Positions 1 through 64,000 of a stretch of 64,000 nt of DNA are shown here, in pieces (position 1 is the stretch's first letter; each line of letters begins with the position of its first letter). The DNA comes from Escherichia coli. GTDB taxonomy: Bacteria > Pseudomonadota > Gammaproteobacteria > Enterobacterales > Enterobacteriaceae. The notes under the pieces were generated by a model. That model saw nothing but the letters and a program-made list of their open reading frames with translations. It was not told the origin of the DNA and ran no database searches. A program made the translations under genes and the position numbers. Location of the stretch: the NCBI RefSeq assembly GCF_009931435.1, contig NZ_CP043414.1. The stretch is one strand, 5' to 3'.

Positions 1-2
1 TG

Positions 3-3000
3 ATGGCCTCCGACGGTACAATCTATAAACGACCACTGTTGTTGAAAGAGCTGAGTAACACCAGTGGTCGAAATTCTACGGCTGAAAACGGTGAAGATTG
101 GGCAAGATTCACCTGGACTCAGTCGGCTGACACCAGCATGAATGGGTGTGGTACAGATTATATGCCGACGCTGGATGGACTGAAGTCTTTGTATGACGCC
201 AATAGCGGTAATGTGATGAGTACGGTGCAGGGATGGCCGGTAAAAACGACCTATCTCACCAATACCCCGAGTGATACGCAAACAGGGAGCCGTTACTACA
301 ATGTGGTGCAACTGAATACTGGTGCAGTCTCACAAATCTCGACGAACACAGTCGTGCAACAAACCTGCCGCACAACGCCGTTGACGGCTGCTAGCCAGAT
401 TACGCTGGAGGCCTCAGACCCCTCGCAATTTGTCAGCATTGACAGTACGCTTAGCGCGATCAAAGTGCAGAAAGGCGATAGCGTGTCGATCCGCATTTCG
501 ACTAAAGATGCACAGGGGAATTTAGTCGGCAATACGCCGTTTGCCCTGAAACACGCTAACCCGGTCAATCGCCAAAATGTGGCGTCAACATCGCAGAAAG
601 TGTCGGTCACGACTGCGTCGGGTACGACGGTGGATACCACTGCATCGACCATTCTGTATGGCGTGACCGGGCCAGACGGAACCACCACGATGACACTCCG
701 ACAGGATGTGTCTACTGGACTCAAAACCGACTTTTATGCTCTGTTGAACGATACCGGCGTGTCGTCGAACACCTTGCCAGTGATCTTCACCGTCGTCACC
801 AGCCCGGATACACCGCTGGCGGCCAACTGGGGGCATATGGCGGAAACCTTTACCAGCAGCAAGGGCGTCACCTTCAAACGGCCTTTCCTCAAAGCTGAAC
901 TTTCTGGTGGTACGGCGGTAACGACCAATAATGAAGTCTGGTCGCGCCTGACAGCAACGGAGAAAACGGATGCCAGCAAGGCTGGGTGTGATGAGAGTTA
1001 TCAACCGCTGATGACTGACATGCAGGGGTTGTATGCGGATTACCCTAACAACCAGTTGGGCACGGTGCTCGGCTTGCCGACTTCCGCCGGGTATATGTGG
1101 GCCTACGACATGATGACGGTTTCTGGCAGCAGCTGGAGCAACCAGGCATATTCGCTCGTTAATGGTCAGACAGTTCAGGCATCGTCCAGTTATACGGCGG
1201 TAGTGATGTGCCTGGTGGAACCGCATACCGTTCCGGCGATGATAGAGATCACTTCAACAGCACAGGATGCGGCAAAAACGGTCAGCAATGGTGGTCGACC
1301 GAGCGCCGTAGCGAAGAAAGGTGAGACGATTCCGCTGACGGTGACCGTACGTGATAGCACCGGGAATCCGGTACCCTACGCCGACTTTACCCTCACGCGT
1401 GGAACGACGCTGGATCGCTCGAAAGCAACCGTTAACTCGAGTGCGGACGATCTTACCGTGAAGTCATTGATACCCGCGAACAGCGACGCTGGGCTGACGG
1501 CAAATGGGGCAAAAGTGCTCAGAACAACGGGCAGTGATGGCACAGCCACCTTTGAAGTGAGCCAGAATGCCACGACAGGTCTGGCGACACCGATAACCGT
1601 CACGCTGGCGCGCGATACAACCAAAACCGCCACGCTGGATGTTATCTACACGGTGATAACCAGCCCGGACTCACCGAGCGCGAAATTCTGGGGATACATG
1701 CCGGACACCTTTACCAGTTCGGCAGGCGTCACCTTCAGACGACCGCTCCTGAAAGCCGAAGCGACTTCAGGGTCATCGATTAGCACTAACGGCAATGGTG
1801 AAGTGTGGTCGTATATGAGCAACGTTCAAAATTTAACATCGACAGATTGTCCGCTGGAGAATCAACCGCGCAGTAATGAATTGTTGGATTTGTATAATGA
1901 TCATCCCAACGGCGCGATAATGACTGACCTGGGGCTGCCGATATATGCAGGCAAGTGGTGGGCTTATGATATGGTCATGCCGGATTTATATACGTGGCAG
2001 TATCAGACTGTCAGCCTGAGCGCAGGAGATATCGCGAAGAGCTCGGCAAACAACGCGCTGATGCTTTGCCTGGCGAAGCCGCATCCGGCAGGCGTCAGCG
2101 TAATGTTGACGTCATCCGCAATGGATAACGCCAGAACCCTCAGTAATGGCGGGCGACCCAGCGCGTCAGTGAAAAAAGGTAACCCACTGCCAATTGTGGT
2201 GACGGTCAAAGATCGTGATGGCAACCCGCTGGCGGGAGAGGCCGTTACGCTCAGGCGTGGTTCAGCGATGAGCCGTTCAGGAGCAGGAGTGGGCACGCCG
2301 GCAAATGCAATGACGTTGACAGAGTTGACACCTGTGTCGGCGGAGTTTTCTCTGGCCGCACACGATACGCAATGGCAAGGTTTCACCGGCAGTGATGGTA
2401 CGGCCACTTTCAATGTTGAACAGCCTGAGACCATCGGCCTGGCCATTCCGTTCACCGCTATACTGGCGCGAGATGTCGCAACTACCAGCGTCCTTGATAC
2501 GATCTTTACCGTCGTCACCAGCCCGGATTCCGCAATGGCGACCTACTGGGGCCATATGCCGGATACGGTAACGGCGGAAAACGGCGTGGTCTTTGAACGG
2601 CCTAAATTGTTGAAAGAGCTGCCGTCGAGCGCCGGAGTCAGTCAGGTGACGGATAACAATGAAGTGTGGCCGTTGTTTAAGGCAACGCAAAGGGAAGATA
2701 GCAGCCTCAGTCCTTGTGAAGCGGCACGTCGGCCATTGAGCGATGATTTATTATCGCTCTACGCGCGCTATCCGGGGAACACGCTGACGACTCAAATCGG
2801 CTGGTCTACGAAGTATGCATGGTGGGCACTGGATAACAAGCAGGGGAATGCCCTGGTTGTCAGTCTGAATAATGGTTTTGAGTCGTCGACGGCGAGTACG
2901 GGGTATCAGGGATGTCTGGTCAATCCCCGCGCGACCGTCTCCAGCGTCACGCTGACATCGACGGTGATAGATGCCACTACGCAGGCGGCGAAGGTAAAAA

Positions 3001-3761
3001 AAGGTGAAGCCGCGCCCGTCGTTGTTACCGTAAAAGACAGCGCCGGGAAGCCGGTACCGAATGTCGCTTTCACCTTAAAACGTGGTGATGCCGTGCCGCG
3101 TAACAGCGGGGCGACGTTGTATGGTGATGTTGCGGCGATGGATGATATGACGGTACAACCTGCCAGCGGGACGGTGGTAACGCTGGCTGACAGTGGGAAT
3201 ACGATCGACGGTGTGACAGGGGCGGACGGTACGGCAAGTTTTGCCGTTCGTCAGGATAATACGCCAGGATATAAAACGCCGTTGACGGTGACGCTGACGG
3301 ATAACGCCACAATAACGGCGACGCTGGATACGATTTTCACCGTGCCGACCAGCCCGAATGTCGCCACGGCGTATTTCTGGGGGCATATGGCGGATACCGC
3401 CACCGTAAGTGGCAAGACGTTACATCGCCCGCTATTGCAATCAGAGTTGCCGTCAGGGGCTACAGCGGCAGTAGCGCCAACGGTGAATAATGAAATCTGG
3501 GCGCTGGCACATGTGATCGATGCTCAAAAATGGGATATTGCAAAGCAGTGCGGTGACTTTAGTAGAGCACCGAGCTATACCGATTTACAGTCGTTACATA
3601 GCAGCTTTAGCGCGCTGGGATGGCCATCATCGATAAGCTTCCCCTATTTCTCTACCGATCGGGCCGGTTCGTTCTATTGTGGCATGGATGAAGGGGCGGG
3701 GACACAAAACTGCGGTATTCAGGCATCCAGTACTGCGGGGTTTGCAACCTGTTTCCAGTAG
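3..3761 (+). CDS. Large repetitive surface/adhesin-like protein, RatA/RatB-like; 5'-truncated by window edge (C-terminal 1252 aa present)
   Basis: Open frame runs from the window start. Four tandem modules of about 285 aa each begin near nt 781, 1641, 2501 and 3331 with a conserved motif (FTVVTSPD...WGHM.DT.T...GV.F.RP.L.KEL). Position next to xseA matches the Salmonella CS54 islet; the family assignment is from memory. Confidence 0.6.
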   Translation: MASDGTIYKRPLLLKELSNTSGRNSTAENGEDWARFTWTQSADTSMNGCGTDYMPTLDGLKSLYDANSGNVMSTVQGWPVKTTYLTNTPSDTQTGSRYYNVVQLNTGAVSQISTNTVVQQTCRTTPLTAASQITLEASDPSQFVSIDSTLSAIKVQKGDSVSIRISTKDAQGNLVGNTPFALKHANPVNRQNVASTSQKVSVTTASGTTVDTTASTILYGVTGPDGTTTMTLRQDVSTGLKTDFYALLNDTGVSSNTLPVIFTVVTSPDTPLAANWGHMAETFTSSKGVTFKRPFLKAELSGGTAVTTNNEVWSRLTATEKTDASKAGCDESYQPLMTDMQGLYADYPNNQLGTVLGLPTSAGYMWAYDMMTVSGSSWSNQAYSLVNGQTVQASSSYTAVVMCLVEPHTVPAMIEITSTAQDAAKTVSNGGRPSAVAKKGETIPLTVTVRDSTGNPVPYADFTLTRGTTLDRSKATVNSSADDLTVKSLIPANSDAGLTANGAKVLRTTGSDGTATFEVSQNATTGLATPITVTLARDTTKTATLDVIYTVITSPDSPSAKFWGYMPDTFTSSAGVTFRRPLLKAEATSGSSISTNGNGEVWSYMSNVQNLTSTDCPLENQPRSNELLDLYNDHPNGAIMTDLGLPIYAGKWWAYDMVMPDLYTWQYQTVSLSAGDIAKSSANNALMLCLAKPHPAGVSVMLTSSAMDNARTLSNGGRPSASVKKGNPLPIVVTVKDRDGNPLAGEAVTLRRGSAMSRSGAGVGTPANAMTLTELTPVSAEFSLAAHDTQWQGFTGSDGTATFNVEQPETIGLAIPFTAILARDVATTSVLDTIFTVVTSPDSAMATYWGHMPDTVTAENGVVFERPKLLKELPSSAGVSQVTDNNEVWPLFKATQREDSSLSPCEAARRPLSDDLLSLYARYPGNTLTTQIGWSTKYAWWALDNKQGNALVVSLNNGFESSTASTGYQGCLVNPRATVSSVTLTSTVIDATTQAAKVKKGEAAPVVVTVKDSAGKPVPNVAFTLKRGDAVPRNSGATLYGDVAAMDDMTVQPASGTVVTLADSGNTIDGVTGADGTASFAVRQDNTPGYKTPLTVTLTDNATITATLDTIFTVPTSPNVATAYFWGHMADTATVSGKTLHRPLLQSELPSGATAAVAPTVNNEIWALAHVIDAQKWDIAKQCGDFSRAPSYTDLQSLHSSFSALGWPSSISFPYFSTDRAGSFYCGMDEGAGTQNCGIQASSTAGFATCFQ

Positions 3762-3816
3762 TCTTAACGGGTCTGTAAATGGGGGCCAAGATGTAAATAA
3801 GATTCGCAATACGTCA

Positions 3817-5214
<1,398 letters not shown>

Positions 5215-5273
5215 TTATTCAGTCGATAGTAACCCGCCCTCCGGGGATAGCAAGCATTTTTTGCAAAAAGGGG

Positions 5274-5302
5274 TAGATGCAATCGGTTACGCTCTGTATA
5301 AT
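5274..5302 (+). promoter_or_regulatory. guaBA promoter region; -10 TATAAT at 5297-5302, possible PurR-like operator at 5277-5292
   Basis: TATAAT hexamer 44 nt upstream of the guaB ATG; ATGCAATCGGTTACGC resembles the PurR consensus with mismatches. Confidence 0.45.
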
Positions 5303-5345
5303 GCCGCGGCAATATTTATTAACCACTCTGGTCGAGATATTGCCC

Positions 5346-6812
5346 ATGCTACGTATCGCTAAAGAAGCTCTGACGTTTGACGACGTTCTCCTCGTTCCTG
5401 CACATTCTACCGTTCTGCCGAATACCGCTGACCTCAGCACCCAGCTGACGAAAACTATTCGTCTGAATATCCCTATGCTCTCCGCAGCAATGGATACCGT
5501 AACGGAAGCGCGCCTGGCTATCGCCCTGGCTCAGGAAGGCGGTATCGGCTTTATCCACAAAAACATGTCCATTGAACGCCAGGCTGAAGAAGTTCGCCGC
5601 GTGAAAAAACACGAATCTGGCGTGGTAACCGATCCGCAGACTGTTCTGCCGACAACCACCCTGCGTGAAGTGAAAGAACTGACCGAGCGTAACGGCTTTG
5701 CAGGCTATCCGGTAGTTACCGAAGAAAACGAACTGGTCGGCATCATCACCGGTCGTGACGTGCGTTTTGTTACCGACCTGAACCAGCCGGTCAGCGTTTA
5801 CATGACGCCGAAAGAGCGTCTGGTAACCGTGCGTGAAGGCGAAGCCCGTGAAGTTGTGCTGGCAAAAATGCACGAAAAACGCGTTGAAAAAGCGCTGGTG
5901 GTTGATGATGAATTCCACCTGATCGGCATGATCACTGTGAAGGACTTCCAGAAAGCGGAGCGTAAACCGAACGCCTGTAAAGACGAGCAAGGCCGTCTGC
6001 GTGTTGGTGCAGCGGTTGGTGCAGGTGCGGGTAACGAAGAGCGTGTTGATGCGCTGGTTGCCGCAGGCGTTGACGTTCTGCTGATCGACTCCTCTCACGG
6101 TCACTCTGAAGGCGTTCTGCAGCGTATCCGTGAAACTCGCGCTAAATATCCTGATCTGCAAATCATCGGCGGCAACGTGGCAACAGCTGCAGGTGCCCGC
6201 GCGCTGGCAGAAGCCGGTTGCAGTGCCGTTAAAGTGGGTATCGGCCCTGGTTCTATTTGTACTACCCGCATTGTTACTGGCGTCGGTGTTCCGCAGATCA
6301 CCGCCGTTGCTGACGCAGTAGAAGCCCTGGAAGGCACCGGGATTCCGGTTATCGCAGACGGTGGTATTCGTTTCTCTGGCGATATCGCGAAAGCTATCGC
6401 TGCTGGTGCAAGCGCGGTGATGGTAGGCTCCATGCTGGCGGGTACTGAAGAATCCCCGGGTGAAATCGAACTCTACCAGGGCCGTTCTTACAAGTCTTAC
6501 CGTGGGATGGGCTCTCTGGGCGCGATGTCCAAAGGTTCTTCTGACCGTTACTTCCAGAGCGACAACGCTGCCGACAAACTGGTGCCGGAAGGTATCGAAG
6601 GCCGTGTAGCCTACAAAGGTCGTCTGAAAGAGATCATTCACCAGCAGATGGGCGGCCTGCGCTCCTGTATGGGCCTGACCGGCTGTGGTACTATCGACGA
6701 ACTGCGTACTAAAGCGGAGTTTGTACGTATCAGCGGTGCGGGCATTCAGGAAAGCCACGTTCACGACGTGACCATTACTAAAGAGTCCCCGAACTACCGT
6801 CTGGGCTCCTGA
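5346..6812 (+). CDS. guaB: IMP dehydrogenase
   Basis: 488 aa from the ATG at 5346 ([13 protein letters not shown]...); the ORF track's upstream extension is rejected in favour of the conserved start. Confidence 0.97.
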
Positions 6813-6880
6813 TTCTCTTCGCCCGACTTCATGTCGGGCGATTTATATTATCTGTTTCACTTGCCTCGGAATAAGCGTCA

Positions 6881-8458
6881 ATGACGGAAAACATTCATAA
6901 GCATCGCATCCTCATTCTGGACTTCGGTTCTCAGTACACCCAACTGGTTGCGCGCCGCGTGCGTGAACTGGGTGTTTACTGCGAACTGTGGGCGTGGGAT
7001 GTGACAGAAGCACAAATTCGTGACTTCAATCCAAGCGGCATTATTCTTTCCGGCGGCCCGGAAAGCACCACCGAAGAAAACAGCCCGCGTGCGCCGCAGT
7101 ATGTCTTTGAAGCAGGCGTACCGGTATTCGGCGTTTGCTATGGTATGCAGACCATGGCAATGCAGTTGGGTGGTCATGTTGAAGCCTCTAACGAACGTGA
7201 ATTTGGCTATGCGCAGGTTGAAGTCGTAAACGACAGCGCACTGGTTCGCGGTATCGAAGATGCTCTGACAGCAGACGGTAAACCTCTGCTCGATGTCTGG
7301 ATGAGCCACGGCGATAAAGTTACCGCTATCCCGTCCGACTTCATCACCGTAGCCAGCACCGAAAGCTGCCCGTTCGCCATCATGGCAAATGAAGAAAAAC
7401 GCTTCTATGGCGTACAGTTCCACCCGGAAGTGACTCATACCCGCCAGGGGATGCGCATGCTGGAGCGTTTTGTGCGTGATATCTGCCAGTGTGAAGCCCT
7501 GTGGACGCCAGCGAAAATTATCGACGATGCAGTAGCCCGTATCCGCGAGCAGGTAGGCGACGATAAAGTGATCCTCGGCCTCTCTGGTGGCGTGGATTCC
7601 TCCGTGACTGCAATGCTGCTGCACCGCGCAATCGGCAAAAACCTGACTTGCGTATTCGTTGACAACGGCCTGCTGCGTCTCAACGAAGCAGAGCAGGTTC
7701 TGGATATGTTTGGCGATCACTTTGGTCTGAACATTGTTCACGTTCCGGCAGAAGATCGCTTCTTGTCAGCGCTGGCTGGTGAAAACGATCCGGAAGCAAA
7801 ACGTAAAATCATCGGTCGCGTTTTCGTTGAAGTATTCGATGAAGAAGCGCTGAAACTGGAAGATGTGAAGTGGCTGGCGCAGGGTACTATCTACCCTGAT
7901 GTTATCGAATCTGCCGCGTCTGCAACCGGTAAAGCTCACGTCATCAAATCTCACCACAACGTGGGCGGCCTGCCGAAAGAGATGAAGATGGGCCTGGTTG
8001 AACCGCTGAAAGAGCTGTTCAAAGACGAAGTGCGTAAAATTGGTCTGGAGCTGGGCCTGCCGTACGACATGCTGTACCGTCACCCGTTCCCGGGACCAGG
8101 GCTTGGCGTTCGTGTGCTGGGCGAAGTGAAGAAAGAGTACTGCGACCTGCTGCGCCGTGCTGATGCCATCTTCATTGAAGAACTGCGTAAAGCGGACCTG
8201 TACGACAAAGTTAGCCAGGCGTTTACCGTGTTCCTGCCGGTACGTTCTGTTGGCGTAATGGGCGATGGTCGTAAATACGACTGGGTTGTGTCTCTGCGTG
8301 CCGTCGAAACCATCGACTTTATGACCGCACACTGGGCACATCTGCCGTACGATTTCCTTGGTCGCGTTTCCAACCGCATTATCAATGAAGTGAACGGTAT
8401 TTCCCGCGTGGTGTATGACATCAGCGGCAAGCCGCCAGCGACTATTGAGTGGGAGTAG
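6881..8458 (+). CDS. guaA: GMP synthase (glutamine-hydrolysing)
   Basis: 525 aa [25 protein letters not shown]...; 68 bp downstream of guaB. Confidence 0.97.
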
Positions 8459-8500
8459 GACTGGCTATAAATAGTAAATTAAGCCTTTCCAACTAACTTT

Positions 8501-8532
8501 AATGCCAGTCAGTTTGCTGACTGGCATTTTTT
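8501..8532 (+). terminator. Intrinsic terminator of guaBA
   Basis: 12 bp perfect stem (AATGCCAGTCAG / CTGACTGGCATT), 4 nt loop, then a T6 run; 43 nt after the guaA stop. Confidence 0.75.
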
Positions 8533-8752
8533 ATTGGTTTTTCATTGAGTTTATGACTTCTATTTTTAAGGCCGTAACTCTATAACATCGGCTATGGCCT
8601 AAAGATAAAAGCCATTACCAACAAAATGGCGGTATTCCAAAACAGTCTAGCCGGAAGTGCTTACAATGAGATCGATCAAATCGACAAATGAGATACTGGC
8701 CGTTGTGAGCGCCCGGCAACCGTAGCCGTAGGGGGCGAATTTAATGGCTTTG

Positions 8753-9529
8753 TTATGAGCCATTGGTAATCGCACCCATGACAATTTGAAAGAGTTCTTC
8801 TGCTCGATTAGTGGAGCCAATTGCACCTCTTTCTCTCGCCATTCTCTTGTGCTCTGGTAGATCTGAGGACGCATAGATCATAAAAGGAGTTTTGTCTCCC
8901 ATTGCGCGTAATCTTTCTAGTAAGACATAACCTTCTTGCGCCCCTTCTTTGCGATCCATATCCGAAATAATAGCTGCAAACTTATTTGTTTTTAACAATT
9001 CCAAGGCTTCGTCAGTTGAAAGAGCTAAAGCGAACTCTATTCCCTGTGCCTCAAATGCCTGTCTTTCGTAAACATTATTTTCTGGTCGATCATCCACCCA
9101 TAAAATACGATTTCGCCATTTTTCATGCTTACTCTGCCGTTTTGCATTGGATACAACGTTGACGATTTTTTGCAGTTGGCTTTCAGTGACCCCTGCACTA
9201 TTTTCAGGCTGTTTTGCTGTGGCGGCGGTCAATGATGCTGCTGTAGCTATTTGCGCTCTTAAAAAATTATTTTCATCTTTGAAATCTGACGGCCCGTAAA
9301 GCTTATTATGATGTTTCGCAACAAGCCAGAGAAAGCCAAGAAACACAATGACAGGAAAGAAAACCATGAAATAAATAAGGGGAGCTATATGCTCTGATAA
9401 GCCATTACCAAAGCCAACGACGAAAGAGGCAAATCCATAAACGAGAACAATAAAGAGTGCAATGATACCAAGAGGGCTTTTGGTAAATCCTATTGCAGTT
9501 TCAGCAAATTTCTCTGGTTCCATATCCAT
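8753..9529 (-). CDS. Membrane-anchored receiver-like (CheY-fold) protein: two predicted TM helices plus C-terminal pseudo-receiver domain
   Basis: 258 aa ORF. Hydrophobic stretches at about residues 19-41 and 48-72. Residues about 141-252 align by eye to CheY (ILWVDD for the beta1 acidic pair, IISDMD for the phospho-acceptor Asp, IYASS for the Thr/Ser position), but no lysine at the K109-equivalent position. Low GC, about 40 percent. Confidence 0.55.
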   Translation of the reverse strand: MDMEPEKFAETAIGFTKSPLGIIALFIVLVYGFASFVVGFGNGLSEHIAPLIYFMVFFPVIVFLGFLWLVAKHHNKLYGPSDFKDENNFLRAQIATAASLTAATAKQPENSAGVTESQLQKIVNVVSNAKRQSKHEKWRNRILWVDDRPENNVYERQAFEAQGIEFALALSTDEALELLKTNKFAAIISDMDRKEGAQEGYVLLERLRAMGDKTPFMIYASSDLPEHKRMARERGAIGSTNRAEELFQIVMGAITNGS

Positions 9530-9616
9530 CCTCAGTATTGCTCATAACACAGTTAAGTTGTATTAGATCAGACCTGATCTGACAATTACCGGCTATTTAT
9601 AAAGGTATCTGTCAGA

Positions 9617-10012
9617 TTACATCTGGCTTAAGTTTTTCTCATCCCAGATGTGCTTTCCATCAAGTAACGTTTCCATCGGCGTTCGGCCACTGCACATTTT
9701 TCCCTGATGGGTTCGCTCATTATTATAGTGAACCCGCCATTCATCAAGAACCGATTGTAATGCTTCAAGATCATCATATAACTTTTTGCGGAACGTCACC
9801 TGATAAAACTCGTTCAGTATCGTTTTATGGAACTGCTCGCAGATACTATTGGTCTTAGATGACATTGCTTTCGTTTTCGTATGCTCAATATCATTTATCG
9901 CCAGATAAAGCTGGTAATCATGCTGCTCCACTTTACCGCAATCTCTTGGTGTATTGAGAGGCGGGTTATAAAATAAATACTGATACCATGAGGGCGGATC
10001 AATCGTGGTCAT
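9617..10012 (-). pseudogene. 3' remnant of a DDE (rve-type) transposase gene
   Basis: 131 aa ORF whose C-terminal part (SSKTNSICEQFHKTILNEF...HYNNERTHQG...GRTP) matches the integrase-core C-terminus typical of IS481/IS3-type transposases. The N-terminal two thirds of a transposase are absent and the ATPase gene abuts the truncation point. Confidence 0.55.
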
Positions 10013-10027
10013 AGTATCAGGTCATTC

Positions 10028-11542
10028 TCATGGGTTTATTGCGTCCCTGAAGATGACGTCGCTGACCATCTCTCCTCCAAGAAAATCGATCAACATATTC
10101 GAGTTTTCAAGGTCTTCTCTGGTCAATGCCCCGATTGCTTGTCCAACTACTACCTCCCAAGGTTTTTTACACTCAACAATAGCACAGACGAGTTGGCGGA
10201 TTTTCTTGATCTTCTTGTGACGCAATCGGTCGTTCGATTCCATTAGTTCTGCAATCAACGCTATGTCGGAGTGTGTTTGATTATCCTCAACCCATTTTTT
10301 GGCTGCGTCTACAAATTCCACCCATGTAACATTCATTACTGCAAGGCATGAATCAGTCAAAAGAACATTTTCGATAGCGTAGCATCGTAAGCGATAGCGT
10401 TTAAGAGGTAGGCGATGTTCAAGCGACTTGTTGATTACACCATCGCCATCACGAAGGGAAAAGGCGATTGGATTGTCATAGAGTGTACTAAGGAGGTCTA
10501 CGCAAAAATCCTCAAGTTGACTCTGTTGATCTACGCTACCTGCTAGTACGGGAAAGATTTTTATTCGACCCTGTGATGTTCTGGCCGCTTGTTGCCAGAC
10601 TCGTTCGTCGTCCTCTCCTTCCAAAATTAATGCAGCGTCTTCGCTAAGAGAAAGCGATAGGGGGTGCCCGAAGAATGGTGCAATCTTTCGAAGTTCATCG
10701 CTGGCCGGTATCAATGAGATTTCATTTACTGCAAAGCTCTTCGTGCCGATTGATACATATGGGGAGGCGGCAAGAGAACAGACGAGCGGGGAACTATGGG
10801 TGGATAAGCATATGGCAATACTGTTCGCGTGTGTTCTAAATTCGTCGAGCATACTGATTATCAGCTTGCCCAGTCTAGCTTGGAGGTCGGGGTGCAGATG
10901 TACATCAGGCTCATCGAGGAGGAGTACGTTGAATTTCTCCGGATCTATTGTGTCGAAGAAATAGATGATTTCCGCGGCTAATGCAACCGCTTCCGATTCA
11001 CCGCTACTGATTTGGGCCGGATCAATAATCTGACCATCTACAAGTGATCGAAACTCATAATCGACATTACCCATCTCGAGCGAAATGTTAGTGAGAAGCT
11101 GATTAATTTTACTTAATCGGTCTGTCTGAAAGTTTCGCGTTAGATCAGTTCGAATTTCCGGAGTATTGGCAAGTCGACGTAAGTAAAGCGTCTCGGCCTC
11201 GCGAAATAGCATAGCCGATGCAGCTTTGAAGTTGCTTGCCTGATTAACTGCCCGAGTGTGCCTCAGCCATTCGGGGTTGTCGCTCATATTTGTGAGGACG
11301 GTGCCATCACGCTTGAACGATCCTGCTCGCTCTGGACTTACATACCGGACATAAAATTGCTGCTTGTTCTGGCTGATTGTTTGTTCGATATCGCGAAGGA
11401 AACGACTTTTTCCCGCACCGTTTCGGCCCATAATTATGTTGATGTTGTTTAAGCCGTAAAGTCGGCCAATTTGGCTAGATAACTCGCTTACTTTCAAGAT
11501 TGTAACTCCATTTCTTGTTGCCACATACGGTAACAAATACAC
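10028..11542 (-). CDS. ABC-type ATPase fused to TOPRIM-like nuclease motif (OLD-family / Gabija GajA-like), candidate anti-phage protein
   Basis: 504 aa ORF. Walker A GRNGAGKS (residues 39-46, nt 11405-11428), signature-like SSGESE (179-184), Walker B VLLLDEPD (206-213), H-loop-like STHS (247-250), TOPRIM-like Glu in LILEGEDDE (E308) and DxD in LRDGDG (D365/D367). Start codon uncertain: GTG at 11542, or a TTG at residue 16 preceded by GGAG. About 43-45 percent GC. Confidence 0.6.
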   Translation of the reverse strand: MYLLPYVATRNGVTILKVSELSSQIGRLYGLNNINIIMGRNGAGKSRFLRDIEQTISQNKQQFYVRYVSPERAGSFKRDGTVLTNMSDNPEWLRHTRAVNQASNFKAASAMLFREAETLYLRRLANTPEIRTDLTRNFQTDRLSKINQLLTNISLEMGNVDYEFRSLVDGQIIDPAQISSGESEAVALAAEIIYFFDTIDPEKFNVLLLDEPDVHLHPDLQARLGKLIISMLDEFRTHANSIAICLSTHSSPLVCSLAASPYVSIGTKSFAVNEISLIPASDELRKIAPFFGHPLSLSLSEDAALILEGEDDERVWQQAARTSQGRIKIFPVLAGSVDQQSQLEDFCVDLLSTLYDNPIAFSLRDGDGVINKSLEHRLPLKRYRLRCYAIENVLLTDSCLAVMNVTWVEFVDAAKKWVEDNQTHSDIALIAELMESNDRLRHKKIKKIRQLVCAIVECKKPWEVVVGQAIGALTREDLENSNMLIDFLGGEMVSDVIFRDAINP

Positions 11543-11800
11543 TAACTGAATAGGTGCGTTGATGCCTCATTTTGTTCACATCTATGTTGAAATTAGTGAT
11601 GTGAACGAGCTAAGGACTCTATTAGGAGTAGAGCGGCCATATTGTTCGTCTGAACAGCCTGTAGACAGCTCTATTATTGAGACATGGTATTTTTCGTGGT
11701 ATCTGCTAAGTAGTTTGTTTCAAGGCATTGATTTATTTATATTTTATTTTCTCATTGATAGCTGAGTGGGAATGATTTGATCCCTGCACTATGAATTAGC

Positions 11801-11830
11801 AAAACCCTCTGTTACTACAGAGGGTTTTTT
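11801..11830. terminator. Bidirectional hairpin terminator downstream of yfgI, at the islet boundary
   Basis: AAAA-CCCTCTG-TTACTA-CAGAGGG-TTTTTT; the A-tract/T-tract flanks allow termination in both directions. Confidence 0.55.
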
Positions 11831-11868
11831 ATACTCACGAATCATAGGATTGAAGTTACTGACATCGC

Positions 11869-12408
11869 TTAGTTAAACCAGCTGTCCGATTTGTTCTCTT
11901 CTGCTTTGCCCACGCTTTTCATCAGATCGCGACCGCCTTCAGTCATATTCCTGTTTGCGTCAGCTTCAGATTGCACCACATCGGTTTGCGCAGCTTTGTG
12001 CTTCAGTTCCTGATCGATAAATTCGTTTTCTCGCTTAACGCGGGCTTCTTCTTTCGCCAGCGCCAGTTTTTGTTTCTGAATCTCTAAGCTGCGTAGCTCA
12101 TCTTCATAACTTTGATCGCGTTTCTTGTCCGCAGTGGCTTCGGCGTCCAGTTTATCCTGACGAGCTTTCTTATTTGCCGCTGCCGTTGCCGCTCTTTTGT
12201 TAGCGGCGGCCTGGGCGTTTGCGCGACGTTGCTTCTCTTGCTGGATTTCCCTGTTGCGCTCCGCGACCCATTCGTCATGCTGCCTTTGCTCTTCATTTTT
12301 ACCTTGCTGTTCCGCTTCTGCGACAGCAGAGAGTTGATCCTGCAATGATGAGGCGATAGCCGGATAGCTTAAGGAGGCTAAGATGGCGCAAAGAAAAACT
12401 TTCTTCAT
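11869..12408 (-). CDS. yfgI: Periplasmic protein YfgI
   Basis: 179 aa, signal peptide MKKVFLCAILASLSYPAIA, charged K/E/Q-rich body; synteny with yfgH. Confidence 0.85.
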   Translation of the reverse strand: MKKVFLCAILASLSYPAIASSLQDQLSAVAEAEQQGKNEEQRQHDEWVAERNREIQQEKQRRANAQAAANKRAATAAANKKARQDKLDAEATADKKRDQSYEDELRSLEIQKQKLALAKEEARVKRENEFIDQELKHKAAQTDVVQSEADANRNMTEGGRDLMKSVGKAEENKSDSWFN

Positions 12409-12423
12409 GACTCCTCCTGATTA

Positions 12424-12942
12424 TTAGCTCTTTTCAGGACATTTGGTATTTGGCTGAATACGCGTTTCGTTATACGTCGTGGTAATAACAACGGCTAAAC
12501 CTGTCGTAAACTGGCACTCTTTACCCACCTGGGTGGAGGTATACACTTTGGTGCCTTCCTTATACGTTAGAGAAACACCTTCCACTAAGGTTTTATCATT
12601 CACCATAGAACCTGCTGCCGCGCCAACAGCTCCGCCGCCAACTGCACCTGCCGTCGTTCCGGAATTGCTGCCAGACCCCACGTTGTGGCCGATAACACCG
12701 CCAGCGACTGCACCAATAAGCGCGCCGAAGGCTTGTGCGTTTCGTTTATTTTGGGAGTTGTCTACGGCAACTTTTGCGGGAAGAATGGAAATAATATTAA
12801 CGGTTTTAGTTTCTTGTTTGGTATTCAGTTGATCGGTTTGATAAACATCGGCGGCATGATCATCAGCATTTGACTGGCATCCTGCCAGAGTGAATGACGC
12901 TAACATTGCCACAGGCAGAAGACATTTTTTAAATTTCATCAC
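12424..12942 (-). CDS. yfgH: Outer-membrane lipoprotein YfgH (glycine-zipper)
   Basis: 172 aa, lipobox LAGC, Gly-rich zipper GALIGAVAGGVIGHNVGSG. Confidence 0.85.
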   Translation of the reverse strand: MMKFKKCLLPVAMLASFTLAGCQSNADDHAADVYQTDQLNTKQETKTVNIISILPAKVAVDNSQNKRNAQAFGALIGAVAGGVIGHNVGSGSNSGTTAGAVGGGAVGAAAGSMVNDKTLVEGVSLTYKEGTKVYTSTQVGKECQFTTGLAVVITTTYNETRIQPNTKCPEKS

Positions 12943-13252
12943 TATTCCTTGTTATACACATTACGAAAAATAAGACATTTAAGATCATCAAAAGAGGAAA
13001 GTAAATGTATTGCGTATAAAGGAATAGATTAAATTTATTAAAATTCATGTGGAAAATAATTTATAAAAATACATCATTAAAACATATGTATTAATTTTAT
13101 ATTTATTTCGCAGCCAAACAGGATAAACATCAGTCAGGACAAAGACGTAAAATTTAAGATGAAAGAATATCTGCCGCTTTGATAATCTCAAAGAGCAACT
13201 GCATCCGACAGCGAGGTGCCGTTATGTTCAGTGAAGGTGGAGAAGGTAACCG

Positions 13253-13444
13253 CTAACGTTGTACCGGTGATTCGACGGAGAGTGTGGATTGTTGAGCTTC
13301 TTTTTTGCTCTGATGGTGCTGCCAGGCACCGACGGACGAGTAGATAAAGCGGCCAAAGAAGAAGATAAAGCTGATGAGCAGTACGATACGGGTCATGCGA
13401 CTGTTAAATCGGTGTCGTTTTCGCATACTGGTTGCCTGACTCAC
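13253..13444 (-). CDS. yfgG: Small membrane protein YfgG
   Basis: 63 aa ORF with one hydrophobic helix; conserved position divergent from pdeF. Confidence 0.7.
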   Translation of the reverse strand: MSQATSMRKRHRFNSRMTRIVLLISFIFFFGRFIYSSVGAWQHHQSKKEAQQSTLSVESPVQR

Positions 13445-13654
13445 AAAAGGTTCCTTGAAGTATGTCCCACGCCGTGGACGGTACTTACATTAAGGCACAA
13501 CAGGACAAAATGGTCAATTCTTCGTTATGTAAAAAAGCGTCAGTGGATACATATTTTAATGTTATGGAAGTTAATTTAATTATTTACAATGATGATGTAA
13601 TAATGATGAATTAACATGATAAACGTAATAATTCATTAATCAGGGTTATTTTGT

Positions 13655-13668
13655 TTGATATATATCAA
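13655..13668 (+). promoter_or_regulatory. FNR/CRP-type box TTGAT-ATAT-ATCAA upstream of pdeF, with candidate -10 TAGAAT at 13690-13695
   Basis: Perfect TTGAT-N4-ATCAA palindrome centred about 40 bp upstream of the predicted start site, a class II arrangement. Confidence 0.5.
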
Positions 13669-13795
13669 TTGGAACTTTCATATGACACTTAGAATCAATG
13701 CTCTCTATAGTGATGAATAATCATCATTCGAAGTCAGGTGGGATGCCTGTCTGAATACACCTCCTTCACGATGTGGGGGATTCTGCTGAGCATCT

Positions 13796-16039
13796 ATGAA
13801 ACTGAATGCAACCTATATAAAAATACGTGATAAATGGTGGGGGCTTCCGCTGTTCCTGCCTTCTTTCATCTTGCCCATTTTCGCCCATATTAATACTTTC
13901 GCGCATATTTCTTCCGGTGAGGTTTTTCTCTTTTACCTGCCTTTGGCACTGATGATCAGCATGATGATGTTTTTCAGCTGGGCGGCATTGCCAGGGATCG
14001 CCTTAGGGATTTTTGTCCGCAAATATGCAGAGCTGGGTATTTACGAAACGCTCTCATTAACAGCTAATTTTATTATCATTATCATTCTCTGTTGGGGCGG
14101 TTACAGGGTCTTTACTCCCCGGCGTAACAACGTTTCACATGGTGATACCCGTTTAATTGCCCAGCGTATATTCTGGCAGATTGTATTTCCTGCAACGCTG
14201 TTTCTAATACTTTTCCAATTTGCTGCGTTTGTTGGATTACTGGCGAGCAGAGAAAATCTGGTCGGCGTCATGCCTTTTAACCTCGGGACCTTAATCAATT
14301 ATCAGGCCTTACTGGTGGGCAATCTGATTGGTGTTCCGCTGTGCTACTTCATCATTCGGGTGGTGCGAAATCCGTTTTATTTACGCAGCTATTATTCGCA
14401 ATTAAAACAGCAAGTTGATGTCAAAGTCACCAAAAAAGAGTTCGCGCTCTGGCTACTGGCATTAGGTGCGTTGTTGTTGCTGTTATGCATGCCGTTAAAT
14501 GAAAAAAGCACGATTTTCAGCACCAATTATACCTTGTCATTATTGCTACCCCTGATGATGTGGGGAGCCATGCGCTATGGTTATAAGTTGATTTCGCTGC
14601 TCTGGGCGGTCGTGCTGATGATCAGCATCCACAGCTATCAAAATTACATTCCCATTTATCCTGGCTATACCACGCAACTGACCATAACCTCCTCCAGTTA
14701 TCTGGTATTCTCTTTTATTGTCAATTATATGGTTGTACTGGCAACCCGTCAGCGAGCGGTAGTCAGACGCATTCAGCGGCTTGCGTATGTGGACCCGGTG
14801 GTTCATCTGCCAAATGTTCGCGCCCTGAATCGCGCGTTGCGTGATGCCCCCTGGTCTGCGCTTTGTTATTTACGCATCCCCGGCATGGAAATGCTGGTTA
14901 AGAACTATGGCATCATGCTACGGATTCAATACAAGCAAAAACTTTCTCACTGGCTGTCACCATTGCTGGAACCGGGTGAAGATGTTTATCAGCTTTCGGG
15001 TAACGATCTCGCGCTGCGACTGAATACAGAATCGCACCAGGAGCGCATTACCGCACTGGATAGCCATCTCAAGCAATTTCGTTTCTTTTGGGATGGAATG
15101 CCGATGCAACCGCAGATTGGCGTCAGTTACTGCTATGTGCGCTCGCCAGTGAATCATATCTACTTACTGCTGGGAGAGCTAAATACGGTCGCCGAACTTT
15201 CCATCGTGACCAACGCCCCGGAAAATATGCAGCGTCGCGGGGCAATGTATTTGCAACGCGAATTGAAAGATAAAGTCGCGATGATGAATCGGCTACAGCA
15301 GGCGCTGGAACACAACCATTTTTTCCTGATGGCCCAGCCGATTACCGGTATGCGTGGTGATGTCTACCATGAGATCCTTCTGCGCATGAAAGGTGATAAT
15401 GATGAACTGATCAGCCCCGACAGCTTCTTGCCGGTCGCGCACGAATTTGGTTTATCGTCGAGTATCGACATGTGGGTCATTGAGCATACGCTGCAATTTA
15501 TGGCTGAAAACAGAGCGAAGATGCCCGCTCACCGTTTTGCGATTAATCTGTCGCCAACCTCGGTATGTCAGGCTCGTTTTCCCGTTGAAGTCAGTCAGCT
15601 GCTGGCTAAATACCAGATTGAAGCGTGGCAACTTATTTTTGAAGTCACCGAAAGTAATGCGCTGACCAATGTTAAGCAGGCGCAAATCACCTTGCAGCAT
15701 CTTCAGGAATTAGGCTGCCAGATTGCGATTGATGATTTCGGCACCGGCTACGCCAGCTATGCGCGGCTTAAAAATGTGAATGCCGATCTCCTTAAAATTG
15801 ACGGCAGTTTTATCCGCAATATTGTGTCAAATAGTCTGGATTACCAGATAGTGGCGTCGATTTGTCACCTGGCGCGAATGAAGAAAATGCTGGTAGTGGC
15901 AGAGTACGTTGAAAACGAAGAGATCCGCGAGGCGGTGCTTTCTTTAGGGATAGATTATATGCAGGGTTATCTTATTGGTAAGCCGCAACCGTTAATTGAT
16001 ACGCTGAATGAAATCGAACCCATTCGCGAAAGTGCCTGA
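13796..16039 (+). CDS. pdeF: Cyclic-di-GMP phosphodiesterase PdeF (MASE1 - degenerate GGDEF - EAL)
   Basis: 747 aa; multi-TM N-terminus; EAL-domain motifs in the C-terminal part. Confidence 0.92.
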   Translation: MKLNATYIKIRDKWWGLPLFLPSFILPIFAHINTFAHISSGEVFLFYLPLALMISMMMFFSWAALPGIALGIFVRKYAELGIYETLSLTANFIIIIILCWGGYRVFTPRRNNVSHGDTRLIAQRIFWQIVFPATLFLILFQFAAFVGLLASRENLVGVMPFNLGTLINYQALLVGNLIGVPLCYFIIRVVRNPFYLRSYYSQLKQQVDVKVTKKEFALWLLALGALLLLLCMPLNEKSTIFSTNYTLSLLLPLMMWGAMRYGYKLISLLWAVVLMISIHSYQNYIPIYPGYTTQLTITSSSYLVFSFIVNYMVVLATRQRAVVRRIQRLAYVDPVVHLPNVRALNRALRDAPWSALCYLRIPGMEMLVKNYGIMLRIQYKQKLSHWLSPLLEPGEDVYQLSGNDLALRLNTESHQERITALDSHLKQFRFFWDGMPMQPQIGVSYCYVRSPVNHIYLLLGELNTVAELSIVTNAPENMQRRGAMYLQRELKDKVAMMNRLQQALEHNHFFLMAQPITGMRGDVYHEILLRMKGDNDELISPDSFLPVAHEFGLSSSIDMWVIEHTLQFMAENRAKMPAHRFAINLSPTSVCQARFPVEVSQLLAKYQIEAWQLIFEVTESNALTNVKQAQITLQHLQELGCQIAIDDFGTGYASYARLKNVNADLLKIDGSFIRNIVSNSLDYQIVASICHLARMKKMLVVAEYVENEEIREAVLSLGIDYMQGYLIGKPQPLIDTLNEIEPIRESA

Positions 16040-16077
16040 ACAGCGAGGGCCGACATTTCTCGTCGGCCCGCAAAGCA

Positions 16078-19690
<3,613 letters not shown>

Positions 19691-19861
19691 TACCACTTTT
19701 ACTCCGTTTTATTCACGGGACACTGCCTGGATATTATGGCGAGCAATATTGGCAGATGTCCAACTATGCCAGAAAAGGGGGAAAAAAACTGCTGGAGCTT
19801 GCGATTTACAGGTGAATTGAAAAACGCCAGCGGCAGAGCTGGCGCTTTAACTACGGGGGCA

Positions 19862-20499
19862 TTACTCGTCGGCAGCGTAGCCCTGCGGCGGCAGACGTTG
19901 ACCATCCAGCCACGCGGCGTTTTCGTGCATTTTCAGACGACCATCGGCAAACCAGCTAATCACCAGTGGATAAATAGCGTGTTCCTGGGTTTGCACGCGG
20001 GCGGTGATGTCATCCTCCGTATCACCAGCAAATACCGGGACTTTCGCCTGTAAAATAACCGGGCCACCGTCCAGTTCATCGGTGACGAAATGCACCGATG
20101 TACCGTGCTCTTCATCGCCATTTTCCAGCGCCTGACGATGGGTGTGTAATCCGGGATATTTCGGCAGCAGAGAAGGGTGAATGTTCAGCAAACGCCCGGC
20201 ATAGTGGGAGACAAACGCCGGGCTGAGAATGCGCATAAAACCAGCCAGCACGACCACATCGGGTGCGTACATGTCGATTTCATGAATCAACTCCCGGTCA
20301 TAGGCTTCACGACTGTCAAACGCGCTGGCGATGAGCGTATGCGTTGCAATACCCGCCTGGCGGGCGCGTTCAAGGCCGAACGCGTCGGCCTTATTGCTGA
20401 AAACTGCCCGTACGGTGCCTTTAATTTTATTGGTTTTGCAGGAGTCAATAATTGCCTGCAAATTACTTCCGTTGCCGGAAATAAGCACCACAATATTCA

Positions 20500-20500
<1 letters not shown>
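19862..20500 (-). CDS. purN: Phosphoribosylglycinamide formyltransferase 1
   Basis: 212 aa, MNIVVLISGNGSNLQAIID...; start overlaps the purM stop. Confidence 0.96.
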
Positions 20501-21555
<1,055 letters not shown>

Positions 21556-21600
21556 TTACTTGCGGTAGAAAAATAAAATTCGGCGCAATTCTAACAGGGA

Positions 21601-21616
21601 AAGCAAACGTTTGCGA
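21601..21616. promoter_or_regulatory. PurR operator of purMN
   Basis: AAGCAAACGTTTGCGA, a near-perfect match to the PurR palindrome, about 65 bp upstream of the purM start. Confidence 0.65.
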
Positions 21617-21791
21617 GACTGCTTTACACAACCTTTTTGCACGTCTTTTCCCCAGGCGCGCGGCGAAAGAATACTTGTACCAGGGCAAAGGATCGTTTTC
21701 GGATGGAATAATCTTCTTCCATAACCATTTGAATACAAAATAACTTTATCTCAAACCGTTATCATTTTGACTAAAGTCAACGAAAATAATA

Positions 21792-21835
21792 TTGCCGCCT
21801 TGAAGAAAGGAGGTATAATCCGTCGATTTTTTTTG
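21792..21835 (+). promoter_or_regulatory. upp promoter with T8 initiation tract (UTP-sensitive reiterative transcription)
   Basis: -35 TTGCCG (21792-21797), 16 bp spacer, -10 TATAAT (21814-21819), then GATTTTTTTTG at 21825-21835. Confidence 0.65.
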
Positions 21836-21861
21836 TGGCTGCCCCTCAAAGGAGAAAGAGT

Positions 21862-22488
21862 ATGAAGATCGTGGAAGTCAAACACCCACTCGTCAAACAC
21901 AAGCTGGGACTGATGCGTGAGCAAGATATCAGCACCAAGCGCTTTCGCGAACTCGCTTCCGAAGTGGGTAGCCTGCTGACTTACGAAGCGACCGCCGACC
22001 TCGAAACGGAAAAAGTAACTATCGAAGGCTGGAACGGCCCGGTAGAAATCGACCAGATCAAAGGTAAGAAAATTACCGTGGTGCCAATTTTACGTGCCGG
22101 TCTGGGGATGATGGACGGTGTGCTGGAAAACGTTCCGAGCGCGCGCATCAGCGTCGTCGGTATGTACCGTAATGAAGAAACGCTGGAGCCGGTACCGTAC
22201 TTCCAGAAACTGGTTTCTAACATCGATGAGCGTATGGCGCTGATCGTTGACCCAATGCTGGCAACCGGTGGTTCCGTTATCGCGACCATCGACCTGCTGA
22301 AAAAAGCGGGCTGCAGCAGCATCAAAGTTCTGGTGCTGGTAGCTGCGCCAGAAGGTATCGCAGCGCTGGAAAAAGCGCACCCGGACGTCGAACTGTATAC
22401 TGCATCGATTGACCAGGGACTGAACGAGCACGGATACATTATTCCGGGCCTCGGCGATGCCGGTGACAAAATCTTTGGTACGAAATAA
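21862..22488 (+). CDS. upp: Uracil phosphoribosyltransferase
   Basis: 208 aa from [20 protein letters not shown]...; Shine-Dalgarno AAAGGAGA. Confidence 0.96.
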
Positions 22489-22503
22489 AGAATAAAAATT
22501 ATT

Positions 22504-22533
22504 AAAGCCGACTTTAAGAGTCGGCTTTTTTTT
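22504..22533 (+). terminator. Intrinsic terminator/attenuator between upp and uraA
   Basis: AAAGCCGACT / AGTCGGCTTT stem followed by T8. Confidence 0.7.
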
Positions 22534-22573
22534 GAGTAAAGCGCCTATAACACATAATACAGAGGAATATACT

Positions 22574-23863
22574 ATGACGCGCCGTGCTATCGGGGTGAGT
22601 GAAAGACCGCCACTTTTACAAACAATCCCGCTTAGTTTGCAACATTTGTTCGCCATGTTTGGTGCAACCGTCCTGGTGCCCGTCTTATTTCATATTAACC
22701 CGGCGACTGTACTGTTATTCAATGGTATCGGGACGCTGCTGTATCTCTTCATCTGTAAAGGGAAAATCCCGGCTTATCTTGGTTCCAGCTTTGCCTTTAT
22801 TTCACCGGTATTGTTACTGTTGCCGTTAGGGTATGAAGTCGCGCTGGGCGGCTTTATTATGTGCGGCGTGCTGTTCTGCCTGGTTTCTTTTATCGTGAAG
22901 AAAGCGGGGACCGGCTGGCTGGACGTGCTGTTTCCACCTGCGGCAATGGGCGCAATCGTTGCCGTCATCGGTCTGGAGTTGGCGGGCGTAGCTGCCGGTA
23001 TGGCAGGTTTACTCCCGGCTGAAGGGCAAACGCCAGACTCCAAAACCATCATCATCTCCATTACCACGCTGGCAGTCACGGTTTTAGGTTCCGTGCTGTT
23101 TCGTGGTTTCCTGGCAATTATCCCGATTTTAATTGGCGTGCTGGTGGGCTACGCGCTCTCTTTCGCAATGGGAATTGTCGATACTACGCCGATTATTAAT
23201 GCTCACTGGTTTGCGCTGCCAACTCTCTATACGCCGCGCTTCGAGTGGTTTGCCATTCTGACTATTCTGCCAGCGGCGTTAGTGGTTATTGCCGAACACG
23301 TAGGGCACCTGGTGGTAACGGCTAATATCGTCAAAAAAGATCTGCTGCGCGATCCAGGTCTGCACCGTTCGATGTTTGCTAACGGCTTGTCGACCGTGAT
23401 CTCCGGCTTCTTTGGCTCCACGCCAAATACTACCTACGGGGAAAACATTGGCGTGATGGCGATCACCCGTGTTTACAGTACCTGGGTTATCGGCGGGGCG
23501 GCGATTTTCGCTATCCTGCTTTCCTGCGTCGGTAAACTGGCTGCTGCTATCCAGATGATCCCATTGCCGGTGATGGGCGGCGTTTCGCTGCTGCTTTATG
23601 GTGTTATCGGTGCTTCCGGTATTCGTGTTTTGATCGAATCGAAAGTGGATTACAACAAAGCACAGAACCTGATCCTGACTTCTGTCATTTTGATCATCGG
23701 TGTCAGTGGCGCGAAGGTAAACATCGGCGCGGCGGAGCTGAAAGGTATGGCGCTGGCGACCATCGTCGGTATCGGCTTAAGTTTGATCTTCAAACTGATT
23801 AGTGTGCTGCGCCCTGAAGAAGTGGTGCTGGACGCAGAAGACGCGGATATAACAGACAAATAA
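22574..23863 (+). CDS. uraA: Uracil:H+ symporter
   Basis: 429 aa from [21 protein letters not shown]... Confidence 0.96.
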
Positions 23864-23957
23864 TGTACCGACCGGGCAGTGTTGCTGCCCGGTTCAAACA
23901 TCATGGGATTCTGTGGTAAACTTCTCGCGATTTTGTGAAATCCTGGTTGAGGTATCT

Positions 23958-24659
23958 CTGAACACACCGGCACAGCTCTCTTTGCCACTTTATCTTCCTG
24001 ACGACGAAACCTTTGCAAGTTTCTGGCCGGGGGATAACTCCTCTTTACTGGCCGCGCTGCAAAACGTGCTGCGTCAGGAACATAGCGGTTACATCTATCT
24101 CTGGGCACGCGAAGGCGCGGGGCGCAGCCATCTGCTGCACGCGGCTTGCGCGGAATTGTCGCAGCGTGGCGATGCGGTGGGCTATGTCCCGCTGGATAAA
24201 CGCACCTGGTTTGTTCCGGAAGTGCTCGACGGTATGGAGCATTTGTCGCTGGTCTGTATCGACAACATTGAGTGTATTGCAGGCGATGAGTTGTGGGAGA
24301 TGGCGATTTTCGATCTCTACAATCGAATTCTGGAATCGGGTAAAACACGGTTGTTAATCACCGGCGATCGTCCACCGCGGCAGTTGAATCTGGGATTACC
24401 GGATCTCGCGTCGCGACTCGACTGGGGGCAGATCTACAAATTGCAGCCTCTTTCTGATGAAGATAAGTTGCAGGCGCTACAGTTACGCGCGCGTTTGCGT
24501 GGTTTTGAACTGCCGGAAGATGTGGGGCGTTTCTTGCTGAAGCGGCTCGACAGAGAGATGCGCACGTTATTTATGACGTTGGATCAGTTGGATCGTGCGT
24601 CGATTACCGCGCAACGTAAGCTGACCATTCCGTTTGTGAAAGAAATTCTGAAACTGTAG
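23958..24659 (+). CDS. hda: DnaA-inactivating protein Hda (RIDA)
   Basis: 233 aa if initiated at the CTG at 23958 ([19 protein letters not shown]...), as is established for K-12 hda. Confidence 0.85.
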
Positions 24660-24669
24660 ACAAGACGTT

Positions 24670-24740
24670 TATCGTCGGATGCGCGCCCATCGTATTCGTA
24701 GGCCGGATAAGACGCGGCAAGCGTCGTATCCGGCAACGTG
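24670..24740. repeat. REP element(s)
   Basis: GTAGGCCGGATAAGACGCGGCAAGCGTCGTATCCGGCAACG-type palindromic unit in the convergent hda/yfgD gap. Confidence 0.7.
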
Positions 24741-24764
24741 ACTTAACTCGCGAAAGGGCGCATA

Positions 24765-25124
24765 TTAACCCACGATTTCCAGTACCTGCTCCGGTGGACG
24801 ACCAATCCGCGCTTTGCCATTGGCGACCACAATTGGGCGCTCCATTAGCTTCGGATTATCCACCATTGCCTGAATCAGCGCCTCTTCGCTAAGCGAACTG
24901 TCAGTCAGGTTCAGCTCTTTATAAAGATCCTCTTTCTGGCGCATCAACTCACGGGCACTATTCATCCCAAGCATTTTAAGCAAATCGCGCAGCGTTGCCG
25001 CATCGGCGGGTGTCTCAAGGTAGAGCACCACTTCTGGCTCCACGCCGTTTTCTTTCAGCAGGTTCAGCGTTTCCCGGCTCTTTGAACAGCGTGGATTATG
25101 GTAGATTTTTACCTGTTTGGTCAT
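24765..25124 (-). CDS. yfgD: ArsC-family reductase-like protein
   Basis: 119 aa, MTKQVKIYHNPRCSKSRETL... Confidence 0.9.
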   Translation of the reverse strand: MTKQVKIYHNPRCSKSRETLNLLKENGVEPEVVLYLETPADAATLRDLLKMLGMNSARELMRQKEDLYKELNLTDSSLSEEALIQAMVDNPKLMERPIVVANGKARIGRPPEQVLEIVG

Positions 25125-25144
25125 GGTTCTTCCTTTAATGCGAA

Positions 25145-26608
25145 TTACATCTTGGTATAAGGCTTAAAGCGTTCCTGCAGCTGGCGCAACTGGTCGATGC
25201 GCGCATCGTAACGTGCTTGTTGCAGGCTGCCTAATTTCACCTGAGAACTGGCGCTACTCAACAAGGAAATGGCCTGATCGAGTCGCCCGGCGAGCGCATA
25301 ACCTTCTGCTCGCGCAGCCAGTTCCTGATCGCGGTTATTTAGTGCGGCTTCCGCCTGTGCCAGTAAATCCCAGCCGTTGCTGTCATCTTTATTGTTAAAA
25401 GTGTAGCGATTCAGAATATTGGCCGCTTCCTGTGGTTGCCCCCCTTGCAGATAAGCGTTCGCCAGGTTGAGCTGCAACACCGGATTGGTGCGCAAATCGC
25501 GGGCATTTTTCAGGCGATTGATAGCGTCATTGGCTTTGTTTTGCCCAAGGTCGATATCGGTAGCCAGATCGAGATACCATGCGTTGCCAGGTTCTGCCGC
25601 CAGTAACGGTTGCAGCGTTTTACGCGCTTCGTCGTATTTATTGGCTTCCATCGCCTGTAAAGCACGACCATATTGCGCCGCTCGTTGCTGACGAACGTTT
25701 CCTTTCGCCCATTCATCCAGCAAATCACTGGTGAGCTGATTACGTCCGGAATTATACATCCCCAGTGTGCGCGCTTTCGCCAGATAGAAATCCTCCGACG
25801 ACTGCACCACCATCGGGCGCATCTGATTAGCACGGTTGCGGGCATCTGCCAGACGACTTTCCGGCAACGGGTGAGTCAACAAAATTTCCGGTGGACGCGA
25901 GGAGTAACGTGCCTGATCGAGCAATTTTTCGAGGAAGGTCGGCATCGCCTGCGGATCGAATCCTGAGCGTTGCAGCACCTGAATACCAATGCGATCCGCT
26001 TCCTGTTCATTTTGCTGGGTGAAGCTGATCATCCCCTGGCGCGTTCCCGCCAGTGTACCGGTCAGCGCTGCCATCCCCGCCTGCGGACTGGCCATCGCCA
26101 GTAAAATAGAACCTAACGCGCCGACCCAGGTCAGCGGCGCGCTGCGCTGTTGATCTTCCATCGCTCGCGCCAGGTGACGTTGGGTGACGTGGGAGATTTC
26201 GTGCGCCATAACTGAAGCCAGTTGACTTTCGTTATCGGAATAACGGAACAGGGCAGAGTGCAGCACCACGTTGCCGCCAAAGAAAGCAAAGGCGTTAATT
26301 TCGTCGTTGTTGATCAGAAAAAAATGAAACGGTGTCTTAACCGAATTGGCATGCGAAACCAGACGCATTCCTAGTGAATTAATGTACTGCGTTAATAGTG
26401 GATCATTAATTAACGGCGCGCTACCGCGTAGCTGGCGGACATAATAGTCGCCCATCTGCATTTCCTGACCAATGGAAAGCGTGCTTCCTGCGGAGGTTCC
26501 CATATCCGGCAAGGTGTCTGCACTATCGGCAAACGCCGGGGCTACCTGACCAATGGTCATGGCAGCAATGAGGGTTGCAACCAGGTTTTTTTTCAACTGC
26601 CTGAACAT
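25145..26608 (-). CDS. bepA: Beta-barrel assembly-enhancing protease (M48 peptidase with TPR)
   Basis: 487 aa, signal peptide, HEISH zinc motif. Confidence 0.93.
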
Positions 26609-26820
26609 AACCTCTGTCCTGTGTTTCTGGAGATAGTCATTTGACCGATACTGTGAAATATCGTTCCCACCGCGCCGCCTTTGAGTGTAACGGCGAAGAT
26701 TAGCCCACTCAAATGACTTTTCAGTTTCCTGAATTCGTCATAAAAAGCGAAGTCTTTTTTGTGACATTTCGATACAATTGCGGATCGCAATCCCGCTCTT
26801 GAGGTTCAGGGAAGGTCTTT

Positions 26821-27882
26821 ATGCTCGAAATGTTGATGCAATGGTATCGCCGCCGTTTTAGTGACCCGGAAGCGATTGCCTTGCTGGTTATTTTAGTTGC
26901 CGGATTTGGCATTATCTTTTTCTTTAGCGGCCTACTCGCACCGTTGCTGGTGGCGATTGTGCTGGCCTATTTACTGGAATGGCCAACCGTGCGCCTACAA
27001 TCAATAGGCTGCTCCCGACGTTGGGCGACATCGATTGTATTGGTCGTTTTCGTCGGTATTTTGCTGCTGATGGCGTTCGTGGTAATGCCTATCGCCTGGC
27101 AACAGGGCATCTACTTAATCCGTGATATGCCGGGGATGCTCAATAAGCTCTCTGATTTTGCCGCCACGTTGCCGCGCCGCTATCCGGCGTTAATGGATGC
27201 GGGGATTATTGATGCAATGGCCGAAAATATGCGCAGCCGAATGCTCACCATGGGCGATTCGGTGGTGAAAATTTCCCTCGCCTCGCTGGTCGGTTTGCTG
27301 ACCATTGCCGTCTATCTGGTGCTGGTGCCATTGATGGTCTTCTTCCTGCTGAAAGACAAAGAGCAAATGTTGAACGCCGTTCGCCGGGTGCTGCCGCGTA
27401 ACCGTGGTCTGGCAGGCCAGGTGTGGAAGGAGATGAATCAACAAATCACCAACTATATCCGTGGGAAAGTGCTGGAGATGATCGTGGTGGGGATTGCCAC
27501 CTGGCTGGGATTCTTACTCTTCGGGCTGAACTATTCGCTGCTGCTGGCGGTGCTGGTCGGCTTCTCGGTACTTATTCCGTACATTGGTGCATTTGTGGTG
27601 ACCATTCCGGTGGTTGGCGTGGCGCTATTCCAGTTTGGTGCTGGCACGGAATTCTGGAGCTGCTTCGCGGTGTATCTGATCATTCAGGCGCTGGACGGCA
27701 ACCTGTTAGTACCTGTGTTGTTCTCCGAAGCGGTTAACCTGCATCCGCTGGTCATTATTTTATCAGTAGTGATCTTCGGTGGTTTGTGGGGATTCTGGGG
27801 CGTATTCTTCGCCATTCCATTGGCGACGCTGATCAAAGCCGTGATTCACGCCTGGCCCGATGGGCAAATCGCGCAAGAATAA
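26821..27882 (+). CDS. perM: AI-2E family transporter (putative permease)
   Basis: 353 aa polytopic membrane protein, MLEMLMQWYRRRFSDPEAIALLVIL... Confidence 0.9.
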   Translation: MLEMLMQWYRRRFSDPEAIALLVILVAGFGIIFFFSGLLAPLLVAIVLAYLLEWPTVRLQSIGCSRRWATSIVLVVFVGILLLMAFVVMPIAWQQGIYLIRDMPGMLNKLSDFAATLPRRYPALMDAGIIDAMAENMRSRMLTMGDSVVKISLASLVGLLTIAVYLVLVPLMVFFLLKDKEQMLNAVRRVLPRNRGLAGQVWKEMNQQITNYIRGKVLEMIVVGIATWLGFLLFGLNYSLLLAVLVGFSVLIPYIGAFVVTIPVVGVALFQFGAGTEFWSCFAVYLIIQALDGNLLVPVLFSEAVNLHPLVIILSVVIFGGLWGFWGVFFAIPLATLIKAVIHAWPDGQIAQE

Positions 27883-27918
27883 TCTTCAGCCCGACGAACT
27901 GTTTCGCCGGGCTGATTT

Positions 27919-28767
27919 TTAGGGTTCCTGACGTAAATAAATAGCCCGATAACAAATACTCACCAGCACTGCACCGCCGATAATATTACCCAGCATCACC
28001 GGGAGCAGATTGGCGGTAATAAAATGGCTGACCGTCAGTGCCGGAAAATTGTCTGCGCTACTGTGCGCCAGTTGCCAGAAGGAGGTAGGGGCGAAATGGC
28101 GAATGGCAATGGCGAACGGAATCACAAACAAATTGGCGATACAGTGCTCAAAGCCACTGGCGACAAACAGGGTGATGGGCAAAATCATGGCGACGATTTT
28201 GTCGCATAATGAACGTCCGCAATAACTCATCCACAGCGCCAGACAAACCATCAGATTGCACATAATGCCGAGGCTGACTGATTCAGTAAATGTATGATGC
28301 ATTTTGCCCTCGGCGCAGTGTAAAACCGCGACTCCCCACATCGCGTTTTCACTCATCACCAGCCCGGAAAACCAGATTAACAAACTGAAACAGGCAATAC
28401 CTGCCAGATTACCGCAGGCCACCAGAAGTGCATTAATCAGCCATGTTCGCAAGCTAATAACGCCCCGACTTTTTGCCATCACCGTCATTACCGACGAGGT
28501 GAACAGGCTGGTGCCGCAAACCGCCAGCAAAATAAAGCCGAGTGTAAAGCAAAGGCCACCCACCAGATGGGTTAATGCCTGTGAAGACGGGGCATCGGCG
28601 ATAACGGTAAGGTAAAAAGTAAATCCGATCGCCATAAACACGCCTGCGGACATCGCCATTAAAAAGACCGACACTTTGCTGCGGGCAATTTTATGGGCGG
28701 CAATCCGTTCAGCGATTGCCGCTTTTCTGGCGCTCAACTGCAAGTCGAAAGAGAGTTTGTTTCTCAT
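27919..28767 (-). CDS. focB: Formate channel FocB
   Basis: 282 aa FNT-family sequence immediately downstream of hyfR. Confidence 0.9.
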   Translation of the reverse strand: MRNKLSFDLQLSARKAAIAERIAAHKIARSKVSVFLMAMSAGVFMAIGFTFYLTVIADAPSSQALTHLVGGLCFTLGFILLAVCGTSLFTSSVMTVMAKSRGVISLRTWLINALLVACGNLAGIACFSLLIWFSGLVMSENAMWGVAVLHCAEGKMHHTFTESVSLGIMCNLMVCLALWMSYCGRSLCDKIVAMILPITLFVASGFEHCIANLFVIPFAIAIRHFAPTSFWQLAHSSADNFPALTVSHFITANLLPVMLGNIIGGAVLVSICYRAIYLRQEP

Positions 28768-28788
28768 GCATACTCCTGCAAAAACAGA

Positions 28789-30801
28789 TTACAACACCTC
28801 GCGAACCGAGATCCCCAGCCGCTGCATTCGTGACAGCAGCGTGGTGCGCTTCATCCCTAATCGCGTCGCCGCGCCACGGGGCCCGGCAACAATGCCATTG
28901 GTTTCTCGCAATACCTGAACAATGCGCTGACGTTCTTCTTCGTCATTCTCTGGCGTCGTCGGGTGCAGTAACTGCGCCATTGAACTGCGAAGCGCCGAAT
29001 TTTCATTTAACGTCGGCAGTAAACGGCTTTGTCGGACATTAAGATGTAAATTCAGACTGTTACCGCGAGTCAGTAGTACCGCTCGCTCAATCACGTTTTC
29101 CAGCTCGCGCACGTTGCCCGGCCAGTCCCACGACATCAACTGGCGTAGCGCCTCGGTCGGGATGGCGTCAATTGCGCGATTCATATGGCGCGCCATTTTT
29201 TGCGTGAAATGCTTTGCTAAAAGAGGGATATCTTCCGGACGGTCGCGCAGTGGCGGCAGTTCCAGTGGGAAGACATTCAGGCGATAAAAGAGATCGCTGC
29301 GAAACTGGCGATCTTCAACCATTTGCCACAAATCACGGTTGGTGGCGGCAATGACTCTGACATTCACCGGGATCGTTCTACTCCCACCGAGACGCTCAAT
29401 TTCCCGCTCCTGTAATACGCGTAGCAGTTTGGGCTGAAGTTCTAACGGCAGATCGCCAATTTCATCGAGAAATAACGTGCCGCCATCGGCAATTTCAAAA
29501 CGACCACGATGAGTGTTAATCGCGCCAGTAAATGCCCCTTTGTCGTGACCGAATAACTCACTTTCCAGAAGACTGGCGGGGATAGCGGCGCAGTTGATTT
29601 TGACCAGCGGCTTGTCGCGTCGCGGGCTCAGTTGATGGATCGCCCTGGCGATCACCTCTTTGCCGGTTCCGGTTTCACCACAAATCAACACCGTACTGTC
29701 GCTCTTCGCCACAATATCTACCTGCTGGAGTAAATCTTCCATTGCCTGGCTTTGGTAGATAATGTCACCGACGCCCAGATTCGAAAGGAGCTGCTCGCTA
29801 AGCTGGTGGTTTTCTTGCTGCAAGCTTTCCTGCAAATCGGTCATGCTGCGCCAGGCATCGGCATTGCCAACGGCAATAGCGATGCGATCGGCAATATGTT
29901 GTAGTAGCTGGCAGTTTTCCTCACTAAAGAGAGTGGGAGAGGTATGCGCCAGCAACAATGCACCCGGTGTATGGTTGCCAAAGGTGAGCGGTATAAGGAG
30001 CGCAGATTCGCAGCCGTTAGATGCAAGTAAGTGTAATAACGGGTCGCGTTGCCAGAGAAACAGATCGTCTGCACGGTGCGTCAAGGTCGGTTGTCGGGTT
30101 TGTAGCGTTTGTGTCAGCAATACACTTTCGCCAGGCATACAGCGTGGCAGACACGCACAATGTGAGGCAGAAAGATCGCTGCACCACAGGCTGAACTTCT
30201 CGTTCTTTCGATGATCGCCCAGTACCATACTGACTGAAGCCAGACCGAAAAAATGATGGATCTCACGAGCGACGTCAGCGATCAGATCGTCGAGATCAAG
30301 ATGTGACAACACTGCATTAGTGATATCCACCAGTACCCGATGATGATCGCGATCTTTCTCCAGCAAACGCAGCGCCACCTGCTGTTCTTCATCATTGAGC
30401 CATGATTGCAGAACCGGAGTGATTATGTGTGCCAGCCAGTTAAACAGTGTGCAATCCTGGGGAGTAAAACGACTGCCGTGGGTGCGAATAAAGCGTAGCT
30501 CCGCCATTCCACTACTGCCGAGAAGGACGGCGTGGCGCGAATAATCGACCATCTCGCCCTGATACTCTGTTGTTGCCGTCACATCGCTGCCATCATCATG
30601 GTAGCGGTAATAGAAGTTGCTTTTGAGAACATGCAGTTCAATAAGTTGTACCGGGCTGAACGGCGGCGGCAGCGGGATGAAGGCGCGTAATAAAGACGCC
30701 TTGCCGTGTTTCTGCGCTAACCGCTCCGCGAGCATTCCGTTTACCGCTTCAATTGTTATTCCTTGTGGCGGGGCAAACATCGCCTCGTCTGACATAGCCA
30801 T
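28789..30801 (-). CDS. hyfR: Sigma54-dependent activator of the hyf operon
   Basis: 670 aa; GAF-like N-terminus, AAA+ sigma54-interaction core (GETGTGKE, ESELFGH), C-terminal HTH. Confidence 0.92.
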   Translation of the reverse strand: MAMSDEAMFAPPQGITIEAVNGMLAERLAQKHGKASLLRAFIPLPPPFSPVQLIELHVLKSNFYYRYHDDGSDVTATTEYQGEMVDYSRHAVLLGSSGMAELRFIRTHGSRFTPQDCTLFNWLAHIITPVLQSWLNDEEQQVALRLLEKDRDHHRVLVDITNAVLSHLDLDDLIADVAREIHHFFGLASVSMVLGDHRKNEKFSLWCSDLSASHCACLPRCMPGESVLLTQTLQTRQPTLTHRADDLFLWQRDPLLHLLASNGCESALLIPLTFGNHTPGALLLAHTSPTLFSEENCQLLQHIADRIAIAVGNADAWRSMTDLQESLQQENHQLSEQLLSNLGVGDIIYQSQAMEDLLQQVDIVAKSDSTVLICGETGTGKEVIARAIHQLSPRRDKPLVKINCAAIPASLLESELFGHDKGAFTGAINTHRGRFEIADGGTLFLDEIGDLPLELQPKLLRVLQEREIERLGGSRTIPVNVRVIAATNRDLWQMVEDRQFRSDLFYRLNVFPLELPPLRDRPEDIPLLAKHFTQKMARHMNRAIDAIPTEALRQLMSWDWPGNVRELENVIERAVLLTRGNSLNLHLNVRQSRLLPTLNENSALRSSMAQLLHPTTPENDEEERQRIVQVLRETNGIVAGPRGAATRLGMKRTTLLSRMQRLGISVREVL

Positions 30802-30830
30802 CAACAGTCCTTATTAATGAGAAATCCTTC

Positions 30831-31244
30831 TCATGCAATTTTTCTGGCCATCATATAGATGGCCGGTTCCTGCACAATTTCATCCAACAGATGAATGAAT
30901 TGAATGCTACGCGCCTGCCACACAGACGTCGCGTCATCTGCCAGTGGCGCGAATGCCCGGGTCAACAGGGCGGTGTGGCTGGCGTCAATAACAATCTCAC
31001 CAAAGGTCATCACCCCCAGCATCTTACGTCGGGCTTGCTCCTCTTCGACCTGTGCAAGCCAATCTTCGTATTCCGTCTGTGGGCAGCGGAAGGCGACATT
31101 CAGACAATCAATCACGCCAACGTGATGACCGATAGCCAACGAGTAATACATTACCTGGGAGCTGTGTTCCGGCATCTCGTCGCTACTGGCGATAAATTTT
31201 TTTCGCAGCGTCCAGAAAACAATTTCCCCGCACTCCTCAGCCAT
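30831..31244 (-). CDS. hyfJ: Hydrogenase-4 component J
   Basis: 137 aa; overlaps the hyfI stop by 8 nt. Confidence 0.88.
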
Positions 31245-31995
31245 GTAACCCCCGGAGAACGCGAAAGAGTTGCTGAACGATACTATTGAGACGCGGATCG
31301 TCGGCTTCGCGCAACCAGGTGTTAACCCGATTTCCTGTAGGATCGTCGCTTAAATGGCGCAGGAGCCGATCGCAAATTTCTCGCCCCTGACGATAGCCCG
31401 CCAGCCGCCTCGCTTCTCGCTCAATGGCGATACGCTGTGATGGCGGGATCTGCGGCCACAGCGGTTGCATGGTCACCCCGGTGGGATCGCGATAATCCAC
31501 CGCGTGAATCTTCTGTTGTAGCAAACCGAGCGCCACGGCGAAACCGTGAATGGTGGCGGCCGGTGTTGGCGGGCAGCCGGGGATCCAAACATCAATGGGG
31601 ACAATGGTGTCGCTGCCGCCCCAGACGCTGTAGAGATCGTGGAAAATACCGCCGCCGACACCGCACGCGCCGTAGGAAACACAGATTTTATGATCGGGGG
31701 CAGACTCATATGCCCGAAGTGCAGGCATACGCATCGCCCGGGTGACTGCGCCAGTAAATAACAAAATATCGGCGTGACGCGGTGATGAAACAACCTTAAT
31801 GCCAAAACGTTCTGCGTCGAATACTGGTGTGATGGCGGCAAAAATTTCGATTTCGCAGGCGTTGCAGCCGCCGCAATCGACGCGATAAACGTAGGCCGAG
31901 CGACGGATATCCTGTAACAAATGCTGCTTCATCTTTTGCGTTTGTTCGTCCAGCGTGATGGGCTGGCTGACATGTTGCGTAAGCACTGGACTCAT
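31237..31995 (-). CDS. hyfI: Hydrogenase-4 small subunit-like component I
   Basis: 252 aa NuoB-like sequence. Confidence 0.9.
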
Positions 31996-32537
31996 AGCTG
32001 CTCCTTAGCCACCAGCGGTTCATCTGTGTCGTCGTTGATCAGCGTCGCGCGTTGTTTGCATTCCGGGCAGACGCTCGCTTGCGCCCACAACATTTCGCGG
32101 TTTTGTGGTGCATTTTGTTGCTGTGCCAACAGTTCTGCAGCCAGTGCGACGGTTTTTTGCGGGGCAAACGGGCGTTCGCAACGGCTGCAACGTTGTAGCT
32201 GGAACGTCGCGCGGGTATAGAGATCGGCTTTATTGGTGACGGTCAGTTCAAAGTTATTGGTAAGCTGAATGGCTCTGGTCGGGCACACTTCTTCACAACG
32301 TCCGCAGTAAATACAACGCCCCAGATAGAGCTGCCAGGTGCGCGTATTTTGCTGGTCGTCGGTCTGGATAGTCAGCGCATTTGCCGGACAAGCACAGGCG
32401 CAGGCACCGCAGGCAATACATTGGCTGGGCATCAGGTCAGGTTTCCCGCGAAAGCCTGGGCTGACCTCCAGTGGCGCGAAGGGATATTTCACCGTCGCGG
32501 TTCCGGCGCGCATAATAGTTTTCAGTAACTTCAGCAT
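31992..32537 (-). CDS. hyfH: Hydrogenase-4 ferredoxin-like component H
   Basis: 181 aa with two 4Fe-4S Cys clusters. Confidence 0.9.
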
Positions 32538-32546
32538 TTTCTGTCC

Positions 32547-34262
32547 TTACTTCAGCGGCGAACGGTTACGATCAATGCCGTAGCGTTCGATCTCTTTATA
32601 CGGCACGGTTTTTGACTGGCGCTTGCGCACATCAACCAGCGTCACACGGTCGGTACAGGAGTAGCAGGGATCAAGGCTACCGATAATCAGCGGTGCGTCA
32701 GAAACGGTATTGCCGCGCAGCATGTAACGCAGCACTGGCCAGTTGGCGTAGGTGGCGGCACGACAGCGCCAGCGGAACAATTTTTGGTTATCACCGAGCA
32801 TGCTCCAGTGCACGTCTTCACCGCGTGGCGCTTCAACAAAGCCCAGCGCGAATGCGTGAGGTTTATAGCTAAAGCCTTCGGTCAGCAGCGGGGTATCCGG
32901 CATGTTGTCGAGGGCAAATTCCAGCATTGCCAGCGAATCAAACGTCTCTTTGACACGGACCATCACGCGGGAGAAGACATCGCCGCCGGTAAAGGTAAAC
33001 AGCGTTTTTGGAATATTGCCGTAGTCGGCGTAGGGGTGATCAAAGCGCAAATCACGGGCAAAACCACTGCCACGGATCAGCGGCCCTACGGGGCTATAAT
33101 CACGGGCGATTTGTCGGTCGAGAATGCCAATGCCCTGAGTGCGTTGTTCCATATTCGGCGTGGCAAGCAGCATCTCTACCAGCTCCGACACGTCGGCGCG
33201 CATCTCGCGCACCAGTTTCATCGTTTGCAGACGTTGCTCTTTGAGAATATCGCGGCGAACACCACCAATCAGATTCAGACCGTAGGTTTTACGCGACCCG
33301 GTCAGCAATTCCGCCATCGTCATCGACTTTTCCCGCACGCGGAAAAATTGCATAAAACCGGTATCAAAACCAACAAAATGGCAGGAGAGGCCAAGGTTGA
33401 GCAAATGACTATGCAGCCGTTCGACTTCCAGCAGAATCGAGCGAATAGTATGCGCTCGTTGCGGCACCTCAATCCCCAGTGCATTTTCAACCGAGTTGGT
33501 ATAGGCCACACTGTGGGCAAAACCGCAAATCCCACACACGCGGTCCGACAAGAAGGTCACTTCGTTGTAGCCCATCCGCGTTTCTGCCAGTTTCTCCATG
33601 CCGCGATGGACATAAAACAGGCGGTAATCAGCATCGACAATTTGCTCGCCATCCACAAACAAGCGGAAGTGACCTGGTTCATCGGAGGTGATATGCAGCG
33701 GGCCAACAGGGATCACCCGCGCATCGCTGTTGCCCTCGTTGATAAACGGATACGTTTCGGTATCAGTCGTCGGTTCAGGGCGCAGTCGATAATCCATCGC
33801 GTCTTTGCGCAGCGGATGCATGTCTTCCGGCCAGTCATCGGGCAACACCAGGCGACGCTGATCCGGCAGGCCAACCGGAATCAGCCCGTACATATCGCGA
33901 ATTTCTCGCTCGCCCCAGACCGCGGCAGGGACGCGCGGTGTGACTGACGGAAACTCCCTACTGTCGGCATCGACCAGTGCCTTCACCACGATCCAGCATT
34001 TTTCGGCCCCTTCCATTGAAAGGGCATAATAAACCGCGTAATGACCGTTAAGTGTCCGCTCGTCGTTGCCAAACAGGACCGGAAGCCAGCCATCATGTTG
34101 ATAATAAAGATAATGTACAACGTCAGGCAGCAGATTTATTTTCACCGTAATGGTGACCTGTTCAGGCGTTTGTCGCTCTTCATCCAGCACCGCGCCGGGG
34201 AACTGCGTTTTCAGGGCGGCGAGAATCGCTTCGCCACGATTTGACGATGAATTAACGTTCAC
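32547..34262 (-). CDS. hyfG: Hydrogenase-4 large (NiFe) subunit G
   Basis: HycE-like sequence. Start placed at the GTG at 34262, overlapping the hyfF stop by 11 nt; the exact start is uncertain (the ORF track extends to 34307). Confidence 0.85.
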
Positions 34263-35832
34263 TGTGTTTCTCCGAAACAGATGCGGTGCCTGAAGGCAAA
34301 AAATCATGCCAGGTGCTACGTTGTGCAGGCAGGTCGTGCGTCCCTGAGAGGACTATAGTGGAAGCGCCCGCCAGGATCCTGATGACAGGTTGTGGAATAT
34401 GCGTTCCCATCGCCAGCATCATGACCAGCAGAATCACCATTGGCGAGGTGGTCAACCAGCCAAGTTCACCCCGGTTAACGGCCTGCGGCGGTTTCGCCAT
34501 TAACACCCGCGCAGCCATCCGTACCAGGCCCGCCAGCACCAGCGTTAACAGCAATAACAGCAGGACGATAATCAACAGGTGATTACGAGCCAGTCCGGCG
34601 GTAACGGTCATAAATTCGCTAAGAAAAATGTTGAAGGGCGGCATCCCGGCCAGCGCCAGCGCACCGCCGCCAAACAGCACGGCGGTAAATGGCATGATTT
34701 TGAGCATTCCGCAGACGACGTTGAGATCGCGCGTGCCGTACTTGAGCAGTACATTGCCGGAACCGCAGAACAGCAGCGTTTTTGCCAGACTGTGGTTTAA
34801 GGTGTGCAGCAGCGCAGCAAAAATTCCCAGCGGCCCGCCAATGCCTAGCGCCACCGCGACCAGTCCCATGTTCTCCACGCTGGAGTACGCCAGCAGACGC
34901 TTAATGTCCCGCTGTACCAGAATGAAAAATGCCGCCACGGCAACCGACAACATGCCGAAGATGAGCAACAACCGGTTGGGGAAATCGCTGCCGATGGCCT
35001 GGCAAATAATGATGTAATAGCGAATCAGCACCAACAGCGCGCAGTTCAGCAATACGGCGGAGAGCAGGGCGCTGACCGGACTCGGCGCTTCACTGTGAGC
35101 ATCCGGCAGCCAGGCGTGCATGGGAAATAGCCCGGTTTTGGTGCCAAAGCCAATTAGCACAAACACAAAGGCCAACAGCATTAATGTTGGGTCAAGCAAG
35201 GACGATTGCTTAAGAACCTCGCTCCAGAATATCGCCATTTCTGCCTGCGGCATAACGCTGGCGGCGTTGGCGTATACCAGCACGGTACCGAACAGACCAA
35301 AAGCGACACCAACAGTACAAATAATGATGTACTTCCATGCAGCTTCCAGAGATGAACGCTGACCGTAAATGCCTACCAGAAACGCCGAGCTTAAGGTGGT
35401 GGCTTCGATTGCCGCCCACATCACAATCAGGTTATTGCTGGTAACAACCAGCAGCATGGTGAACAAAAACAGATGGAAGAAACCGTAGTAATCGCACAGC
35501 GTAACGGGTGAAATCTCGCCGTGAGCCACTTCATGACGCATGTAGCCAATCGAGTAAACACCGGTGAGAAAGCCAATCACACCAAGAATGGCGAGGAACA
35601 AACCGCCCAGACCATCAATATGAAGCCACAGTCCGGCGGCGAATATTTCTTCCGCATCCGCGGCGGTTTTGACCACCCAGAGTGCCAGAATCAGCAGCAG
35701 TGTGATCCCTAAGCTATGTAATACTGTCACCGTGCGAGTCGCAGAGTGTCCCCGTTTCCGGCAGGCAAAACAGAGCAGCGAAAAAAGCAGCGGCGTGAGC
35801 AGGAGTAAAGCGAACATCACAGAATAACTCAT
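34252..35832 (-). CDS. hyfF: Hydrogenase-4 membrane subunit F (antiporter-like)
   Basis: 526 aa polytopic NuoN/NuoM-like protein. Confidence 0.9.
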
Positions 35833-35836
35833 CTCA

Positions 35837-36487
35837 TTATCCCTTCAGCGCGGTCAAGTTGTTCACGTCCAGCGTGCCGTGGGTACGCCATATTTTTCTT
35901 GCCAGCAACACCATCACAACGACGGCGAAAATGGCGTCGGTAGCGATACCAATTTCCACCAGTTCCGGTGCACGCCAGGCAAGAAGTGCCAGCACCAGAT
36001 GGGAGCCGTTTTCCATCAGGCAGTAACCAAAAATTTGCCGCAGGATATTGCGCTGGCTGACAATGCACAGCAGGCCAAGCAGAAAATGACCTAACGCCAC
36101 CGCCAGCGCCGGTTTCAGCCCGGTAGCCATCGGTAGCTTCACGGGCTGAACGACAAATGCGCAAAGCAGGACAATTAATGCCGCGAGCAATGCCATCATT
36201 GCCGGACCGAATAACGCTTTTTCCGGGAGGTTCTGGGGAATATTTCGTGCAGCGTAAATCATGATTAACGGTACCATCAGTACTTTGGTGATAAAGGCGC
36301 TGGCGGACCAGATCAGCAGTTGCTCTGCGGCGAACAGGCACGAGAGGGTGGCGAAAATAGACACCAGCACCAGCGACTGGCAGGCGTAAAATCCGCATGA
36401 CAGGCGATAGCTTTTGACACTAATCACAAACAGCGATGTCAGCATCATCAGTCCCGCCAGATTATTTACGATCATAGAACCGGTCAT
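35837..36487 (-). CDS. hyfE: Hydrogenase-4 membrane subunit E
   Basis: 216 aa membrane protein. Confidence 0.88.
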
Positions 36488-36498
36488 TCATCATCTCC

Positions 36499-37938
36499 TT
36501 ACTGCAACCAGGTCGCGGCGAATACGCTGGAAATCAGCGACATCACAATCAGTACAATCAACACCAGGCGCATTGATCCTGGCAGCGGTGCGGCATCGGC
36601 GACGGCTTCGCTCGGTTTGCCAGGCACGACGCGACCAAACCAGCGAATAAACCAGGCGAAACTGGCGACCGATTCAATCATCAGCAGAATCATGGCGGGC
36701 AGCAGGATCCAGTACTCCACTGACAACGAAAAACCGGCAGCAAACAGTGGGAATTTACTGAAGAAGCCGTTGAACGGCGGCACGCCAGTAATCGCCAGCG
36801 CGGCCACGCAGAAACCCACGCCTGGCAACGGCAGGGTGTGCAATACGCCACGCAGACGCGGCAACAAGCGCGTGCCGCAGCTGTAACTCAGCGCACCTGC
36901 TACAAGGAAAAACAGGCTTTTAGCGAACGCGTGGTTGACGATGTAGGCGATGCTGCCCTCCAGTGCCAGCCGCGAGCCGAAGATGGAGAGCGACAAGCCG
37001 AAGAACATCCAGCCAAGTTGAGTGATGGTCGACCAGGCCAGCAACCGCTTCATATCCTGCTGCGGCAAATACATCAGAAAGCCGTAAAGAATGGTGACCA
37101 GTGCCATGACCATGCCAACGCCGCCAATCACATGCGGGATATTGCCGCCGTCGATAATGGCGCGGGCAAAAATGTAAACGCCCACTTTCACCATCGATGC
37201 GGCGTGGAGATAGGCGCTGATCGGTGTTGGCGCTTCCATTGCATCCGGTAGCCACGCTTGCATCGGTAGCTGGGCCGATTTTCCCCACGCGGCAAACAGG
37301 ATGCCGCCATAAACCAGATAACGTGCGTCGCCGTGTAACTCGCTCATCGCGCTAAGCGCAAACGTTCCGGTCTGCAAAAACAGCGTGGCGGCGGCAAGAT
37401 ACAACCCCAGCGAACCGATATGAGTGATAAGTAACGCTTTTAGTGCTGAACGTTGCGCTTTATCGCTCTGGTAATAACTGATCAATGCCCAGGAGCAGCC
37501 GCCCGTAATTTCAAAAAACAATAACTGACCGAGCAGCGTCGAGGAGAGTACCAGTCCCGCCATCGCGCCGATAAAAACCAGCAAAAATGCGTAATAACGA
37601 TTCGTGCCGTTATGCGGGTGTTCGCGATTTTTATCCGTCAGATAACCCGTGGAGTAGATCGTGACCAGCAAACCGAGGAACACCACCACAAACAGAATCA
37701 GCGTACTCACGCGATCAATGACCAGGCCAAACAACGCCACATCCCCCACGTTGACCAACGTCAACGTGACGGCAACTTTATCGGCCTGATAAAACGCGGA
37801 GATCAGCGACAACATGCACAGCGTGGTCAGCGCGGCGAACAAAATCCCCCATTCGGCGGCCCGACGTTGTGGCGAAAACGAAACGACCAGTGCGCCGATA
37901 AAAGGCAGCAATAACGTCGTCAGAGCAAGATTTTCCAT
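36499..37938 (-). CDS. hyfD: Hydrogenase-4 membrane subunit D (antiporter-like)
   Basis: 479 aa. Confidence 0.9.
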   Translation of the reverse strand: MENLALTTLLLPFIGALVVSFSPQRRAAEWGILFAALTTLCMLSLISAFYQADKVAVTLTLVNVGDVALFGLVIDRVSTLILFVVVFLGLLVTIYSTGYLTDKNREHPHNGTNRYYAFLLVFIGAMAGLVLSSTLLGQLLFFEITGGCSWALISYYQSDKAQRSALKALLITHIGSLGLYLAAATLFLQTGTFALSAMSELHGDARYLVYGGILFAAWGKSAQLPMQAWLPDAMEAPTPISAYLHAASMVKVGVYIFARAIIDGGNIPHVIGGVGMVMALVTILYGFLMYLPQQDMKRLLAWSTITQLGWMFFGLSLSIFGSRLALEGSIAYIVNHAFAKSLFFLVAGALSYSCGTRLLPRLRGVLHTLPLPGVGFCVAALAITGVPPFNGFFSKFPLFAAGFSLSVEYWILLPAMILLMIESVASFAWFIRWFGRVVPGKPSEAVADAAPLPGSMRLVLIVLIVMSLISSVFAATWLQ

Positions 37939-37954
37939 ATTCCGTCAGTGCTCC

Positions 37955-38902
37955 TTACAGACCGGTTAACCAGAAGACCCAGGCAAGCGCAGCAAGGCTG
38001 AAGCCAAGCCAGGTCACATGGTGAATGAGTAAAAAACGCCCGCGTGCCAGCGTGTTTTCTGCGATAGAGGCCAGAACAAAAATCAGCAAAACCTTGAGCA
38101 GCGTAACGACAAGTGAAGTCAGCAGGCAGGTGAGAGAAAGCTCTTGCGCGCGCCCAAAGGGCAGAAACAGGGCCACAAACAGTGATGCCATCACGACCTG
38201 TTTCAGCCCCAGCCCCAACTTCGCCAGCGCCAGCCCGGCACCGGAATATTCGGTCAGCGGGCCTTCCTGTAATTCCTGTTCTGCTTCAGCAACATCAAAG
38301 GGAATTTTTCCCATCTCAATGAAGCAGGCAAAACCACAGGCCAGTAACGCCAGTACGGTGGTTAGTGGCGAGTTCCAGCCCGTCGCCAGCGTCTTGCTGA
38401 TCATCTCGATATGCGTGGAATCCGCTATCAGCGCCAATACCAGCAGTGAGAGAATGAGCATTGGTTCGACCAGAATGCCGAGCGTCAACTCGCGACTGGC
38501 ACCGACTCCCGCAAACGGGCTTCCGGTATCCAGCCCGGAAAGAGCAAAGAAAAAACGAAACAGGGCAAGAAGATAGATAAGGGTGATCAGATCGCCGCCG
38601 CCCGCAAAAGGGGAAACAGTAATAAATAGTGGTAGGGCCATCGCCAGCACCAGCATGCTGCTGATTAATACCCACGGCATCAGGCGGAACATCAGACCTG
38701 AAGATGTCGGCGCAACTTCCTGGCGTTTAAACAGTTTGTGGATATCGCGATAATCCTGCCAGATCCCCGGTCCGCGGCGGGAGTGCATACGCGCGCGTAT
38801 CTGCCGGGAAATCCCCGTAAAAAGCGGGGTTAGCGCCAGCAGAATCACGGCCTGTGCTAACGCAAAAATGATCAGATATCCGTCGCAAAGAGTTTGTCTC
38901 AT
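37955..38902 (-). CDS. hyfC: Hydrogenase-4 membrane subunit C (NuoH-like)
   Basis: 315 aa from the ATG at 38902 (MRQTLCDGYLIIFALAQ...). Confidence 0.9.
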   Translation of the reverse strand: MRQTLCDGYLIIFALAQAVILLALTPLFTGISRQIRARMHSRRGPGIWQDYRDIHKLFKRQEVAPTSSGLMFRLMPWVLISSMLVLAMALPLFITVSPFAGGGDLITLIYLLALFRFFFALSGLDTGSPFAGVGASRELTLGILVEPMLILSLLVLALIADSTHIEMISKTLATGWNSPLTTVLALLACGFACFIEMGKIPFDVAEAEQELQEGPLTEYSGAGLALAKLGLGLKQVVMASLFVALFLPFGRAQELSLTCLLTSLVVTLLKVLLIFVLASIAENTLARGRFLLIHHVTWLGFSLAALAWVFWLTGL

Positions 38903-38912
38903 GGTGATTTCC

Positions 38913-40931
38913 TTAGACGGCAATAGCGATTAGCAGCACAACCAGTGCGGCGACCACATACAGGCAATAGAGACGAAAGTCGCCGCTTTGCAGATGCTGT
39001 ATTTCTTTGGCCAGCCGTTGGGTGGCGCTCACGATGGGGCGGATCACCCGCTCATCCCAAAAGGGTTCTGTGCTCTGAGCCCTGGCGGTGATGTGCGCGA
39101 GACCTTTGTTCAGCCTCAGCGTAGGGTCGAGCTGTTGTCGTAGACGAAATAGCGCAGAAAAGACCACACGCAGCGGCTGCATCACGCCATTGCCTGACGG
39201 GGCCATCGCATTTTCCCAGCCGTAGCCGCATGCCCAGGCATCTCCTGTGCGACGAAACGCTGCGCGTCGCGAACGACACCACAGCCAGTAAAGGCCAGGC
39301 AGCAAAGGCATCGCCAGTAGTAACAGCAACAGTAATGAGGGAGTGACCCGTGTATGAAACGTGCCGGGGACAAGTGCCATTCCGCTGGCGACAGTGACGG
39401 GAGGGGTATTGGTAAACGCATGGGCAATGTGCATTATCTTCGGTGCCAGCCAACTGGCACTAAGCGCAATGAATACGCAGAGTGCCGCGAGCAGTAGCAT
39501 GGCGACGATCATCGTATTTGGCACTTCCTGTGCCTCTTCAGCGTGTGTACTGCGCGGCGCACCACAGAAAGTAATGCCGTACATTTTGACGAAGCACATT
39601 ACTGCCAGCCCACCAGTGACTGCCAGCATCACCATAGCAATAGGACCCGCAAGTTGTAGCGCTACGGCTTCCACACGACTTAGTGAGAACAGCGACTGCC
39701 AGGTGTACCATTCGCTGATAAAACCATTCAGCGGAGGAATGGCTGATATCGCGAGGCAACCAATCAGGCATGCTGCGGCTGTCCACGGCATCCGTTTTGC
39801 CAGTGCCCCCATTTTTTCCATGTCGTGGGTATGCAAACGCGAAATAATCGCACCCGCGCCGAGAAATAGCAGCCCTTTGAACAGCGCATGGTTGAGCAGA
39901 TGAAACAGTGCGCCGAGCAGTCCAACCACGGTGAGCAGCGGGGCGTGCAGTGACAGACCGACCATGGACACACCGACCGCCAGCAAAATAATGCCGACGT
40001 TTTCGACGGTACTCCAGGCCAGCAGCCGTTTGATATCCTGTTCCGCCAGCGCATACAGCACGCCCAGGAGCGCGGAGATTGCGCCGATCGCCATCACCAG
40101 AATGCCCCACCACAGCGGCAAACCCGTTTGCGCCAGCAGATCCATCGCCACTTTCAGGATGCCGAAAATACCGATTTTGACCATTACGCCAGACATCAAC
40201 GCCGAAGCGTGCGATGGTGCGGCAGGGTGAGCGCGCGGCAACCAGCTGTGCAACGGCATCATCCCGGCTTTCGCGCCAAAACCGAAGAAGGCCAGCAGGA
40301 ACACCGCCGACGCCAGCCCCGGAGAAAGTGAAAGCGTGCGGAAACTGGCAAAATCGAGGTTGCCGCTTTCGCGCCACATCAGCAAGAAGGCAATCATAAT
40401 CAGCACCGATCCGGCGTGGGCGATAAAAAAGTAGAGCATGCCAGCGTTGATTGACGTTTTATCCTGCCTGGCAATGACCAGAAACCAGGAAGACAGCGAC
40501 ATCATTTCAAACAGCACGATGAACCAAAAAGCGTTGTCCATCACCAGCAGGGCAACCATCGATGCGATGAAAAGATTCATAAAGAAGCCCATCGCCGCCG
40601 CGCCTTTGCCCTCGTATTCGCGCATATAAGTCAATGAATAGAGCGAACAAACCACCACCAGCAAGGAGATAACCAGCACCATAAATGCCGAGAGGCTATC
40701 CATTCGCAGGGTTAAATCGGCAAAGTCAAAAGGCGTGGCAAAACGGGCGACTAAAGTTACGCCTGCATGTAATTGCGTAATTCCGCTGATGATGCCAATC
40801 GCGCCGCCCACCAGCGATGTGATGCCGGAAAGCTTAATAGCCAGTCTGTCCAGACCGAGTAAAAACAGCGAAGCCAGACTGGCAAACAGATAGAGGATCA
40901 GCGACCAGATTAATAATTGCAGGGCATCCAT
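38913..40931 (-). CDS. hyfB: Hydrogenase-4 membrane subunit B (antiporter-like)
   Basis: 672 aa NuoL-like protein; start overlaps the hyfA stop. Confidence 0.92.
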   Translation of the reverse strand: MDALQLLIWSLILYLFASLASLFLLGLDRLAIKLSGITSLVGGAIGIISGITQLHAGVTLVARFATPFDFADLTLRMDSLSAFMVLVISLLVVVCSLYSLTYMREYEGKGAAAMGFFMNLFIASMVALLVMDNAFWFIVLFEMMSLSSWFLVIARQDKTSINAGMLYFFIAHAGSVLIMIAFLLMWRESGNLDFASFRTLSLSPGLASAVFLLAFFGFGAKAGMMPLHSWLPRAHPAAPSHASALMSGVMVKIGIFGILKVAMDLLAQTGLPLWWGILVMAIGAISALLGVLYALAEQDIKRLLAWSTVENVGIILLAVGVSMVGLSLHAPLLTVVGLLGALFHLLNHALFKGLLFLGAGAIISRLHTHDMEKMGALAKRMPWTAAACLIGCLAISAIPPLNGFISEWYTWQSLFSLSRVEAVALQLAGPIAMVMLAVTGGLAVMCFVKMYGITFCGAPRSTHAEEAQEVPNTMIVAMLLLAALCVFIALSASWLAPKIMHIAHAFTNTPPVTVASGMALVPGTFHTRVTPSLLLLLLLAMPLLPGLYWLWCRSRRAAFRRTGDAWACGYGWENAMAPSGNGVMQPLRVVFSALFRLRQQLDPTLRLNKGLAHITARAQSTEPFWDERVIRPIVSATQRLAKEIQHLQSGDFRLYCLYVVAALVVLLIAIAV

Positions 40932-41548
40932 TAGCGTTGCTCCTGAGTGAGTGAAAGGGGATCCTCCCCGCCATTGGCAAACCAGCTTGCGGCAAGGCGC
41001 TGTTTTTCTTTCATCTGACGTTGCAGGCTATCGTCGGTGATCAGACGTAACGCATGATTCGGGCAAGCGCGAACGCAGGCCGGACCTTCTGGCAAGAAAT
41101 CACACAGGTCGCATTTCACCGCGACGGTCTGGACACCCGGTTCCCAGCGCAGCAAAGCATGTTGGGTCGGCGCGTTTTCTTCGCCGTCTTTGAGTGAGCC
41201 GTCAGCCTGAAAAACATATTGCGCAGGGGCATTCACCGGACGGCTTCCTGAAGCGCTGATTGCGCCAAATGGGCAGACCACGGCGCAAAGCTTGCAGCCA
41301 ATACAGAGGCTTTCGTTGAGTTGGATCGCATCATCTCTCTGGGAGATGGCATTGACCGGGCAGACCTGCAGGCAAGGGGCTTCCTCACAGTGATGACACA
41401 CGACAGGGGCAGTGAGTGTTGACGTCTTCGCCAGGGCCAGGCGCGGGTGTTGCTGTAAACCTTGCGTTTTATGCACGTCCGAACAGGCAGCGAGACAGGT
41501 ATTACATCCTGTACACCACAGTGGTTCGGCCACCACAAAGCGGTTCAT
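40931..41548 (-). CDS. hyfA: Hydrogenase-4 ferredoxin-type component A
   Basis: 205 aa from the ATG at 41548 (MNRFVVAEPLWCTGCNTC...), with 4Fe-4S Cys motifs. Confidence 0.9.
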   Translation of the reverse strand: MNRFVVAEPLWCTGCNTCLAACSDVHKTQGLQQHPRLALAKTSTLTAPVVCHHCEEAPCLQVCPVNAISQRDDAIQLNESLCIGCKLCAVVCPFGAISASGSRPVNAPAQYVFQADGSLKDGEENAPTQHALLRWEPGVQTVAVKCDLCDFLPEGPACVRACPNHALRLITDDSLQRQMKEKQRLAASWFANGGEDPLSLTQEQR

Positions 41549-41588
41549 GTCGGCTCCTTGAAAATGATATGAAACATTGCATTTCATA

Positions 41589-41606
41589 TTGCATAAAGGA
41601 TGCCAG
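41589..41606 (-). promoter_or_regulatory. Sigma54 (-24/-12) promoter of the hyf operon
   Basis: Minus-strand reading cTGGCATcctttATGCAa with GG-N10-GC spacing, about 40 bp upstream of the hyfA ATG; consistent with the HyfR enhancer-binding protein encoded in the same operon. Confidence 0.55.
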
Positions 41607-41800
41607 TCTGATTAATTTAATATATTCAATAAGTTATGTGTTAACTGGATTCTGAACGGTACAAAAATGATGGTCATTAACGTTCAGCAATAAATGGATT
41701 CGACACCCGTGTCGCAGGGGAAAGCGAGAATGTGATCTTGATCACGAGAAGTGAGGTGTGCTGGCCGCAAGCGCAGCCAGCACTGAATGGAGCAAAGTAA

Positions 41801-42271
41801 TCAGGCGTGTTCTTTCAGCCAGTTCAGCACAACGTCGTGGTGATTGCTGGTTTTGAAATCGTCAAAGACATGTTCGATTTTGCCATCAGCGTCAATCAGG
41901 AAGCTGATGCGATGAATACCATCGTAGGTTTTGCCCATGAAGGACTTTTCACCCCAGACGCCGAATTGTTCGCACACCTGGTGGTCCTCATCAGACAGGA
42001 GCGTAAAGTTAAGCAGCTCTTTTTCCGCAAAACGGGAGAGTTTTTCGGGTTTATCGGTGCTGATACCCAGCACATCAACGCCCGCTTTTTTCAATTCATC
42101 CATGTTATCGCGTAAGCCGCAGGCCTGTACGGTACAGCCGGGAGTCATGGCTTTTGGGTAAAAATAAACCAGAACACGCTGTCCCTGGAAGTCGGTCAAA
42201 TTAACTTGTTCTCCGTCTTGATCCGGCAAGCTAAATTTCGGTGCGATATCACCGGCTTTCAGTGGATTCAT
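41801..42271 (-). CDS. bcp: Thiol peroxidase Bcp (peroxiredoxin Q type)
   Basis: 156 aa, MNPLKAGDIAPKFSLPDQDG... Confidence 0.95.
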   Translation of the reverse strand: MNPLKAGDIAPKFSLPDQDGEQVNLTDFQGQRVLVYFYPKAMTPGCTVQACGLRDNMDELKKAGVDVLGISTDKPEKLSRFAEKELLNFTLLSDEDHQVCEQFGVWGEKSFMGKTYDGIHRISFLIDADGKIEHVFDDFKTSNHHDVVLNWLKEHA

Positions 42272-42843
42272 TACTTAACTCCATCCTGTTCATCATGTGG
42301 GGAATAATTGACGACGTTTATACTGCCTTGTGCATTGAGTTCTGTACATAGGGCTTTAAACGCTTGCTCAATATTTGCTGCATCCGCAGAGGCGGGACTG
42401 TGGGCGGTTATCTGAATATGCAACTGTGCAGCCCGTTCATTTTCAGCAGGTTGCGTGCGCGACACCAGCTCCGCAATGTTCATATGGTGCGCGTCAAAAA
42501 GTGCCGTGAAGCGTTCAATTAAATGCGGGGAGTCTGCCACATCGACCTGAACCCAGACAGATGCTGGCATTGGCGGACGCGGACGCGCCGTCGTGCGCTT
42601 CATCACGATTAAAAGATCCAGTTCGGCACCTTTCAACGGTAACGTTGATTCAATCAGAGTGATGGCATTCCATGAACCGGAAAGCAGCATGATAAACGTG
42701 AACTCTTCTCCCAGCATTGCCAGGCGACTGTCTTCGATATTACAGCCGCAACTACTGACATGACGGGTGATGGTGTTCACAATTCCAGGGCGATCGGCAC
42801 CCAACGCAGTGATCACCAGATAATGTTGCGATGACAGTGTCAA
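42271..42843 (-). CDS. gcvR: Glycine cleavage system transcriptional repressor
   Basis: 190 aa from the TTG at 42843 (MTLSSQHYLVITALGADRPG...); ACT-domain protein. Confidence 0.88.
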   Translation of the reverse strand: MTLSSQHYLVITALGADRPGIVNTITRHVSSCGCNIEDSRLAMLGEEFTFIMLLSGSWNAITLIESTLPLKGAELDLLIVMKRTTARPRPPMPASVWVQVDVADSPHLIERFTALFDAHHMNIAELVSRTQPAENERAAQLHIQITAHSPASADAANIEQAFKALCTELNAQGSINVVNYSPHDEQDGVK

Positions 42844-42988
42844 ACTGGTTATTCCTTTAAGGGGTGAGTTGTTCTTAAGGAAAGCATAAAAAAAACATGC
42901 ATACAACAATCAGAACGGTTCTGTCTGCTTGCTTTTAATGCCTTACCAAACGTACCATTGAGACACTTGTTTGCACAGAGGATGGCCC

Positions 42989-43867
42989 ATGTTCACGGGA
43001 AGTATTGTCGCGATTGTTACTCCGATGGATGAAAAAGGTAATGTCTGTCGGGCTAGCTTGAAAAAACTGATTGATTATCATGTCGCCAGCGGTACTTCGG
43101 CGATCGTTTCTGTTGGCACCACTGGCGAGTCCGCTACCTTAAATCATGACGAACATGCTGATGTGGTGATGATGACGCTGGAGCTGGCTGACGGGCGCAT
43201 TCCGGTAATTGCAGGGACCGGCGCTAATGCCACTACGGAAGCCATTAGCCTGACGCAGCGTTTCAATGACAGTGGTATCGTCGGCTGTCTGACGGTAACC
43301 CCTTACTATAATCGTCCGTCGCAAGAAGGTTTGTATCAGCATTTCAAAGCCATCGCTGAACATACTGACCTGCCGCAAATTCTGTATAATGTGCCGTCCC
43401 GTACTGGTTGCGATCTGCTCCCGGAAACGGTGGGCCGTCTGGCGAAAGTAAAAAATATTATCGGAATCAAAGAGGCTACAGGGAACTTAACGCGTGTAAA
43501 CCAGATCAAAGAGCTGGTTTCAGATGATTTTGTTCTGCTGAGCGGCGATGATGCGAGCGCGCTGGACTTCATGCAATTAGGCGGTCATGGGGTTATTTCC
43601 GTTACGGCTAACGTCGCAGCGCGTGATATGGCCCAGATGTGCAAACTGGCGGCAGAAGGGCATTTTGCCGAGGCACGCGTTATTAATCAGCGTCTGATGC
43701 CATTACACAACAAACTATTTGTCGAACCCAATCCAATCCCGGTGAAATGGGCATGTAAGGAATTGGGTCTTGTGGCGACCGATACGCTGCGCCTGCCAAT
43801 GACTCCAATCACCGACAGTGGTCGTGAGACGGTCAGAGCGGCGCTTAAGCATGCCGGTTTGCTGTAA
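42989..43867 (+). CDS. dapA: 4-hydroxy-tetrahydrodipicolinate synthase
   Basis: 292 aa from the ATG at 42989 ([19 protein letters not shown]...). Confidence 0.96.
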
Positions 43868-43883
43868 AGTTTAGGGAGATTTG

Positions 43884-44918
43884 ATGGCTTACTCTGTTCA
43901 AAAGTCGCGCCTGGCAAAGGTTGCGGGTGTTTCGCTTGTTTTATTACTCGCAGCCTGTAGTTCTGACTCACGCTATAAGCGCCAGGTCAGTGGTGATGAA
44001 TCCTACCTGGAAGCAGCACCGCTTGCGGAGCTTCATGCCCCGGCTGGAATGATTTTGCCGGTGACCTCCGGTGATTACGCAATCCCGGTGACCAACGGTA
44101 GTGGTGCTGTCGGTAAGGCGCTGGACATTCGTCCGCCAGCCCAGCCGCTGGCACTGGTTTCTGGCGCGCGTACCCAGTTCACGGGCGATACCGCTTCATT
44201 GCTGGTGGAAAATGGTCGTGGCAATACTCTGTGGCCGCAGGTGGTTAGCGTGCTGCAGGCGAAAAACTACACCATCACCCAACGTGATGATGCTGGTCAG
44301 ACACTGACCACCGATTGGGTACAATGGAACCGTCTGGACGAAGACGAGCAGTATCGTGGTCGTTATCAAATCTCTGTTAAGCCGCAGGGTTATCAGCAGG
44401 CGGTTACGGTTAAACTGCTGAACCTGGAACAGGCGGGCAAACCGGTTGCAGACGCGGCTTCCATGCAGCGTTACAGCACGGAGATGATGAACGTTATTTC
44501 CGCCGGTCTGGATAAATCTGCCACTGACGCCGCGAACGCTGCGCAAAATCGTGCCTCCACCACTATGGACGTACAAAGTGCAGCTGATGACACCGGTTTA
44601 CCGATGCTGGTCGTACGCGGGCCGTTCAATGTGGTTTGGCAACGTCTGCCAGCGGCGCTGGAAAAAGTGGGCATGAAAGTGACCGACAGCACCCGTTCGC
44701 AGGGCAACATGGCCGTAACTTACAAGCCGCTGTCTGACAGCGACTGGCAGGAACTGGGCGCGAGCGATCCAGGCCTGGCATCCGGTGACTATAAACTGCA
44801 GGTTGGCGATTTAGATAACCGCAGCAGCCTACAGTTCATCGATCCGAAAGGTCATACTCTGACTCAGAGTCAGAACGACGCGCTGGTAGCTGTCTTCCAG
44901 GCTGCGTTTAGCAAGTAA
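43884..44918 (+). CDS. bamC: Outer-membrane protein assembly factor BamC (NlpB)
   Basis: 344 aa lipoprotein (LLLAACSS lipobox) immediately downstream of dapA. Confidence 0.95.
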
Positions 44919-44961
44919 AAATACAGGGCTGGAGTCATCCGGCCCTTTTTTCTGATATGAT

Positions 44962-44977
44962 ACGCAAACGTGTGCGT
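44962..44977. promoter_or_regulatory. PurR operator of purC
   Basis: ACGCAAACGTGTGCGT, matching the PurR consensus, upstream of purC. Confidence 0.65.
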
Positions 44978-45023
44978 CGGCAGAAAAATGCGATTTTAGC
45001 GGTAATTCGCACGAAATTTGTTT

Positions 45024-45068
45024 GTCGGACGTAGGTCGGATAAGGCGTTCTTGCCGCATCCGACAAAA
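45024..45068. repeat. REP element
   Basis: GTCGGACGTAGGTCGGATAAGGCGTTCTTGCCGCATCCGACAA palindromic unit in the bamC-purC gap. Confidence 0.65.
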
Positions 45069-45130
45069 CATCTGGCACATCAGACAGCAAAAGATTTTAA
45101 AACGTTAATTCACACCCAGGAGTGATAAAG

Positions 45131-45844
45131 ATGCAAAAGCAAGCTGAGTTGTATCGTGGTAAAGCGAAAACCGTATACAGCACGGAAAACCCGGACCTGT
45201 TGGTGCTCGAATTCCGCAATGATACGTCAGCAGGGGATGGCGCGCGCATTGAGCAGTTTGATCGCAAAGGTATGGTGAACAACAAGTTCAACTACTTCAT
45301 TATGAGCAAACTGGCTGAAGCGGGTATCCCGACTCAAATGGAGCGTCTGCTCTCCGATACCGAATGTCTGGTGAAAAAGCTGGATATGGTGCCGGTTGAG
45401 TGTGTCGTGCGTAACCGTGCTGCTGGCTCTCTGGTGAAACGTCTTGGAATCGAAGAAGGTATTGAGCTGAACCCGCCGCTGTTCGATCTGTTCCTGAAAA
45501 ACGACGCCATGCACGATCCGATGGTCAACGAATCTTACTGCGAAACCTTTGGCTGGGTAAGTAAAGAGAATCTGGCGCGTATGAAAGAGCTGACCTACAA
45601 AGCGAACGACGTGCTGAAAAAACTGTTCGATGATGCTGGTCTGATTCTGGTCGACTTCAAGCTGGAGTTTGGTCTGTACAAAGGCGAAGTGGTTCTGGGC
45701 GATGAGTTCTCCCCGGACGGCAGCCGCCTGTGGGACAAAGAAACGCTGGAGAAAATGGATAAAGACCGTTTCCGCCAGAGCCTCGGTGGCCTGATCGAAG
45801 CCTATGAAGCCGTTGCCCGCCGCCTGGGTGTACAGCTGGACTGA
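45131..45844 (+). CDS. purC: SAICAR synthetase
   Basis: 237 aa from the ATG at 45131 ([24 protein letters not shown]...). Confidence 0.96.
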
Positions 45845-46011
45845 TTTTTCTATTCATCATCTTGCCGTGCTGCTGGCACGGCAAGACAACCGCTCTCATA
45901 AGATGTGCATTGAACGCTCATTCCTCCGCCATTTCATCCCGCTTTCCTGTGGTAATCTTCCTCTGAACCACCTACGATCATTTCTATAATGAATATATTG
46001 TTGAGGTATCT

Positions 46012-46875
46012 ATGCGTTGGCAAGGGCGACGTGAAAGTGACAATGTTGAAGACAGGCGCAATAGCTCCGGTGGTCCGTCAATGGGCGGTCCCGGTTTCCG
46101 TCTGCCAAGCGGTAAAGGCGGGCTGATTTTACTGATAGTCGTGCTGGTTGCAGGCTACTATGGCGTTGATTTAACCGGATTGATGACCGGACAGCCGGTT
46201 TCCCAACAACAATCAACGCGGTCAATTAGCCCTAATGAAGACGAAGCCGCAAAATTCACCTCGGTGATTCTGGCAACCACGGAAGACACCTGGGGACAGC
46301 AGTTCGAGAAGATGGGTAAGACCTATCAGCAACCGAAGCTGGTCATGTACCGTGGAATGACGCGTACCGGCTGCGGGGCGGGCCAGTCCATAATGGGGCC
46401 GTTCTATTGCCCGGCGGATGGCACGGTTTATATCGATCTCTCCTTCTATGATGACATGAAAGACAAACTTGGCGCGGATGGCGATTTTGCCCAGGGGTAC
46501 GTTATCGCCCATGAAGTCGGTCATCATGTGCAGAAACTGTTAGGCATCGAGCCGAAAGTCCGTCAACTGCAACAAAACGCGACGCAGGCGGAAGTGAACC
46601 GCTTATCTGTACGTATGGAACTCCAGGCCGACTGTTTTGCCGGTGTCTGGGGGCATAGCATGCAGCAGCAAGGCGTTCTGGAAACCGGCGATCTGGAAGA
46701 AGCGCTGAACGCGGCGCAGGCCATCGGCGATGACCGTTTACAGCAGCAAAGTCAGGGGCGAGTCGTACCAGACAGTTTCACTCATGGCACTTCTCAGCAA
46801 CGCTACAGCTGGTTTAAACGTGGTTTCGACAGCGGCGATCCGGCACAATGCAATACTTTTGGTAAAAGCATTTAA
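46012..46875 (+). CDS. ypfJ: Putative zinc metallopeptidase YpfJ
   Basis: 287 aa, one TM helix, HEVGHH zinc motif. Confidence 0.88.
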
Positions 46876-46889
46876 CTTTCGGGGCAGGG

Positions 46890-48905
46890 ATGGCTGAACT
46901 GACTGCGCTTCACCCATTAACAGCGCAAATGAAACGTGAAGGGATCCGCCGCTTGCTGGTGTTGAGCGGGGAAGAGGATTGGTGTTTTGAGCATGCGCTT
47001 AAGTTGAGTGATGCTTTACCTGGCGACTGGTTGTGGGTTTCGCCGCAGCCAGTCGCTGAAAACCACTGTACTCCCTCGACGCTACAAACTTTACTTGGAC
47101 GCGAGTTCCGGCATGCGGTATTCGACGCCCGCCAGGGCTTTGATGCCGCTGCCTTTGCGGCACTTAGCGGAACGTTGAAAGCGGGAAGCTGGCTGGTGTT
47201 GTTACTCCCTGTATGGGAAGAGTGGGAAAACCAACCTGATGCCGATTCGCTGCGCTGGAGTGATTGCCCTGACCCTATTGCGACGCCGCATTTTGTCCGG
47301 CACCTCAAACGCGTACTTACGGCGGATCACGACGCTATCCTCTGGCGGCAAAACCAGCCGTTCACGTTGACGCATTTTATTCCCCGTACTGACTGGCAAC
47401 CCGCGACTGGCGCACCACAACCAGAACAACAGCAACTCTTACAGCAGCTACTCACCATGCCGCCGGGTGTGTCAGCGGTAACTGCTGCGCGTGGGCGCGG
47501 TAAGTCGGCGCTGGCAGGGCAACTCATTTCTCGTATTGCGGGCAGTGCGATTGTCACCGCGCCTGCAAAAGCGGCAACGGATGTACTGGCACAATTTGCG
47601 GGCGAAAAGTTTCGCTTTATTGCGCCGGATGCCTTGTTAGCCAGCGATGAGCAAGCCGACTGGCTGGTGGTCGATGAAGCCGCAGCCATACCTGCGCCGT
47701 TGTTGCATCAACTGGTATCGCGTTTTCCTCGAACGTTGTTAACCACTACGGTGCAGGGCTACGAAGGTACCGGACGTGGTTTTTTGCTGAAATTTTGTGC
47801 GCGTTTCCCGCATTTACACCGTTTCGAATTGCAACAGCCGATCCGCTGGGCGCAGGGATGCCCGCTGGAAAAAATGGTCAGCGAGGCACTGGTTTTTGAC
47901 GATGAAAACTTCACTCACGAACCACAAGGTGACATCGTCATTTCCGCTTTTGAACAGACCTTATGGCGAAGCGATCCGGATACACCGTTAAAGGTATATC
48001 AGCTATTGTCTGGCGCGCACTACCGGACCTCGCCGCTGGATTTACGCCGCATGATGGATGTACCTGGGCAACATTTTTTCCAGGCGGCTTGTGAAAACGA
48101 GATCGCCGGGGCGCTGTGGCTGGTCGAGGAGGGCGGATTATCTCAAGAACTCAGCCAGGCGGTATGGGCAGGTTTTCGTCGCCCGCGGGGTAATCTGGTA
48201 GCCCAGTCGCTGGCGGCGCACGGCAGCAATCCACTGGCAGCGACATTGCGCGGACGGCGGGTCAGCCGGATTGCAGTCCATCCGGCGCGTCAGCGCGAAG
48301 GCGTTGGGCAACAGCTCATTGCCAGCGCTTTGCAATATACGCCTGGCCTCGACTACATTTCGGTAAGCTTTGGTTATACCGAGGAGTTATGGCGTTTCTG
48401 GCAACGCTGCGGTTTTGTGCTGGTGCGAATGGGTAATCATCGTGAAGCCAGCAGCGGTTGCTATACGGCGATGGCGTTGTTACCGATTAGCGAAGCGGGT
48501 AAACAATTGGCAGAACGTGAGCATTTTCGTTTACGCCGCGATGCGCAAATTATCGCGCAGTGGAATGGCGAAACTGTTCCAGTCGATCCGCTTAACGATA
48601 TCGTGGTTACTGACGGCGACTGGCTGGAACTGGCCGGTTTTGCTTTCGCTCATCGTCCGCTTTTAACGTCATTAGGTTGCTTAACGCGTCTGCTACAAAC
48701 CAGTGAACTGGCATTACCGGCGCTGCGTGGTCGTTTACAGAAAAACGTCAGTGACGCGCAGTTATGTACCACACTTAAACTTTCAGGCCGCAAGATGTTA
48801 CTGGCCCGTCAGCGAGAAGAGGCCGCGCAGGCGCTGTTCGCACTTGATAATGTTCGCACTGAGCGTCTGCGCGATCGCATAACGCAATGGCAATTTTTTC
48901 ACTGA
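46890..48905 (+). CDS. tmcA: tRNA(Met) cytidine acetyltransferase
   Basis: 671 aa; helicase-like ATPase motif (GRGKSA) plus C-terminal GNAT region. Confidence 0.9.
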   Translation: MAELTALHPLTAQMKREGIRRLLVLSGEEDWCFEHALKLSDALPGDWLWVSPQPVAENHCTPSTLQTLLGREFRHAVFDARQGFDAAAFAALSGTLKAGSWLVLLLPVWEEWENQPDADSLRWSDCPDPIATPHFVRHLKRVLTADHDAILWRQNQPFTLTHFIPRTDWQPATGAPQPEQQQLLQQLLTMPPGVSAVTAARGRGKSALAGQLISRIAGSAIVTAPAKAATDVLAQFAGEKFRFIAPDALLASDEQADWLVVDEAAAIPAPLLHQLVSRFPRTLLTTTVQGYEGTGRGFLLKFCARFPHLHRFELQQPIRWAQGCPLEKMVSEALVFDDENFTHEPQGDIVISAFEQTLWRSDPDTPLKVYQLLSGAHYRTSPLDLRRMMDVPGQHFFQAACENEIAGALWLVEEGGLSQELSQAVWAGFRRPRGNLVAQSLAAHGSNPLAATLRGRRVSRIAVHPARQREGVGQQLIASALQYTPGLDYISVSFGYTEELWRFWQRCGFVLVRMGNHREASSGCYTAMALLPISEAGKQLAEREHFRLRRDAQIIAQWNGETVPVDPLNDIVVTDGDWLELAGFAFAHRPLLTSLGCLTRLLQTSELALPALRGRLQKNVSDAQLCTTLKLSGRKMLLARQREEAAQALFALDNVRTERLRDRITQWQFFH

Positions 48906-48978
48906 CTCCTTCAATTTTCTCCCATGGTCATTGTGAGTCAGCGGCGTAAAATTAATGACATCAGTTAAGGAGTTCGCC

Positions 48979-49680
48979 ATGAAACATGACCATTTTGTTG
49001 TTCAAAGCCCGGATAAACCTGCACAACAGTTGTTACTGCTTTTCCACGGTGTCGGGGATAACCCGGTAGCAATGGGAGAGATCGGCAGCTGGTTTGCGCC
49101 GCTATTTCCTGATGCGCTGGTAGTGAGCGTCGGAGGCGCGGAGCCGAGCGGTAATCCGGCGGGGCGTCAGTGGTTTTCGGTGCAGGGTATTACGGAAGAT
49201 AATCGCCAGGCGCGTGTGGATGCCATCATGCCGACGTTTATTGAGACGGTGCGCTACTGGCAGAAACAGAGCGGAGTAGGGGCAAACGCCACGGCGCTAA
49301 TCGGTTTCTCACAAGGCGCGATTATGGCGCTGGAGAGCATTAAAGCCGAACCGGGTCTTGCTTCGCGCGTCATTGCCTTTAACGGACGTTATGCCAGCTT
49401 GCCGGAAACCGCGTCTACAGCCACGACAATTCACTTGATTCATGGCGGTGAAGATCCGGTTATCGATCTGGCGTATGCGGTTGCGGCGCAGGAAGCGTTA
49501 ATCAGTGCCGGTGGCGATGTGACGCTGGATATTGTGGAGGATTTAGGCCATGCGATCGACAATCGCAGTATGCAATTTGCCCTGGATCACTTGCGTTATA
49601 CCATTCCGAAACATTATTTCGACGAAGCGCTAAGTGGTGGCAAACCTGGCGATGATGATGTAATTGAAATGATGCAATAA
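48979..49680 (+). CDS. ypfH: Esterase/carboxylesterase YpfH
   Basis: About 233 aa from the ATG at 48979 (MKHDHFVVQSPDKPAQQLLLLFHGVGDN...); alpha/beta hydrolase with GFSQGA nucleophile elbow. Confidence 0.88.
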   Translation: MKHDHFVVQSPDKPAQQLLLLFHGVGDNPVAMGEIGSWFAPLFPDALVVSVGGAEPSGNPAGRQWFSVQGITEDNRQARVDAIMPTFIETVRYWQKQSGVGANATALIGFSQGAIMALESIKAEPGLASRVIAFNGRYASLPETASTATTIHLIHGGEDPVIDLAYAVAAQEALISAGGDVTLDIVEDLGHAIDNRSMQFALDHLRYTIPKHYFDEALSGGKPGDDDVIEMMQ

Positions 49681-49687
49681 TAGCCTG

Positions 49688-49767
49688 GTAGGCCTGATAA
49701 GACGCGTGAGCGTCGCATCAGGCATCGTTCACCATTGCCGGATGCGGCATTAACGCCTTATCCGGCC
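49688..49767. repeat. REP/BIME cluster
   Basis: GGCCTGATAAGACGCGTGAGCGTCGCATCAGGC ... GCCGGATGCGGCATTAACGCCTTATCCGGCC palindromic units between convergent ypfH and ypfN. Confidence 0.7.
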
Positions 49768-49774
49768 ACTTAGC

Positions 49775-49975
49775 TTACTTCTTCGGTTGATCCTTTTTCG
49801 GCCAATCGTCGTCATCGTCCCACTTATCGTTGAAATCACGATGCGGGGGAAGCTCCGGTTTGTTGGCGAGAAATTTCTTATGGTCGACGCGCTTGAGATC
49901 TTTAATCACGTTCAGCAGGACGCCTACCAAAAAGACAATCACCAGAATCCACCAATATTTAGCCAGCCAATCCAT
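49775..49975 (-). CDS. ypfN: Small membrane protein YpfN (UPF0370)
   Basis: 66 aa from the ATG at 49975 ([25 protein letters not shown]...). Confidence 0.8.
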
Positions 49976-50002
49976 GCTTATTTCCTCTTGCAGAACCACT
50001 CA

Positions 50003-51130
50003 TCAGGCGACGAGCTGTTCCATGATACGTTGATACATACGGGCAAGTAGCTGCAGGTCGGCAGCGTTCACACATTCATTAATTTTATGAATAGTGGCAT
50101 TGACCGGCCCGAGTTCCACCACCTGCGCCCCCATGCGGGCAATAAAGCGCCCGTCGGACGTTCCGCCTGTGGTCAGTAGCTGCGGTTTAATTTCATTATA
50201 GTGCTCAACCGCGTTAACGACCGCATCCACCAGTTTGCCGCGCGCGGTCAAAAATGGCTGCCCGGAAAGCCACCAATCCACCGTATAACGCAGTTGATGT
50301 TTTTCAAGCAGGGCAAGCACCTGCGCTTTGATCATCTCATCCGTCAGTTCGGTGCTGAAGCGGAAGTTAAACTGCACAAACAGTTCACCCGGAATAACGT
50401 TGTTACTGCCCGTTCCCGCCTGAATATTGGCAATCTGCATACTGGTCGCCGGGAAGAATTCATTACCCTGATCCCACTCAATAGCCACTAATTCATTAAG
50501 GAAAGGTGCTGCGCGATGTACCGGGTTGTCAGCCAGATGCGGGTAGGCTACATGCCCCTGCACGCCATGAATGGTGAGGTTGCAGGTTAACGATCCGCGA
50601 CGACCATTTTTCACCACGTCACCAACCACTTCGATGCTCGATGGTTCGCCGACCAGGCAGTAATCGAGACGCTCATTACGCGCCATTAACGCTTCGACGA
50701 CTTTTACCGTACCGTTGTGGGCACTGGCTTCTTCATCAGAAGTGATCAGAAATGCCAGTCGGCCTGTATGGTTGGGATGTTGCGCGACAAAACGTTCTGC
50801 TGCTACCACCATCGCCGCCAGTGAGCCTTTCATATCTGCCGCACCACGCCCGAACAACATGCCGTCACGAATGGTTGGTTCAAACGGCGGATTAATCCAA
50901 CGGTCGGCGTCGCCAGGCGGTACCACATCGGTATGCCCGGCAAAGGCTAACGTTTCGCCCTGCCCACGCCACGCCCAAAAGTTTTGCGTATCGGCAAAGT
51001 CCATGCGTTCAACGGTAAAACCGATCGCCTGCAGACGTTCGATCATGATTGCCTGACATCCCGCATCATCAGGGCTTAAGGATGGGCGGCGAATAAGCTG
51101 CTGGGTCAGCTCAATAACCGGGCACGACAT
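50003..51130 (-). CDS. dapE: Succinyl-diaminopimelate desuccinylase
   Basis: 375 aa M20 peptidase family, [24 protein letters not shown]... Confidence 0.96.
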
Positions 51131-51133
51131 AGA

Positions 51134-51508
<375 letters not shown>

Positions 51509-51870
51509 TTATGAGAATAAATACTCATTTAAGGGTGAAAACATTTTGCCTGCAAATGATTATCAAGAAATATAACATTATCGAAGTATTCAAATTAACA
51601 ACTATTAAATAATATTAAACATTTTTAACGTAAGCATTAAGAATATTCACCTTGTTATCTGCCTGTATTTTAAACAGAATTAAACCAGTACTAGATTCCG
51701 TATGAATATCTCGAAATGTTGCTGTGTATCACATACAAATCATTGCTGCAGGACCATAGTATTTACATAAAGTTTGTCCCCCGGAGGTAGTCATCGCAGC
51801 AATCGAGTAAATTAGCTTCACCACGGTATATTGTTTCCGTAGAATACCCATAATTATAAGAGAGGTTGTT

Positions 51871-51930
51871 ATGATTGAACGTGAACTGGGGAACTGGAAA
51901 GACTTTATCGAAGTTATGCTTCGTAAGTAA
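51871..51930 (+). CDS. ypfM: 19-aa micro-protein YpfM
   Basis: ATGATTGAACGTGAACTGGGGAACTGGAAAGACTTTATCGAAGTTATGCTTCGTAAGTAA encodes MIERELGNWKDFIEVMLRK; Shine-Dalgarno AGAGG 6 nt upstream. Not in the ORF track because it is too short. Confidence 0.7.
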   Translation: MIERELGNWKDFIEVMLRK

Positions 51931-51990
51931 TTCCTGAGACAAAGTACAAACAGAAAGTACCTGCTGAACAGGTTCTTTATCGGAAAGTTG

Positions 51991-52024
51991 AAAAAGGCGA
52001 CACATTGGTATGTCGCCTTTTTAA
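51991..52024. terminator. Bidirectional intrinsic terminator between ypfM and acrD
   Basis: AAAAAGGCGACA / TGTCGCCTTTTT hairpin flanked by A- and T-runs. Confidence 0.7.
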
Positions 52025-52028
52025 TTGC

Positions 52029-55000
52029 TTATTCCGGGCGTGGCTTCAGCGGGAAGCGGCGGCGCACCAGCACAAAGAACAGCGGCACGAAGTAAATAGC
52101 CAGAATCGTGGCCGAAATCATCCCGCCCATTACGCCAGTACCCACCGCATGCTGGCCACCGGAACCGGCCCCTGTGCTGGTTGCCATTGGCAATACGCCG
52201 AAGATAAAGGCCAGAGAGGTCATCAGAATCGGACGTAAACGCTGACGGCAGGCGTGGAGCGTCGCTTCAAACAGGTCGTGGCCTTTTTGGTTCATCTCGT
52301 TAGCAAACTCGACGATAAGGATGGCGTTTTTCGCTGATAAACCAATCACCGTTAACAGGCCTACCTGGAAGTAAACGTCGTTTTCCAGCCCGCGCAGCCA
52401 TGTTGCCAGCAGCGCGCCGATAACGCCCAGCGGCACGACCAGCATTACCGAGAACGGCACCGACCAGCTTTCATACAGCGCCGCCAGACACAGGAATACC
52501 ACCAGCAATGAAATGGCATACAGCGCCGGAGCCTGCGCGCCGGAGAGTCGCTCCTGATACGACATCGCCGTCCATTCCAGACCAAAGCCGCTTGGCAACT
52601 GCTTCACTAACGATTCCATAATATCCATCGCCGTACCGGTGCTGACCCCCGGTGCGGCTTCCCCGACAATCTCTACCGCTGAATAACCGTTATAGCGTTC
52701 CAGACGCGGCGAGCCTGTTTCCCAGCGTGAGGTCGCGAAAGCAGAGAAGGGGACCATGCCACCATCTTTATTTCGTACATACCAGAGATTGATGTCATCT
52801 GGCAGCATGCGATATGGCGCAGCGGCCTGCACATAGACTTTCTTCACGCGACCGCGATCCATAAAGTCATTCACATAGCTCGAACCCCACGCGGTTTGCA
52901 GCGTGTCGTTAATATCGTCGATAGCAACGCCCAGCGCCTGAGCTTTACGCTGATCGATATCAATCTGCAACTGCGGACTGTCGTCGAGGCCGTTATGGCG
53001 TACACGGGTTAACTCCGGATTTTCCGCCGCCAGAGCCAGCAACTGGTTACGTGCTGCCATCAGCGCATCGTGACCCGCACCAGCGTGGTCCTGCAACTCC
53101 ATATCAAAACCCGCAGAACTGCCAAGGCCGCTAATTGCTGGCGGGCTGCTGGCGATAACGCGAGCTTCTTTAATCTTATTAAATTCCTTCGTTGCACGTT
53201 CGATAATGGCAAACGAGGTGCCGGTCTTACTGTCGCGTTCGCTCCAGTCTTTCAGGCGGATAAACATTCGTGCCACGTTTTGCCCGTTCCCCCCGGGGCC
53301 AGAACCAACGGTGGCAAACACCGACATGATATTGTCTTTTTCATGGGTGAAGTAATACTTCTCGATTTGCTCAACGACTTTCAGGGTCTGTTGTTGGGTT
53401 GAACCGCTGGGCAACTGTACCGAGGTAGTAAACATGCCCCGGTCTTCCAGTGGCAAGAACGACGTCGGCAAACGCAGGAACAGGAACACCATGCCGCCAA
53501 GCAGCAGGACATAAATCACAATCCAGCGCAGGCTACGGTGGAGAATTTTCGCCACCCCTTTTTCGTAGCGTTCGGCGTTGCGGTTAAACATCTGGTTAAA
53601 CCAGGCAAAAAAGCCTTTTTGCCCGTGATGCTCACCCTTTTTCAGTGGCTTAAGTAGCGTGGCACACAGAGCCGGAGTGAGGATCATCGCTACCAGTACT
53701 GACAGCACCATCGCCGCAACAATGGTAATAGAGAACTGGCGATAGATGGCACCGGTGGTGCCGCCGAAGAAGGCCATTGGTACAAATACCGCCGAAAGCA
53801 CCATCGCAATCCCGACCAGTGCCCCCTGGATCTGCCCCATCGATTTACGTGTGGCTTCGCGAGGAGTGAGTCCTTCCTCACTCATAATACGTTCGACGTT
53901 TTCCACCACCACGATGGCGTCATCCACCAGCAGACCGATCGCCAGCACCATCGCGAACATGGTTAAGGTGTTGACGCTGTAACCGAAGGCGTAAAGTACG
54001 GAGAAGGTTCCCATCAACACCACCGGCACGGCGATAGTTGGTATCAGCGTGGCACGGAAGTTTTGCAAGAACAGATACATAACGAGGAAAACCAGGGCGA
54101 TAGCTTCCAGCAGCGTTTTCACCACGTCTTCAATGGAGGCTTTAACAAATGAGGTGGTTTCATATGCCACCTTGTATTCCAGTCCATGTGGGAAGTACTG
54201 CGCCAGTTCGTCGAGACGATTGAGTACCAGCTCCGCTGTTGCCATTTCGTTCGCGCCGGAGGCCAGTTTTACCCCCAGCCCGGAGGCTGGCTTACCGTTG
54301 AAGCGGCTGAGATAATCGTATTTCTCTGCCCCCATTTCGACGGTGGCGACATCGCCCAGCCTTACTTCTGAGCCGTCCTGATTCACCCGTAAGGTGATAT
54401 CGCGGAACTGTTCTGGTGTTTGCAGCAGTGACTGGGCGTTAATGGTGGCGTTGAGCGCCTGCTTATCGATGGAAGGCGTACCACCAAGTTGCCCAACCGC
54501 AATCTGCGCGTTCTGTGACTCAATGGCATCAGTGACATCTTTAGCCGTCATCTGAAAACTGTTGAGTTTCGCCGGGTCCAGCCAGATACGCATTGAATAT
54601 TGCGAACCATAGGCATCGATATCCCCGACGCCATTCACGCGGCTTAATGGGTCCTGAATATTACTGGCAACGTAATCGGCAATATCCTGCTTATCCATCG
54701 AACCATCGGTAGAGACGAAGGCAATGGTAAGAATGTTGGTATCGCCGGTTTTACGCACCGTCACGCCCTGATTTTGCACCGCCTGCGGCAACTTTCGCAT
54801 GGCTGATTGCAGCTGGTTTTGTACTTGCTGCACTGCTTCGTCCGGATCGGTGCCCGCTTTAAAACTTAAGGTGACAGATGCCTGACCGGTGCCACTGCTT
54901 TGAGACGACATATACATGAGATTATCGAGGCCGGTCATATTTTGCTCGATAACCTGGGTCACGGTGTTTTCCAGCGTCTGAGCCGATGCGCCGGGGTAGT

Positions 55001-55142
55001 TAGCGGTTACTCGCACGTTAGGCGGTGCAAGATCCGGGTATTGTTCAACGGGCAATGAGAAAATCGCTAGGGTTCCTGTCAGACACAACAGGATTGCCAG
55101 TACCCAAGCAAAAATGGGGCGATCAATAAAGAAATTCGCCAT
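52029..55142 (-). CDS. acrD: RND aminoglycoside efflux pump AcrD
   Basis: 1037 aa, [21 protein letters not shown]... Confidence 0.96.
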
Positions 55143-55305
55143 TAAAAGAGGACCTCGTGTTTCTGCGTATTGTTGTTGGCATGCCTTGCTTCACTGTAGC
55201 GGCAAGGTACGGACCAATCGTGGAGAAAAAAAGGAGTTAATGTAAATTATCATGCCCTTTTATACTGAACCTTAAGTGCAAGTATTCTTTGGTCAGTAGG
55301 TGGCA

Positions 55306-57006
55306 TTACATTAGCTGGCTTTCCTCACCCTCCGCAGAGCGAAAGCTAATACTCACTAACGTGCCGCCACCGGAAGGTTGTGAAAAAGTCAGCGTTCCAC
55401 CCAGTCGTTCCGCGCGTTCGCGCATAATATTCAGACCATAGTGACCTTCGGGTTCTTTCGGTTCTCCGATGCCAATCCCGTTATCACGGATATAGACTGT
55501 GTGATTGCCGTCCGGCGCGGTGACGCAACTAACGGCTATTTCGCTGGCGTTGGCGTGCTTCATCGCATTGAGTACCGCTTCGCGAATAATTTGCAACAAA
55601 TGCACCTGCATTTGCGCATCCAGCGCCAGTGTTGGCAGACGGCAGTCGAGAGTCAGTTTTGCGCTGGTTTGATTTTGTAACGTATCCAGCATTTCCCGCA
55701 ACGCGGAGGGAAGATCCGCTTGCTGCAGCGTCAGGCGGAACGTGGTCAACAGCTCGCGTAACTGTCGATAAGCATCATTCAATGCCTGGGAGAAATCGGC
55801 CATGATATTTTGTGCGGTGGCGTTATCTTCCGGTATCGAACGTTTAAGTAACGTCAACTGGATACGTAAGTAAGAAAGCACCTGGGCCAGCGAATCATGT
55901 AATTCCCGTGCGATGGTGGCACGTTCTTCCATCAACAGTAACTGCTGAAAATGCTTCTGCGCCTGATTAAAGTACAAACCGCGCCCCAGCATCGACGAAA
56001 CGCTGTTAAGCAGCGGTTCTGATGATGACACGTGGCTATTTTGCCAGTGCAGTTCGCCGTAAACCGTCTCTTGCATCGTTACCGGTAAAATCTGCATCGG
56101 CAATTCGGGGTTTGGTTTCCCTTCACTAATCCGCCAGTTTTCACCGACATTCAACTCCAGATATTCAGCCGCTTCATTGTCGCGAACAATCTGCAAAATA
56201 TGGCGGAAACAATGCACATCTATCTGGCTGGTGTTCAGCGCCTGCGAACACTGATACAACACCTCCAGGCGACGCTTGGCCTCGTGGAGATCACGGGTTT
56301 TTTCTTCTACTGACGCTTCCAGCGAACGATACAATTTATGCAGCTCGCTCGACATCTGGTTAAAGGTTTTGGCCAACAGTCCCAGCTCATTGGGCAGACT
56401 TGTATCCAGCGGCGGCGAATCGAACTGGCCGTGTTCAATACGCTGACTGGCGGTAACCAGCTGATTCAGCGGGGCAACCACCTGATGGCGTATGCGGCGC
56501 AGAGTAAAAAAGACCAGCGTGAAAATACCGATGCCGCCAGCCAGGGAGATCGCCACCACCAGCAGCATTTTGCGTTCGGCGTAGTGCTGTAAAGCCAGCA
56601 CGAACAGGTCTATCTGATTAACATAATTATTAATATTGGCCTGATACCACGGCAAATCGCCCTTGCTGAGCCGATTATTCATCTCCAGCCAGTTGGCATT
56701 CAGATGCGCATAGCGGGTTTTTACTGCCTCTGGCACATACCAGACGTTGAGATTGGTTAACACCGGTGAGTGCAGTGCCTGTTGGAACAGTTGGCGATGC
56801 GCATTGAGTTGTGGACTGCCGCTTTGCAAGTCGTAGCCCAGGCGGTAACTCTGCATACGCAACGATCCGGCAATATTGATAGCCTCAGCGTCGCGCAAAC
56901 TGCTCGCCAGAGTTAGCAGTGCGATACCCGTGGAAAGAATCGACAGCAGCACAATGTAAAAAAAGGCCCGGGCCAGACTGGCCGAGACGGGGCGTTTAAC
57001 AATCAC
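55306..57006 (-). CDS. narQ: Nitrate/nitrite sensor histidine kinase NarQ
   Basis: 566 aa from the GTG at 57006 (MIVKRPVSASLARAFFYIVLL...). Confidence 0.93.
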   Translation of the reverse strand: MIVKRPVSASLARAFFYIVLLSILSTGIALLTLASSLRDAEAINIAGSLRMQSYRLGYDLQSGSPQLNAHRQLFQQALHSPVLTNLNVWYVPEAVKTRYAHLNANWLEMNNRLSKGDLPWYQANINNYVNQIDLFVLALQHYAERKMLLVVAISLAGGIGIFTLVFFTLRRIRHQVVAPLNQLVTASQRIEHGQFDSPPLDTSLPNELGLLAKTFNQMSSELHKLYRSLEASVEEKTRDLHEAKRRLEVLYQCSQALNTSQIDVHCFRHILQIVRDNEAAEYLELNVGENWRISEGKPNPELPMQILPVTMQETVYGELHWQNSHVSSSEPLLNSVSSMLGRGLYFNQAQKHFQQLLLMEERATIARELHDSLAQVLSYLRIQLTLLKRSIPEDNATAQNIMADFSQALNDAYRQLRELLTTFRLTLQQADLPSALREMLDTLQNQTSAKLTLDCRLPTLALDAQMQVHLLQIIREAVLNAMKHANASEIAVSCVTAPDGNHTVYIRDNGIGIGEPKEPEGHYGLNIMRERAERLGGTLTFSQPSGGGTLVSISFRSAEGEESQLM

Positions 57007-57211
57007 ACGCGTCTTCTCCACATAAAATCATTAATGTTCCAGTTTGCTGAAATGCAATTTAATCAGTGATGGGATTATTTGATCTGCCACAGTTTATAGC
57101 GAAATAGTGACTTATTCTGGGCACATGAACATTGCCGATTCCCCTGTAAGTCGGGTAATAACAACACTCATATAAAGAATAAGGTTTTTACAACCAAAAA
57201 AGAAGGTCGTT

Positions 57212-59191
57212 ATGAATCGTTTTATTATGGCCAACAGTCAGCAATGTCTGGGTTGTCATGCTTGTGAAATCGCCTGTGTCATGGCTCACAATGATGAGCA
57301 ACATGTCCTGAGCCAACACCATTTTCATCCCCGAATTACGGTTATCAAACATCAGCAGCAACGTAGTGCGGTGACCTGTCACCATTGCGAAGATGCGCCC
57401 TGTGCCCGTAGTTGCCCTAATGGCGCGATCAGCCATGTTGATGACAGCATTCAGGTCAATCAGCAAAAGTGTATTGGCTGTAAATCCTGCGTGGTAGCTT
57501 GTCCATTTGGTACGATGAAAATCGTCCTGATACCCGTCGCGGCAGGCAAAGTTAAAGCCACGGCGCATAAATGCGACCTTTGTGCAGGTCGCGAAAGTGG
57601 TCCTGCCTGTGTCGAGAATTGTCCGGCGGACGCTCTGCAACTGGTCACTGACGCCGCACTTTCCGGCATAGCGAAATCTCGCCGCCTGCGCACCGCACGT
57701 CAGGAGCATCAACCGTGGCATGCCAGTACTGGGGCACCAGAAATGCCGGCGATGAGTAAAGTCGAGCAAATGCAGGCAACCCCCGCGCGAGGCGAGCCGG
57801 ATAAACTGGCGATTGAAGCGCGCAAAACTGGTTTTGATGAAATTTATCTGCCATTTCGCGCCGACCAGGCACAACGGGAAGCCTCGCGTTGCCTGAAGTG
57901 CGGCGAGCACAGCGTTTGTGAATGGACCTGCCCTCTGCATAACCACATTCCGCAGTGGATAGAGCTGGTGAAAGCCGGAAATATCGACGCCGCCGTCGAG
58001 CTTTCTCACCAGACCAACACCCTGCCAGAAATTACCGGACGCGTTTGCCCGCAAGACCGTCTGTGCGAAGGAGCCTGCACCATTCGCGATGAGCACGGAG
58101 CGGTAACTATCGGCAACATCGAACGCTACATTTCGGATCAGGCGTTGGCGAAAGGTTGGCGTCCTGACTTAAGCCATGTCACCAAAGTGGATAAGCGGGT
58201 GGCGATTATCGGTGCAGGTCCGGCAGGGCTAGCCTGTGCGGATGTTCTGATCCGCAATGGCGTGGAGGTGACGGTGTACGATCGCCATCCAGAAATCGGT
58301 GGCCTGCTCACCTTCGGCATTCCTTCTTTCAAACTGGATAAGTCCCTGCTGGCGCGTCGCCGGGAAATCTTCAGCGCGATGGGGATTCACTTCGAACTCA
58401 ATTGTGAAGTGGGTAAAGATGTCTCTTTGGATTCGCTTTTGGAACAATACGACGCGGTCTTCGTTGGCGTAGGCACTTACCGTTCCATGAAAGCGGGTTT
58501 ACCTAATGAAGATGCGCCGGGCGTTTATGACGCGCTGCCATTCCTCATCGCCAACACTAAACAGGTGATGGGACTTGAAGAGTTACCTGAAGAGCCGTTT
58601 ATCAATACCGCCGGACTCAATGTCGTGGTACTGGGCGGTGGCGACACCGCGATGGACTGTGTGCGTACCGCGCTGCGCCATGGCGCGAGTAACGTCACCT
58701 GTGCCTATCGTCGTGATGAAGCTAACATGCCTGGCTCGAAGAAGGAGGTGAAGAACGCCCGCGAAGAGGGGGCAAACTTCGAATTTAACGTCCAGCCGGT
58801 GGCGCTTGAGCTGAATGAGCAAGGTCATGTTTGCGGAATTCGTTTCCTGCGTACGTGTCTTGGCGAGCCGGATGCCCAGGGGCGTCGGCGTCCGGTGCCG
58901 GTGGAAGGCAGTGAGTTTGTGATGCCAGCCGATGCGGTGATCATGGCATTTGGTTTTAATCCTCATGGTATGCCGTGGCTGGAGTCGCACGGTGTAACGG
59001 TGGATAAATGGGGCCGCATCGTAGCGGACGTTGAAAGCCAGTACCGTTACCAGACCACGAATCCGAAAATCTTCGCAGGTGGCGATGCCGTGCGTGGTGC
59101 GGATCTGGTGGTTACCGCAATGGCAGAAGGACGTCATGCGGCACAGGGGATCATTGACTGGCTGGGGGTAAAATCAGTCAAATCTCACTAA
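57212..59191 (+). CDS. aegA: Fe-S/FAD oxidoreductase AegA (GltD-like)
   Basis: 659 aa; N-terminal ferredoxin Cys clusters, C-terminal GltD-like NAD(P)/FAD domain. Confidence 0.93.
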   Translation: MNRFIMANSQQCLGCHACEIACVMAHNDEQHVLSQHHFHPRITVIKHQQQRSAVTCHHCEDAPCARSCPNGAISHVDDSIQVNQQKCIGCKSCVVACPFGTMKIVLIPVAAGKVKATAHKCDLCAGRESGPACVENCPADALQLVTDAALSGIAKSRRLRTARQEHQPWHASTGAPEMPAMSKVEQMQATPARGEPDKLAIEARKTGFDEIYLPFRADQAQREASRCLKCGEHSVCEWTCPLHNHIPQWIELVKAGNIDAAVELSHQTNTLPEITGRVCPQDRLCEGACTIRDEHGAVTIGNIERYISDQALAKGWRPDLSHVTKVDKRVAIIGAGPAGLACADVLIRNGVEVTVYDRHPEIGGLLTFGIPSFKLDKSLLARRREIFSAMGIHFELNCEVGKDVSLDSLLEQYDAVFVGVGTYRSMKAGLPNEDAPGVYDALPFLIANTKQVMGLEELPEEPFINTAGLNVVVLGGGDTAMDCVRTALRHGASNVTCAYRRDEANMPGSKKEVKNAREEGANFEFNVQPVALELNEQGHVCGIRFLRTCLGEPDAQGRRRPVPVEGSEFVMPADAVIMAFGFNPHGMPWLESHGVTVDKWGRIVADVESQYRYQTTNPKIFAGGDAVRGADLVVTAMAEGRHAAQGIIDWLGVKSVKSH

Positions 59192-59258
59192 TAGCCTGCG
59201 CAGACAAATCCGGCTTCACAGCGTAAGATAATTGTTCATTTCGCGCTGTGGAGTCGGT

Positions 59259-59834
59259 ATGACGCAACAAATCACCCTCATCAAAGACAAAATTCTCTCC
59301 GATAACTATTTCACCCTGCACAACATAACTTACGATCTCACGCGAAAAGATGGCGAAGTTATCCGCCATAAACGTGAAGTTTATGATCGCGGTAATGGTG
59401 CGACGATCCTCCTGTACAACGCGAAGAAAAAGACCGTCGTTCTGATTCGTCAGTTCCGCGTCGCTACCTGGGTTAATGGCAATGACAGCGGGCAGCTGAT
59501 TGAAACCTGCGCCGGGCTGCTGGATAACGACGAACCGGAAGTGTGTATTCGCAAAGAAGCGATTGAAGAGACGGGGTATGAAGTTGGCGAAGTCCGCAAA
59601 TTATTTGAACTGTATATGTCGCCAGGCGGTGTGACTGAGCTAATCCACTTTTTTATCGCCGAATACAGTGACAGCCAGCGCGCTAATGCGGGCGGTGGTG
59701 TCGAAGATGAAGATATTGAAGTGCTCGAGCTGCCGTTCAGCCAGGCGCTGGAGATGATCAAAAGCGGCGAAATACGTGACGGTAAGACGGTGTTATTGCT
59801 TAACTATTTGCAAACATCACATTTAATGGACTGA
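59259..59834 (+). CDS. nudK: GDP-mannose pyrophosphatase (Nudix)
   Basis: 191 aa from the ATG at 59259 ([27 protein letters not shown]...); Nudix box [21 protein letters not shown]. Confidence 0.93.
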
Positions 59835-59959
59835 AAAATAACAATAATATTTCGTTGTTTATTATTGGCTCAATCCGATAAATCCGATTGAGCCGCGCTA
59901 CCTGCGCAACGAAGATACGACTTGTGCTGTTTGTTTGAACTTCTGGGGTCGTACCGTCC

Positions 59960-61003
59960 ATGCGCTATCGCATTTTCCTTCTCTTTTTTTTCGCTTTGTT
60001 GCCGACGTCTTTGGTGTGGGCGGCACCAGCGCAACGGGCATTTTCCGACTGGCAGGTCACCTGTAATAATCAAAATTTCTGTGTGGCGCGCAATACGGGC
60101 AATCATAATGGACTGGTGATGACCCTGAGCCGCAGCGCCGGGGCGCATACCGATGCCGTTTTACGTATTGAGCGCGGCGGGTTGAAGTCGCCGGGTGCGT
60201 CGGAAGGGGAGATAGCGCCACGGCTGCTGTTAGATGGCGAGCCGTTGGCGTTGAGTGGTAACACGTGGCGGATTTCACCATGGTTATTAGTAACCGATGA
60301 TACGACAACCATCACCGCGTTTTTGCAGATGATTCAGGAAGGGAAAGCGATCACCTTACGCGACGGCGATCAGACCATTTCACTGAGTGGCTTAAAAGCA
60401 GCGTTGTTGTTTATTGATGCCCAGCAAAAGCGCCTCGGCAGTGAAACCGCGTGGATCAAGAAAGGGGACGAACCGCCGCTCAGCGTACCGCCAGCGCCTG
60501 CGCTAAAAGAGGTCGCCGTAGTGAACCCGACGCCGACCCCGCTTTCTCGTGAAGAACGTAACGATTTGCTGGATTACGGTAACTGGCGGATGAATGGTCT
60601 GCGCTGTTCGCTTGATCCGTTGCGTCGTGAAGTGAATGTGACTGCGCTGACCGACGATAAAGCGTTGATGATGATTAGCTGTGAAGCAGGCGCGTATAAC
60701 ACCATTGATCTTGCGTGGATTGTGTCGCGTAAAAAGCCACTGGCCTCGCGCCCGGTACGGTTGCGTTTACCGTTCAACAACGGTCAGGAGACCAATGAAC
60801 TCGAACTGATGAACGCAACATTCGATGAAAAATCGCGTGAACTGGTGACCTTAGCGAAAGGGCGAGGATTAAGCGATTGTGGCATTCAGGCGCGCTGGCG
60901 CTTTGACGGTCAGCGTTTTCGCCTGGTGCGTTACGCTGCAGAACCTACCTGCGATAACTGGCATGGACCAGACGCCTGGCCCACGTTGTGGATCACCCGT
61001 TAA
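59960..61003 (+). CDS. ypfG: DUF1176 periplasmic protein YpfG
   Basis: 347 aa with signal peptide. Confidence 0.88.
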   Translation: MRYRIFLLFFFALLPTSLVWAAPAQRAFSDWQVTCNNQNFCVARNTGNHNGLVMTLSRSAGAHTDAVLRIERGGLKSPGASEGEIAPRLLLDGEPLALSGNTWRISPWLLVTDDTTTITAFLQMIQEGKAITLRDGDQTISLSGLKAALLFIDAQQKRLGSETAWIKKGDEPPLSVPPAPALKEVAVVNPTPTPLSREERNDLLDYGNWRMNGLRCSLDPLRREVNVTALTDDKALMMISCEAGAYNTIDLAWIVSRKKPLASRPVRLRLPFNNGQETNELELMNATFDEKSRELVTLAKGRGLSDCGIQARWRFDGQRFRLVRYAAEPTCDNWHGPDAWPTLWITR

Positions 61004-61020
61004 ACATAATAGCGGGAACA

Positions 61021-61145
61021 TGTCAGCCTGATAAGACGCGTCAGGCCGGATAAGACGCGGTAGGCCGGATAAGACGCGTCAGCGTCGCATCCGGCAATCA
61101 GCATCCGGCAATCAGCATCCGGCAATCAGCATCCGGCGATCACCA
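61021..61145. repeat. BIME-like composite: three CGGATAAGACGCG-type REP half-units followed by four tandem copies of a 14 bp unit (CATCCGGCAATCAG)
   Basis: Read directly: GCCTGATAAGACGCG, GCCGGATAAGACGCG, GCCGGATAAGACGCG, then GCATCCGGCAATCA x3 plus a GCATCCGGCGATCA variant, in the convergent ypfG/tktB gap. Confidence 0.8.
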
Positions 61146-63149
61146 TCAGGCACCTTTCACTCCCAGTACCTTATGCGCTTTTGCCACAATATTCTCGGCG
61201 GTAAAGCCAAAGAACGGGAACAGCTTATCCGCAGGAGCAGATTCCCCATAACCCGTCATCCCGACAATTGCCCCTTTCAGACCAACATATTTGTACCAGT
61301 AATCGGCGATGCCTGCTTCCACCGCCACGCGAGCCGCAACGTTAGAAGGCAACACAGACTCCCGATATTCCTCATCCTGGGCGTCGAAAATATCGGTCGA
61401 GGGCAGGGAAACTACGCGTACATTGCGACCTTCTCCCGCTAATTTCTCCGCTGCTTGCAAGGTGATTTCCATCTCTGAACCAGTGGCAATCAAAATAATA
61501 TCCGGCTTGCCGCCGCTGTCTTTCAACACATAACCACCGCGGGCAATCTCTTTTACCTGATCTGGCGTACGTTCCACCTGGGCCAGATTCTGTCTTGAGA
61601 GGATCAGCGCCGTCGGCCCGTTGTGACGCTCGACCGCCAGCTTCCAGCCCACCGCAGCTTCCACCTGATCACACGGTCGCCAGGTGCTGAAATTCGGCGT
61701 TAAGCGCAGACTTGCAAGTTGTTCAACCGCCTGGTGCGTCGGACCATCCTCCCCCAGACCAATTGAGTCGTGGGTATAAACCATAATTTGCCGCGCTTTC
61801 ATCAGTGCCGCCATCCGCGCGGCGTTACGGGCGTATTCAACAAACATCAGGAACGTCGCGGTATACGGCACAAAGCCGCCGTGGTGCGCGATGCCGTTGG
61901 CGATGGCGGTCATGCCAAATTCACGTACCCCGTAGTGAATATAATTCCCCGCTGGATCTTCCTTCAGCGACACAGAACCTTTCCAGATGGTGAGGTTGCT
62001 GGGAGCCAGATCCGCCGAACCGCCAAGCAGTTCAGGCAGCATGGGCCCGTAAGCGTTAAGCGTATTTTGCGAAGCCTTACGAGTAGCGATTTTCGCCGGA
62101 TTCGCCTGCAACTCATTGATATATTTCTGCGTCGTTTTTTCCCAGTCTTTTGGTAAACCACCGCTCATCCGGCGAGTAAACTCTTCTGCCAGTTGCGGAT
62201 GAGCCTTTTTATACGCGGCAAACTTCTCATTCCAGCTCTGCTGTGCTTTTTCGCCTTTTTCGCGAGCGTCCCAGGCGTGATAAATCTCTTTGGGGATCTC
62301 AAATGGCGGATGATGCCAGCCCAGTTTTTGCCGTGCCAATGCCACTTCTTCTTCCCCCAGTGGTGCGCCATGCGCCTCTTCCTTACCTGCTTTATTCGGC
62401 GAACCAAAGCCAATCACCGTACGGCAGATAATCAACGACGGCTTATCTTTTACGCTTTGCGCTTCAAGAATCGCTTCCTTCACCGCCTGCGGATCGTGAC
62501 CGTCGATTTCATGGATCACATGCCAGTGATAGGCTTCAAAACGTTTTGCCGTATCGTCGGTAAACCAGCCTTCGGTTTCACCGTCGATGGAAATACCATT
62601 GTGATCGTAAAAACCAATCAGCTTGCCCAGCCCCAGCGTGCCCGCCAGCGAACAGACTTCGTGAGAAATACCTTCCATCAGGCAGCCGTCGCCCATAAAC
62701 ACATAGGTGAAGTGATCGATAATTTCATGATCCGGCTGGTTAAACTGCGCCGCTAGTGTACGTTCTGCTATCGCCAGTCCGACCGCGTTCGCCAAACCTT
62801 GTCCAAGTGGACCGGTGGTGGTTTCAACACCAGGCGTATAGCCAATCTCCGGGTGACCAGGGGTTTTCGAATGCAACTGACGGAAGTTCTTCAGCTCTTC
62901 CAGCGGCAGGTCGTAACCGGTCAGATGAAGCAAACTGTAGAGCAGCATCGACGCGTGACCGTTGGAGAGAATAAAGCGGTCGCGATCATACCAGGTTGGA
63001 TCGGTGGGGTTATGTTTAAGAAAATCGTTCCACAGCACTTCGGCAATATCAGCCATGCCCATCGGCGCGCCGGGATGACCAGAATTGGCTTTTTGTACCG
63101 CATCCATACTGAGCGCGCGAATCGCATTGGCAAGGTCTTTTCGGGACAT
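61146..63149 (-). CDS. tktB: Transketolase 2
   Basis: 667 aa from the ATG at 63149 ([27 protein letters not shown]...). Confidence 0.96.
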
Positions 63150-63168
63150 ATAACACTCCGTGGCTGGT

Positions 63169-64000
63169 TTATAGTTTGACGGCAAGAAGATCTTCCAGTT
63201 TGCGTTGATCAACGGCGAACAGGCGGATGCCTTCAGAGAGTTTTTCTACCGCCATTGCATCCTGATTGTGCTCCCAACGGAACTCCGCTTCGCTCATCGG
63301 GGCTGGGCGTGGGAACGTCTGAGAAGGCGGGATTAATTTACGCACTACTGGAGAAACTTTTTCCTGCAGCTCCTTCAGCAAATTCGGCGCAATAGTCAGT
63401 CGATCGCAGCCGGTTAAGGCGAGGATTTGTTCGGTGCGACGGAAGCTCGCGCCCATTACAATGGTTTCGTAGTGGTGTTGCTTATAGTAGTCGTAGATAT
63501 TGCGCACTGACTTAACGCCCGGATCTTCTTCCACCACATACGGGTCCATCGGCTTACGCGCCTGATACCAGTCATAAATACGCCCGACAAACGGCGAAAT
63601 CAGAAAAACGCCTGCTTCTGCACAGGCCCGCGCCTGAGCAAAAGAAAACAGTAGCGTCAGGTTGCAGTTAATACCTTCTTTTTCCAGTTCTTCTGCCGCG
63701 CGAATTCCTTCCCAGGTTGAAGCCAGCTTGATCAGAATACGTGATTTCTCAACGCCTTGTTGCTGATACAAGTCCACCAAATGGCGCGCCTTCTCAATAC
63801 TTTTTTCTTTATCAAAAGAGAGGCGTGCATCAACTTCTGTTGACACGCGACCGGGTACGATTTTGAGAATTTCAGTACCGAAATTGACCGCCAGTTTGTC
63901 ACATGCAGCGACCACCTGTTGTTCCTGGGTCTTGCCATTTTTTTTACCCCAGGCGATAGCATCGTCTATTAAATGCTCATATTGTGATAATCCGGCAGCC
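63169..64000 (-). CDS. talA: Transaldolase A, 5'-truncated by window edge
   Basis: Frame stays open to the window end (...[30 protein letters not shown]...); the N-terminus lies beyond 64000. Confidence 0.93.

Follow-up and report, generated by a model that had tools for sequence, protein, structure and literature searches.

A ratA-like gene of the sinH-sinI-ratA islet of Escherichia coli and the likely display of its product as a multivalent adhesin

At one end of a 64,000-nucleotide stretch of Escherichia coli DNA (hereafter the window), a reading frame on the plus strand is open from nt 3 to a stop codon at 3759–3761 (1252 codons) and encodes a protein built from repeats, beside xseA. Which gene this is, and how its product might reach the cell surface, are the questions that the locus raises. 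The window edge cuts the gene, which is 8085 nt long: positions 3–3761 (+) make up its 3′ 46%, the 5′ part lies upstream, and the ATG at nt 3 is not the start codon but encodes residue 1443 of a 2694-aa protein. The full-length protein was taken from an E. coli genome (locus L001) with an allele identical over the window's ratA-like gene, where the window part lies at L001:20003–23761 within a CDS annotated at 15677–23761; window and L001 are 99.6% identical over nt 1–8454. It is in this allele that the full gene and the signal peptide, which the first-pass annotation had suggested seeking upstream, are found. The coordinates of the features are collected in Table 1.

Table 1. Features of the window at the border between the islet and xseA.
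Feature	Position (nt)	Strand	Basis
ratA-like CDS, 3′ part	1..3761	+	Residues 1443–2694 of 2694 plus stop 3759–3761; identity to L001; NCBIfam RatA-like positions 1438–2683 of 2683
Module 5 of 9, 5′ end cut by window: most of adhesion domain, BIg21	3..782	+	Motif positions, module alignment
Module 6, 287 aa: InvE_AD, then BIg21	783..1643	+	Pfam InvE_AD residues 8–144 (E 4e-29), BIg21 180–287 (E 2e-20)
Module 7, 286 aa: adhesion domain, then BIg21	1644..2501	+	Motif positions, module alignment; 45% identical to module 6
Module 8, 277 aa: adhesion domain, then BIg21	2502..3332	+	
Terminal adhesion domain, 142 aa, 4 Cys, ends ...ATCFQ, no Ig domain after	3333..3758	+	Pfam InvE_AD E 3.7e-22, profile 1–135 of 136
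ratA-like/xseA spacer	3762..3816	.	55 bp between convergent stops
xseA (exodeoxyribonuclease VII large subunit), 455 aa, islet right-hand border	3817..5184	-	Pfam Exonuc_VII_L, TIGR00237

The frame ends 55 bp from the stop codon of the convergent xseA, as had been read from the sequence at first pass, and no terminator-like hairpin was found in this spacer by a consensus scan. The xseA gene of the window has only 85% DNA identity to that of K-12. GC content is 53–60% across ratA and 51–56% in the flanks, a difference that is not diagnostic of horizontal transfer. A search of Rfam with window positions 1–12000 gave no match. Antisense open reading frames within the gene (213, 171, 142, and 137 aa) and a 158-aa frame over the stop codon were taken as chance occurrences, since none has a Pfam family.

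The full-length protein scores 5410 bits against the NCBIfam equivalog model NF011844 (RatA-like protein; curated cutoff 3870), and the alignment runs end to end, with residues 3–2694 matched to profile positions 1–2683 of 2683. The window part alone reaches 2252 bits (profile positions 1438–2683), only because it represents half a gene. Against the models for S. Typhimurium RatA (NF011843) and RatB (NF011842), the full-length protein scores 2015 and 2238 bits, below the respective cutoffs of 3700 and 4079, and it is therefore not an equivalog of either. As judged from these profiles, the protein and Salmonella RatA/RatB are members of the same superfamily that fall in different orthologous groups. 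Because a database search for homologues returned only proteins of up to 536 aa, full-length homologues were read from the loci themselves. RefSeq already contains an identical protein (WP_105288174.1); the gene is the known E. coli ratA-like gene at a known variable site, accessory, virulence-associated, and annotated, and the finding is thus real but already described.

The RefSeq gene order in L001 is der-yfgJ-sinH-sinI-[ratA-like]-xseA-guaB, with sinH and sinI directly upstream of the ratA-like gene on the same strand. Both neighbours were identified by curated models: SinH scores 1474 bits against NF033423 (inverse_SinH, cutoff 999) and SinI 377 bits against NF040711 (partner_SinI, cutoff 165). 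The sinH and sinI genes of the window's own genome lie outside the window, and their presence is deduced from the high identity with L001. In L001 and four other E. coli genomes yfgJ is located upstream of sinH. In K-12, xseA overlaps yfgJ, which is followed by der, and there is no islet between, in agreement with what the first-pass annotation stated of that strain; its proposal of a RatA/RatB-type repeat protein in the CS54 position is likewise supported, both by the NF011844 score and by the site between yfgJ and xseA after sinH and sinI. Nor did the two observations that it had named as evidence against that proposal materialize: K-12 is without the gene, and the full-length protein has a Sec-type signal peptide and no enzymatic domain in Pfam, rather than the features of a cytoplasmic or enzymatic protein. 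The three-gene sinH-sinI-ratA islet of extraintestinal E. coli is the CS54-derived ila cluster (PMC12928451, PMC3739510). The islet is present in 752 out of the 5426 complete genomes of E. coli, and SMS-3-5 and CFT073 are among the ila-positive strains. The same succession of yfgJ, IAT_beta, sinI-like, ratA-like, and xseA genes is also preserved in three further contigs, in which the RatA N-termini are only 45–57% identical to that of the window allele, and housekeeping identity to K-12 ranges from E. coli-like (der, 97%) down to 84% (guaB).

The 2694-aa product begins with a Sec-type signal peptide (MSVCLKPGKIIMLLGMLAAFMLSDFARA, with GAE following), judged by eye and by its conservation in homologues; a lipobox was sought at this N-terminus and is absent. 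After the signal peptide comes an all-β region of about 190 residues, and an AF2 model of residues 29–317 is all-β and composed of β-sandwiches that resemble Ig and macroglobulin-type sandwiches, not a β-helix. Residues 1–317 give only BIg21 in Pfam and no TPS (haemagglutination activity) domain. In BLASTP comparisons, the RatA N-terminus shows no similarity to SinH, and only a marginal Ig-type match to SinI (E 0.004). In the full protein, a BIg21 Ig-like domain is paired with an InvE-type adhesion domain nine times in succession, as delineated by Pfam and by motif-defined modules, and the C-terminal end of the chain is a four-cysteine adhesion domain. The arrangement that characterizes inverse-autotransporter passengers, in which Ig-like domains carry an adhesion or lectin-like cap, is thus present. 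IAT_beta is absent from the window part and from the N-terminal 317 residues in a Pfam scan that finds it in SinH with E 1e-105, and on the basis of these domain searches the protein has no β-barrel of its own and is predicted not to be self-exporting.

Within the window part, five InvE_AD and four BIg21 stretches alternate in Pfam. The repeat starts marked by (I/V)(F/Y)TV.TSP(D/N) lie at nt 783, 1644, 2502, and 3333, close to the 781, 1641, 2501, and 3331 of the first-pass annotation. The repeat itself therefore stands, but the count of four modules of about 285 aa followed by a tail does not: there is one module cut by the window edge, three full ones, and a terminal unit. The supposed distinct Cys-containing C-terminal region apart from the modules is this last unit, a complete InvE_AD domain, whose cysteines are the pair common to all adhesion domains and two extra ones; the four cysteines and the final C.Q are preserved in a homologue (L010) from a different genus-level background. 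Of the two motifs said to occur in every module, GGRPSA..KKG is found in only two, and RP.L.KEL is exact in only two, its general form being RPxLxxE. The adhesion domains are 28–38% identical among themselves, with a conserved Cys pair in each. The modules share 26–52% protein identity and 37–58% codon-aligned DNA identity, with between-module local alignment scores 21–76 SD over shuffled controls, and Tandem Repeats Finder detected no DNA-level repeat in nt 1–3800 at a minimum score of 30. The repeat is, by these comparisons, apparent only at the protein level, which bears out the suggestion of an old duplication that has diverged in its DNA.

Taken together, the window holds the distal half of the E. 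coli ratA-like gene, which is third in the CS54-like ila islet. Its product is probably exported by Sec and then displayed on the surface or secreted, most likely through SinH, as a multivalent adhesin. The adhesin-tip homology and the signal peptide point to a surface location. Sec would carry the protein into the periplasm, and the outer membrane would be crossed by means of a partner, most likely the adjacent inverse autotransporter SinH and perhaps also SinI, in a two-partner manner like that of ZirT/ZirS. A long beads-on-a-string rod could then display nine lectin-like tips, which may make the protein a multivalent adhesin, or a factor for colonisation of the gut and urinary tract. Rat-like proteins were proposed as substrates of the neighbouring inverse autotransporter by Heinz et al. 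2016 (PMC4943183), and the same transport-platform idea was put forward for IatB (= SinH) of strain SMS-3-5 by Goh et al. 2019 (PMC6714894), who also showed that iatB depends on LeuO/H-NS. Structural work indicates that a single helix already fills the inverse-autotransporter barrel, which is hard to reconcile with SinH acting as a translocase (discussed in PMC4943183). With respect to function, deletion of the ila genes is stated to attenuate UPEC in mouse urinary tract infection in a passage of PMC12928451 that cites Shea et al. 2022, and ratB to be required for caecal colonisation by S. Typhimurium in the part of PMC3680342 that cites Kingsley et al. 2003.

RatA could instead leave the cell independently of SinH, by the T2SS or another general route, with the adjacency of sinH reflecting shared regulation or history, and we give this a minor but appreciable chance. 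A precedent is InvL of Acinetobacter baumannii, a barrel-less invasin-like protein with Ig and lectin-like domains whose secretion and surface exposure depend on the T2SS (PMC9245377), and the RatA signal peptide is of the Sec type, as in T2SS substrates. Given a hairpin with a 17-bp stem between sinI and ratA (L001:15607–15643), transcription of ratA may be separate from that of sinH-sinI. IatB/SinH mediates the formation of biofilms in the absence of the gene downstream of it (PMC6714894), and a folded RatA of about 280 kDa would be hard to thread through a 12-strand barrel. The analogy is weakened by the fact that InvL is a lipoprotein, and independence from SinH is disfavoured by the occurrence of the ratA-like gene directly after inverse-autotransporter and sinI-like genes in all of the contexts that were examined, deeply diverged as these are.

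It is improbable that RatA stays in the periplasm, or that its gene is decaying and no longer has a role, the effects of the islet then stemming from SinH alone. A table in PMC3680342, citing Kingsley 2003, records no virulence role for S. Typhimurium ratA or sivI, and in two metagenome/SRA contigs (L009 and L010) the ratA-like gene is called in two or three pieces, although such splitting may come from errors in assembly. A further resemblance of the N-terminal model is to the MG domains of the α2-macroglobulins of the periplasm, but this likeness is that of a generic β-sandwich fold, and the domains of the protein are those of the solved adhesin tip of InvE. Decay is at odds with the state of the alleles: the frame is intact over 2694 codons, as are those of four further E. 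coli alleles, the five measuring 2691–2696 aa, and nine modules are retained in all three alleles scanned for motifs. Compared with the SMS-3-5 allele, dN/dS is 0.03–0.55 along the full length and hence well under 1 over the whole gene, although dS (0.1–1.1) rises to about 1. These low ratios, and the intact alleles, argue for a functional gene. The window allele is rare: of the 5426 complete genomes, only two reach 99% identity or more across the query. The common allele differs from it substantially, with 84% DNA identity for a 5.2-kb query and 86.5% protein identity; the divergence peaks in modules 7–9, at 71–77% protein identity.

RatA resembles the giant repeat adhesins secreted by type I systems (SiiE, LapA, Bap) in its size and in the style of its Ig-like repeats. 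That it is one of them is effectively ruled out by the cleavable-type N-terminal signal peptide, the absence in Pfam of RTX/HemolysinCabind repeats and SiiE-type BIg domains, an islet without ABC/MFP/TolC-type genes, and a C-terminus that is a folded cysteine-rich adhesion domain.

Display by SinH remains the preferred reading, and the nine-fold adhesin-tip architecture turns the published idea of SinH as a translocator into a concrete, testable question. More tentatively, RatA might be the true cargo of SinH and SinI an adaptor, in which case ila would be a type Ve "two-partner" system that exports a chain of about 280 kDa, and the nine adhesion domains may bind different ligands. If so, the deep allelic lineages in E. 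coli, with dS up to about 1 and RatA N-termini down to 45% identity (L008, in an E. coli-like background), would reflect long-term balancing or host-driven selection on the adhesin array. Among the candidates now considered for an ExPEC vaccine is SinH (PMC12525524, PMC9937491), and both the strong allelic divergence of ratA and the 94% DNA identity of sinH bear on estimates of antigen coverage.

Among known systems, the closest is the RatA-like protein of SMS-3-5 (WP_000109693.1; NF011844 / PRK15316), which is encoded at the same chromosomal site in the same gene order, and has 2691 residues compared with 2694 and nine modules in both. The UPEC locus studied by Shea et al. 2022 is a further example of the ila cluster with this RatA-like protein. 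The CS54 islet of Salmonella enterica occupies the same xseA-yfgJ site and has the neighbours sinH (sivH) and sinI (sivI) (PMC3739510), whereas the E. coli islet is without ratB or shdA. Salmonella RatA (NF011843, 1860 aa) and RatB (NF011842, 2435 aa) have the same DUF823/DUF824 (now InvE_AD/BIg21) repeat architecture, but their module counts differ from that of the E. coli protein, and the best-scoring aligned stretch of their models covers only its first ~1450–1490 residues. Each domain pair of the RatA-like protein corresponds to the two-domain tip of Yersinia pseudotuberculosis InvE (PDB code 5N40), and a profile built from the adhesion domain by itself has its sole match in InvE residues 216–334 (E 6e-33). 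InvE has its own N-terminal IAT β-barrel and bears one adhesion domain, located at the tip. RatA differs in lacking a barrel and in containing nine copies of the tip unit, so that adhesion domains also lie in the middle of the chain.

The ZirT-ZirS/ZirU system of Salmonella consists of an inverse autotransporter and co-encoded secreted Ig-fold partners. The ila islet likewise has an IAT_beta gene followed by genes for barrel-less Ig-fold proteins with signal peptides, and this model has been proposed for SinH/SinI/Rat-like proteins (PMC4943183, PMC6714894); in size, RatA exceeds ZirS about tenfold. InvL of A. baumannii shares with RatA the lack of a barrel and is an invasin-like adhesin whose Ig domains carry a lectin-like cap (PMC9245377). 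It is, however, a small lipoprotein exported by the T2SS, whereas RatA, with 2694 residues and no lipobox, is linked to the gene of an inverse autotransporter.

The open frame that runs from nt 3 of the window to the TAG at 3759–3761 (1252 codons) is the 3′ part of an already annotated and published gene, truncated here by the window edge. A megablast search with window 1–5200 against 5426 complete E. coli genomes returned a 100% match in strain 2020CK-00188, where the full coding sequence (L001:15677–23761, 8085 nt) specifies the 2694-residue WP_105288174.1, annotated as "adhesion domain-containing protein". The last 1252 residues of this protein are identical to the translation of the window frame, and therefore 46% of the gene lies within the window. 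The ATG at window nt 3 was rejected as start codon since it is internal to the coding sequence in L001. A gap of 55 bp separates the stop codon from that of xseA, which is followed by guaB and guaA. No terminator-like hairpin was found in the 55-bp spacer, no Pfam family in antisense ORFs within the ratA-like gene, and no Rfam match in window 1–12000.

Features located in the window
Feature	Position (nt)	Strand	Size, family or basis
Cut unit	3–782	+	motif positions, Pfam
Final adhesion domain, no Ig domain after it	3333–3758	+	InvE_AD profile positions 1–135 of 136, E 3.7e-22 (Pfam)
xseA	3817–5184	-	455 aa; Exonuc_VII_L, OB fold, TIGR00237; convergent to ratA-like gene
Membrane protein with receiver (REC) domain	8753–9529	-	258 aa; within 3.3-kb insertion
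IS remnant with rve_3	9617–10012	-	within 3.3-kb insertion
AAA_15/AAA_21 ATPase	10028–11542	-	504 aa; within 3.3-kb insertion

Against the NCBIfam equivalog NF011844, "RatA-like protein", the full protein scores 5410 bits (cutoff 3870), with residues 3–2694 aligned to profile positions 1–2683. Upstream on the same strand are sinH (1474 bits with NF033423; an IAT_beta barrel is present) and a gene of the SinI family; yfgJ and der lie ahead of these two. In K-12, xseA overlaps yfgJ with nothing in between. The first-pass annotation had proposed a RatA/RatB-type protein at the position of Salmonella CS54 in a non-K-12 arrangement; most of what it observed holds, and the family assignment and the upstream genes support its interpretation. 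The name RatA is also borne by an unrelated ribosome-association toxin. The CS54 gene is mislabelled as that toxin in a table of PMC3680342. In E. coli, the three-gene sinH, sinI, ratA islet is the "ila" (intimin-like adhesin) cluster, which is considered to be derived from CS54 and is common in UPEC (PMC12928451); where that paper cites Shea et al. 2022, deletion of ila genes is stated to cause attenuation in mouse UTI. An STEC O117 strain was described in 2013 as having "a 10-kb PAI harboring ratA, sivI and sivH" (PMC3739510), and "SinHI RatA invasins" have been described in ST131 genomes (bioRxiv 10.1101/2022.05.07.487787).

The motif (I/V)(F/Y)T(V/T).TSP(D/N) is present in nine copies in the full protein, four of them in the window at nt 783, 1644, 2502, and 3333, i.e., within 1–3 nt of the module starts first noted. 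Pfam divides each unit into two domains: first InvE_AD, the "adhesion domain" once named DUF823 (PF05689), then the Ig-like BIg21, once named DUF824 (PF05688). Units are 268–287 aa in length, except for the last (142 aa). Five InvE_AD and four BIg21 stretches fall in the window part. The repeat itself was correctly recognized, but the layout of four modules of about 285 aa and a separate tail has to be replaced by one cut unit, three complete ones (287, 286, and 277 aa), and an adhesion domain at the end. The C-terminal region does contain cysteines as described, but is not distinct, being itself an InvE_AD domain. Two conserved Cys, spaced by about 70 residues, occur in every adhesion domain. 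The terminal domain has a further two, and its four Cys, together with the C-terminal C.Q, are conserved in a homologue of distant enterobacterial origin. A GGRPSA..KKG motif, ascribed to each module, occurs in two units only.

Pairwise identity between units is 26–52% for protein and 37–58% for codon-aligned DNA. Since inter-unit local alignment scores lie 21–76 SD over shuffled controls, and Tandem Repeats Finder detects no repeat at the DNA level, the duplication is real and, as first proposed, old. Comparison across strains revealed no variation in repeat copy number among five alleles (2691–2696 aa), with a motif scan of three of these (L001 and the E. coli loci L003 and L005) giving nine modules each at nearly equal positions.

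At least 80% of a 5.2-kb query is present in 752 of the 5426 genomes. The window allele is rare, with two genomes at least 99% identical and 13 at 95–99%; the common allele, found for example in SMS-3-5, has 84% identity to the query. Over its full length, the gene is 86.2% identical to that of SMS-3-5 at the DNA level and 86.5% at the protein level, in a mosaic pattern with 96–99% at residues 1200–1400 and 71–77% at residues 2100–2500. Because dN/dS is 0.03–0.55 in all 100-codon bins with dS 0.1–1.1, the codon comparison indicates deeply diverged allelic lineages under purifying selection, and not decay. Searching with the RatA N-terminus gave homologues no longer than 536 aa, most of them fragments, but full-length RatA-like proteins of about 2700 aa are apparently missing or unreachable in the searched index, and absence of long matches does not equal absence of homologues. 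On contig L008 (5208–9668), a sinH/sinI/ratA islet with a RatA N-terminus only 45% identical to the window allele accompanies E. coli-like der (97%) and bamB (98.9%); very different islet versions therefore coexist in E. coli-like genomes.

The flanking housekeeping genes (window 3817–8458, and der at L001:10385–11857) are unusually diverged from K-12, with identities of 85% for xseA, 94.5% for guaB, 96.1% for guaA, and 92.7% for der, compared with 96.2–97.4% elsewhere in the window. Over its last ~150 nt, where the K-12 gene overlaps yfgJ, xseA is unrelated (60–63%) between islet-bearing strains and K-12. Together, these differences suggest that whole islet and flank haplotypes are exchanged by recombination. 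E. coli Rb-50 (L005:1–711) has one more gene for an "adhesion domain-containing protein" (2355 nt), located upstream of yfgJ. In the non-E. coli contig L009 (397–5265, 15814–17190), a classical autotransporter of 1622 aa lies upstream of yfgJ, and ratA and xseA are separated by an M4 peptidase and emfourin pair. The islet site can thus hold extra cargo. Directly after the guaA stop, the window has a 3.3-kb insertion (8455–11762), with all genes on the minus strand, that resembles a small defence-type islet. K-12 and SMS-3-5 lack this insertion, as does 2020CK-00188, which otherwise nearly matches the window; at this site it is found in only 27 of the 5426 genomes. An element with an integrase gene occupies the site in another strain (L006).

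Residues 1–28 form a putative Sec signal peptide that has an A-x-A site and lacks a lipobox, a pattern maintained in homologues. An AF2 model of residues 29–317 (25 homologues; pLDDT 80.8) is all-beta and matches Ig/MG sandwiches. For modules 8 and 9 (adhesion domain, Ig domain, and terminal adhesion domain), the model has a mean pLDDT of 86.5, with a 25-row input alignment that combined internal repeats of three alleles with one distant homologue. No TPS domain, IAT_beta, or RTX repeat was detected by Pfam in the window part or N-terminus. Three further contigs show the order yfgJ, IAT_beta gene, sinI-like gene, ratA-like gene, xseA; their RatA N-termini are only 45–57% identical to the window allele, and their backgrounds are E. 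coli-like (L008, der 97% identical to K-12) or have guaB 88.8% (L009) and 83.8% (L010) identical to K-12. The ratA-like gene is persistently linked to an inverse autotransporter gene and under purifying selection; RatA has a putative signal peptide and no barrel, and repeats a solved adhesin tip nine times.

We consider it reasonably probable that RatA would be exported by Sec, would then cross the outer membrane with SinH, possibly assisted by SinI, in analogy to ZirT for ZirS/ZirU, and would serve at the surface as a multivalent adhesin or colonisation factor; most doubt concerns the export step. Outer-membrane passage of Rat-like proteins in this manner was proposed by Heinz et al. (PMC4943183), and a ZirT-like transport idea was raised for IatB/SinH by Goh et al. 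(PMC6714894). In the 109-bp sinI–ratA gap, a perfect-looking hairpin with a 17-bp stem and a weak T-tail (L001:15607–15643) could act as a terminator or attenuator and uncouple ratA expression from that of sinH–sinI. This strong hairpin counts against SinH-aided export, as does the occlusion of the inverse-autotransporter barrel by one helix (PMC4943183), and, where PMC3680342 cites Kingsley 2003, the lack of a reported mouse phenotype for S. Typhimurium ratA. Export independent of SinH, e.g., by a T2SS, is rather unlikely; it has a precedent in InvL (PMC9245377), which, unlike RatA, is a lipoprotein. A periplasmic or functionless RatA is less likely still, given the intact frames and low dN/dS, and a T1SS giant adhesin is effectively excluded.

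The exit route and ligand of a barrel-less chain of ~280 kDa with nine adhesin tips are questions about the RatA family in general rather than about the window alone. The protein differs from its S. Typhimurium counterparts in scoring below cutoff with both the RatA (2015 < 3700) and RatB (2238 < 4079) models. Modules 8 and 9 match Yersinia InvE in sequence (phmmer, E 3e-19), and InvE residues 216–334 are the sole match of a profile of the adhesion domain only (E 6e-33).

Follow-up and report, generated by a model that had tools for sequence, protein, structure and literature searches.

What is the DNA of about 3.3 kb that lies between guaA and yfgI in a few strains of Escherichia coli, and do the genes that it carries form a system? 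We analyzed a stretch of 64,000 nucleotides from contig NZ_CP043414.1 (the window), in which an initial annotation had described a small islet of the mobile or defence type. Our analysis supports that description. We propose, with a probability of about 0.72, that the islet is an integrase-less, att-flanked remnant (the definition of a cis-mobilizable element, CIME) at the guaA site of GIsul2/PIME-type integrative mobilizable elements (IMEs), with a putative nuclease and a receiver protein as its cargo. The islet was probably left behind by a mobile element of a known kind and is not a new two-gene system; it refines the annotation and does not overturn current ideas.

Extent of the islet and its position in guaA

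The segment is accessory, as had been claimed. Of 5,426 complete genomes of E. coli, 27 have it in full, and nearly all have matches to the flanks only; K-12-type strains and most other E. coli lack it. All 27 copies are at least 99.5% identical. We read the empty site directly in two genomes, strain 163 and clone D i14, and the comparison reveals a clean insertion of 3,317 bp (8455-11771). The same islet is found in Klebsiella pneumoniae, with an IS3 element interrupting the ATPase gene. Its low GC content had also been recognized; we measured 42.9%, versus 51.7% for the window and 54.1% for guaBA, which is within the lowest 0.3% of 3,317-bp windows. We agree with the initial annotation that there are just three features at the level of open reading frames, all on the minus strand: a gene for an ATPase-TOPRIM protein, a fragment of an IS481 element, and a gene for a receiver protein with two transmembrane segments (2TM). 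No integrase, excisionase, relaxase, T4SS, or other transfer gene was found within 8455-11771.

Table 1. Coordinates of the islet's features and of the flanking genes, as positions in the window
Feature	Position	Strand	Evidence or remark
guaA	6881-8458	+	
attL core, left copy of TGAGTGGGA, within the last guaA codons	8446-8454	+	empty-site comparison and published core (PMC9376610)
Island-borne intrinsic terminator, now ending guaA	8501-8532	+	hairpin 8501-8528; -19.3 kcal/mol, z -6.2
2TM + receiver (REC) gene, 256 aa	8753-9523 (or 9529)	-	Pfam Response_reg, E 2.9e-7
IS481-family 3' fragment, 393 bp	9554-9946	-	DNA matches to IS481 copies, 9549/9554-9942/9946
Hairpin directly 3' of the ATPase stop codon	9978-10020	-	-16.1 kcal/mol, z -3.75; alignment
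ABC ATPase-TOPRIM/DUF4435-like gene, 489 aa	10028-11497	-	alternative GTG start at 11542
Conserved region 5' of the ATPase gene, with the element-side arm of attR, TTTTATTTTCTCATTGATAGC, at its end	11560-11762	-	
attR core, right copy of TGAGTGGGA	11763-11771	+	empty-site comparison
Native bidirectional guaA/yfgI terminator, outside the islet	11801-11830	.	hairpin 11801-11828, 12-bp stem; -17.8 kcal/mol, z -6.1
yfgI	11869-12408	-	

The borders had originally been placed at 8533 and 11800, as if the islet had inserted between two convergent terminators, and neither part of this proposal holds. The islet is instead bordered by a 9-bp direct repeat, TGAGTGGGA, which occurs three times in the window (0.27 copies would be expected by chance). 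The repeat contains GAGTGGGA, the att core that GIsul2/PIME integrases use at the 3' end of guaA, as published for the GIsul2 family (PMC9376610). Because the border repeat contains the guaA att core, we place the insertion inside the last codons of guaA and not between native terminators. The first four bases of the island (8455-8458, GTAG) rebuild the guaA codons GAG TAG, and the end of GuaA (IEWE, then stop) is kept. On the other side of the islet, the attR core is followed by the original end of guaA (ATGA), now displaced, and then by the native spacer.

Both of the hairpins that had been described as terminators exist (z about -6), but only the right-hand one is native. Empty sites have a single bidirectional terminator, equivalent to the right-hand hairpin, that is shared by guaA and yfgI. 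The left-hand hairpin (stem of 12 bp, loop of 4 nt, T tract) is island DNA: it is missing from the empty site, and the copies of the receiver unit in Klebsiella and Kluyvera also have it. Another hairpin, just 3' of the ATPase gene, is kept in the copies from Pseudomonas aeruginosa and E. bugandensis and is probably the terminator of that gene.

Two single-gene units at the guaA site

The islet is a mosaic of two single-gene units that are distributed independently. At guaA in Kluyvera, we found the receiver unit with the IS481 fragment (8444-9942) and no ATPase gene. At guaA in P. aeruginosa, the ATPase unit stands alone, as 1.93 kb between two cores, and in E. bugandensis the ATPase gene is accompanied by a different, HEPN-like gene. 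No receiver gene accompanies the ATPase gene in P. aeruginosa, Vreelandella, or E. bugandensis, or in any of 45 other loci. The region 5' of the ATPase gene can be aligned, together with the arm of attR, between the copies in E. coli and Klebsiella and those in P. aeruginosa, and this arm is conserved across genera. E. coli and Kluyvera share exactly the same breakpoint of the IS481 fragment although the right-hand partners differ; the fragment belongs to the receiver unit and is an internal passenger. We found no att core at the internal junction of the islet (9942-9954). This absence and the shared IS481 breakpoint count against our proposal. Furthermore, the core at guaA flanks unrelated content in four other genera.

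Larger elements adjoin each of these units elsewhere. In two P. aeruginosa loci (L003 and L004), a hybrid att site links an ICE/IME to the ATPase unit; the receiver unit is linked to an ICE/IME in the same way in a metagenomic contig (L085). No such tandem structure is present among the 27 E. coli carriers. The islet matches the definition of a CIME in that it is att-flanked and has no integrase, and the ICE/IME that lies beside each unit elsewhere, via a hybrid att site, would be consistent with accretion and possible cis-mobilization.

The insertion of 3,317 bp is thus clean and lies between copies of the duplicated core, island sequence repairs guaA, and the islet consists of two modules that are found separately at guaA in other genera. 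The joining of an ICE/IME to either unit through a hybrid att indicates tandem accretion. The islet by itself is probably immobile, and it would be excised or co-transferred only with an element that supplies a matching integrase. Its decay from something larger is only probable, since we found no complete integrase-bearing progenitor that holds either gene internally. [quoted passage not shown]

Alternatively, the units might be minimal att-flanked cassettes that were never parts of larger elements and that ride on GIsul2/PIME integrases provided in trans, with guaA as a platform for stacking them. Such movement has a precedent: the CR2-sul2 unit has no integrase, and the integrase of GIsul2 both excises it and integrates it through att cores (PMC9376610). 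The core-bounded single-gene units of P. aeruginosa, the retention of the ATPase unit's attR arm across genera, the presence of either the receiver gene or the HEPN-like gene beside the ATPase gene, depending on the genus, and the existence of hybrid att sites are all consistent with such cassettes. However, the internal junction of the islet lacks a core. Also, the cores of E. bugandensis are degenerate (TGGTGGGA) and Kluyvera has none on the right side, which suggests fixation rather than active traffic of cassettes. We consider this alternative to be unlikely. An extended form of it, in which the guaA att would hold an integron-like stockpile of single-gene units, shuffled in trans by the tyrosine integrases of GIsul2/PIME-type elements, and in which each cargo gene would represent a new immune or conflict system of one gene, seems similarly doubtful. 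We prefer to view the islet as a remnant.

Proteins encoded by the islet

The 489-amino-acid ATPase (WP_000868467, annotated in RefSeq as "AAA family ATPase") has the elements that define the N-terminal ABC ATPase of the OLD family: a Walker A motif (GRNGAGKS), a signature motif (SSGESE), a Walker B motif (LLLDEPDVHLHP), and an H-loop (THS). Next is a TOPRIM/DUF4435-like domain whose invariant residues are E293-G-x-D296-D297, R349-D350-x-D352, and E376-N377. Among these, E293 and D350-x-D352 are predicted to be the catalytic glutamate and the DxD motif of an OLD-family TOPRIM domain, and the predicted structure (pLDDT 88.9) has a beta-alpha-beta-alpha-beta pattern there. The C-terminal part is a conserved helical domain (KPWEVVVGQAIG). 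A comparison to P2 Old with hhalign (probability 92.7%, E 4e-7) extends from Walker B through TOPRIM, and the top Foldseek matches, which are full-length, are GajA, the retron Eco8 OLD protein, and the Thermus OLD protein. Thus, the OLD-like architecture that was proposed in the initial annotation is supported at the level of prediction.

Curated models of defence families did not give an assignment for either protein of the islet. A PADLOC search was informative for just one of them: the ATPase has its best match to PDC-M01A (62 bits), which covers the ATPase head only, and a match to the AriAB model (50.8 bits, residues 85-396), while the receiver protein has no matches. The relatives of the ATPase form about 294 clusters at 50% identity, with a uniform length of about 485 amino acids. 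Judging from its sequence, the ATPase is a member of an unnamed family of compact, stand-alone, OLD/PARIS-like proteins.

By analogy to these relatives, a role against phage is plausible. The ATPase-TOPRIM protein may act alone as an ATP-controlled nuclease of the OLD/GajA/PARIS type: the ABC head would sense a trigger or the state of a nucleotide, and the TOPRIM domain (E293, D350, D352) would cut nucleic acid. The outcome would be the exclusion of phage or other foreign DNA, probably via abortive infection. Another possibility is that the protein serves the element or the cell in some other way, such as competition for the guaA site, plasmid exclusion, or the repair of DNA or RNA. The protein is 75-80% identical between Enterobacteriaceae and Rhizobiales, which is unusually conserved for a defence gene. 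Its gene lies consistently at the attR end of guaA islets; in alpha-proteobacteria it is not at guaA and is a lone chromosomal gene with ordinary neighbors; and we did not find it, or the receiver gene, in phage or true plasmid records. Most of these observations would suit a role unrelated to phage, and the high conservation, the location away from guaA in alpha-proteobacteria, and the absence from phage and plasmid records count against our proposal as a whole. On the other hand, the closest relatives by structure and sequence (GajA, Eco8 OLD, AriA, PtuA, and P2 Old) are all defence proteins, the distribution is patchy and accessory (as in E. coli), and the gene co-occurs with other defence-like cargo. 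On balance, a role unrelated to phage strikes us as improbable.

The 256-amino-acid protein (WP_000433086, "response regulator" in RefSeq) begins with two transmembrane helices, which a linker joins to a REC domain at the C-terminus; no output domain was found in it. That it is a membrane-anchored receiver-domain protein, as first described, is borne out by Pfam, by a profile of the family (E 6e-8 against solved receiver domains), and by the family alignment, in which the transmembrane segments are conserved. D146, D147, and D190 are invariant and would provide the acidic pocket and the phospho-acceptor aspartate of response regulators. Whether the domain can be phosphorylated is uncertain because the usual conserved lysine is not evident in the family alignment. 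Across six types of genomic context, no cognate histidine kinase adjoins the gene. We suspect that the protein is independent cargo, possibly a membrane effector or a sensor.

Relatives of the receiver gene are found in four kinds of cargo hotspot. Besides the guaA islet, it lies at the end of an IME that bears the PADLOC candidate PDC-S49, inside a primase/AlpA island in Dickeya, and in a superintegron cassette in Vibrio, with attC directly 3' of the stop codon. The receiver protein has no defence annotation yet recurs in cargo hotspots, which makes it the better lead. Overall, the islet yields two cleanly delimited single-gene candidates with their native regulatory regions.

The initial annotation had paired the two genes. 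In the strongest form of that idea, they would be a single defence system, in which the ATPase-nuclease would be partnered by the receiver, acting as a sensor or as an effector at the membrane. The two genes do lie side by side in one orientation, and E. coli and K. pneumoniae have inherited them together. Also, PDC-M01A is the best PADLOC match of the ATPase, and one of 14 members of the receiver family is weakly similar to PDC-M01B (E 0.028). But the protein from the window has no match to PDC-M01B even at E 10, and between the genes lie the IS481 fragment and a hairpin of the terminator type. More importantly, each gene occurs alone at guaA in other genera, as described above, and the ATPase gene has no conserved neighbor in 45 loci. 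The pairing is not a conserved system; these independent distributions largely refute a two-gene system, which we consider very unlikely.

The IS scar that had been reported is real. The fragment encodes the C-terminal part of the transposase (positions 206-283 of 284 in the NCBIfam profile transpos_IS481), and RefSeq considers it to be a pseudogene that is missing its N-terminus. An open reading frame of 131 amino acids (9617-10012, minus strand) extends beyond the fragment into the ATPase unit. Neither the complete DDE transposase nor the terminal inverted repeats that define an IS481-family element are present, and the fragment is presumably non-functional. Delivery of the islet by this element or by other transposition, with the 9-bp border repeat as a target-site duplication, is refuted in practice and has a negligible chance of being correct: the repeat is a known integrase core at its known site (PMC9376610) and bounds unrelated content in other genera, we saw no terminal inverted repeats at either end of the islet, and the fragment is internal, truncated, and missing from islets with only the ATPase gene.

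Comparison with known systems

Like P2 Old and Thermus OLD, the ATPase has an N-terminal ABC ATPase and, after it, a TOPRIM domain in which a catalytic glutamate and a DxD motif are predicted. It resembles the stand-alone OLD proteins (class 1), which are encoded by a single gene with no helicase, GajB, or retron partner, because no neighbor recurs in 45 loci; in particular, the partners of classes 2-4 (UvrD-like helicase, GajB, or retron RT/ncRNA) do not recur there. In contrast to OLD proteins, it is about 100 amino acids shorter (489 versus 586) and about 12-21% identical, it has its own conserved C-terminal domain, and no curated family model matches the protein. The family would be among the smallest of the stand-alone OLD/PARIS-type proteins and a convenient model. 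GajA of Gabija and the retron Eco8 OLD protein, which have the same order of domains, are the best full-length matches by Foldseek (E 1e-7), but the TM-scores are only about 0.3 because the packing of the domains differs and insertions are missing. Also, there is no GajB helicase, reverse transcriptase, or ncRNA near the islet gene.

PARIS comprises AriA, an ABC ATPase, and AriB, a TOPRIM nuclease with DUF4435, and it includes single-gene fusions (PMC9122126; PMC11464382). Phage anti-restriction proteins activate PARIS, which then cleaves tRNA of the host. The rule for PARIS requires AAA_15 or AAA_21 above 32 or 27 bits, respectively, and DUF4435 at 27 bits (PMC9122126). The ATPase exceeds the first thresholds (41.4 bits for AAA_15 and 38.6 bits for AAA_21), but DUF4435 reaches just 11-13.5 bits (E 0.06-0.29). 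Among 27 relatives of the ATPase, three match DUF4435 at E<=1e-3 (the best at 5.9e-6) and 10 at E<=0.1. The islet protein is also much shorter than the fused AriAB models (694 positions), and a profile of its C-terminal domain alone found no solved structure by sequence, AriB included.

The islet shares with GIsul2 and the PIMEs its insertion point, the core GAGTGGGA, and the repair of guaA by the element. PIMEs are reported to integrate at guaA, and their defence genes are reported to lie at the end that is farthest from int (10.64898/2026.01.12.698999). They were sought by their tyrosine integrase, alpA, replicase, and trbJ/trbL (10.64898/2026.01.12.698999), and we found none of these within 8455-11771. 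Because these core modules (int, alpA, rep, and trb/tra genes) are missing, the islet is an occupant of the GIsul2/PIME site and not a member of either group. It is also smaller (3.3 kb versus 15-22 kb), it has no resistance genes, and its cargo is unlike that reported for PIMEs.

CIMEs and the tandem accretion of ICEs and IMEs were described by Pavlovic et al. 2004, as summarized in PMC5704250, with the CIMEs in Firmicutes and at other target genes. The islet differs from these CIMEs in that it is at guaA in Gammaproteobacteria, its units are tiny (one gene each), it is a fusion of two units whose internal att has been lost, and its mobilization is a prediction. As in a CIME, the islet is flanked by an integrase's attL and attR and has no integrase or transfer genes, and related genomes have an ICE/IME in tandem with a unit via a chimeric att.

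An accessory islet at the 3' end of guaA

When we compared the region at 8300-12000 with 5,426 complete E. coli genomes using megablast, the flanks were missing from just one genome; only 27 genomes carried the complete segment, each at 99.5% identity or more and with the same three features. The insert is 42.9% GC, as compared to 54.1% in guaBA and 51.7% over the whole window, and its GC content is within the lowest 0.3% among windows of equal size. Given this rare distribution and low GC content, the accessory, AT-rich islet that was proposed in the initial annotation is real. We also searched for both islet proteins in collections of plasmids and phages, and the sole match was PLSDB record NZ_CP134663.1 (4.9 Mb, E. 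coli), which carries the islet and is evidently a misfiled chromosome.

Elsewhere in the window, GC content falls to 30-33% in intergenic DNA around yfgG (12800-13250 and 13400-13850); because this DNA occurs in genomes with an empty site, it is native regulatory DNA and lies outside the islet. The window opens (1-3740) within an exceptionally long gene that lies upstream of xseA and is annotated in the closest RefSeq genome as an 8-kb "adhesion domain-containing protein."

To define the borders, we aligned the window with two empty sites, one in strain 163 and the other in the closely related clone D i14. The native order is ...ATT GAG TGG GAA TGA, then a 30-nt spacer, and then a single bidirectional terminator. 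The corresponding left junction in the window is ATT GAG TGG GAG TAG GACTGG, and the right junction is ...TTGATAGC TGAGTGGGA ATGATTTGA. The insert is bounded by a 9-bp direct repeat; it is 3,317 bp long and supplies a rebuilt last codon and stop codon for guaA. The initial annotation had instead placed the islet at 8533-11800, between two convergent terminators, but the hairpin that it took to be the native terminator of guaA is island DNA (see table). The repeat sequence occurs 3 times in the window, versus 0.27 copies expected by chance. (The third exact copy, at 50472-50480 on the minus strand, is far from guaA and may be a chance occurrence or a secondary site.) We rejected an origin in the element for the synonymous differences that immediately precede the core (GCGACTATT versus GCTACCATT): this is a lineage polymorphism, which is also found in an empty-site B2 strain.

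Features of the guaA region in the window
Feature	Position	Strand	Remark
guaB	5277-6812	+	
guaA	6881-8458	+	
Direct repeat TGAGTGGGA, left copy	8446-8454		bounds insert
Hairpin	8501-8532		island DNA
Three ORFs 3' of guaA		-	followed by yfgI, yfgH, yfgG, pdeF
Receiver gene	8753-9523	-	
IS481 homology	9554-9946	-	last third of transposase only
ATPase-TOPRIM gene	10028-11497	-	
Direct repeat TGAGTGGGA, right copy	11763-11771		bounds insert
Native terminator	11801-11830		bidirectional
Restored attB (uninterrupted site)			ATTGAGTGGGAATGA

A mosaic of two units

Sequence comparisons with loci from other genera (blastn) show the islet to be a mosaic of two units. The receiver unit (8444-9942, with the receiver gene and the IS481 fragment) is 90% identical to a guaA islet from Kluyvera sichuanensis that lacks the ATPase, and its similarity to a metagenomic contig is just as high. 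The ATPase unit (9954-11776, with the ATPase gene, a downstream hairpin, the upstream region, and attR) shares 74% identity with a guaA islet from Pseudomonas aeruginosa that contains the ATPase only (1.93 kb, between two GAGTGGGA cores) and 83% with an islet from Enterobacter bugandensis. In E. bugandensis (L006, 11455-13948), a different gene of 302 amino acids separates the ATPase gene from guaA; its product is HEPN-like, with an RNNVAH motif (Rx4H) and a weak PADLOC match to RTasHEPN. The ATPase likewise adjoins guaA in Vreelandella glaciei. The same two-unit islet, at 96-98% identity, is present at guaA in Klebsiella pneumoniae (L079; GCA_051076125.1, 4499-9084), where an IS3-family element splits the ATPase gene into pieces of 214 and 274 amino acids. 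(A cluster of receiver proteins with 155 member sequences, P0121, has a K. pneumoniae response regulator as its source name.)

The initial annotation spoke of the ATPase and the receiver protein as a pairing that it did not recognise as a named system. Their units occur separately in Kluyvera and in P. aeruginosa, and the two genes were brought together by accident of accretion and do not form a system. We also rejected a match to the PADLOC candidate PDC-M01: PDC-M01A is the best match for the ATPase, but there is no consistent PDC-M01B, which matched just 1 of 14 receiver-family proteins (E = 0.028) and never the protein from the window.

Because Kluyvera carries the IS481 fragment too, the fragment is part of the receiver unit; it cannot have been the vehicle that brought in the islet. 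The internal breakpoint of the fragment (9942-9954 in the window; 7570-7594 in the Kluyvera locus, L084) is identical in E. coli and Klebsiella and in Kluyvera and the metagenomic contig. To its right is the ATPase unit in E. coli and Klebsiella, versus about 24 bp and then the native terminator in Kluyvera and the contig. We found no att core at this junction in either E. coli or Kluyvera. A shared breakpoint with different right-hand partners is puzzling.

The ATPase-TOPRIM and receiver proteins

The ATPase protein has 489 amino acids if translated from the TTG at 11497, as in RefSeq (WP_000868467); an alternative GTG start at 11542 would give 504. Its family is sharply delimited (about 294 cluster representatives at E ≤ 1e-30, nearly all of 470-500 amino acids). 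Identity is 75-80% between members from Enterobacteriaceae, Pseudomonas, Rhizobiales, and Sphingomonadales and about 35% in Cyanobacteria, Bacteroidota, CPR, and Actinomycetota. This conservation across bacterial classes is very high, which is unusual for defence genes. Some family members are larger: P0332 (1153 amino acids) has an N-terminal Ulp1/RickCE-like cysteine protease domain of the CE clan before the ATPase-TOPRIM body, and P0346 and P0352 (about 880 amino acids) have a large unassigned insertion or extension.

Invariant residues of the family make up a complete ABC ATPase (GRNGAGKS, SSGESE, LLLDEPDVHLHP, and THS), and E293-G-x-D296-D297, R349-D350-x-D352, and E376-N377 are also invariant. 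Pfam identifies AAA_15 and AAA_21. In the C-terminal half, the only Pfam match is DUF4435 (E = 0.06-0.29; among relatives, 3 of 27 at E ≤ 1e-3 and 10 of 27 at E ≤ 0.1), and a profile of the C-terminal domain alone did not match any solved structure by sequence; only DUF4435 recurred. The highest PADLOC scores, all of them modest, fall on the ATPase head (62 bits for PDC-M01A, followed by AriA/AriAB, NsnB, PtuA, GajA, and AbiLi), and no NCBIfam model came near its cut-off. A first AlphaFold model, from 24 close homologues, was poor (pLDDT of 67.5), and we set aside its Foldseek result. With a more diverse alignment, pLDDT rose to 88.9, and the best Foldseek matches were GajA, the OLD nuclease of retron Eco8, and Thermus OLD, all full-length but with low TM-scores. 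Aligning the family profile to P2 Old with hhalign (probability 92.7%, E = 4e-7) pairs the Walker B motif, the H-loop, LiVEGEDD with LLVEGKTE, and the DxD and EN motifs. The domains that were originally assigned to this protein hold up, as does the receiver domain of its neighbor.

We looked for a conserved neighbor of the ATPase gene in 45 loci and found none except for guaA in Gammaproteobacteria. In alpha-proteobacteria, the ATPase is absent from the guaA site, and no att core was found near it. As there is no recurrent neighbor, the protein is a stand-alone, class-1-like ATPase-TOPRIM protein of the OLD/PARIS type, compact and as yet unnamed. Single-gene fusions of PARIS were described previously, and the detection rule for PARIS is based on domains (PMC9122126); by this rule, the ATPase protein is above the ATPase thresholds and below the DUF4435 threshold. 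By analogy, the protein would most likely act as a TOPRIM nuclease under the control of ATP and so block phage or foreign DNA.

The receiver protein (256 amino acids) has two conserved transmembrane helices joined by a linker to a receiver domain, in which D146, D147, and D190 are invariant. It lacks an output domain, no kinase is adjacent in any of its contexts, and it has no PADLOC match. The family is widespread (1,955 matches at E ≤ 1e-5), and the gene travels alone: at guaA in Kluyvera; behind an integrative mobilizable element (IME); in a primase/AlpA island and at another site in Dickeya; and as a cassette in the superintegron of Vibrio cyclitrophicus, where a VCR-type attC begins at its stop codon. 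This pattern of lone cargo is typical of conflict or defence cargo, which makes such a role a candidate for the receiver gene. (A preprint on defence in integrons does not mention receiver-domain cassettes.) In the primase/AlpA island of one Dickeya locus (L083, 5212-7359), a protein of 715 amino acids with a C-terminal SEC-C motif is encoded directly upstream of the receiver gene. It has weak PADLOC matches to PDC-S12 and E2 at its extreme C-terminus, and it may be a partner of the receiver in that context only.

Accretion at a shared attachment site

Experiments have established GAGTGGGA, at the 3' end of guaA, as the att core for the GIsul2 integrase, which also moves the integrase-less CR2-sul2 unit via such cores (PMC9376610). 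Related elements (PIMEs), about 1,100 in number, were described in a 2026 preprint; they depend on IncP helpers, and their defence systems sit in accessory regions adjoining the transfer module. The text of the preprint does not mention an ATPase, TOPRIM, or response regulator among the systems tested there (bioRxiv 10.64898/2026.01.12.698999). Since the islet contains no integrase, alpA, replicase, relaxase, or trb genes, it is not a member of the GIsul2/PIME group but only an occupant of their site. E. coli, Klebsiella, and Pseudomonas share a conserved element-side attR arm (TTTTAT..TCT..TTGATAGCT followed by GAGTGGGA); the attR core of E. bugandensis has decayed to TGGTGGGA.

Two P. aeruginosa genomes (L003 and L004) have the same chromosomal flank and ATPase unit, followed by a hybrid att site. 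The left half of this site consists of the end of a conjugative element of the Trb type, which carries a large STAND NTPase; the right half matches the left end of the ATPase unit exactly. The conjugative element inserted between the resident ATPase unit and guaA. (The NTPase gene, at 11885-15910, is the last gene of the element and encodes 1,341 amino acids with HTH and nSTAND5/AAA_16 domains.) The metagenomic contig shows a similar arrangement, with an IME whose end meets the left end of the receiver unit through GAGTGGGA; the IME has a relaxase, TrbL, and a KAP NTPase, the last of which is a match to the PADLOC candidate PDC-S49 (E = 4e-141).

Overall, the original view of a small islet of the mobile or defence type was broadly right, and the islet is accessory and att-flanked; the borders, the terminator premise, and the pairing did not stand. 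On the sequence evidence, we propose that it is a remnant resembling a cis-mobilizable element (CIME) at the GIsul2/PIME site in guaA, with two uncharacterised single-gene cargo candidates. CIMEs keep attL and attR, have lost their integration and transfer genes, and are defined by tandem accretion, and the tandem structures in P. aeruginosa and in the metagenomic contig correspond to this defining pattern (PMC5704250).

What the first reader, a model, noticed from the sequence alone, without database searches (positions are those of the whole stretch)
8753..9529. Membrane-anchored stand-alone receiver-like domain lacking the conserved lysine
The 258 aa protein has two hydrophobic helices at about residues 19-41 and 48-72. 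Residues about 141-252 align by eye to CheY: ILWVDD matches the beta1 acidic pair, IISDMD the phospho-acceptor Asp and IYASS the Thr/Ser position. There is no lysine at the K109-equivalent position and no output domain. A receiver fold tethered to the membrane, inside an islet next to an OLD-like nuclease, is unusual. It could be a pseudo-receiver acting as an effector, anchor or sensor.
Basis: partly seen in the sequence, partly recalled or inferred. Interest (0 to 1): 0.65.

Follow-up and report, generated by a model that had tools for sequence, protein, structure and literature searches.

The report
Integron-borne membrane protein with orphan receiver domain
This is a real 256-residue E. 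coli gene, a fossil integron cassette, that joins a conserved two-helix membrane module to a CheY-type receiver domain with no partner kinase; relatives put the same receiver on TIR, caspase and other immune-type domains, so it is probably a self-contained, receiver-gated membrane effector, but nobody has tested it.

Summary
The gene lies on the minus strand. Its true start is the second ATG (9523), which gives 256 aa. It has two strongly hydrophobic helices and a confidently predicted (βα)5 receiver fold (pLDDT 88.7; the top 50 PDB matches are all receiver domains).

The acidic triad D144/D145/D188 is invariant. The Thr/Ser and Lys positions are not conserved (Ala218 and Arg240 here). A clade-specific Arg191 is invariant.

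The link to the neighbouring ATPase is local. It is seen only in the E. coli/Klebsiella islet, and 30 loci share no conserved neighbour. The gene is a single-gene integron cassette. attC sites flank it in Vibrio and Acidithiobacillus, with further attC-like flanks in Chlorobium and Ancylomarina. The cassette boundary and half an attC survive in this window. It has spread over many phyla under strong purifying selection.

Both halves are mobile modules. The linker+REC unit is fused to TIR, caspase, KGGVGR-ATPase, nSTAND and MoxR-vWA proteins. The 2TM unit is fused to wHTH and other domains.

Best reading (confidence 0.4): a kinase-independent receiver switch gates a membrane-active hairpin. Defence-island support is weak, and no experiment exists. 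I class it as a new variant of a known kind.

The parts
8753..9523 (-). Coding sequence of the 2TM-REC protein (256 aa plus stop).
   Evidence: RefSeq WP_000433086.1, 771 nt. A GAGG at 9530-9533 lies 6 nt before the ATG at 9523.
9260..9481 (-). N-terminal 2TM module (residues 15-88). It comprises an NPLG motif, TM1 (res 18-38, 9410-9472), a short loop, TM2 (res 46-70, 9314-9388) and the juxtamembrane motif KLYxPxDF.
   Evidence: Hydropathy and conservation (mean consensus identity TM1 0.71, TM2 0.64, against REC 0.57 and linker 0.28). AF2 helices 17-38 and 42-71. The same module is fused to other C-terminal domains and matches phrog_26238.
9116..9259 (-). Helical linker (residues 89-136, 'ASLxAAxAK ... 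IVxxV'). It travels together with the receiver domain.
   Evidence: AF2 helices 84-104 and 114-126. BLASTP homology extends through this region in TIR-REC P0194 and nSTAND-REC P0247.
8768..9115 (-). Receiver (REC, CheY-like) domain, residues 137-252.
   Evidence: Pfam PF00072 E 2.9e-7. AF2 (βα)5 layout. Foldseek top 50 hits are all REC. Profile against PDB: RcsC REC E 1.3e-14.
9089..9094 (-). Codons for D144-D145, the acidic pair after β1. W142 at 9098-9100 is also invariant.
   Evidence: Invariant in 62/62 members. Position confirmed.
8951..8962 (-). Codons for D188-M-D-R191. D188 is at the phospho-acceptor position. R191 is a clade-specific invariant Arg at D+3, in a loop 2 residues longer than the canonical one.
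   Evidence: D188 and R191 are invariant in 62/62 members. Alignment to RcsC and CheY.
8804..8806 (-). Codon for R240, the residue aligned with CheY Lys109.
   Evidence: alignment (…stnrP… against …CLSKP…). Family distribution R 21, D 14, N 12, S 6, K 2.
9542..9548 (-). GTTATGA, the conserved 5' cassette boundary (the R' core of the upstream attC, G|TTRRRY). It is followed by a conserved leader, GCAATA..GAGG.
   Evidence: The same boundary and leader occur in Acidithiobacillus L010, Chlorobium L011, Sulfuritalea L020, Pseudomonas L004 and Dickeya L050.
8696..8756 (-). Truncated attC remnant that overlaps the stop codon (cATAACAAAGCCATTAAATTCGCCCCCTACGG...). The 3' half, with R', is missing.
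   Evidence: It is homologous to the first ~50 nt of a complete attC in Chlorobium L011. Full attC sites follow the same 'TCATAAC' stop context in L010 and L011. In Vibrio L006 (GGCACTTAAC) the downstream attC likewise starts within the stop codon.
9617..10012 (-). IS481-type transposase C-terminal remnant that separates the gene from the ATPase. It is part of the islet, not of the functional unit.
   Evidence: NCBIfam transpos_IS481 E 9e-23, below the family cut-off. RefSeq annotates it as a pseudogene.
10028..11542 (-). Neighbouring ABC-type ATPase ORF (504 aa; RefSeq aa). It is a local neighbour only.
   Evidence: Pfam AAA_15/AAA_21, with DUF4435 only at E 0.29. Weak PADLOC matches to PDC-M01A, AriA, PtuA and GajA. 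It is not conserved next to homologues.

Best explanation
The gene encodes a self-contained two-module protein that spreads as a one-gene integron cassette.

The N-terminal hairpin of two conserved TM helices is the output. It is probably membrane-active: oligomerisation would give permeabilisation or depolarisation, or another membrane perturbation. Both ends of the protein are cytoplasmic.

The C-terminal 'linker helices + receiver' unit is a kinase-independent switch. Its invariant Asp-Asp-Asp pocket, helped by the clade-specific Arg191 in place of the usual Lys, binds Mg2+ plus a phosphoryl group or a phosphorylated small ligand. Candidates are acetyl phosphate or similar donors, or a nucleotide-derived signal. 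That event changes receiver-receiver association, which brings the attached effector modules together.

The same chassis drives TIR, caspase or 2TM modules in relatives. All three are effectors activated by induced proximity.

Shown here:
- the fold;
- pocket conservation;
- modularity of both halves;
- cassette structure;
- absence of any conserved partner or kinase;
- purifying selection.

Inferred:
- membrane activity of the hairpin;
- gating by the receiver;
- the nature of the signal;
- a role in conflict (phage or mobile-element defence, or stress-induced growth arrest).
For: Fold and pocket:
- AF2 pLDDT 88.7.
- Foldseek top 50 hits are all REC.
- RcsC and CheY profile matches.
- D144, D145, D188, R191, W142 and G198 are invariant in 62 members of 32-84% identity.

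The hairpin is more than an anchor:
- TM1 and TM2 are more conserved than REC, and have the lowest dN.
- The 2TM module recurs with wHTH and other C-terminal domains, as small stand-alone proteins and in phrog_26238.

The receiver chassis sits beside effector-type partners:
- It is 43-64% identical in TIR-REC, caspase-REC, KGGVGR-ATPase-TPR/TIR-REC, nSTAND-REC and vWA(SAV_2336_N)-REC proteins.
- The last of these lies inside a MoxR-vWA operon.
- The literature notes kinase-independent receiver domains in such conflict systems as potential effectors or nucleotide-responsive switches (PMC7159879, PMC8195603).

The gene acts alone:
- It is a one-gene cassette flanked by attC sites.
- It occurs as singleton insertions between housekeeping genes.
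- 30 loci share no conserved neighbour.

A precedent exists for REC-gated toxic effectors, including TM variants: Detocs.
Against: - There is no experiment on any member. No paper on any member turned up in the paper searches run here.
- PADLOC has no model for either half.
- Of 40 immediate neighbours in 10 diverse loci, only 3 have any PADLOC hit, and none is a complete defence system. Guilt by association with defence islands is therefore weak.
- The gene is absent from 50,697 phage records and essentially absent from plasmids.
- The Thr and Lys residues that canonical receivers use for phosphoryl chemistry and conformational coupling are not conserved. Phosphorylation may therefore not occur.
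- Stand-alone 130-143-aa versions of the receiver exist. They fit an autonomous receiver function at least as well as a gating role.
- No oligomer model or pore evidence was obtained.
Confidence: 0.4

Rival explanations
1. The receiver is the working part and the hairpin only localises it. In one version the pocket acts catalytically on a phosphorylated small molecule or cyclic phosphate, as proposed for cREC. In another, the membrane-tethered receiver acts as a phosphate sink or decoy that intercepts host histidine-kinase/Hpt phosphorelays at the membrane.
For: - The Asp triad is invariant.
- The closest solved sequence is the phosphorelay receiver of RcsC (E 1.3e-14).
- Stand-alone 130-143-aa receivers of the same clade exist.
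- The receiver occupies the 'effector' slot of vWA proteins in MoxR-vWA systems.
- The buffer role of DtcB in Detocs is a precedent for phosphate sinks.
Against: - The hairpin is better conserved than the receiver and is itself a mobile module with other partners. That is unexpected for a mere anchor.
- The Lys109 and Thr87 positions needed for efficient phosphotransfer are not conserved.
- The gene has moved between at least 8 phyla, where kinase-partner specificity could not be kept.
- cREC_REC matches only at E 0.009, against 2.9e-7 for the generic family.
Confidence: 0.2
2. The receiver is a homotypic adaptor, like an effector-associated or Death-like domain. It docks the 2TM effector onto a receiver-bearing sensor (STAND, KGGVGR ATPase or MoxR-vWA protein) encoded elsewhere. 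Orphan cassettes such as this one would then be spare effectors that are inert without that sensor.
For: The same linker+REC unit occurs both on sensor or core proteins (SAV_2336_N/vWA, nSTAND, KGGVGR-TPR) and on small effector proteins (TIR, caspase, 2TM). This is the 'EAD principle' pattern described in PMC8195603.
Against: - No second member of the clade or of the 2TM module is present in this 64-kb window.
- No conserved partner lies nearby in 30 loci.
- Strong purifying selection operates on orphan copies in hosts such as E. coli, Klebsiella and Vibrio.
- An invariant metal/phosphate pocket is not needed for a passive adaptor.
Confidence: 0.15
3. The gene is the effector or partner of the neighbouring ABC-type (OLD-like) ATPase, forming a two-gene defence system.
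For: The two genes have the same orientation and lie in the same low-GC islet in 27 E. coli genomes and in Klebsiella. The ATPase weakly resembles PDC-M01A, AriA, PtuA and GajA.
Against: - An IS481-type remnant lies between the two genes.
- The ATPase is split by an IS3 in Klebsiella while the 2TM-REC gene remains 99% identical.
- The cassette boundaries show that the 2TM-REC gene arrived as a separate unit.
- No such ATPase lies next to homologues elsewhere.
Confidence: 0.05
4. In E. coli the gene is a non-functional relic of a captured cassette.
For: The attC is truncated, there is no integron integrase nearby, and an IS remnant lies upstream. Only 0.5% of complete E. coli genomes carry the gene. 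The Rosenbergiella copy is a pseudogene.
Against: The ORF is intact in all 27 E. coli genomes at 99.6-99.7% identity, and in Klebsiella. The Shine-Dalgarno sequence is preserved. Family-wide dN is far below dS.
Confidence: 0.05

Closest known systems
Canonical receiver (CheY-like, Pfam PF00072) domains of two-component response regulators
   Same: It has the same (βα)5 fold, the acidic pair after β1 and the Asp at the end of β3. PGAP names it 'response regulator'.
   Different: - There is no cognate histidine kinase and no output domain.
- The domain is C-terminal to a TM hairpin.
- The Thr/Ser and Lys positions are not conserved.
- Arg191 and Trp142 are invariant, and the β3-α3 loop is 2 residues longer.
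Histidine-kinase-independent receiver domains of MoxR-vWA / iSTAND2 / TERNS3 conflict systems (Kaur, Burroughs, Iyer, Aravind; eLife 2020 and 2021)
   Same: It is the same receiver clade, 43-64% identical, in vWA(SAV_2336_N), KGGVGR-ATPase, caspase(EACC1-type) and TIR proteins. Those authors predict such receivers to be effectors or nucleotide-responsive switches.
   Different: Those papers mention the domain only in passing and inside multi-gene systems. Here it is fused to a 2TM module, stands alone as a single-gene integron cassette, and has no MoxR, vWA or STAND gene nearby.
Detocs (DtcA kinase, DtcB buffer receiver, DtcC receiver-effector; Rousset et al. 2023)
   Same: A receiver domain controls a cell-killing effector, and some variants carry transmembrane effectors.
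   Different: Detocs needs an adjacent TPR histidine kinase and a buffer receiver, and its receiver is N-terminal to the effector. Here there is no kinase or buffer gene, the domain order is reversed, and no PADLOC model matches.
Sensor-plus-TM effectors of signalling defence systems (Pycsar PycTM, CBASS 2TM-SAVED/Cap15, type III CRISPR Cam1, SLATT proteins). Named from established knowledge.
   Same: The logic is the same: a small cytoplasmic ligand-sensing Rossmann-like or β-barrel domain joined to a short TM module. The same sensor is exchangeable between TM, TIR and protease effectors.
   Different: The sensor here is a receiver domain, not cNMP-binding, SAVED or CARF. No signal-producing enzyme is encoded alongside. 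There is no Pfam SLATT or other membrane-family match. Only a non-significant PycTM hint was seen, for one 2TM relative (E 0.008).
cREC (PF20274), the cyclic-phosphate-processing receiver of NAD+/ADP-ribose systems (Iyer et al. 2021)
   Same: It is another kinase-independent receiver with retained catalytic Asp residues, found in conflict contexts.
   Different: The match is only marginal (E 0.009, against 2.9e-7 for the generic family). The partners also differ: no NAD+/ADPr-processing genes are present.
Single-gene anti-phage integron cassettes (Darracq et al. 2024; Kieffer et al. 2025 preprints)
   Same: It has the same vehicle and size class. It sits in a Vibrio chromosomal integron among toxin-antitoxin and small unknown cassettes.
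   Different: It is not among the systems those papers describe. No receiver-domain cassette is mentioned in them. No phage test exists.

Membership tests
Receiver (REC/CheY-like) domain superfamily | (βα)5 flavodoxin-like fold with parallel sheet | tested here: met
   The AF2 model shows E139-143, H147-158, E163-167, H170-179, E184-188, H197-207, E214-217, H223-231, E236-238, H241-254. The Foldseek top 50 hits are all REC.
Receiver (REC/CheY-like) domain superfamily | Acidic pair after β1 and phospho-acceptor Asp at the end of β3 | tested here: met
   D144, D145 and D188 are invariant in 62/62 members and align to the RcsC/CheY positions.
Receiver (REC/CheY-like) domain superfamily | Thr/Ser at the end of β4 (CheY T87) | tested here: not met
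   The aligned residue is Ala218. The family has A 27, T 21, S 12, V 2. Ser219 and Ser220 follow.
Receiver (REC/CheY-like) domain superfamily | Lys at the end of β5 (CheY K109) | tested here: not met
   The aligned residue is Arg240. The family has R 21, D 14, N 12, S 6, K 2.
Two-component system response regulator | Cognate histidine kinase (usually adjacent) and an output domain | tested here: not met
   No conserved neighbour is found in 30 loci. The kinases seen in L050 and L055 pair with their own regulators. There is no output domain.
Two-component system response regulator | Phosphorylation of the Asp | not testable with these tools
   This needs Phos-tag or 32P assays with acetyl phosphate, phosphoramidate or kinases.
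Integron gene cassette | Single promoterless ORF bounded by the R' core (G|TTRRRY) upstream and an attC site downstream | tested here: met
   Relatives meet it fully:
- Vibrio L006 has VCR-type attC sites on both sides.
- Acidithiobacillus L010 has attC sites on both sides.
- Chlorobium L011, Ancylomarina L016 and the MAG L055 have downstream attC-like sites.

In the window only the GTTATGA boundary (9542-9548) and the 5' half of the attC (8696-8756) remain. The window copy is therefore a fossil cassette.
Integron gene cassette | Location in an array next to an IntI integrase | tested here: not met
   This is not met in the window, where the gene lies between guaA and yfgI with no integrase. 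It is met in Vibrio L007 (IntI-type integrase 8 kb upstream). In Agarilytica L052 only a 75-aa integrase fragment lies 4 kb upstream, followed by a run of small same-strand ORFs, which is suggestive only.
MoxR-vWA ternary / STAND conflict systems (Kaur et al.) | MoxR ATPase, vWA protein and a third sensor component in one operon | tested here: not met
   None is present in the window. All are present around the REC-bearing vWA protein of Rhizobium phaseoli L059. Only the receiver clade is shared.
Detocs | dtcA (TPR histidine kinase), dtcB (buffer receiver) and dtcC (receiver-effector) together | tested here: not met
   No kinase or second receiver is adjacent. PADLOC returns zero hits for the protein.
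ATPase-TOPRIM (OLD/Gabija/PARIS-like) two-gene systems | Conserved pairing of the ATPase(-TOPRIM) gene with the partner gene | tested here: not met
   The pairing occurs only in the Enterobacteriaceae islet. The genes are separated by an IS remnant, and the ATPase is IS-split in Klebsiella. The TOPRIM-like half is only a DUF4435 match at E 0.29.
Known 2TM effector families (SLATT, PycTM and others) | Significant profile match of the TM module | tested here: not met
   No Pfam membrane family matches in any of 62 members. PADLOC returns none. The only match is to phrog_26238, of unknown function (E 1.5e-7).

The most novel reading that the evidence does not exclude
A large clade of receiver domains, with thousands of sequence clusters, has left two-component signalling. 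It works as a kinase-independent, phosphate- or ligand-triggered proximity switch that arms TIR, caspase or membrane-hairpin killers. The 2TM-REC form is a complete one-protein immune or suicide device, carried between phyla by integrons, and it is present in some E. coli and Klebsiella clinical lineages.
Probability: 0.3. Interest if true: 0.8.

Novelty: new variant of a known kind. Interest (0 to 1): 0.6.

Why it matters
If the reading is right, receiver domains would be a general sensor or switch for cell-killing effectors that needs no histidine kinase. This textbook bacterial signalling module would join SAVED, CARF, cNMP-binding and STAND domains in that role.

The protein is small, works as a single gene and already exists in E. 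coli. The hypothesis can therefore be tested directly with toxicity assays, membrane potential measurements, pocket mutants and phage panels.

It would assign a function to a widespread family that is currently annotated only as 'response regulator'. The family has 1957 hits among 90%-identity clusters. It has 4221 hits at E<=0.001 and 1793 at E<=1e-10 among 50%-identity clusters.

It would also add a cassette type to the list of integron-borne functions. If the reading is wrong, the gene is still a clear example of a cassette fossilised in an enterobacterial chromosome.

Tried and rejected
- TIR, SLOG or flavodoxin fold instead of REC: rejected, because all top Foldseek hits are receivers.
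- ATPase partnership: rejected.
- Membership of a known defence system: PADLOC gives zero hits for the protein, the REC part and the 2TM part. NCBIfam gives only far-sub-threshold generic regulator hits.
- Defence-island association: 40 neighbours from 10 loci gave only a WYL regulator, a weak CARF-like hit and a TnsB-like transposase. This is not supportive.
- Phage or plasmid carriage: none in phages. In plasmids the only hits were a mislabelled chromosome and Rhizobium vWA-REC proteins.
- A strict RYYYAAC...GTTRRRY scan for attC missed even the known Vibrio site. It was replaced by a fold-based scan and by direct flank alignment.
- A first attempt to scan genomes with the 62-sequence alignment failed because no stretch was conserved enough. 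It was repeated with closer sequences.
- Context look-ups for TIR-REC and caspase-REC proteins returned only contigs too short to be informative.
- Paper searches turned up no paper on this family. The integron-defence preprints do not mention a receiver cassette.
- An oligomer model was considered but not run, because the tool returns no coordinates or interface scores.
Full report
Setting

The window is an Escherichia coli-type chromosome segment. The gene order is xseA, guaB, guaA, then a low-GC islet (about 0.41-0.47 against about 0.53), then yfgI, yfgH, pdeF, ppx, ppk, purN. The islet holds three items on the minus strand: an ABC-type ATPase ORF (10028-11542), an IS481-type transposase remnant (9617-10012) and the target ORF (8753-9529). 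The whole islet is present in 27 of 5426 complete E. coli genomes. It is always chromosomal and single-copy. In every case the target is intact, 99.6-99.7% identical, and named 'response regulator' by PGAP. The same islet sits beside guaA in Klebsiella pneumoniae.

Observation check

The ORF is real and lies on the minus strand. Homologues and RefSeq use the second ATG (9523), which gives 256 aa. A GAGG sits 6 nt upstream of that ATG and directly abuts the first ATG.

Two 19-residue hydropathy maxima (2.67 and 2.57) mark TM1 (18-38) and TM2 (46-70). The loop between them is short, and KHHNK follows TM2, so both termini should be cytoplasmic.

Pfam Response_reg matches residues 140-235 (E 2.9e-7), and 61 of 62 diverse relatives also match at E<=0.001. 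An AlphaFold2 model built on 62 homologues has mean pLDDT 88.7 and pTM 0.71. It shows the TM hairpin, two linker helices and a complete (βα)5 domain. Foldseek against the PDB returns only receiver domains in the top 50 (TM-score to target up to 0.87, rmsd about 2 A). A family profile finds the RcsC receiver (E 1.3e-14) and CheY proteins. TIR, SLOG and plain flavodoxin readings are therefore excluded.

The active site

The profile alignment to RcsC and CheY and the column counts give the following.
- D144 and D145 (acidic pair) and D188 (phospho-acceptor position) are invariant in 62 members of 32-84% identity.
- The CheY-T87 position is Ala218 here (family: A 27, T 21, S 12).
- The CheY-K109 position is Arg240 here (family: R 21, D 14, N 12, S 6, K 2).
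- W142, R191 (three residues after D188, in a loop two residues longer than canonical) and G198 are invariant.
- P147, N150, S187, P213 and T238 are nearly invariant.

'Pseudo-receiver' is not the right term, because the metal/phosphoryl pocket is under the strongest constraint in the protein. The site looks remodelled, and the invariant Arg191 is a candidate replacement for the lost Lys. That last point is an inference.

The family and how it moves

The 90%-identity collection holds 1957 relatives, almost all 256 aa long. They are 67-99% identical across Klebsiella, Kluyvera, Acidithiobacillus, Pseudomonas, Pectobacterium, Dickeya, Pseudoalteromonas, Nitrosomonas and Vibrio. In the 50%-identity library, 4221 clusters match at E<=0.001 and 1793 at E<=1e-10.

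A scan of one genome per species found full-length copies at 49-87% identity in many groups:
- Chlorobium (87%);
- Bacteroidota;
- Kiritimatiellae;
- Acidobacteria;
- Nitrospirae;
- Desulfovibrio;
- Firmicutes;
- alpha-, beta- and gamma-proteobacteria.

Against copies of 84-87% protein identity, dN is 0.07-0.10 while dS is saturated. dN is lowest in the TM module and the receiver and highest in the linker.

The vehicle is the integron.
- In Vibrio cyclitrophicus the gene is one cassette of the chromosomal integron. VCR-type attC repeats end 18 nt before the start codon and begin within the stop codon (TAAC). ParE/Phd and TacT/TacA cassettes, many small ORFs and an IntI-type integrase lie nearby.
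- In Acidithiobacillus the gene is flanked by two strongly folding attC sites (-48.5 and -30.4 kcal/mol).
- Chlorobium, an uncultured beta-proteobacterium-like MAG and Ancylomarina show the same arrangement.
- The 5' boundary and leader (G|TTATGA GCAATAAGGAG..ATG) and the 3' context (GGCTCATAAC...) are conserved across these hosts and in Pseudomonas, Sulfuritalea and Dickeya.

The window keeps GTTATGA at 9542-9548. It also keeps the first ~60 nt of an attC (8696-8756) that resembles a Chlorobium attC, but it lacks the 3' half. The E. coli/Klebsiella gene is therefore a fossil cassette.

Elsewhere the gene occurs as a singleton between unrelated housekeeping genes (Dickeya, Buttiauxella, a MAG), next to a primase (Toprim_3/DUF927) gene, possibly on a mobile element (L051), and in Agarilytica among small same-strand ORFs near an integrase fragment, which may be a cassette array. 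Clustering all neighbours of 30 loci found no family shared beyond chance, and no histidine kinase partner. The gene is absent from 50,697 phage records and from true plasmids.

Two mobile modules

(a) The linker+REC unit. Residues ~88-256 recur at 43-64% identity in the following architectures:
- TIR-REC proteins (P0194, P0209, P0255, P0267, P0238). Three of these (P0194, P0267, P0238) were run against PADLOC, and their TIR parts match ThsB, SAVED-TIR and Argonaute-associated TIR models.
- Caspase(EACC1-type)-REC proteins, with or without an FGE-sulfatase domain.
- KGGVGR-motif ATPase-TPR-REC and KGGVGR-ATPase-TIR-REC proteins.
- An nSTAND-like P-loop protein.
- An FtsZ fusion.
- Large SAV_2336_N (vWA) proteins.

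On a Rhizobium phaseoli plasmid, one vWA-REC protein lies directly after a MoxR ATPase, with a trypsin-like peptidase upstream. This is the MoxR-vWA ternary system of Kaur et al. Those authors noted receiver domains without histidine kinases among the effectors of such systems, and suggested they act as nucleotide-responsive switches (PMC7159879, PMC8195603). Stand-alone receivers of 130-143 aa from the same clade also exist.

(b) The 2TM unit. The NPLGIIALF...FPVxVL..FxWLV.KH..KLYxPxDF module is the best-conserved part of the protein. It recurs in several forms:
- with a C-terminal winged helix (HTH_45, E 1.3e-5);
- with three other unrelated C-terminal regions;
- as small 135-165-aa proteins with a coiled tail.

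It matches one family of unknown function in PHROGs (phrog_26238, E down to 4e-12). It matches no Pfam or PADLOC family.

Mechanism

The architecture follows the 'exchangeable effector + exchangeable sensor' pattern of conflict systems. One cytoplasmic Rossmann-like domain is joined alternatively to a TM hairpin, a TIR domain or a caspase. One TM hairpin is joined alternatively to a receiver or a winged helix. From established knowledge, TIR NADases, caspases and small TM effectors all become active when brought together, and receiver domains change their self-association when the pocket is occupied.

I therefore favour a receiver-gated, proximity-activated membrane effector that needs no partner gene (confidence 0.4). 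The experimentally supported precedent is Detocs. There, phosphorylation of a receiver unleashes a toxic effector, and some variants are transmembrane. Detocs membership fails here, because there is no kinase, no buffer receiver, the domain order is reversed and no PADLOC model matches.

What is shown is the anatomy, the conservation, the modularity, the mobility and the lack of partners. What is inferred is membrane activity, gating, the trigger and a conflict role.

Weaknesses and rivals

Guilt by association is weak. Of 40 immediate neighbours in 10 phylogenetically diverse loci, only 3 have any PADLOC hit, and none is a complete system. The loss of the Thr and Lys positions may mean that the domain is not phosphorylated at all.

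The rivals are:
- The receiver is itself the active part, as a catalyst or as a phosphate sink at the membrane (0.2).
- The receiver is a homotypic adaptor that needs a receiver-bearing sensor in trans (0.15).
- The gene is a partner of the adjacent ATPase (0.05; contradicted).
- The gene is a relic (0.05; contradicted).

Novelty and verdict

The fold and the generic name are known, and the kinase-independent receiver clade has been mentioned in comparative-genomic papers. The paper searches and reading done here turned up nothing on the following:
- the 2TM-REC architecture;
- its status as a widely disseminated single-gene integron cassette;
- the remodelled pocket with an invariant Arg;
- the independent mobility of the 2TM module.

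No experiment on the family turned up either. I rate it a new variant of a known kind, with interest 0.6.

Noticed in passing
window 10028-11542 (-): A 504-aa ORF (RefSeq aa, 'AAA family ATPase'). The N-half is ABC-type AAA_15/AAA_21. The C-half has only a faint DUF4435/TOPRIM-like match (E 0.29). It weakly resembles PADLOC PDC-M01A, AriA, PtuA and GajA, and the retron Ec83 ATPase. It may be an orphan or decayed defence ATPase. In Klebsiella L001 it is split by an IS3.
   Followed up: partly
window 9617-10012 (-): The C-terminal remnant of an IS481-type transposase (integrase core) lies between the ATPase and the cassette. RefSeq marks it as a pseudogene. The sequence tgtcagatcaggtctga just upstream of the cassette boundary (about 9563-9579) resembles an IS end, and a similar sequence lies upstream of the Nitrosomonas copy (L012).
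   Followed up: partly
window 3-3761 (+): The C-terminal 1252 aa of a very large repeat-rich ORF runs off the window start. It contains repeated ~270-aa units with Ig-like 'VTVKDxxGNP' segments and is probably an adhesin or invasin-like surface protein.
   Followed up: no
L040, L041, L043, L044, L046 (match at about 8001-8760 in each; 6417-7160 in L041; 4685-5443 in L046): A sister family joins the same 2TM module to a helical region and a winged helix (HTH_45, E 1.3e-5). It occurs in Aliarcobacter, Scalindua, Parashewanella, a Paceibacterota MAG and a gammaproteobacterium. L042, L045 and L047 carry three further unrelated C-terminal regions.
   Followed up: partly
L059 (Rhizobium phaseoli pRphaN671d) 3489-11805: A MoxR-vWA operon (trypsin-like peptidase, a hypothetical protein, a MoxR ATPase and a 1509-aa SAV_2336_N protein). 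The vWA protein carries the same receiver clade, 44% identical to the window protein. A DNA/RNA non-specific endonuclease and a WYL gene lie nearby.
   Followed up: partly
P0202 (786 aa, metagenomic): A caspase-REC-FGE-sulfatase protein in which the receiver pocket is degenerate (WVND, ISGTER instead of WVDD, ISDMGR). This suggests an inactivated receiver kept as a scaffold.
   Followed up: no
They may be genes split at the linker, frameshift errors or genuine two-gene forms.
   Followed up: no
L028 (Rosenbergiella nectarea) 7800-8726: A 90%-identical copy that lacks the N-terminus and carries in-frame stops in the receiver. It is a decayed pseudogene of the same cassette.
   Followed up: no
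L004 (Pseudomonas cavernicola) 5553-6922: An adenosine-deaminase-family gene overlaps a Ham1/ITPase-like gene about 1.1 kb upstream of the 2TM-REC copy. This is an unusual pairing and may be a nucleotide-modifying conflict module.
   Followed up: no
window 8501-8528 (+/-) and 8611-8630 (-): A 12-bp-stem hairpin with T-runs on both sides lies between guaA and the cassette and is probably a bidirectional terminator. A second terminator-like hairpin lies about 120 nt after the 2TM-REC stop codon.
   Followed up: no

Follow-up and report, generated by a model that had tools for sequence, protein, structure and literature searches.

The full-length insertion sequences of the IS481 family compared here encode a 346-aa transposase and carry inverted repeats, TGTATTAG...CTGATCTGACA, at both ends. 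They are flanked by 7-bp target duplications (TTTTAGC, TTTAATG). Integrative elements can accrete in tandem at a single site, as in Streptococcus thermophilus, where CIMEs adjoin ICESt3. The GIsul2 island uses the 3' end of guaA, and its published core attachment site is GAGTGGGA (PMC9376610). The GIsul2 integrase has been shown to move in trans a CR2-sul2 unit that is bounded by att sites and has no integrase of its own (PMC9376610).

The locus described here is a small islet at such a guaA site in Escherichia coli. Between its two genes lies a stretch (9559-9942) that is very probably a solo right end, now inactive, of an IS481-family insertion sequence of 1.2 kb.

The window, which is the whole 64-kb stretch of DNA analysed, comes from a chromosome with the gene order xseA, guaB, guaA, islet, yfgI, yfgH, yfgG, pdeF. 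The genes guaA and yfgI are convergent. The spacer between them is 92 bp in K-12 and 3.4 kb in the window. By comparison with K-12, the extra DNA (8455-11762) forms a 3.3-kb islet that takes the place of the 92-bp spacer from the guaA stop codon onwards. It is inserted at the 3' end of guaA, like GIsul2-type guaA-integrating elements. The G+C content of the islet is 40-46%, against 52-55% for guaA. When positions 8400-11900 were compared with 5,426 complete E. coli genomes, the islet was found in 27 of them, at 99.2-99.3% identity. Carriers of the islet include E. coli D8 (NZ_CP010151) and UPEC132. RefSeq annotates three features within it: a 256-aa "response regulator", a pseudogene called "integrase core domain-containing protein" and a 489-aa "AAA family ATPase".

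The islet is bounded by a direct repeat, TGAGTGGGA, at 8446-8454 and 11763-11771. As in the flanking repeats of GIsul2-type elements, both copies contain the core GAGTGGGA (8447-8454 and 11764-11771). The left att-like repeat (8446-8458, plus strand) consists of the last codons of guaA, TGAGTGGGAGTAG, as seen against K-12, and the guaA stop codon is provided by islet DNA. Next comes a non-coding guaA-proximal arm (8459-8752), which is absent from K-12 and 90-98% identical in the Klebsiella and Kluyvera islets. A terminator-like hairpin in this arm (8501-8528, plus strand) stands in for the native guaA terminator. At the other end, the far arm (11498-11762) is the upstream region of the ATPase gene. 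It is homologous to a Pseudomonas aeruginosa locus (L010) up to the att repeat. In another locus (L033), guaA holds an integrated relaxase-bearing element whose end shares 74% similarity with this arm. The right att-like repeat, TGAGTGGGAATGA (11763-11775, plus strand), duplicates the native guaA 3' end and is followed by the native guaA/yfgI terminator hairpin. This copy is the displaced native end of guaA.

No integrase was found in the islet (8455-11762) with the ORF list, Pfam or RefSeq, which gave only three ORFs of note. By its gene content, the islet would be at most an integrase-less remnant or a unit that can be mobilised in trans. It is a further occupant of a GIsul2-type guaA site that also takes prophages and conjugative elements. 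Besides the relaxase-bearing element of L033, the same site holds a prophage in tandem in six E. coli genomes and a conjugative element in a second P. aeruginosa locus (L009).

The stretch between the two islet genes had been read in a first-pass annotation as the truncated remnant of an rve-type DDE transposase that keeps only the C-terminal third of the protein. Both parts of that reading hold, and the family is IS481. The remnant (9559-9942, minus strand) corresponds to about positions 820-1201 of a 1201-bp element. Positions 9553-9942 are 88% identical in nucleotide sequence to a frameshifted IS481-family element of E. coli CP55_Sichuan (L002). Against an intact 1201-bp copy in strain Z1323CEC0019 (L047), the identity over element positions 820-1201 is 87%. 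A full copy of the element lies at 986472-987672 of NZ_CP148401.1. The 131-aa ORF within the stretch matches Pfam rve_3 (E 5.5e-10). It also matches positions 206-283 of the 284 in the NCBIfam IS481 transposase model NF033577 (E 9.3e-23), with a score of 81 bits that stays below the 224-bit full-length cut-off because the profile is covered only in part. Residues 25-131 of the ORF align without gaps to residues 240-346 of the intact 346-aa transposase, with 88% amino-acid identity. The transposase signature of the IS481 family is thus present in both the profile match and the alignment, and the part retained is the C-terminal 31% of the protein. Two outcomes had been named in advance as speaking against this identification: the lack of any IS match, and a match to a full-length protein family other than transposases. 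Neither occurred.

According to the alignment, the transposase coding remnant (9617-9939, minus strand) begins directly after LTDRGTEY (232 in the intact protein). Both this motif and QDTFY (169) are missing, and the transposase is incomplete. The last motif, with the catalytic Glu, is the only one kept, and it is changed: the remnant reads SSKTNSICEQFH where the intact protein has SPQTNGICERFH. From general knowledge of rve-type transposases, we take these three motifs to be the DDE triad. With the 5' two-thirds of the element have gone its left inverted repeat, the region for DNA binding and both of the catalytic Asp residues. With a transposase that lacks its DNA-binding part and two of the three catalytic residues, the remnant would be immobile and presumably has no transposition function. 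RefSeq labels it a pseudogene, "incomplete; missing N-terminus", and PADLOC found no match for it. It is a routine IS pseudogene fragment that RefSeq has already annotated.

The outer end of the IS lies at 9559. From there a 26-bp terminal inverted repeat, TGTATTAGATCAGACCTGATCTGACA, extends to 9584 (plus strand) and matches both ends of the full-length copies. It occurs once in the 64-kb window, against an expectation of 0 from 100 shuffles. A search of the window that allowed up to 3 mismatches found no second inverted repeat. Because the window holds a single terminal repeat, the element is a solo right end. The sequence TTAAGT beside the IS end is similar to the AT-rich sites into which other copies have inserted, TTTTAGC and TTTAATG.

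Two short palindromes had been noted near this end, AGATCAGACCTGATCT at 9565-9580 and ATCTGTCAGAT at 9607-9617, and reading the sequence gives the same coordinates. They had been explained either as residue of an IS terminal repeat or as an operator of the neighbouring membrane-protein gene. The former explanation is right, as both are IS-end sequence in full copies. The latter fails: the palindromes occur in IS copies unrelated to that gene, and an operator was dropped as needless. Palindrome 1 falls within the terminal repeat. Other copies have an imperfect version, AGCTCAGACCTGATCT, with AGTCGCGACTTGATCT at the left end. Here it is perfect through a single base change, where L002 and L047 read AGCTCAG... 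Palindrome 2 adjoins the transposase stop codon and is one arm of a subterminal hairpin (9569-9625, minus strand; fold -22.8 kcal/mol, z -4.9) that is conserved in other IS copies. This hairpin pairs the inner motif of the repeat, ATCTGACA (9577-9584), with TGTCAGAT (9610-9617). It includes the whole of palindrome 2 and the stop codon (9617-9619).

The boundaries of the remnant differ from those first proposed. Positions 9530-9616 had been taken as its 3' flank; positions 9559-9616 are in fact the non-coding end of the IS, and only 9524/9530-9558 lie outside it. On the other side, the truncation had been placed 15 nt from the ATPase stop codon. Only the ATG of the 131-aa ORF is that close. IS-derived DNA ends at about 9940-9942, some 86 nt from the stop codon (10028-10030).

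The 131-aa ORF itself is present as described (9617-10012, minus strand). Its derivation from an IS applies to residues 25-131 and not to the beginning: 24 codons from the 3' flank of the ATPase gene precede the 107 transposase codons. Residues 1-22 are conserved beyond the P. aeruginosa ATPase, where they can also be translated and the IS is absent. The ATG (10012-10010) sits in the stem of a terminator-like hairpin. The foreign first 24 codons and the position of the ATG mark the ORF as an accidental chimera, in which terminator-like DNA is fused to a transposase tail. It is best left out of gene counts.

The ATPase gene (10028-11497, minus strand, with the RefSeq start; the ORF can reach 11542) encodes a 489-aa protein with an ABC-type ATPase domain, matched by Pfam AAA_15 (5.7e-14) and AAA_21 (1.3e-11). 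Its closest models in the defence databases searched with PADLOC are PDC-M01A, AriA and fused AriAB, the last matching residues 85-396 at 2.7e-14. A search of the PDB with the sequence gave weak matches only. The predicted structure (pLDDT 76, with low confidence at 273-323) has its best Foldseek matches in GajA, the retron Eco8 OLD nuclease, PtuA and AriA, at E values of about 1e-7. The protein belongs to the defence-associated AriA/PtuA/GajA/OLD group. Possibly it has a TOPRIM-like C-terminal domain (DUF4435), as suggested by matches in the ATPase (E 0.07) and in 17 of 21 homologues (best E 0.004), all of which are below the Pfam cut-off. The family is 65-94% identical across gamma- and alpha-proteobacteria, and its genes usually stand alone.

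The native 3' flank of the ATPase gene (9943-10027, minus strand; free of IS sequence from 9943/9954) is conserved in P. aeruginosa and Enterobacter bugandensis. Its 85 nt are about 74% conserved downstream of the orthologous P. aeruginosa ATPase, where there is no IS. The flank contains a hairpin with a 12-bp stem (10020-9980), followed by a U-rich tract, UAUUUAUUUUAU (9979-9968). The hairpin folds with -18.9 kcal/mol (z -4.0), and its P. aeruginosa counterpart has a z of -3.3. Hairpin and tract are probably an intrinsic terminator, as predicted from their fold and arrangement. They do not form a canonical GC-rich terminator, and a simple scan flagged no strong canonical one. The motif TATTGAGAGGCGGG (9951-9964), which looks like the guaA end, was considered as an internal att site and rejected. 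Only 5 of its 8 core bases match, and the ATPase islet of P. aeruginosa has it too, some 88 bp from the edge, which makes it module sequence and not a copy of att.

The second gene of the islet (8753-9523, minus strand) encodes a protein of 256 aa that carries two membrane helices at its N-terminus and a receiver (REC) domain at its C-terminus (Pfam Response_reg, E 1.8e-7). It is the gene first counted as 258 aa, since its ORF can also start at 9529. RefSeq names the product a "response regulator" (WP_000433086), and it belongs to a highly conserved solitary family. The membrane helices are very conserved, and the acidic pocket and phospho-acceptor Asp are kept (WVDD, IISDM). PADLOC gave no match for this protein. 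A GAGGA motif precedes the ATG at 9523 by 5 nt. Reading the sequence further upstream, a 35-nt spacer (9524-9558) separates the gene start from the outer end of the IS, and the remnant makes up the whole upstream region of the gene. A wider link between the IS end and receiver-domain genes was considered for E. coli AVS0542, in which a solo end of the same IS comes right after an unrelated 607-aa receiver-domain gene. This case was judged a coincidence because the IS match starts at the last 3 bases of that gene.

Outside the islet, each of the two genes can be found on its own. In P. aeruginosa (L010) and Vreelandella glaciei, the ATPase gene lies beside the guaA 3' end without the receiver gene. 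The P. aeruginosa gene has a 12-bp direct repeat, GAGTGGGAGTGA, on either side. In E. bugandensis, an unrelated 302-aa gene stands next to the ATPase, towards guaA. No homologue of the receiver gene was found at any of 21 other ATPase loci, within up to 6 kb on either side. Conversely, Kluyvera sichuanensis has the receiver gene and the IS remnant beside guaA, and no ATPase. More distant receiver homologues (70-78% amino-acid identity) are solitary in Dickeya, in Pseudomonas cavernicola, in cassette-like arrays of Vibrio and in a relaxase-bearing element. The two genes were seen side by side nowhere but in the Enterobacteriaceae islet with the IS remnant, and their adjacency is not otherwise conserved. 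The K. pneumoniae islet is 98-99.7% identical to that of E. coli, against only 92.5% for guaA. In it, an IS3-family insertion splits the ATPase gene; the receiver gene is intact and 99.7% identical.

The insertion itself is not peculiar to E. coli: Klebsiella, Kluyvera and an enterobacterial contig (L049) have it too. The IS landed some 30 bp upstream of the receiver gene, in the orientation that points its transposase at that gene. How far this insertion has been cut back varies: the remnant begins at IS position 720 in L049, where it is longest, at about 797 in Kluyvera, and at about 818-820 in E. coli and Klebsiella. The 120 bp beyond the L049 remnant had no match among the sequences compared. 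In Kluyvera the cut end borders directly on the native terminator hairpin, with loss of the right att core. Its counterpart in E. coli and Klebsiella is joined to the ATPase flank, some 80 bp before the point where the att of that module would be expected.

These arrangements suggest how the junction may have arisen. The islet is probably the integrase-less remnant of two independent single-gene modules that were stacked at the GIsul2-type guaA site. The IS would have been eroded from its 5' side by independent or stepwise deletions, which are needed because the Kluyvera and E. coli truncations lie only about 20 nt apart yet are joined to different DNA. In E. coli and Klebsiella, a deletion joined IS position ~820 to the ATPase 3' flank, just past the terminator-like hairpin, and thereby created the 131-aa ORF that starts inside the hairpin. 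The same deletion may also have taken the DNA between the modules, the internal copy of att and about 80 bp of the ATPase module arm. We infer the order of these events, since neither an intact IS upstream of the receiver gene nor modules parted by an intact att were found among the loci fetched.

Two other explanations would give the stretch between the genes a different meaning. If the ATPase and the membrane-receiver protein formed a native two-gene operon, the IS would simply have inserted between them. The genes are indeed adjacent and on the same strand, they have been inherited together in E. coli, K. aerogenes and K. pneumoniae at 91-99% identity, and the simple scan mentioned above flagged no strong canonical terminator. 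These points are outweighed by the occurrence of each gene alone at the guaA site in other genera and by the lack of co-occurrence at the 21 other ATPase loci or in the receiver-gene contexts examined. In addition, the hairpin and U-tract are conserved where the ATPase stands alone, and K. pneumoniae has preserved its receiver gene beside a disrupted ATPase. An operon is thereby largely refuted and has become very improbable. The pairing is instead well supported as a secondary juxtaposition, to which the solitary genes at the same site elsewhere, the ATPase's own terminator-like hairpin and the split K. pneumoniae gene all point. This agrees with the first-pass annotation, which had suspected a rearrangement product and had called for a comparison with the ATPase gene in other contexts; P. 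aeruginosa and Vreelandella are such contexts. The 131-aa ORF could also be a domesticated regulator, with the palindromes as an operator of the ORF or of the receiver gene. Its reading frame is uninterrupted in E. coli and K. pneumoniae, and against the intact IS it shows 27 synonymous and 13 non-synonymous codon changes; most of this divergence may, however, predate the truncation. A domesticated protein would have an N-terminus derived from a terminator-like hairpin, no DNA-binding domain and a mutated catalytic motif. Its supposed operator is generic to the IS, and RefSeq calls the ORF a pseudogene. The orthologous copies are disrupted, by an in-frame stop and a frameshift in K. aerogenes and by a five-codon deletion and a stop in Kluyvera, and domestication was rejected on these disruptions. 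It retains next to no probability. The remnant is also less conserved than the receiver gene, at 90.8 vs 96.6% in K. aerogenes and 86.9 vs 93.4% in Kluyvera.

A use for the remnant DNA, as opposed to its ORF, has more in its favour. The roughly 380 bp closest to the REC gene may have been retained as its promoter and 5' leader, including the hairpin. Elements of the IS481 family can drive neighbouring genes. Because the remnant is the entire upstream region, the receiver promoter should lie within it or at its edge, barring read-through past the ATPase hairpin; the IS end is 30-35 bp from the start codon, which leaves no room for a native promoter. The insertion has been kept in E. coli, Klebsiella, Kluyvera and L049, and erosion of its far side to three different points has always left at least 382 bp. 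Between E. coli and Klebsiella, the 58-bp IS end shows 98% identity. However, in Kluyvera its conservation is just 88%, not above that of neutral DNA, and passive erosion from one side would equally keep the proximal part. Nor was a strong outward promoter found. In a consensus scan, the sole sigma-70-like match on the right strand (9747-9719) is weak, at 9 of 12 positions, and promoter-like sites in the region show no excess over shuffled sequence. Co-option is therefore a tentative idea that we think rather unlikely. If the remnant has a role today, the only plausible one is passive, as the upstream region of the receiver gene. A still broader proposal adds to the co-opted IS end that the islet consists of two integrase-less, att-bounded single-gene cassettes. 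These would be mobilised in trans by GIsul2-family integrases and move between genera as candidate stand-alone anti-phage or stress modules. Taken as a whole, this proposal is speculative and unlikely to be right in full.

Reading the locus as an eroded IS481-family end between two secondarily joined genes has practical consequences. Neither an operon nor a two-component defence system is a suitable frame for analysing the two genes of the islet. Both are unusually conserved across distant proteobacteria and are better targets for follow-up than the IS remnant. Beyond these conserved, solitary cargo genes and the architecture bounded by att sites, nothing in the locus merits more work.

Compared with known systems, the remnant is closest to the 1.2-kb IS481-family elements of Enterobacteriaceae, such as those encoding WP_024236841 (E. 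coli Z1323CEC0019) and WP_079961718 (a Salmonella plasmid), to which it is 87-88% identical over the last 382 bp. The RefSeq annotation of these elements goes no further than "IS481 family transposase". It shares with them the style of terminal repeat starting from 5'-TGT, the subterminal hairpin and an AT-rich target beside the end. Unlike the full elements, it retains the last third only, with no left end and no visible target duplication.

The islet resembles GIsul2 and the att-flanked CR2-sul2 unit in its guaA site and in the duplication of the core GAGTGGGA at both ends (PMC9376610). As in GIsul2, the guaA reading frame is restored by sequence of the element; as in CR2-sul2, an integrase-less unit is bounded by att cores. 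It differs from GIsul2 in having no integrase, replication or transfer genes and neither sul2 nor ISCR. The cargo is also different from that of GIsul2 and CR2-sul2, being an ABC ATPase and a membrane receiver protein.

A further parallel can be drawn with CIMEs. They belong to another bacterial phylum and use another target gene, and in the islet the internal att has probably been deleted. Like them, the islet is a small att-flanked remnant without a recombination module that can stand in tandem with other elements at one att site.

Finally, the neighbouring ATPase can be compared with PARIS AriA/AriB, Gabija GajA and the retron-associated OLD/PtuA ATPases. It is shorter than these (489 aa), its DUF4435/TOPRIM match is below threshold and it has no partner gene. 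It shares with them the ABC ATPase fold, its best matches in both sequence and fold are among them, and ExE..DxD-like motifs (EGEDDE, RDGDG) are conserved in its C-terminal half.

The whole 3.3-kb islet (8455-11762) is enclosed by att-like direct repeats, two copies of the 3' end of guaA that lie at 8446-8458 and 11763-11775. Both repeats contain GAGTGGGA, which has been published as the core att site of GIsul2-type integrases (PMC9376610). No integrase gene can be found within the islet itself. In six E. coli genomes, a prophage lies between guaA and the islet (for instance, in KC-Dl-1, locus L007, 1-20000). This prophage encodes a T7 gp14-like core protein, a tailspike-like hydrolase, and a lysis cassette. 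Because its att core is the same as that of the islet, the guaA 3' site is a hot spot for multiple elements.

The islet can also be found in K. pneumoniae (L041), where an IS3-family insertion splits the orthologous ATPase gene (3766-6496). The receiver gene downstream of the split gene is still 99.7% identical to that of the window. Between genera, the islet is 98-99.7% similar, far above the 92.5% seen for guaA, which implies, on sequence similarity, that its transfer between genera was recent.

The remnant at 9559-9942 on the minus strand is the last third of a 1201-bp IS481-family element. The lineages share one insertion of this element upstream of the receiver gene, and it is truncated at three different points, IS positions 720, ~797, and ~820 (truncated copies include 1-601 of the enterobacterial contig L049 and 5570-6000 of comparison locus L032). 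The DNA joined at each truncation differs, and the part of the element proximal to the receiver gene is retained over at least 382 bp in every lineage compared.

Over 69 bp (9761-9829), the remnant matches the ylbG locus at 84% identity. Most E. coli, K-12 among them, carry this locus, and the match suggests that ylbG, too, is what is left of an old, related IS481-family element. In E. coli AVS0542 (L003, 5001-5123), the IS that gave rise to the remnant is represented by a solo end directly after an unrelated gene of 607 aa, labelled "response regulator receiver domain", which is clustered with a cytosine methyltransferase, a 989-aa ATP-binding protein, and a phosphorothioate-dependent restriction enzyme. 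This adjacency is judged to be a coincidence.

The receiver gene (8753-9523) encodes a 256-aa membrane-anchored receiver-domain protein. Its family is strikingly conserved, with a mean column identity of 78% across Enterobacterales, Pseudomonas, Vibrio, and Acidithiobacillus. The gene is solitary in mobile contexts, including cassette-like arrays in Vibrio, and its product has no match in the defence database.

The ATPase gene (10028-11497) is found across alpha- and gamma-proteobacteria with 65-94% identity, and it repeatedly stands alone at the 3' end of guaA. Directly 3' of its stop codon, a hairpin with a 12-bp stem is followed by a U-tract (9968-10028, minus strand). This arrangement is conserved, also in P. 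aeruginosa, and is probably a terminator; a simple terminator scan overlooked the hairpin because its loop is long. The C-terminal half of the ATPase shows a sub-threshold, DUF4435/TOPRIM-like match. The best fold matches of the ATPase are the anti-phage ATPases GajA, retron Eco8, PtuA, and AriA.

Follow-up and report, generated by a model that had tools for sequence, protein, structure and literature searches.

ATPase-TOPRIM nucleases, among them OLD, Gabija, retron Eco8 and PARIS, form a major theme of anti-phage immunity, and how the ATPase controls the TOPRIM nuclease is still debated. PARIS is triggered by phage anti-restriction proteins and cleaves tRNA-Lys. The characterised members all have, to our knowledge, large inserts or partner proteins.

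PARIS, which is OLD class 4, is made up of the ABC ATPase AriA and the DUF4435 TOPRIM nuclease AriB, and single-gene fused forms of it are known (PMC9122126, PMC11464382). The target of AriB is tRNA (PMC12409363), as is that of P2 OLD (PMC12445682). [quoted passage not shown]

A window of 64,000 nucleotides of Escherichia coli DNA was analysed, in which an earlier note had described a compact ABC ATPase fused to a TOPRIM nuclease domain. This description was borne out by Pfam matches to AAA_15 and AAA_21, by invariant motifs and by the strand-helix pattern of the predicted structure. Membership of the protein in the ABC-ATPase/TOPRIM ('OLD') superfamily, in the broad sense, is confirmed at the level of sequence and structural model, and the protein is judged to be a compact, so far uncharacterised variant within the broad group of the PARIS, OLD and Gabija nucleases.

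Reading frame and start codon of the ATPase-TOPRIM gene

The coding sequence lies on the minus strand at 10028..11497, with its stop codon at 10028-10030, and was defined from the list of open reading frames, the RefSeq annotation, the starts of homologues and dN/dS. The earlier note had given the open reading frame as 10028..11542(-), which encodes 504 aa if begun at the GTG at 11542, and this frame was confirmed in the list. The RefSeq protein of the same gene, WP_000868467.1 ('AAA family ATPase'), is 489 aa long, corresponding to a start at the TTG at 11497; the GTG start adds 45 nt beyond it. A GGAG lies 7 nt upstream of the TTG, and the N termini of homologues align to this start, with M1 nearly invariant in an alignment of 82 members. 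TTG 11497 is the likely start of the gene, giving a protein of 489 aa. None of the papers searched contained the accession WP_000868467.1.

The motifs read earlier (GRNGAGKS, SSGESE, VLLLDEPD, STHS, LILEGEDDE and LRDGDG) were all present at their assigned positions in the sequence, and the gene is intact, with every catalytic ATPase motif. The shorter start changes the numbering of their residues, and K45, E308 and D365/D367 of the earlier note therefore become K30, E293 and D350/D352. Residue numbers here count from the 489-aa start.

A compact ATPase domain

A compact ABC nucleotide-binding domain occupies the N-terminal 260 residues, and in it Pfam recognised AAA_15 (2e-10) and AAA_21 (2e-9), the two families for which a search had been proposed; both matched all 82 members of the family alignment. 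The Walker A or P-loop, G24-RNGAGK-S31, includes K30 and is encoded at 11405..11428(-). It aligned to the Walker A of AriA, as did the signature, S164-SGESE-169 at 10991..11008(-), to the AriA 'SSGE'. The Walker B and D-loop, V191-LLLDEPDVHLHPDLQ-206 at 10880..10927(-), with D195 and E196, aligned to the Walker B of AriA, PtuA, GajA and TsOLD, and the H-loop, T233-H234-S235, was placed at 10793..10801(-). K30, S31, S164, D195, P197, Q206, H234 and S235 are invariant in the 82 members, and S165, G166, E167, E169 and E196 are at least 90% conserved.

Compared with solved structures by sequence profile, the ATPase matched AriA, PtuA, GajA and OLD at E=1e-15 to 2e-9, with AriA best (E=1.1e-15, compared with 4e-12 for GajA and 2e-9 for TsOLD). 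The PADLOC models of AriA matched the protein at 3e-15. Several automatic annotations of homologues would make the protein the ATP-binding subunit of an ABC transporter; some source names read 'ABC-type branched-chain amino acid transport ATPase', and there are weak Pfam matches to ABC_tran. However, AAA_15, AAA_21 and the defence ATPases score far above any transporter, a TOPRIM-type domain makes up the C-terminal 215 residues, and no permease or binding-protein gene is conserved near the gene. The absence of a conserved permease beside relatives also answers the earlier concern that the N-terminal domain might belong to a transport family with a cognate permease. With no such permease, a TOPRIM C terminus and defence ATPases as best matches, the transporter reading is effectively refuted.

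The ATPase differs from that of AriA in its inserts. About 190 residues that lie between Walker A and the signature of AriA are missing, so that the alignment falls into two pieces and leaps from AriA residue 51 to 304 while the profile moves from 39 to 102. The coiled-coil and trigger-binding inserts of AriA (IS1, IS2) fall within the missing span, and the trigger-binding region is thus absent from the protein. In the AlphaFold model, residues 60-135 consist of short helices only, with no long coiled coil. The distance from Walker A to Walker B is ~165 residues, compared with roughly 240-250 in TsOLD and GajA, the figures being approximate alignment arithmetic. The small size of the protein is due to an ATPase without the large helical insert found in AriA and, by the same approximate arithmetic, without those of GajA and TsOLD.

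The TOPRIM domain and C-terminal helical region

The C-terminal 215 residues are divided between a TOPRIM domain, in which five acidic residues are conserved, and, after it, a conserved helical region of basic character. The TOPRIM core spans residues ~286-380 (10358..10642, minus strand), with the acidic residues E293, D297, D350, D352 and E376, the last followed by N377. E293, D350 and D352 are invariant in the 82 members, and E376 and N377 are at least 90% conserved. In the helical region, residues 381-489 (10031..10357, minus strand), the conserved residues are basic and aromatic and include H409, K431, R434 and W447-E448.

The AlphaFold model of the whole protein was confident (pLDDT 93.7, pTM 0.87), because the sequence of the family is very well conserved, and the C-terminal domain modelled alone reached a pLDDT of 90.0. 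The model contains the TOPRIM pattern of strand 288-292, E293, a helix, strand 314-318, a helix, strand 345-349, D350-G-D352 and strand 365-369. The TOPRIM glutamate and DxD of the earlier note thus fall within a recognisable TOPRIM pattern. A C-terminal fold of another kind would have contradicted it, and the best fold matches of the domain were instead the TOPRIM domains of AriB and OLD, with OLD C-terminal domains as hits 2, 3 and 4.

Sequence searches of this half gave less. In the TOPRIM component of the proposed Pfam search, the only match in the C-terminal half was to the TOPRIM-like DUF4435, and weak (E=0.28), and Pfam gave no match of the protein to OLD-like_TOPRIM (PF20469). DUF4435, the AriB family, was matched at E<=1e-3 by 8 of the 82 members, and OLD-like_TOPRIM by 1 of the 82 at that threshold and by 3 at E<=0.1. 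A profile of the C-terminal domain found no sequence match among solved structures even at E<=10.

Between the ATPase and the TOPRIM domain lies an invariant, family-specific loop, F276-GHPLS-281, encoded at 10655..10672(-) and recognised by its conservation. H278 and L280 were at least 90% conserved in the diverse 82-member set, and G22, H23, P24, L25 and S26 of the loop (in the numbering of the C-terminal alignment) were invariant. The loop lies within the only low-confidence stretch of the model (pLDDT 68-71).

Relationship to PARIS, OLD, Gabija and retron nucleases

The two PARIS proteins, AriA and AriB, are on profile and model evidence the closest solved relatives of the protein, and they outrank OLD and GajA for both of its halves. 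AriA is its best sequence match, DUF4435 is recognised in some members of the family, and the spacing of E26, D30, D88, E90 and E122 of AriB resembles, as spacing alone, that of E293, D297, D350, D352 and E376 (PMC11464382). The only PADLOC model to span both halves was the fused AriAB, over residues 85-396 (E=2.7e-14, 50.8 bits, 44% of the profile); no PADLOC model covered the protein at full length. The differences from PARIS are also considerable. AriA (464 aa) and AriB (305 aa) together amount to ~770 aa, and the fused PADLOC profile has 694 positions, compared with 489 aa here. AriB is ~90 residues longer than the C-terminal domain and has no detectable sequence similarity to it. Whereas PARIS often resides on phage satellites, the family was not found in phage or satellite genomes.

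The earlier note had compared the architecture with OLD and GajA. That comparison held for the superfamily, but the nearest solved relatives are AriA and AriB, not GajA or P2/Ts OLD. It had also observed that P2 Old and GajA are longer than the protein, which remains true at 489 aa. GajA (class 2 OLD) has the same two-domain order, and positions 162-300 of the profile aligned to GajA 257-392, from the signature through the TOPRIM glutamate, at the E value of 4e-12 given above; the GajB-like helicase of Gabija has no counterpart adjoining the gene. Retron-associated OLD proteins (class 3) are accompanied by a reverse transcriptase and a retron non-coding RNA, whereas the islet that carries the gene has no reverse transcriptase ORF, and no Rfam family was found in 8400-11900, a region that includes the leader of the gene.

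By the context-based definition the protein would count as 'class 1 OLD-like', and it may be asked whether it is an ordinary class 1 OLD, working alone to nick or degrade DNA as Vibrio cholerae (Vc) OLD, TsOLD and GajA do, and attacking replicating phage DNA and not RNA. The layout of a single gene with ATPase and TOPRIM domain is the one that defines class 1 (PMC10568477, PMC12392090), the retron Eco8 OLD nuclease and GajA were the top whole-protein Foldseek matches (E~1e-8), and the OLD C-terminal domains stood high among the structural hits. In addition, the nearest outgroup, a plasmid-borne protein of 29% identity with the same compact ATPase, has a Pfam match to OLD-like_TOPRIM at 3e-10. 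Within the family, however, OLD-like_TOPRIM was far rarer than DUF4435, and the ranking of AriA and AriB for both halves also argues against this reading. The class 1 enzymes (P2 Old, TsOLD and Vc OLD) have an inserted dimerisation domain of which there was no sign here; the helical insert that carries it in TsOLD and GajA appears to be missing, judged from the approximate distances given above (PMC10568477). The length of 489 aa is below the class range, the C-terminal helical region is closer to that of AriB than to that of OLD, and, since P2 OLD is reported to cut tRNA, the name 'OLD' no longer implies a DNA target (PMC12445682). An ordinary class 1 OLD is considered unlikely. The earlier suggestion of a stand-alone class-1 OLD-like enzyme holds as to the single gene without a partner, but not as to length, inserted dimerisation domain or OLD-like_TOPRIM match.

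An att-bounded islet at guaA

The gene is the last of three ORFs in a low-GC islet of 3.3 kb between guaA and yfgI (8459..11775), delimited by GC content and by comparison with K-12. The other two encode a membrane-anchored receiver-domain protein and a fragment of an IS481 transposase. The GC content of the islet is 44%, compared with ~53% in the flanks. Its point of insertion is exactly the guaA stop codon, and K-12 represents the empty site. The present 3' end of guaA, TGAGTGGGAGTAG at 8446..8458(+), forms the proximal att-type direct repeat; the distal repeat, TGAGTGGGAATGA at 11763..11775(+), matches the K-12 guaA end and is a relic of the original 3' end that marks the outer boundary of the islet. 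A pattern search for the att-type repeat gave 2 matches where 0.01 were expected. Both bounding repeats contain GAGTGGGA, the published core of guaA-island repeats (PMC7775301). Such guaA-associated genomic islands, for example ICERspD18B, have in common with the islet the insertion at the 3' end of guaA and the direct repeats containing GAGTGGGA, but they encode a P4-type integrase and alpA; no integrase, alpA or transfer gene is among the three ORFs of the islet.

Klebsiella, Serratia, Enterobacter and Pseudomonas carry the same att-bounded module, of ~1.9 kb. In P. aeruginosa two att copies enclose 1.93 kb with a single gene, and the unit of Vreelandella is likewise a single gene. In six genera the gene sits at the distal att relic together with its conserved leader, and blastn blocks placed the end of the conserved DNA ~80 bp past the stop codon of the ATPase gene. 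The leader, defined by the block boundaries and by alignment, is a non-coding stretch of ~265 bp from the att relic to the start codon (11498..11762, minus strand). It contains no small ORF conserved across genera, and a search for a consensus sigma-70 promoter found none in it.

The tables of an E. coli defence-island survey name guaA-yfgI as integration hotspot #10, and among the table rows covered for this hotspot every entry is a prophage or an integrative mobilisable element (IME) with 0 defence systems; guaA is absent from the main text of that survey. In some E. coli strains a prophage is integrated beside the islet, and that phage was therefore not shut out by the gene. Strains in which the gene coexists with a guaA-integrating prophage or integrative conjugative element (ICE) include E. 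coli KC-Dl-1 and strains of P. aeruginosa.

Absence of a conserved partner gene

All ORFs within 5 kb of the gene were clustered across ~45 loci, and large abutting neighbours were scanned against NCBIfam and PADLOC. No partner gene was conserved in the ~45 loci, where guaA and guaB alone recurred, and no helicase adjoined the gene in the window or recurred beside its relatives. The observation that no UvrD-like helicase (GajB) is adjacent thus extends to the relatives, and the alternative then offered, a partner other than a helicase, was not supported, since no neighbour was conserved. The gene is supported as a stand-alone, single-gene unit. The remaining neighbours (parE, rlmD, an MFS transporter, a Dsr1-like protein and proteins of unknown function) were considered as recurrent partners and rejected as unrelated. 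Genes for a HipA toxin, a Phd/YefM antitoxin, a STAND NTPase and a Dsr1-like protein, as well as an ICE and prophages, were seen near the gene in other loci.

A partner within the islet itself could be sought in the receiver-domain protein (8753-9529), which would serve as sensor or membrane effector of a two-gene system. Two hydrophobic segments lie at its N terminus, its Response_reg domain (3e-7) is not accompanied by an output domain, and its gene shares a strand with the ATPase gene in E. coli and K. aerogenes. In the window, however, the two are separated by the IS481 transposase fragment; the receiver-domain gene falls outside the conserved module and is absent beside the ATPase gene in Enterobacter, Serratia, Pseudomonas, Vreelandella and all alphaproteobacterial and more distant loci. 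Such a two-gene system is very improbable.

Conservation and distribution of the family

The ATPase and TOPRIM motifs are conserved across 82 relatives that share only 25-80% identity. Purifying selection is strong (dN/dS 0.05-0.14), and between E. coli and P. aeruginosa the protein is 80% identical, compared with 71% for GuaA. The islet was found in 27 of 5,426 complete E. coli genomes (0.5%). Distant members, of 33-55% identity, occur in Cyanobacteria, Bacteroidota, Actinomycetota and other groups, where they are not beside guaA and their neighbours are unrelated. A phage collection gave no family match. From plasmids the family was effectively absent: the plasmid collection yielded two distant outgroups and a single further record, in fact an E. 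coli chromosome of 4.9 Mb. Matches in PHROGs were confined to the ATPase region and to families of unknown function.

These features bear on whether the gene has an immune role at all. It could be a maintenance or conflict gene of guaA-integrating elements, possibly acting in addiction, in exclusion of competitors from the same att site or in processing of recombination intermediates, or it could have a housekeeping role in cellular DNA or RNA metabolism. The fixed position beside the distal att relic in six genera, where the non-coding leader is conserved as well, the very strong purifying selection with conservation above that of GuaA, and the absence of the family from phages and plasmids are consistent with such a role, for which the archaeal OLD-family ATPase Cran1, with its function in the cell cycle, offers a precedent (PMC12796447). 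However, the distant members lie away from guaA among unrelated neighbours, and the gene, occurring in just 0.5% of complete E. coli genomes, is too rare to be a housekeeping gene. Site exclusion is countered by prophages and an ICE that occupy the same att site although the gene is present, and all detectable homology is to defence ATPase-nucleases. A non-immune role is accordingly held to be quite improbable.

Predicted function

The protein most likely acts as an ATP-gated defence nuclease, as its sequence and the analogy with its relatives suggest. With moderate confidence, profile matches and model point to a single-chain ABC-ATPase/TOPRIM nuclease switch that is a fused, insert-less relative of the AriA/AriB pair. 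In the proposed mechanism two chains would pair head-to-head, with ATP held between the Walker A of one and the SSGES signature of the other. This pairing would bring both TOPRIM domains together or let them part, so that the ATP state would gate a two-metal nuclease. The effector is covalently joined to the ATPase, and the activation of AriB by release and dimerisation, as in two-gene PARIS, therefore cannot apply; a conformational change within the oligomer would take its place. Infection, or entry of another mobile element, would switch the nuclease on, a conserved host nucleic acid would be cut, and growth of the infected cell would stop. By analogy with AriB and P2 OLD, tRNA is considered the likeliest target, with chances a little below even, and DNA, nicked as by Vc OLD or GajA, is a somewhat less probable one.

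Several observations count for defence: the att-bounded islet, its location at hotspot #10, the neighbours of toxin, STAND and prophage type in other loci, and the strong purifying selection. Others count against it, namely the absence of the family from the phage collection and its effective absence from plasmids, the listing of most hotspot #10 islands in the survey tables without a predicted defence system, and a conservation between E. coli and P. aeruginosa that is high for an immune gene.

A more far-reaching proposal joins two ideas: that the family provides a minimal, single-chain PARIS-type immunity with a different activation logic, without the AriA coiled coil or nuclease release, and that it travels as an att-bounded, integrase-less cassette of ~1.9 kb which borrows the guaA-specific integrases of co-resident prophages or ICEs. 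The two together are doubtful and are put forward as speculation.

In this family the design of ATPase-TOPRIM nucleases is reduced to a single chain of ~490 residues that has neither insert nor partner. The family could serve as a simple model for gating of a TOPRIM nuclease by ATP state, and could show whether a fused PARIS-like protein functions without effector release. If the protein is an ordinary OLD-type nuclease, defence-system annotation would gain one further clade. At guaA, the att-bounded module with its single gene offers a tidy case of a lone defence-type gene persisting and spreading at an integration hotspot.

The islet gene and its start codon

Gene order in the window (xseA, guaB, guaA, then yfgI, yfgH, yfgG, pdeF, ppx and ppk) was that of an Escherichia-type chromosome, with a 3.3-kb islet of low GC content (44% versus ~53% in the flanks) occupying the guaA-yfgI gap at 8459-11775. 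All three islet ORFs are on the minus strand. The first (8753-9529) encodes a 258-aa protein (256 aa in RefSeq) with two hydrophobic N-terminal segments, a Pfam Response_reg match (3e-7) and a weak cREC_REC match; this receiver-domain protein is an orphan with no output domain. The second (9617-10012) is a C-terminal fragment of an IS481-family transposase (NCBIfam 9e-23), a pseudogene according to RefSeq, which separates the receiver-domain and ATPase genes and is missing from the otherwise collinear Klebsiella aerogenes islet. The third is the ATPase-TOPRIM gene, which spans 10028-11542 in the ORF list.

Every motif attributed to this ORF in an earlier note was present in the sequence. The residue numbers required correction, as the RefSeq product of the gene, a 489-aa 'AAA family ATPase' annotated in 27 further E. 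coli genomes (WP_000868467.1), starts at a TTG codon at 11497, with GGAG 7 nt upstream, and the N-termini of homologues coincide with this start. K45, E308 and D365/D367 thereby become K30, E293 and D350/D352. No mention of WP_000868467.1 was found in the literature searched.

A compact ATPase fused to a TOPRIM domain

Pfam AAA_15 and AAA_21 matched all 82 members of the family alignment. The AlphaFold model generated from this alignment (pLDDT 93.7, pTM 0.87) contained a compact ATPase domain followed by a strand to E293, a helix, a strand, a helix, a strand to D350-G-D352 and a further strand, which is the TOPRIM pattern; C372-YAIEN-377 followed the TOPRIM strands and preceded an all-helical tail. 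The ABC-ATPase and TOPRIM assignment made earlier is thus upheld. A single chain carries the full ABC ATPase catalytic set, the full TOPRIM acidic set and a conserved basic helical tail.

Among all PDB chains, the best match to a diverse family profile was AriA, the ATPase of PARIS (E=1.1e-15), followed by retron-associated PtuA-type ATPases (1e-14 to 1e-10) and the retron Eco8 OLD nuclease (2e-12); the same profile matched GajA at 4e-12, in an alignment running from signature motif to TOPRIM glutamate, and TsOLD at 2e-9. The best PADLOC matches covered the ATPase region only (PDC-M01A 1e-17, AriA 3e-15, then PtuA, GajA and AbiLi), and fused AriAB was the sole PADLOC model to align over both halves (residues 85-396, E=2.7e-14). 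C-terminally, 8 of the 82 members matched DUF4435, the AriB family, at E<=1e-3 and 21 did so at E<=0.1, the query itself matching weakly (E=0.28); OLD-like_TOPRIM was matched by a single member at E<=1e-3. When the C-terminal domain (residues 256-489) was modelled alone (pLDDT 90), Foldseek placed AriB first and class 2 OLD second, both weakly (E=0.04-0.05), and the sequence profile of this domain had no match among solved structures. Whole-protein Foldseek placed the Eco8 OLD nuclease and GajA on top (E about 1e-8). Judged by their matching spacing rather than by superposition, the conserved E293, D297, D350, D352 and E376 would correspond to the AriB metal-binding residues E26, D30, D88, E90 and E122 (PMC11464382).

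Three independent lines, namely ATPase sequence, nuclease-domain fold and the DUF4435 matches of some members, therefore support an affinity with PARIS, to which the link of the nuclease half is distant. The OLD/GajA-like identity proposed in the earlier note holds in broad outline, with PARIS, by virtue of the AriA, AriB and DUF4435 matches, as the nearest system in place of Gabija or classical OLD.

The match to AriA fell in two pieces (profile 7-39 to AriA 19-51 and profile 102-236 to AriA 304-433), indicating that the stretch from Walker A to the signature motif is ~190 residues longer in AriA. The AriA span absent here includes the coiled-coil and trigger-binding inserts (PMC11464382). 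Walker A and Walker B are 165 residues apart, versus 354 in AriA (K39 to E393, PMC11464382) and roughly 240-250, estimated from alignment offsets, in TsOLD and GajA, and this short span accounts for the small size of the protein. The ATPase is about as large as a transporter-type nucleotide-binding domain; a reading as an ABC-transporter subunit was effectively excluded.

For every named class, several hallmarks are missing from this family (insert/dimerisation domain, length range and Pfam TOPRIM recognition). Neither PADLOC nor NCBIfam has a dedicated model for it, and no NCBIfam family came near its cut-off for this protein. Fused PARIS-like proteins are already in the literature (PMC9122126, PMC11464382); the architecture is known, and the novelty is an insert-less compact family with single-gene, att-bounded carriage.

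Conservation of the family

A word-indexed search returned 856 relatives, the best 120 of which were 66-99% identical across their whole length; these 120 originate from Enterobacterales, Pseudomonas, Rhizobiales and Sphingomonadales, and from numerous metagenomes. When 1.84 billion cluster representatives were searched exhaustively with a profile, 197 clusters matched at E<1e-30, nearly all of 470-520 aa and aligning end to end. Across the 82 aligned members (25-80% identity to the query), K30 and S31 of Walker A, R57, S164 of the signature motif, D195 and P197 of the Walker B region, Q206, H234 and S235 of the H-loop, E293, D350 and D352 were invariant, and E196, E376 and N377 were at least 90% conserved. 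The dN/dS ratio against enterobacterial and Pseudomonas orthologues was 0.05-0.14. The gene is intact and strongly constrained.

Between E. coli and Pseudomonas aeruginosa or Vreelandella the protein was 80% identical despite near-saturated synonymous sites, exceeding the adjacent core enzyme GuaA (71-72%). Better conservation of such an accessory ATPase than of GuaA is not what a presumed immune gene usually shows. The motif FGHPLS (residues 276-281; 10655-10672, minus strand), invariant or nearly so family-wide, sits between the ATPase and TOPRIM domains in the sole low-confidence loop of the AlphaFold model; no counterpart of this loop was identified in OLD, GajA or AriB.

Predicted activity and target

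By analogy with ABC ATPases, OLD and PARIS, ATP-dependent head-to-head pairing of two chains would set the relative position of the two TOPRIM domains and thereby govern nuclease activity. In the two-gene PARIS system, AriA keeps AriB inactive and frees it on binding a phage protein (PMC11464382), and the freed AriB dimerises and then cuts tRNA-Lys (PMC11464382, PMC12409363). Since fusion rules out release and the trigger-binding insert is absent, sensing and activation must differ from those of two-gene PARIS.

P2 OLD (PMC12445682) cuts tRNAs, as AriB does; Vc OLD and GajA nick DNA (PMC10568477, PMC12392090). An ordinary class 1 OLD DNA nuclease is a possible identity, and would differ from the PARIS-like reading mainly in target and family placement. 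For the PARIS-like protein, the proximity of the nuclease domain to AriB leans weakly towards tRNA as a target. A universally conserved target such as tRNA would be consistent with, though not proven by, the very high conservation between distant hosts.

Single-gene carriage

Neighbours were compared in about 45 loci, covering close relatives from seven genera and many distant lineages, among them Cyanobacteria, Bacteroidota, Actinomycetota, Verrucomicrobiota and Parcubacteria. When all ORFs within 5 kb were clustered, no neighbours besides guaA and guaB were recurrent, and large abutting genes in relatives were unrelated (e.g. parE, rlmD, an MFS transporter and a Dsr1-like protein). No helicase, reverse transcriptase or separate nuclease lay beside the gene in these loci, in agreement with the earlier claim that a helicase partner is lacking. 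Of the two options then left, a stand-alone enzyme or one with a non-helicase partner, the former is favoured, as only guaA and guaB recur. A two-gene system with the receiver-domain protein found little support, and, among the genera examined, E. coli and K. aerogenes alone had that protein alongside the ATPase gene.

No family member was found in the phage collection, and the plasmid collection held only one mislabelled chromosome and two distant outgroups, one being a 619-aa protein that shares the compact ATPase and clearly matches OLD-like_TOPRIM.

An att-bounded unit at guaA

In the Gammaproteobacteria examined, the gene was located just past the 3' end of guaA and convergent with it (E. 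coli, K. aerogenes, E. bugandensis, S. marcescens, P. aeruginosa and Vreelandella); in the fetched E. mori locus only a prophage was visible on the guaA side. Comparison with the empty K-12 site placed the beginning of the islet exactly at the guaA stop codon. A direct repeat surrounds the islet, TGAGTGGGAGTAG at 8446-8458 and TGAGTGGGAATGA at 11763-11775, the latter being the displaced original guaA end; a search with the repeat pattern gave 2 matches versus 0.01 expected. GAGTGGGA is the published core of repeats flanking guaA-associated islands with P4-type integrases (PMC7775301). No integrase is left in the islet or window, and the islet is therefore a decayed or cis-mobilisable guaA island.

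In six genera the conserved DNA block comprised an att relic, a non-coding leader (~265-280 bp), the gene itself and a downstream stretch of ~80 bp. This 1.93-kb unit alone adjoins guaA in one P. aeruginosa strain; in others (L002-L004, 9640-17473) its direct neighbour is a second att copy, which precedes an ICE encoding TrbI, CagX, VirB8 and TrbL (Trb/VirB); the ICE gene closest to the cassette encodes a 1,341-aa HTH-STAND NTPase. In S. marcescens (L064, 7780-9622) a HipA-family toxin gene and an adjoining 184-aa gene lie between guaA and the cassette, another sign of toxin/defence cargo gathering at this site. Prophages integrated at guaA lie beside the unit in E. mori (L066, 9544-11447) and E. 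coli KC-Dl-1 (L069, 1-11913), in the latter between guaA and the islet; holins, a GH19 endolysin and a DUF2514 protein are encoded in both, and the KC-Dl-1 prophage additionally encodes a glycosyl hydrolase family 28-related protein. Lysogeny by those phages is therefore not blocked by the ATPase. From these arrangements, repeated integration at a single att site has produced a tandem array in which this gene is the outermost unit.

The fixed att-site position of the gene and its high conservation suggest a non-immune role tied to guaA islands, against which stand the distant family members located elsewhere and the prophages and ICE integrated beside the gene. The guaA-yfgI interval is integration hotspot #10 of an E. 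coli defence-island survey, in which 121 of 1,276 genomes had it occupied; the entries covered hold mostly Uetakevirus prophages and IMEs, and no predicted defence system (PMC10121019).

The leader (11498-11762), from att relic to start codon, is kept with the gene from E. coli to P. aeruginosa (L005:7705-8000 and corresponding regions in L008, L062, L064 and L066). It contained no conserved ORF, Rfam family or consensus sigma-70 promoter; integrase arm sites or an atypical promoter may reside there. Downstream of guaA and just within the islet, a strong 12-bp hairpin with a T run (8501-8528, plus strand) probably now serves as the guaA terminator in place of the K-12 hairpin, which persists beside yfgI at 11800-11828.
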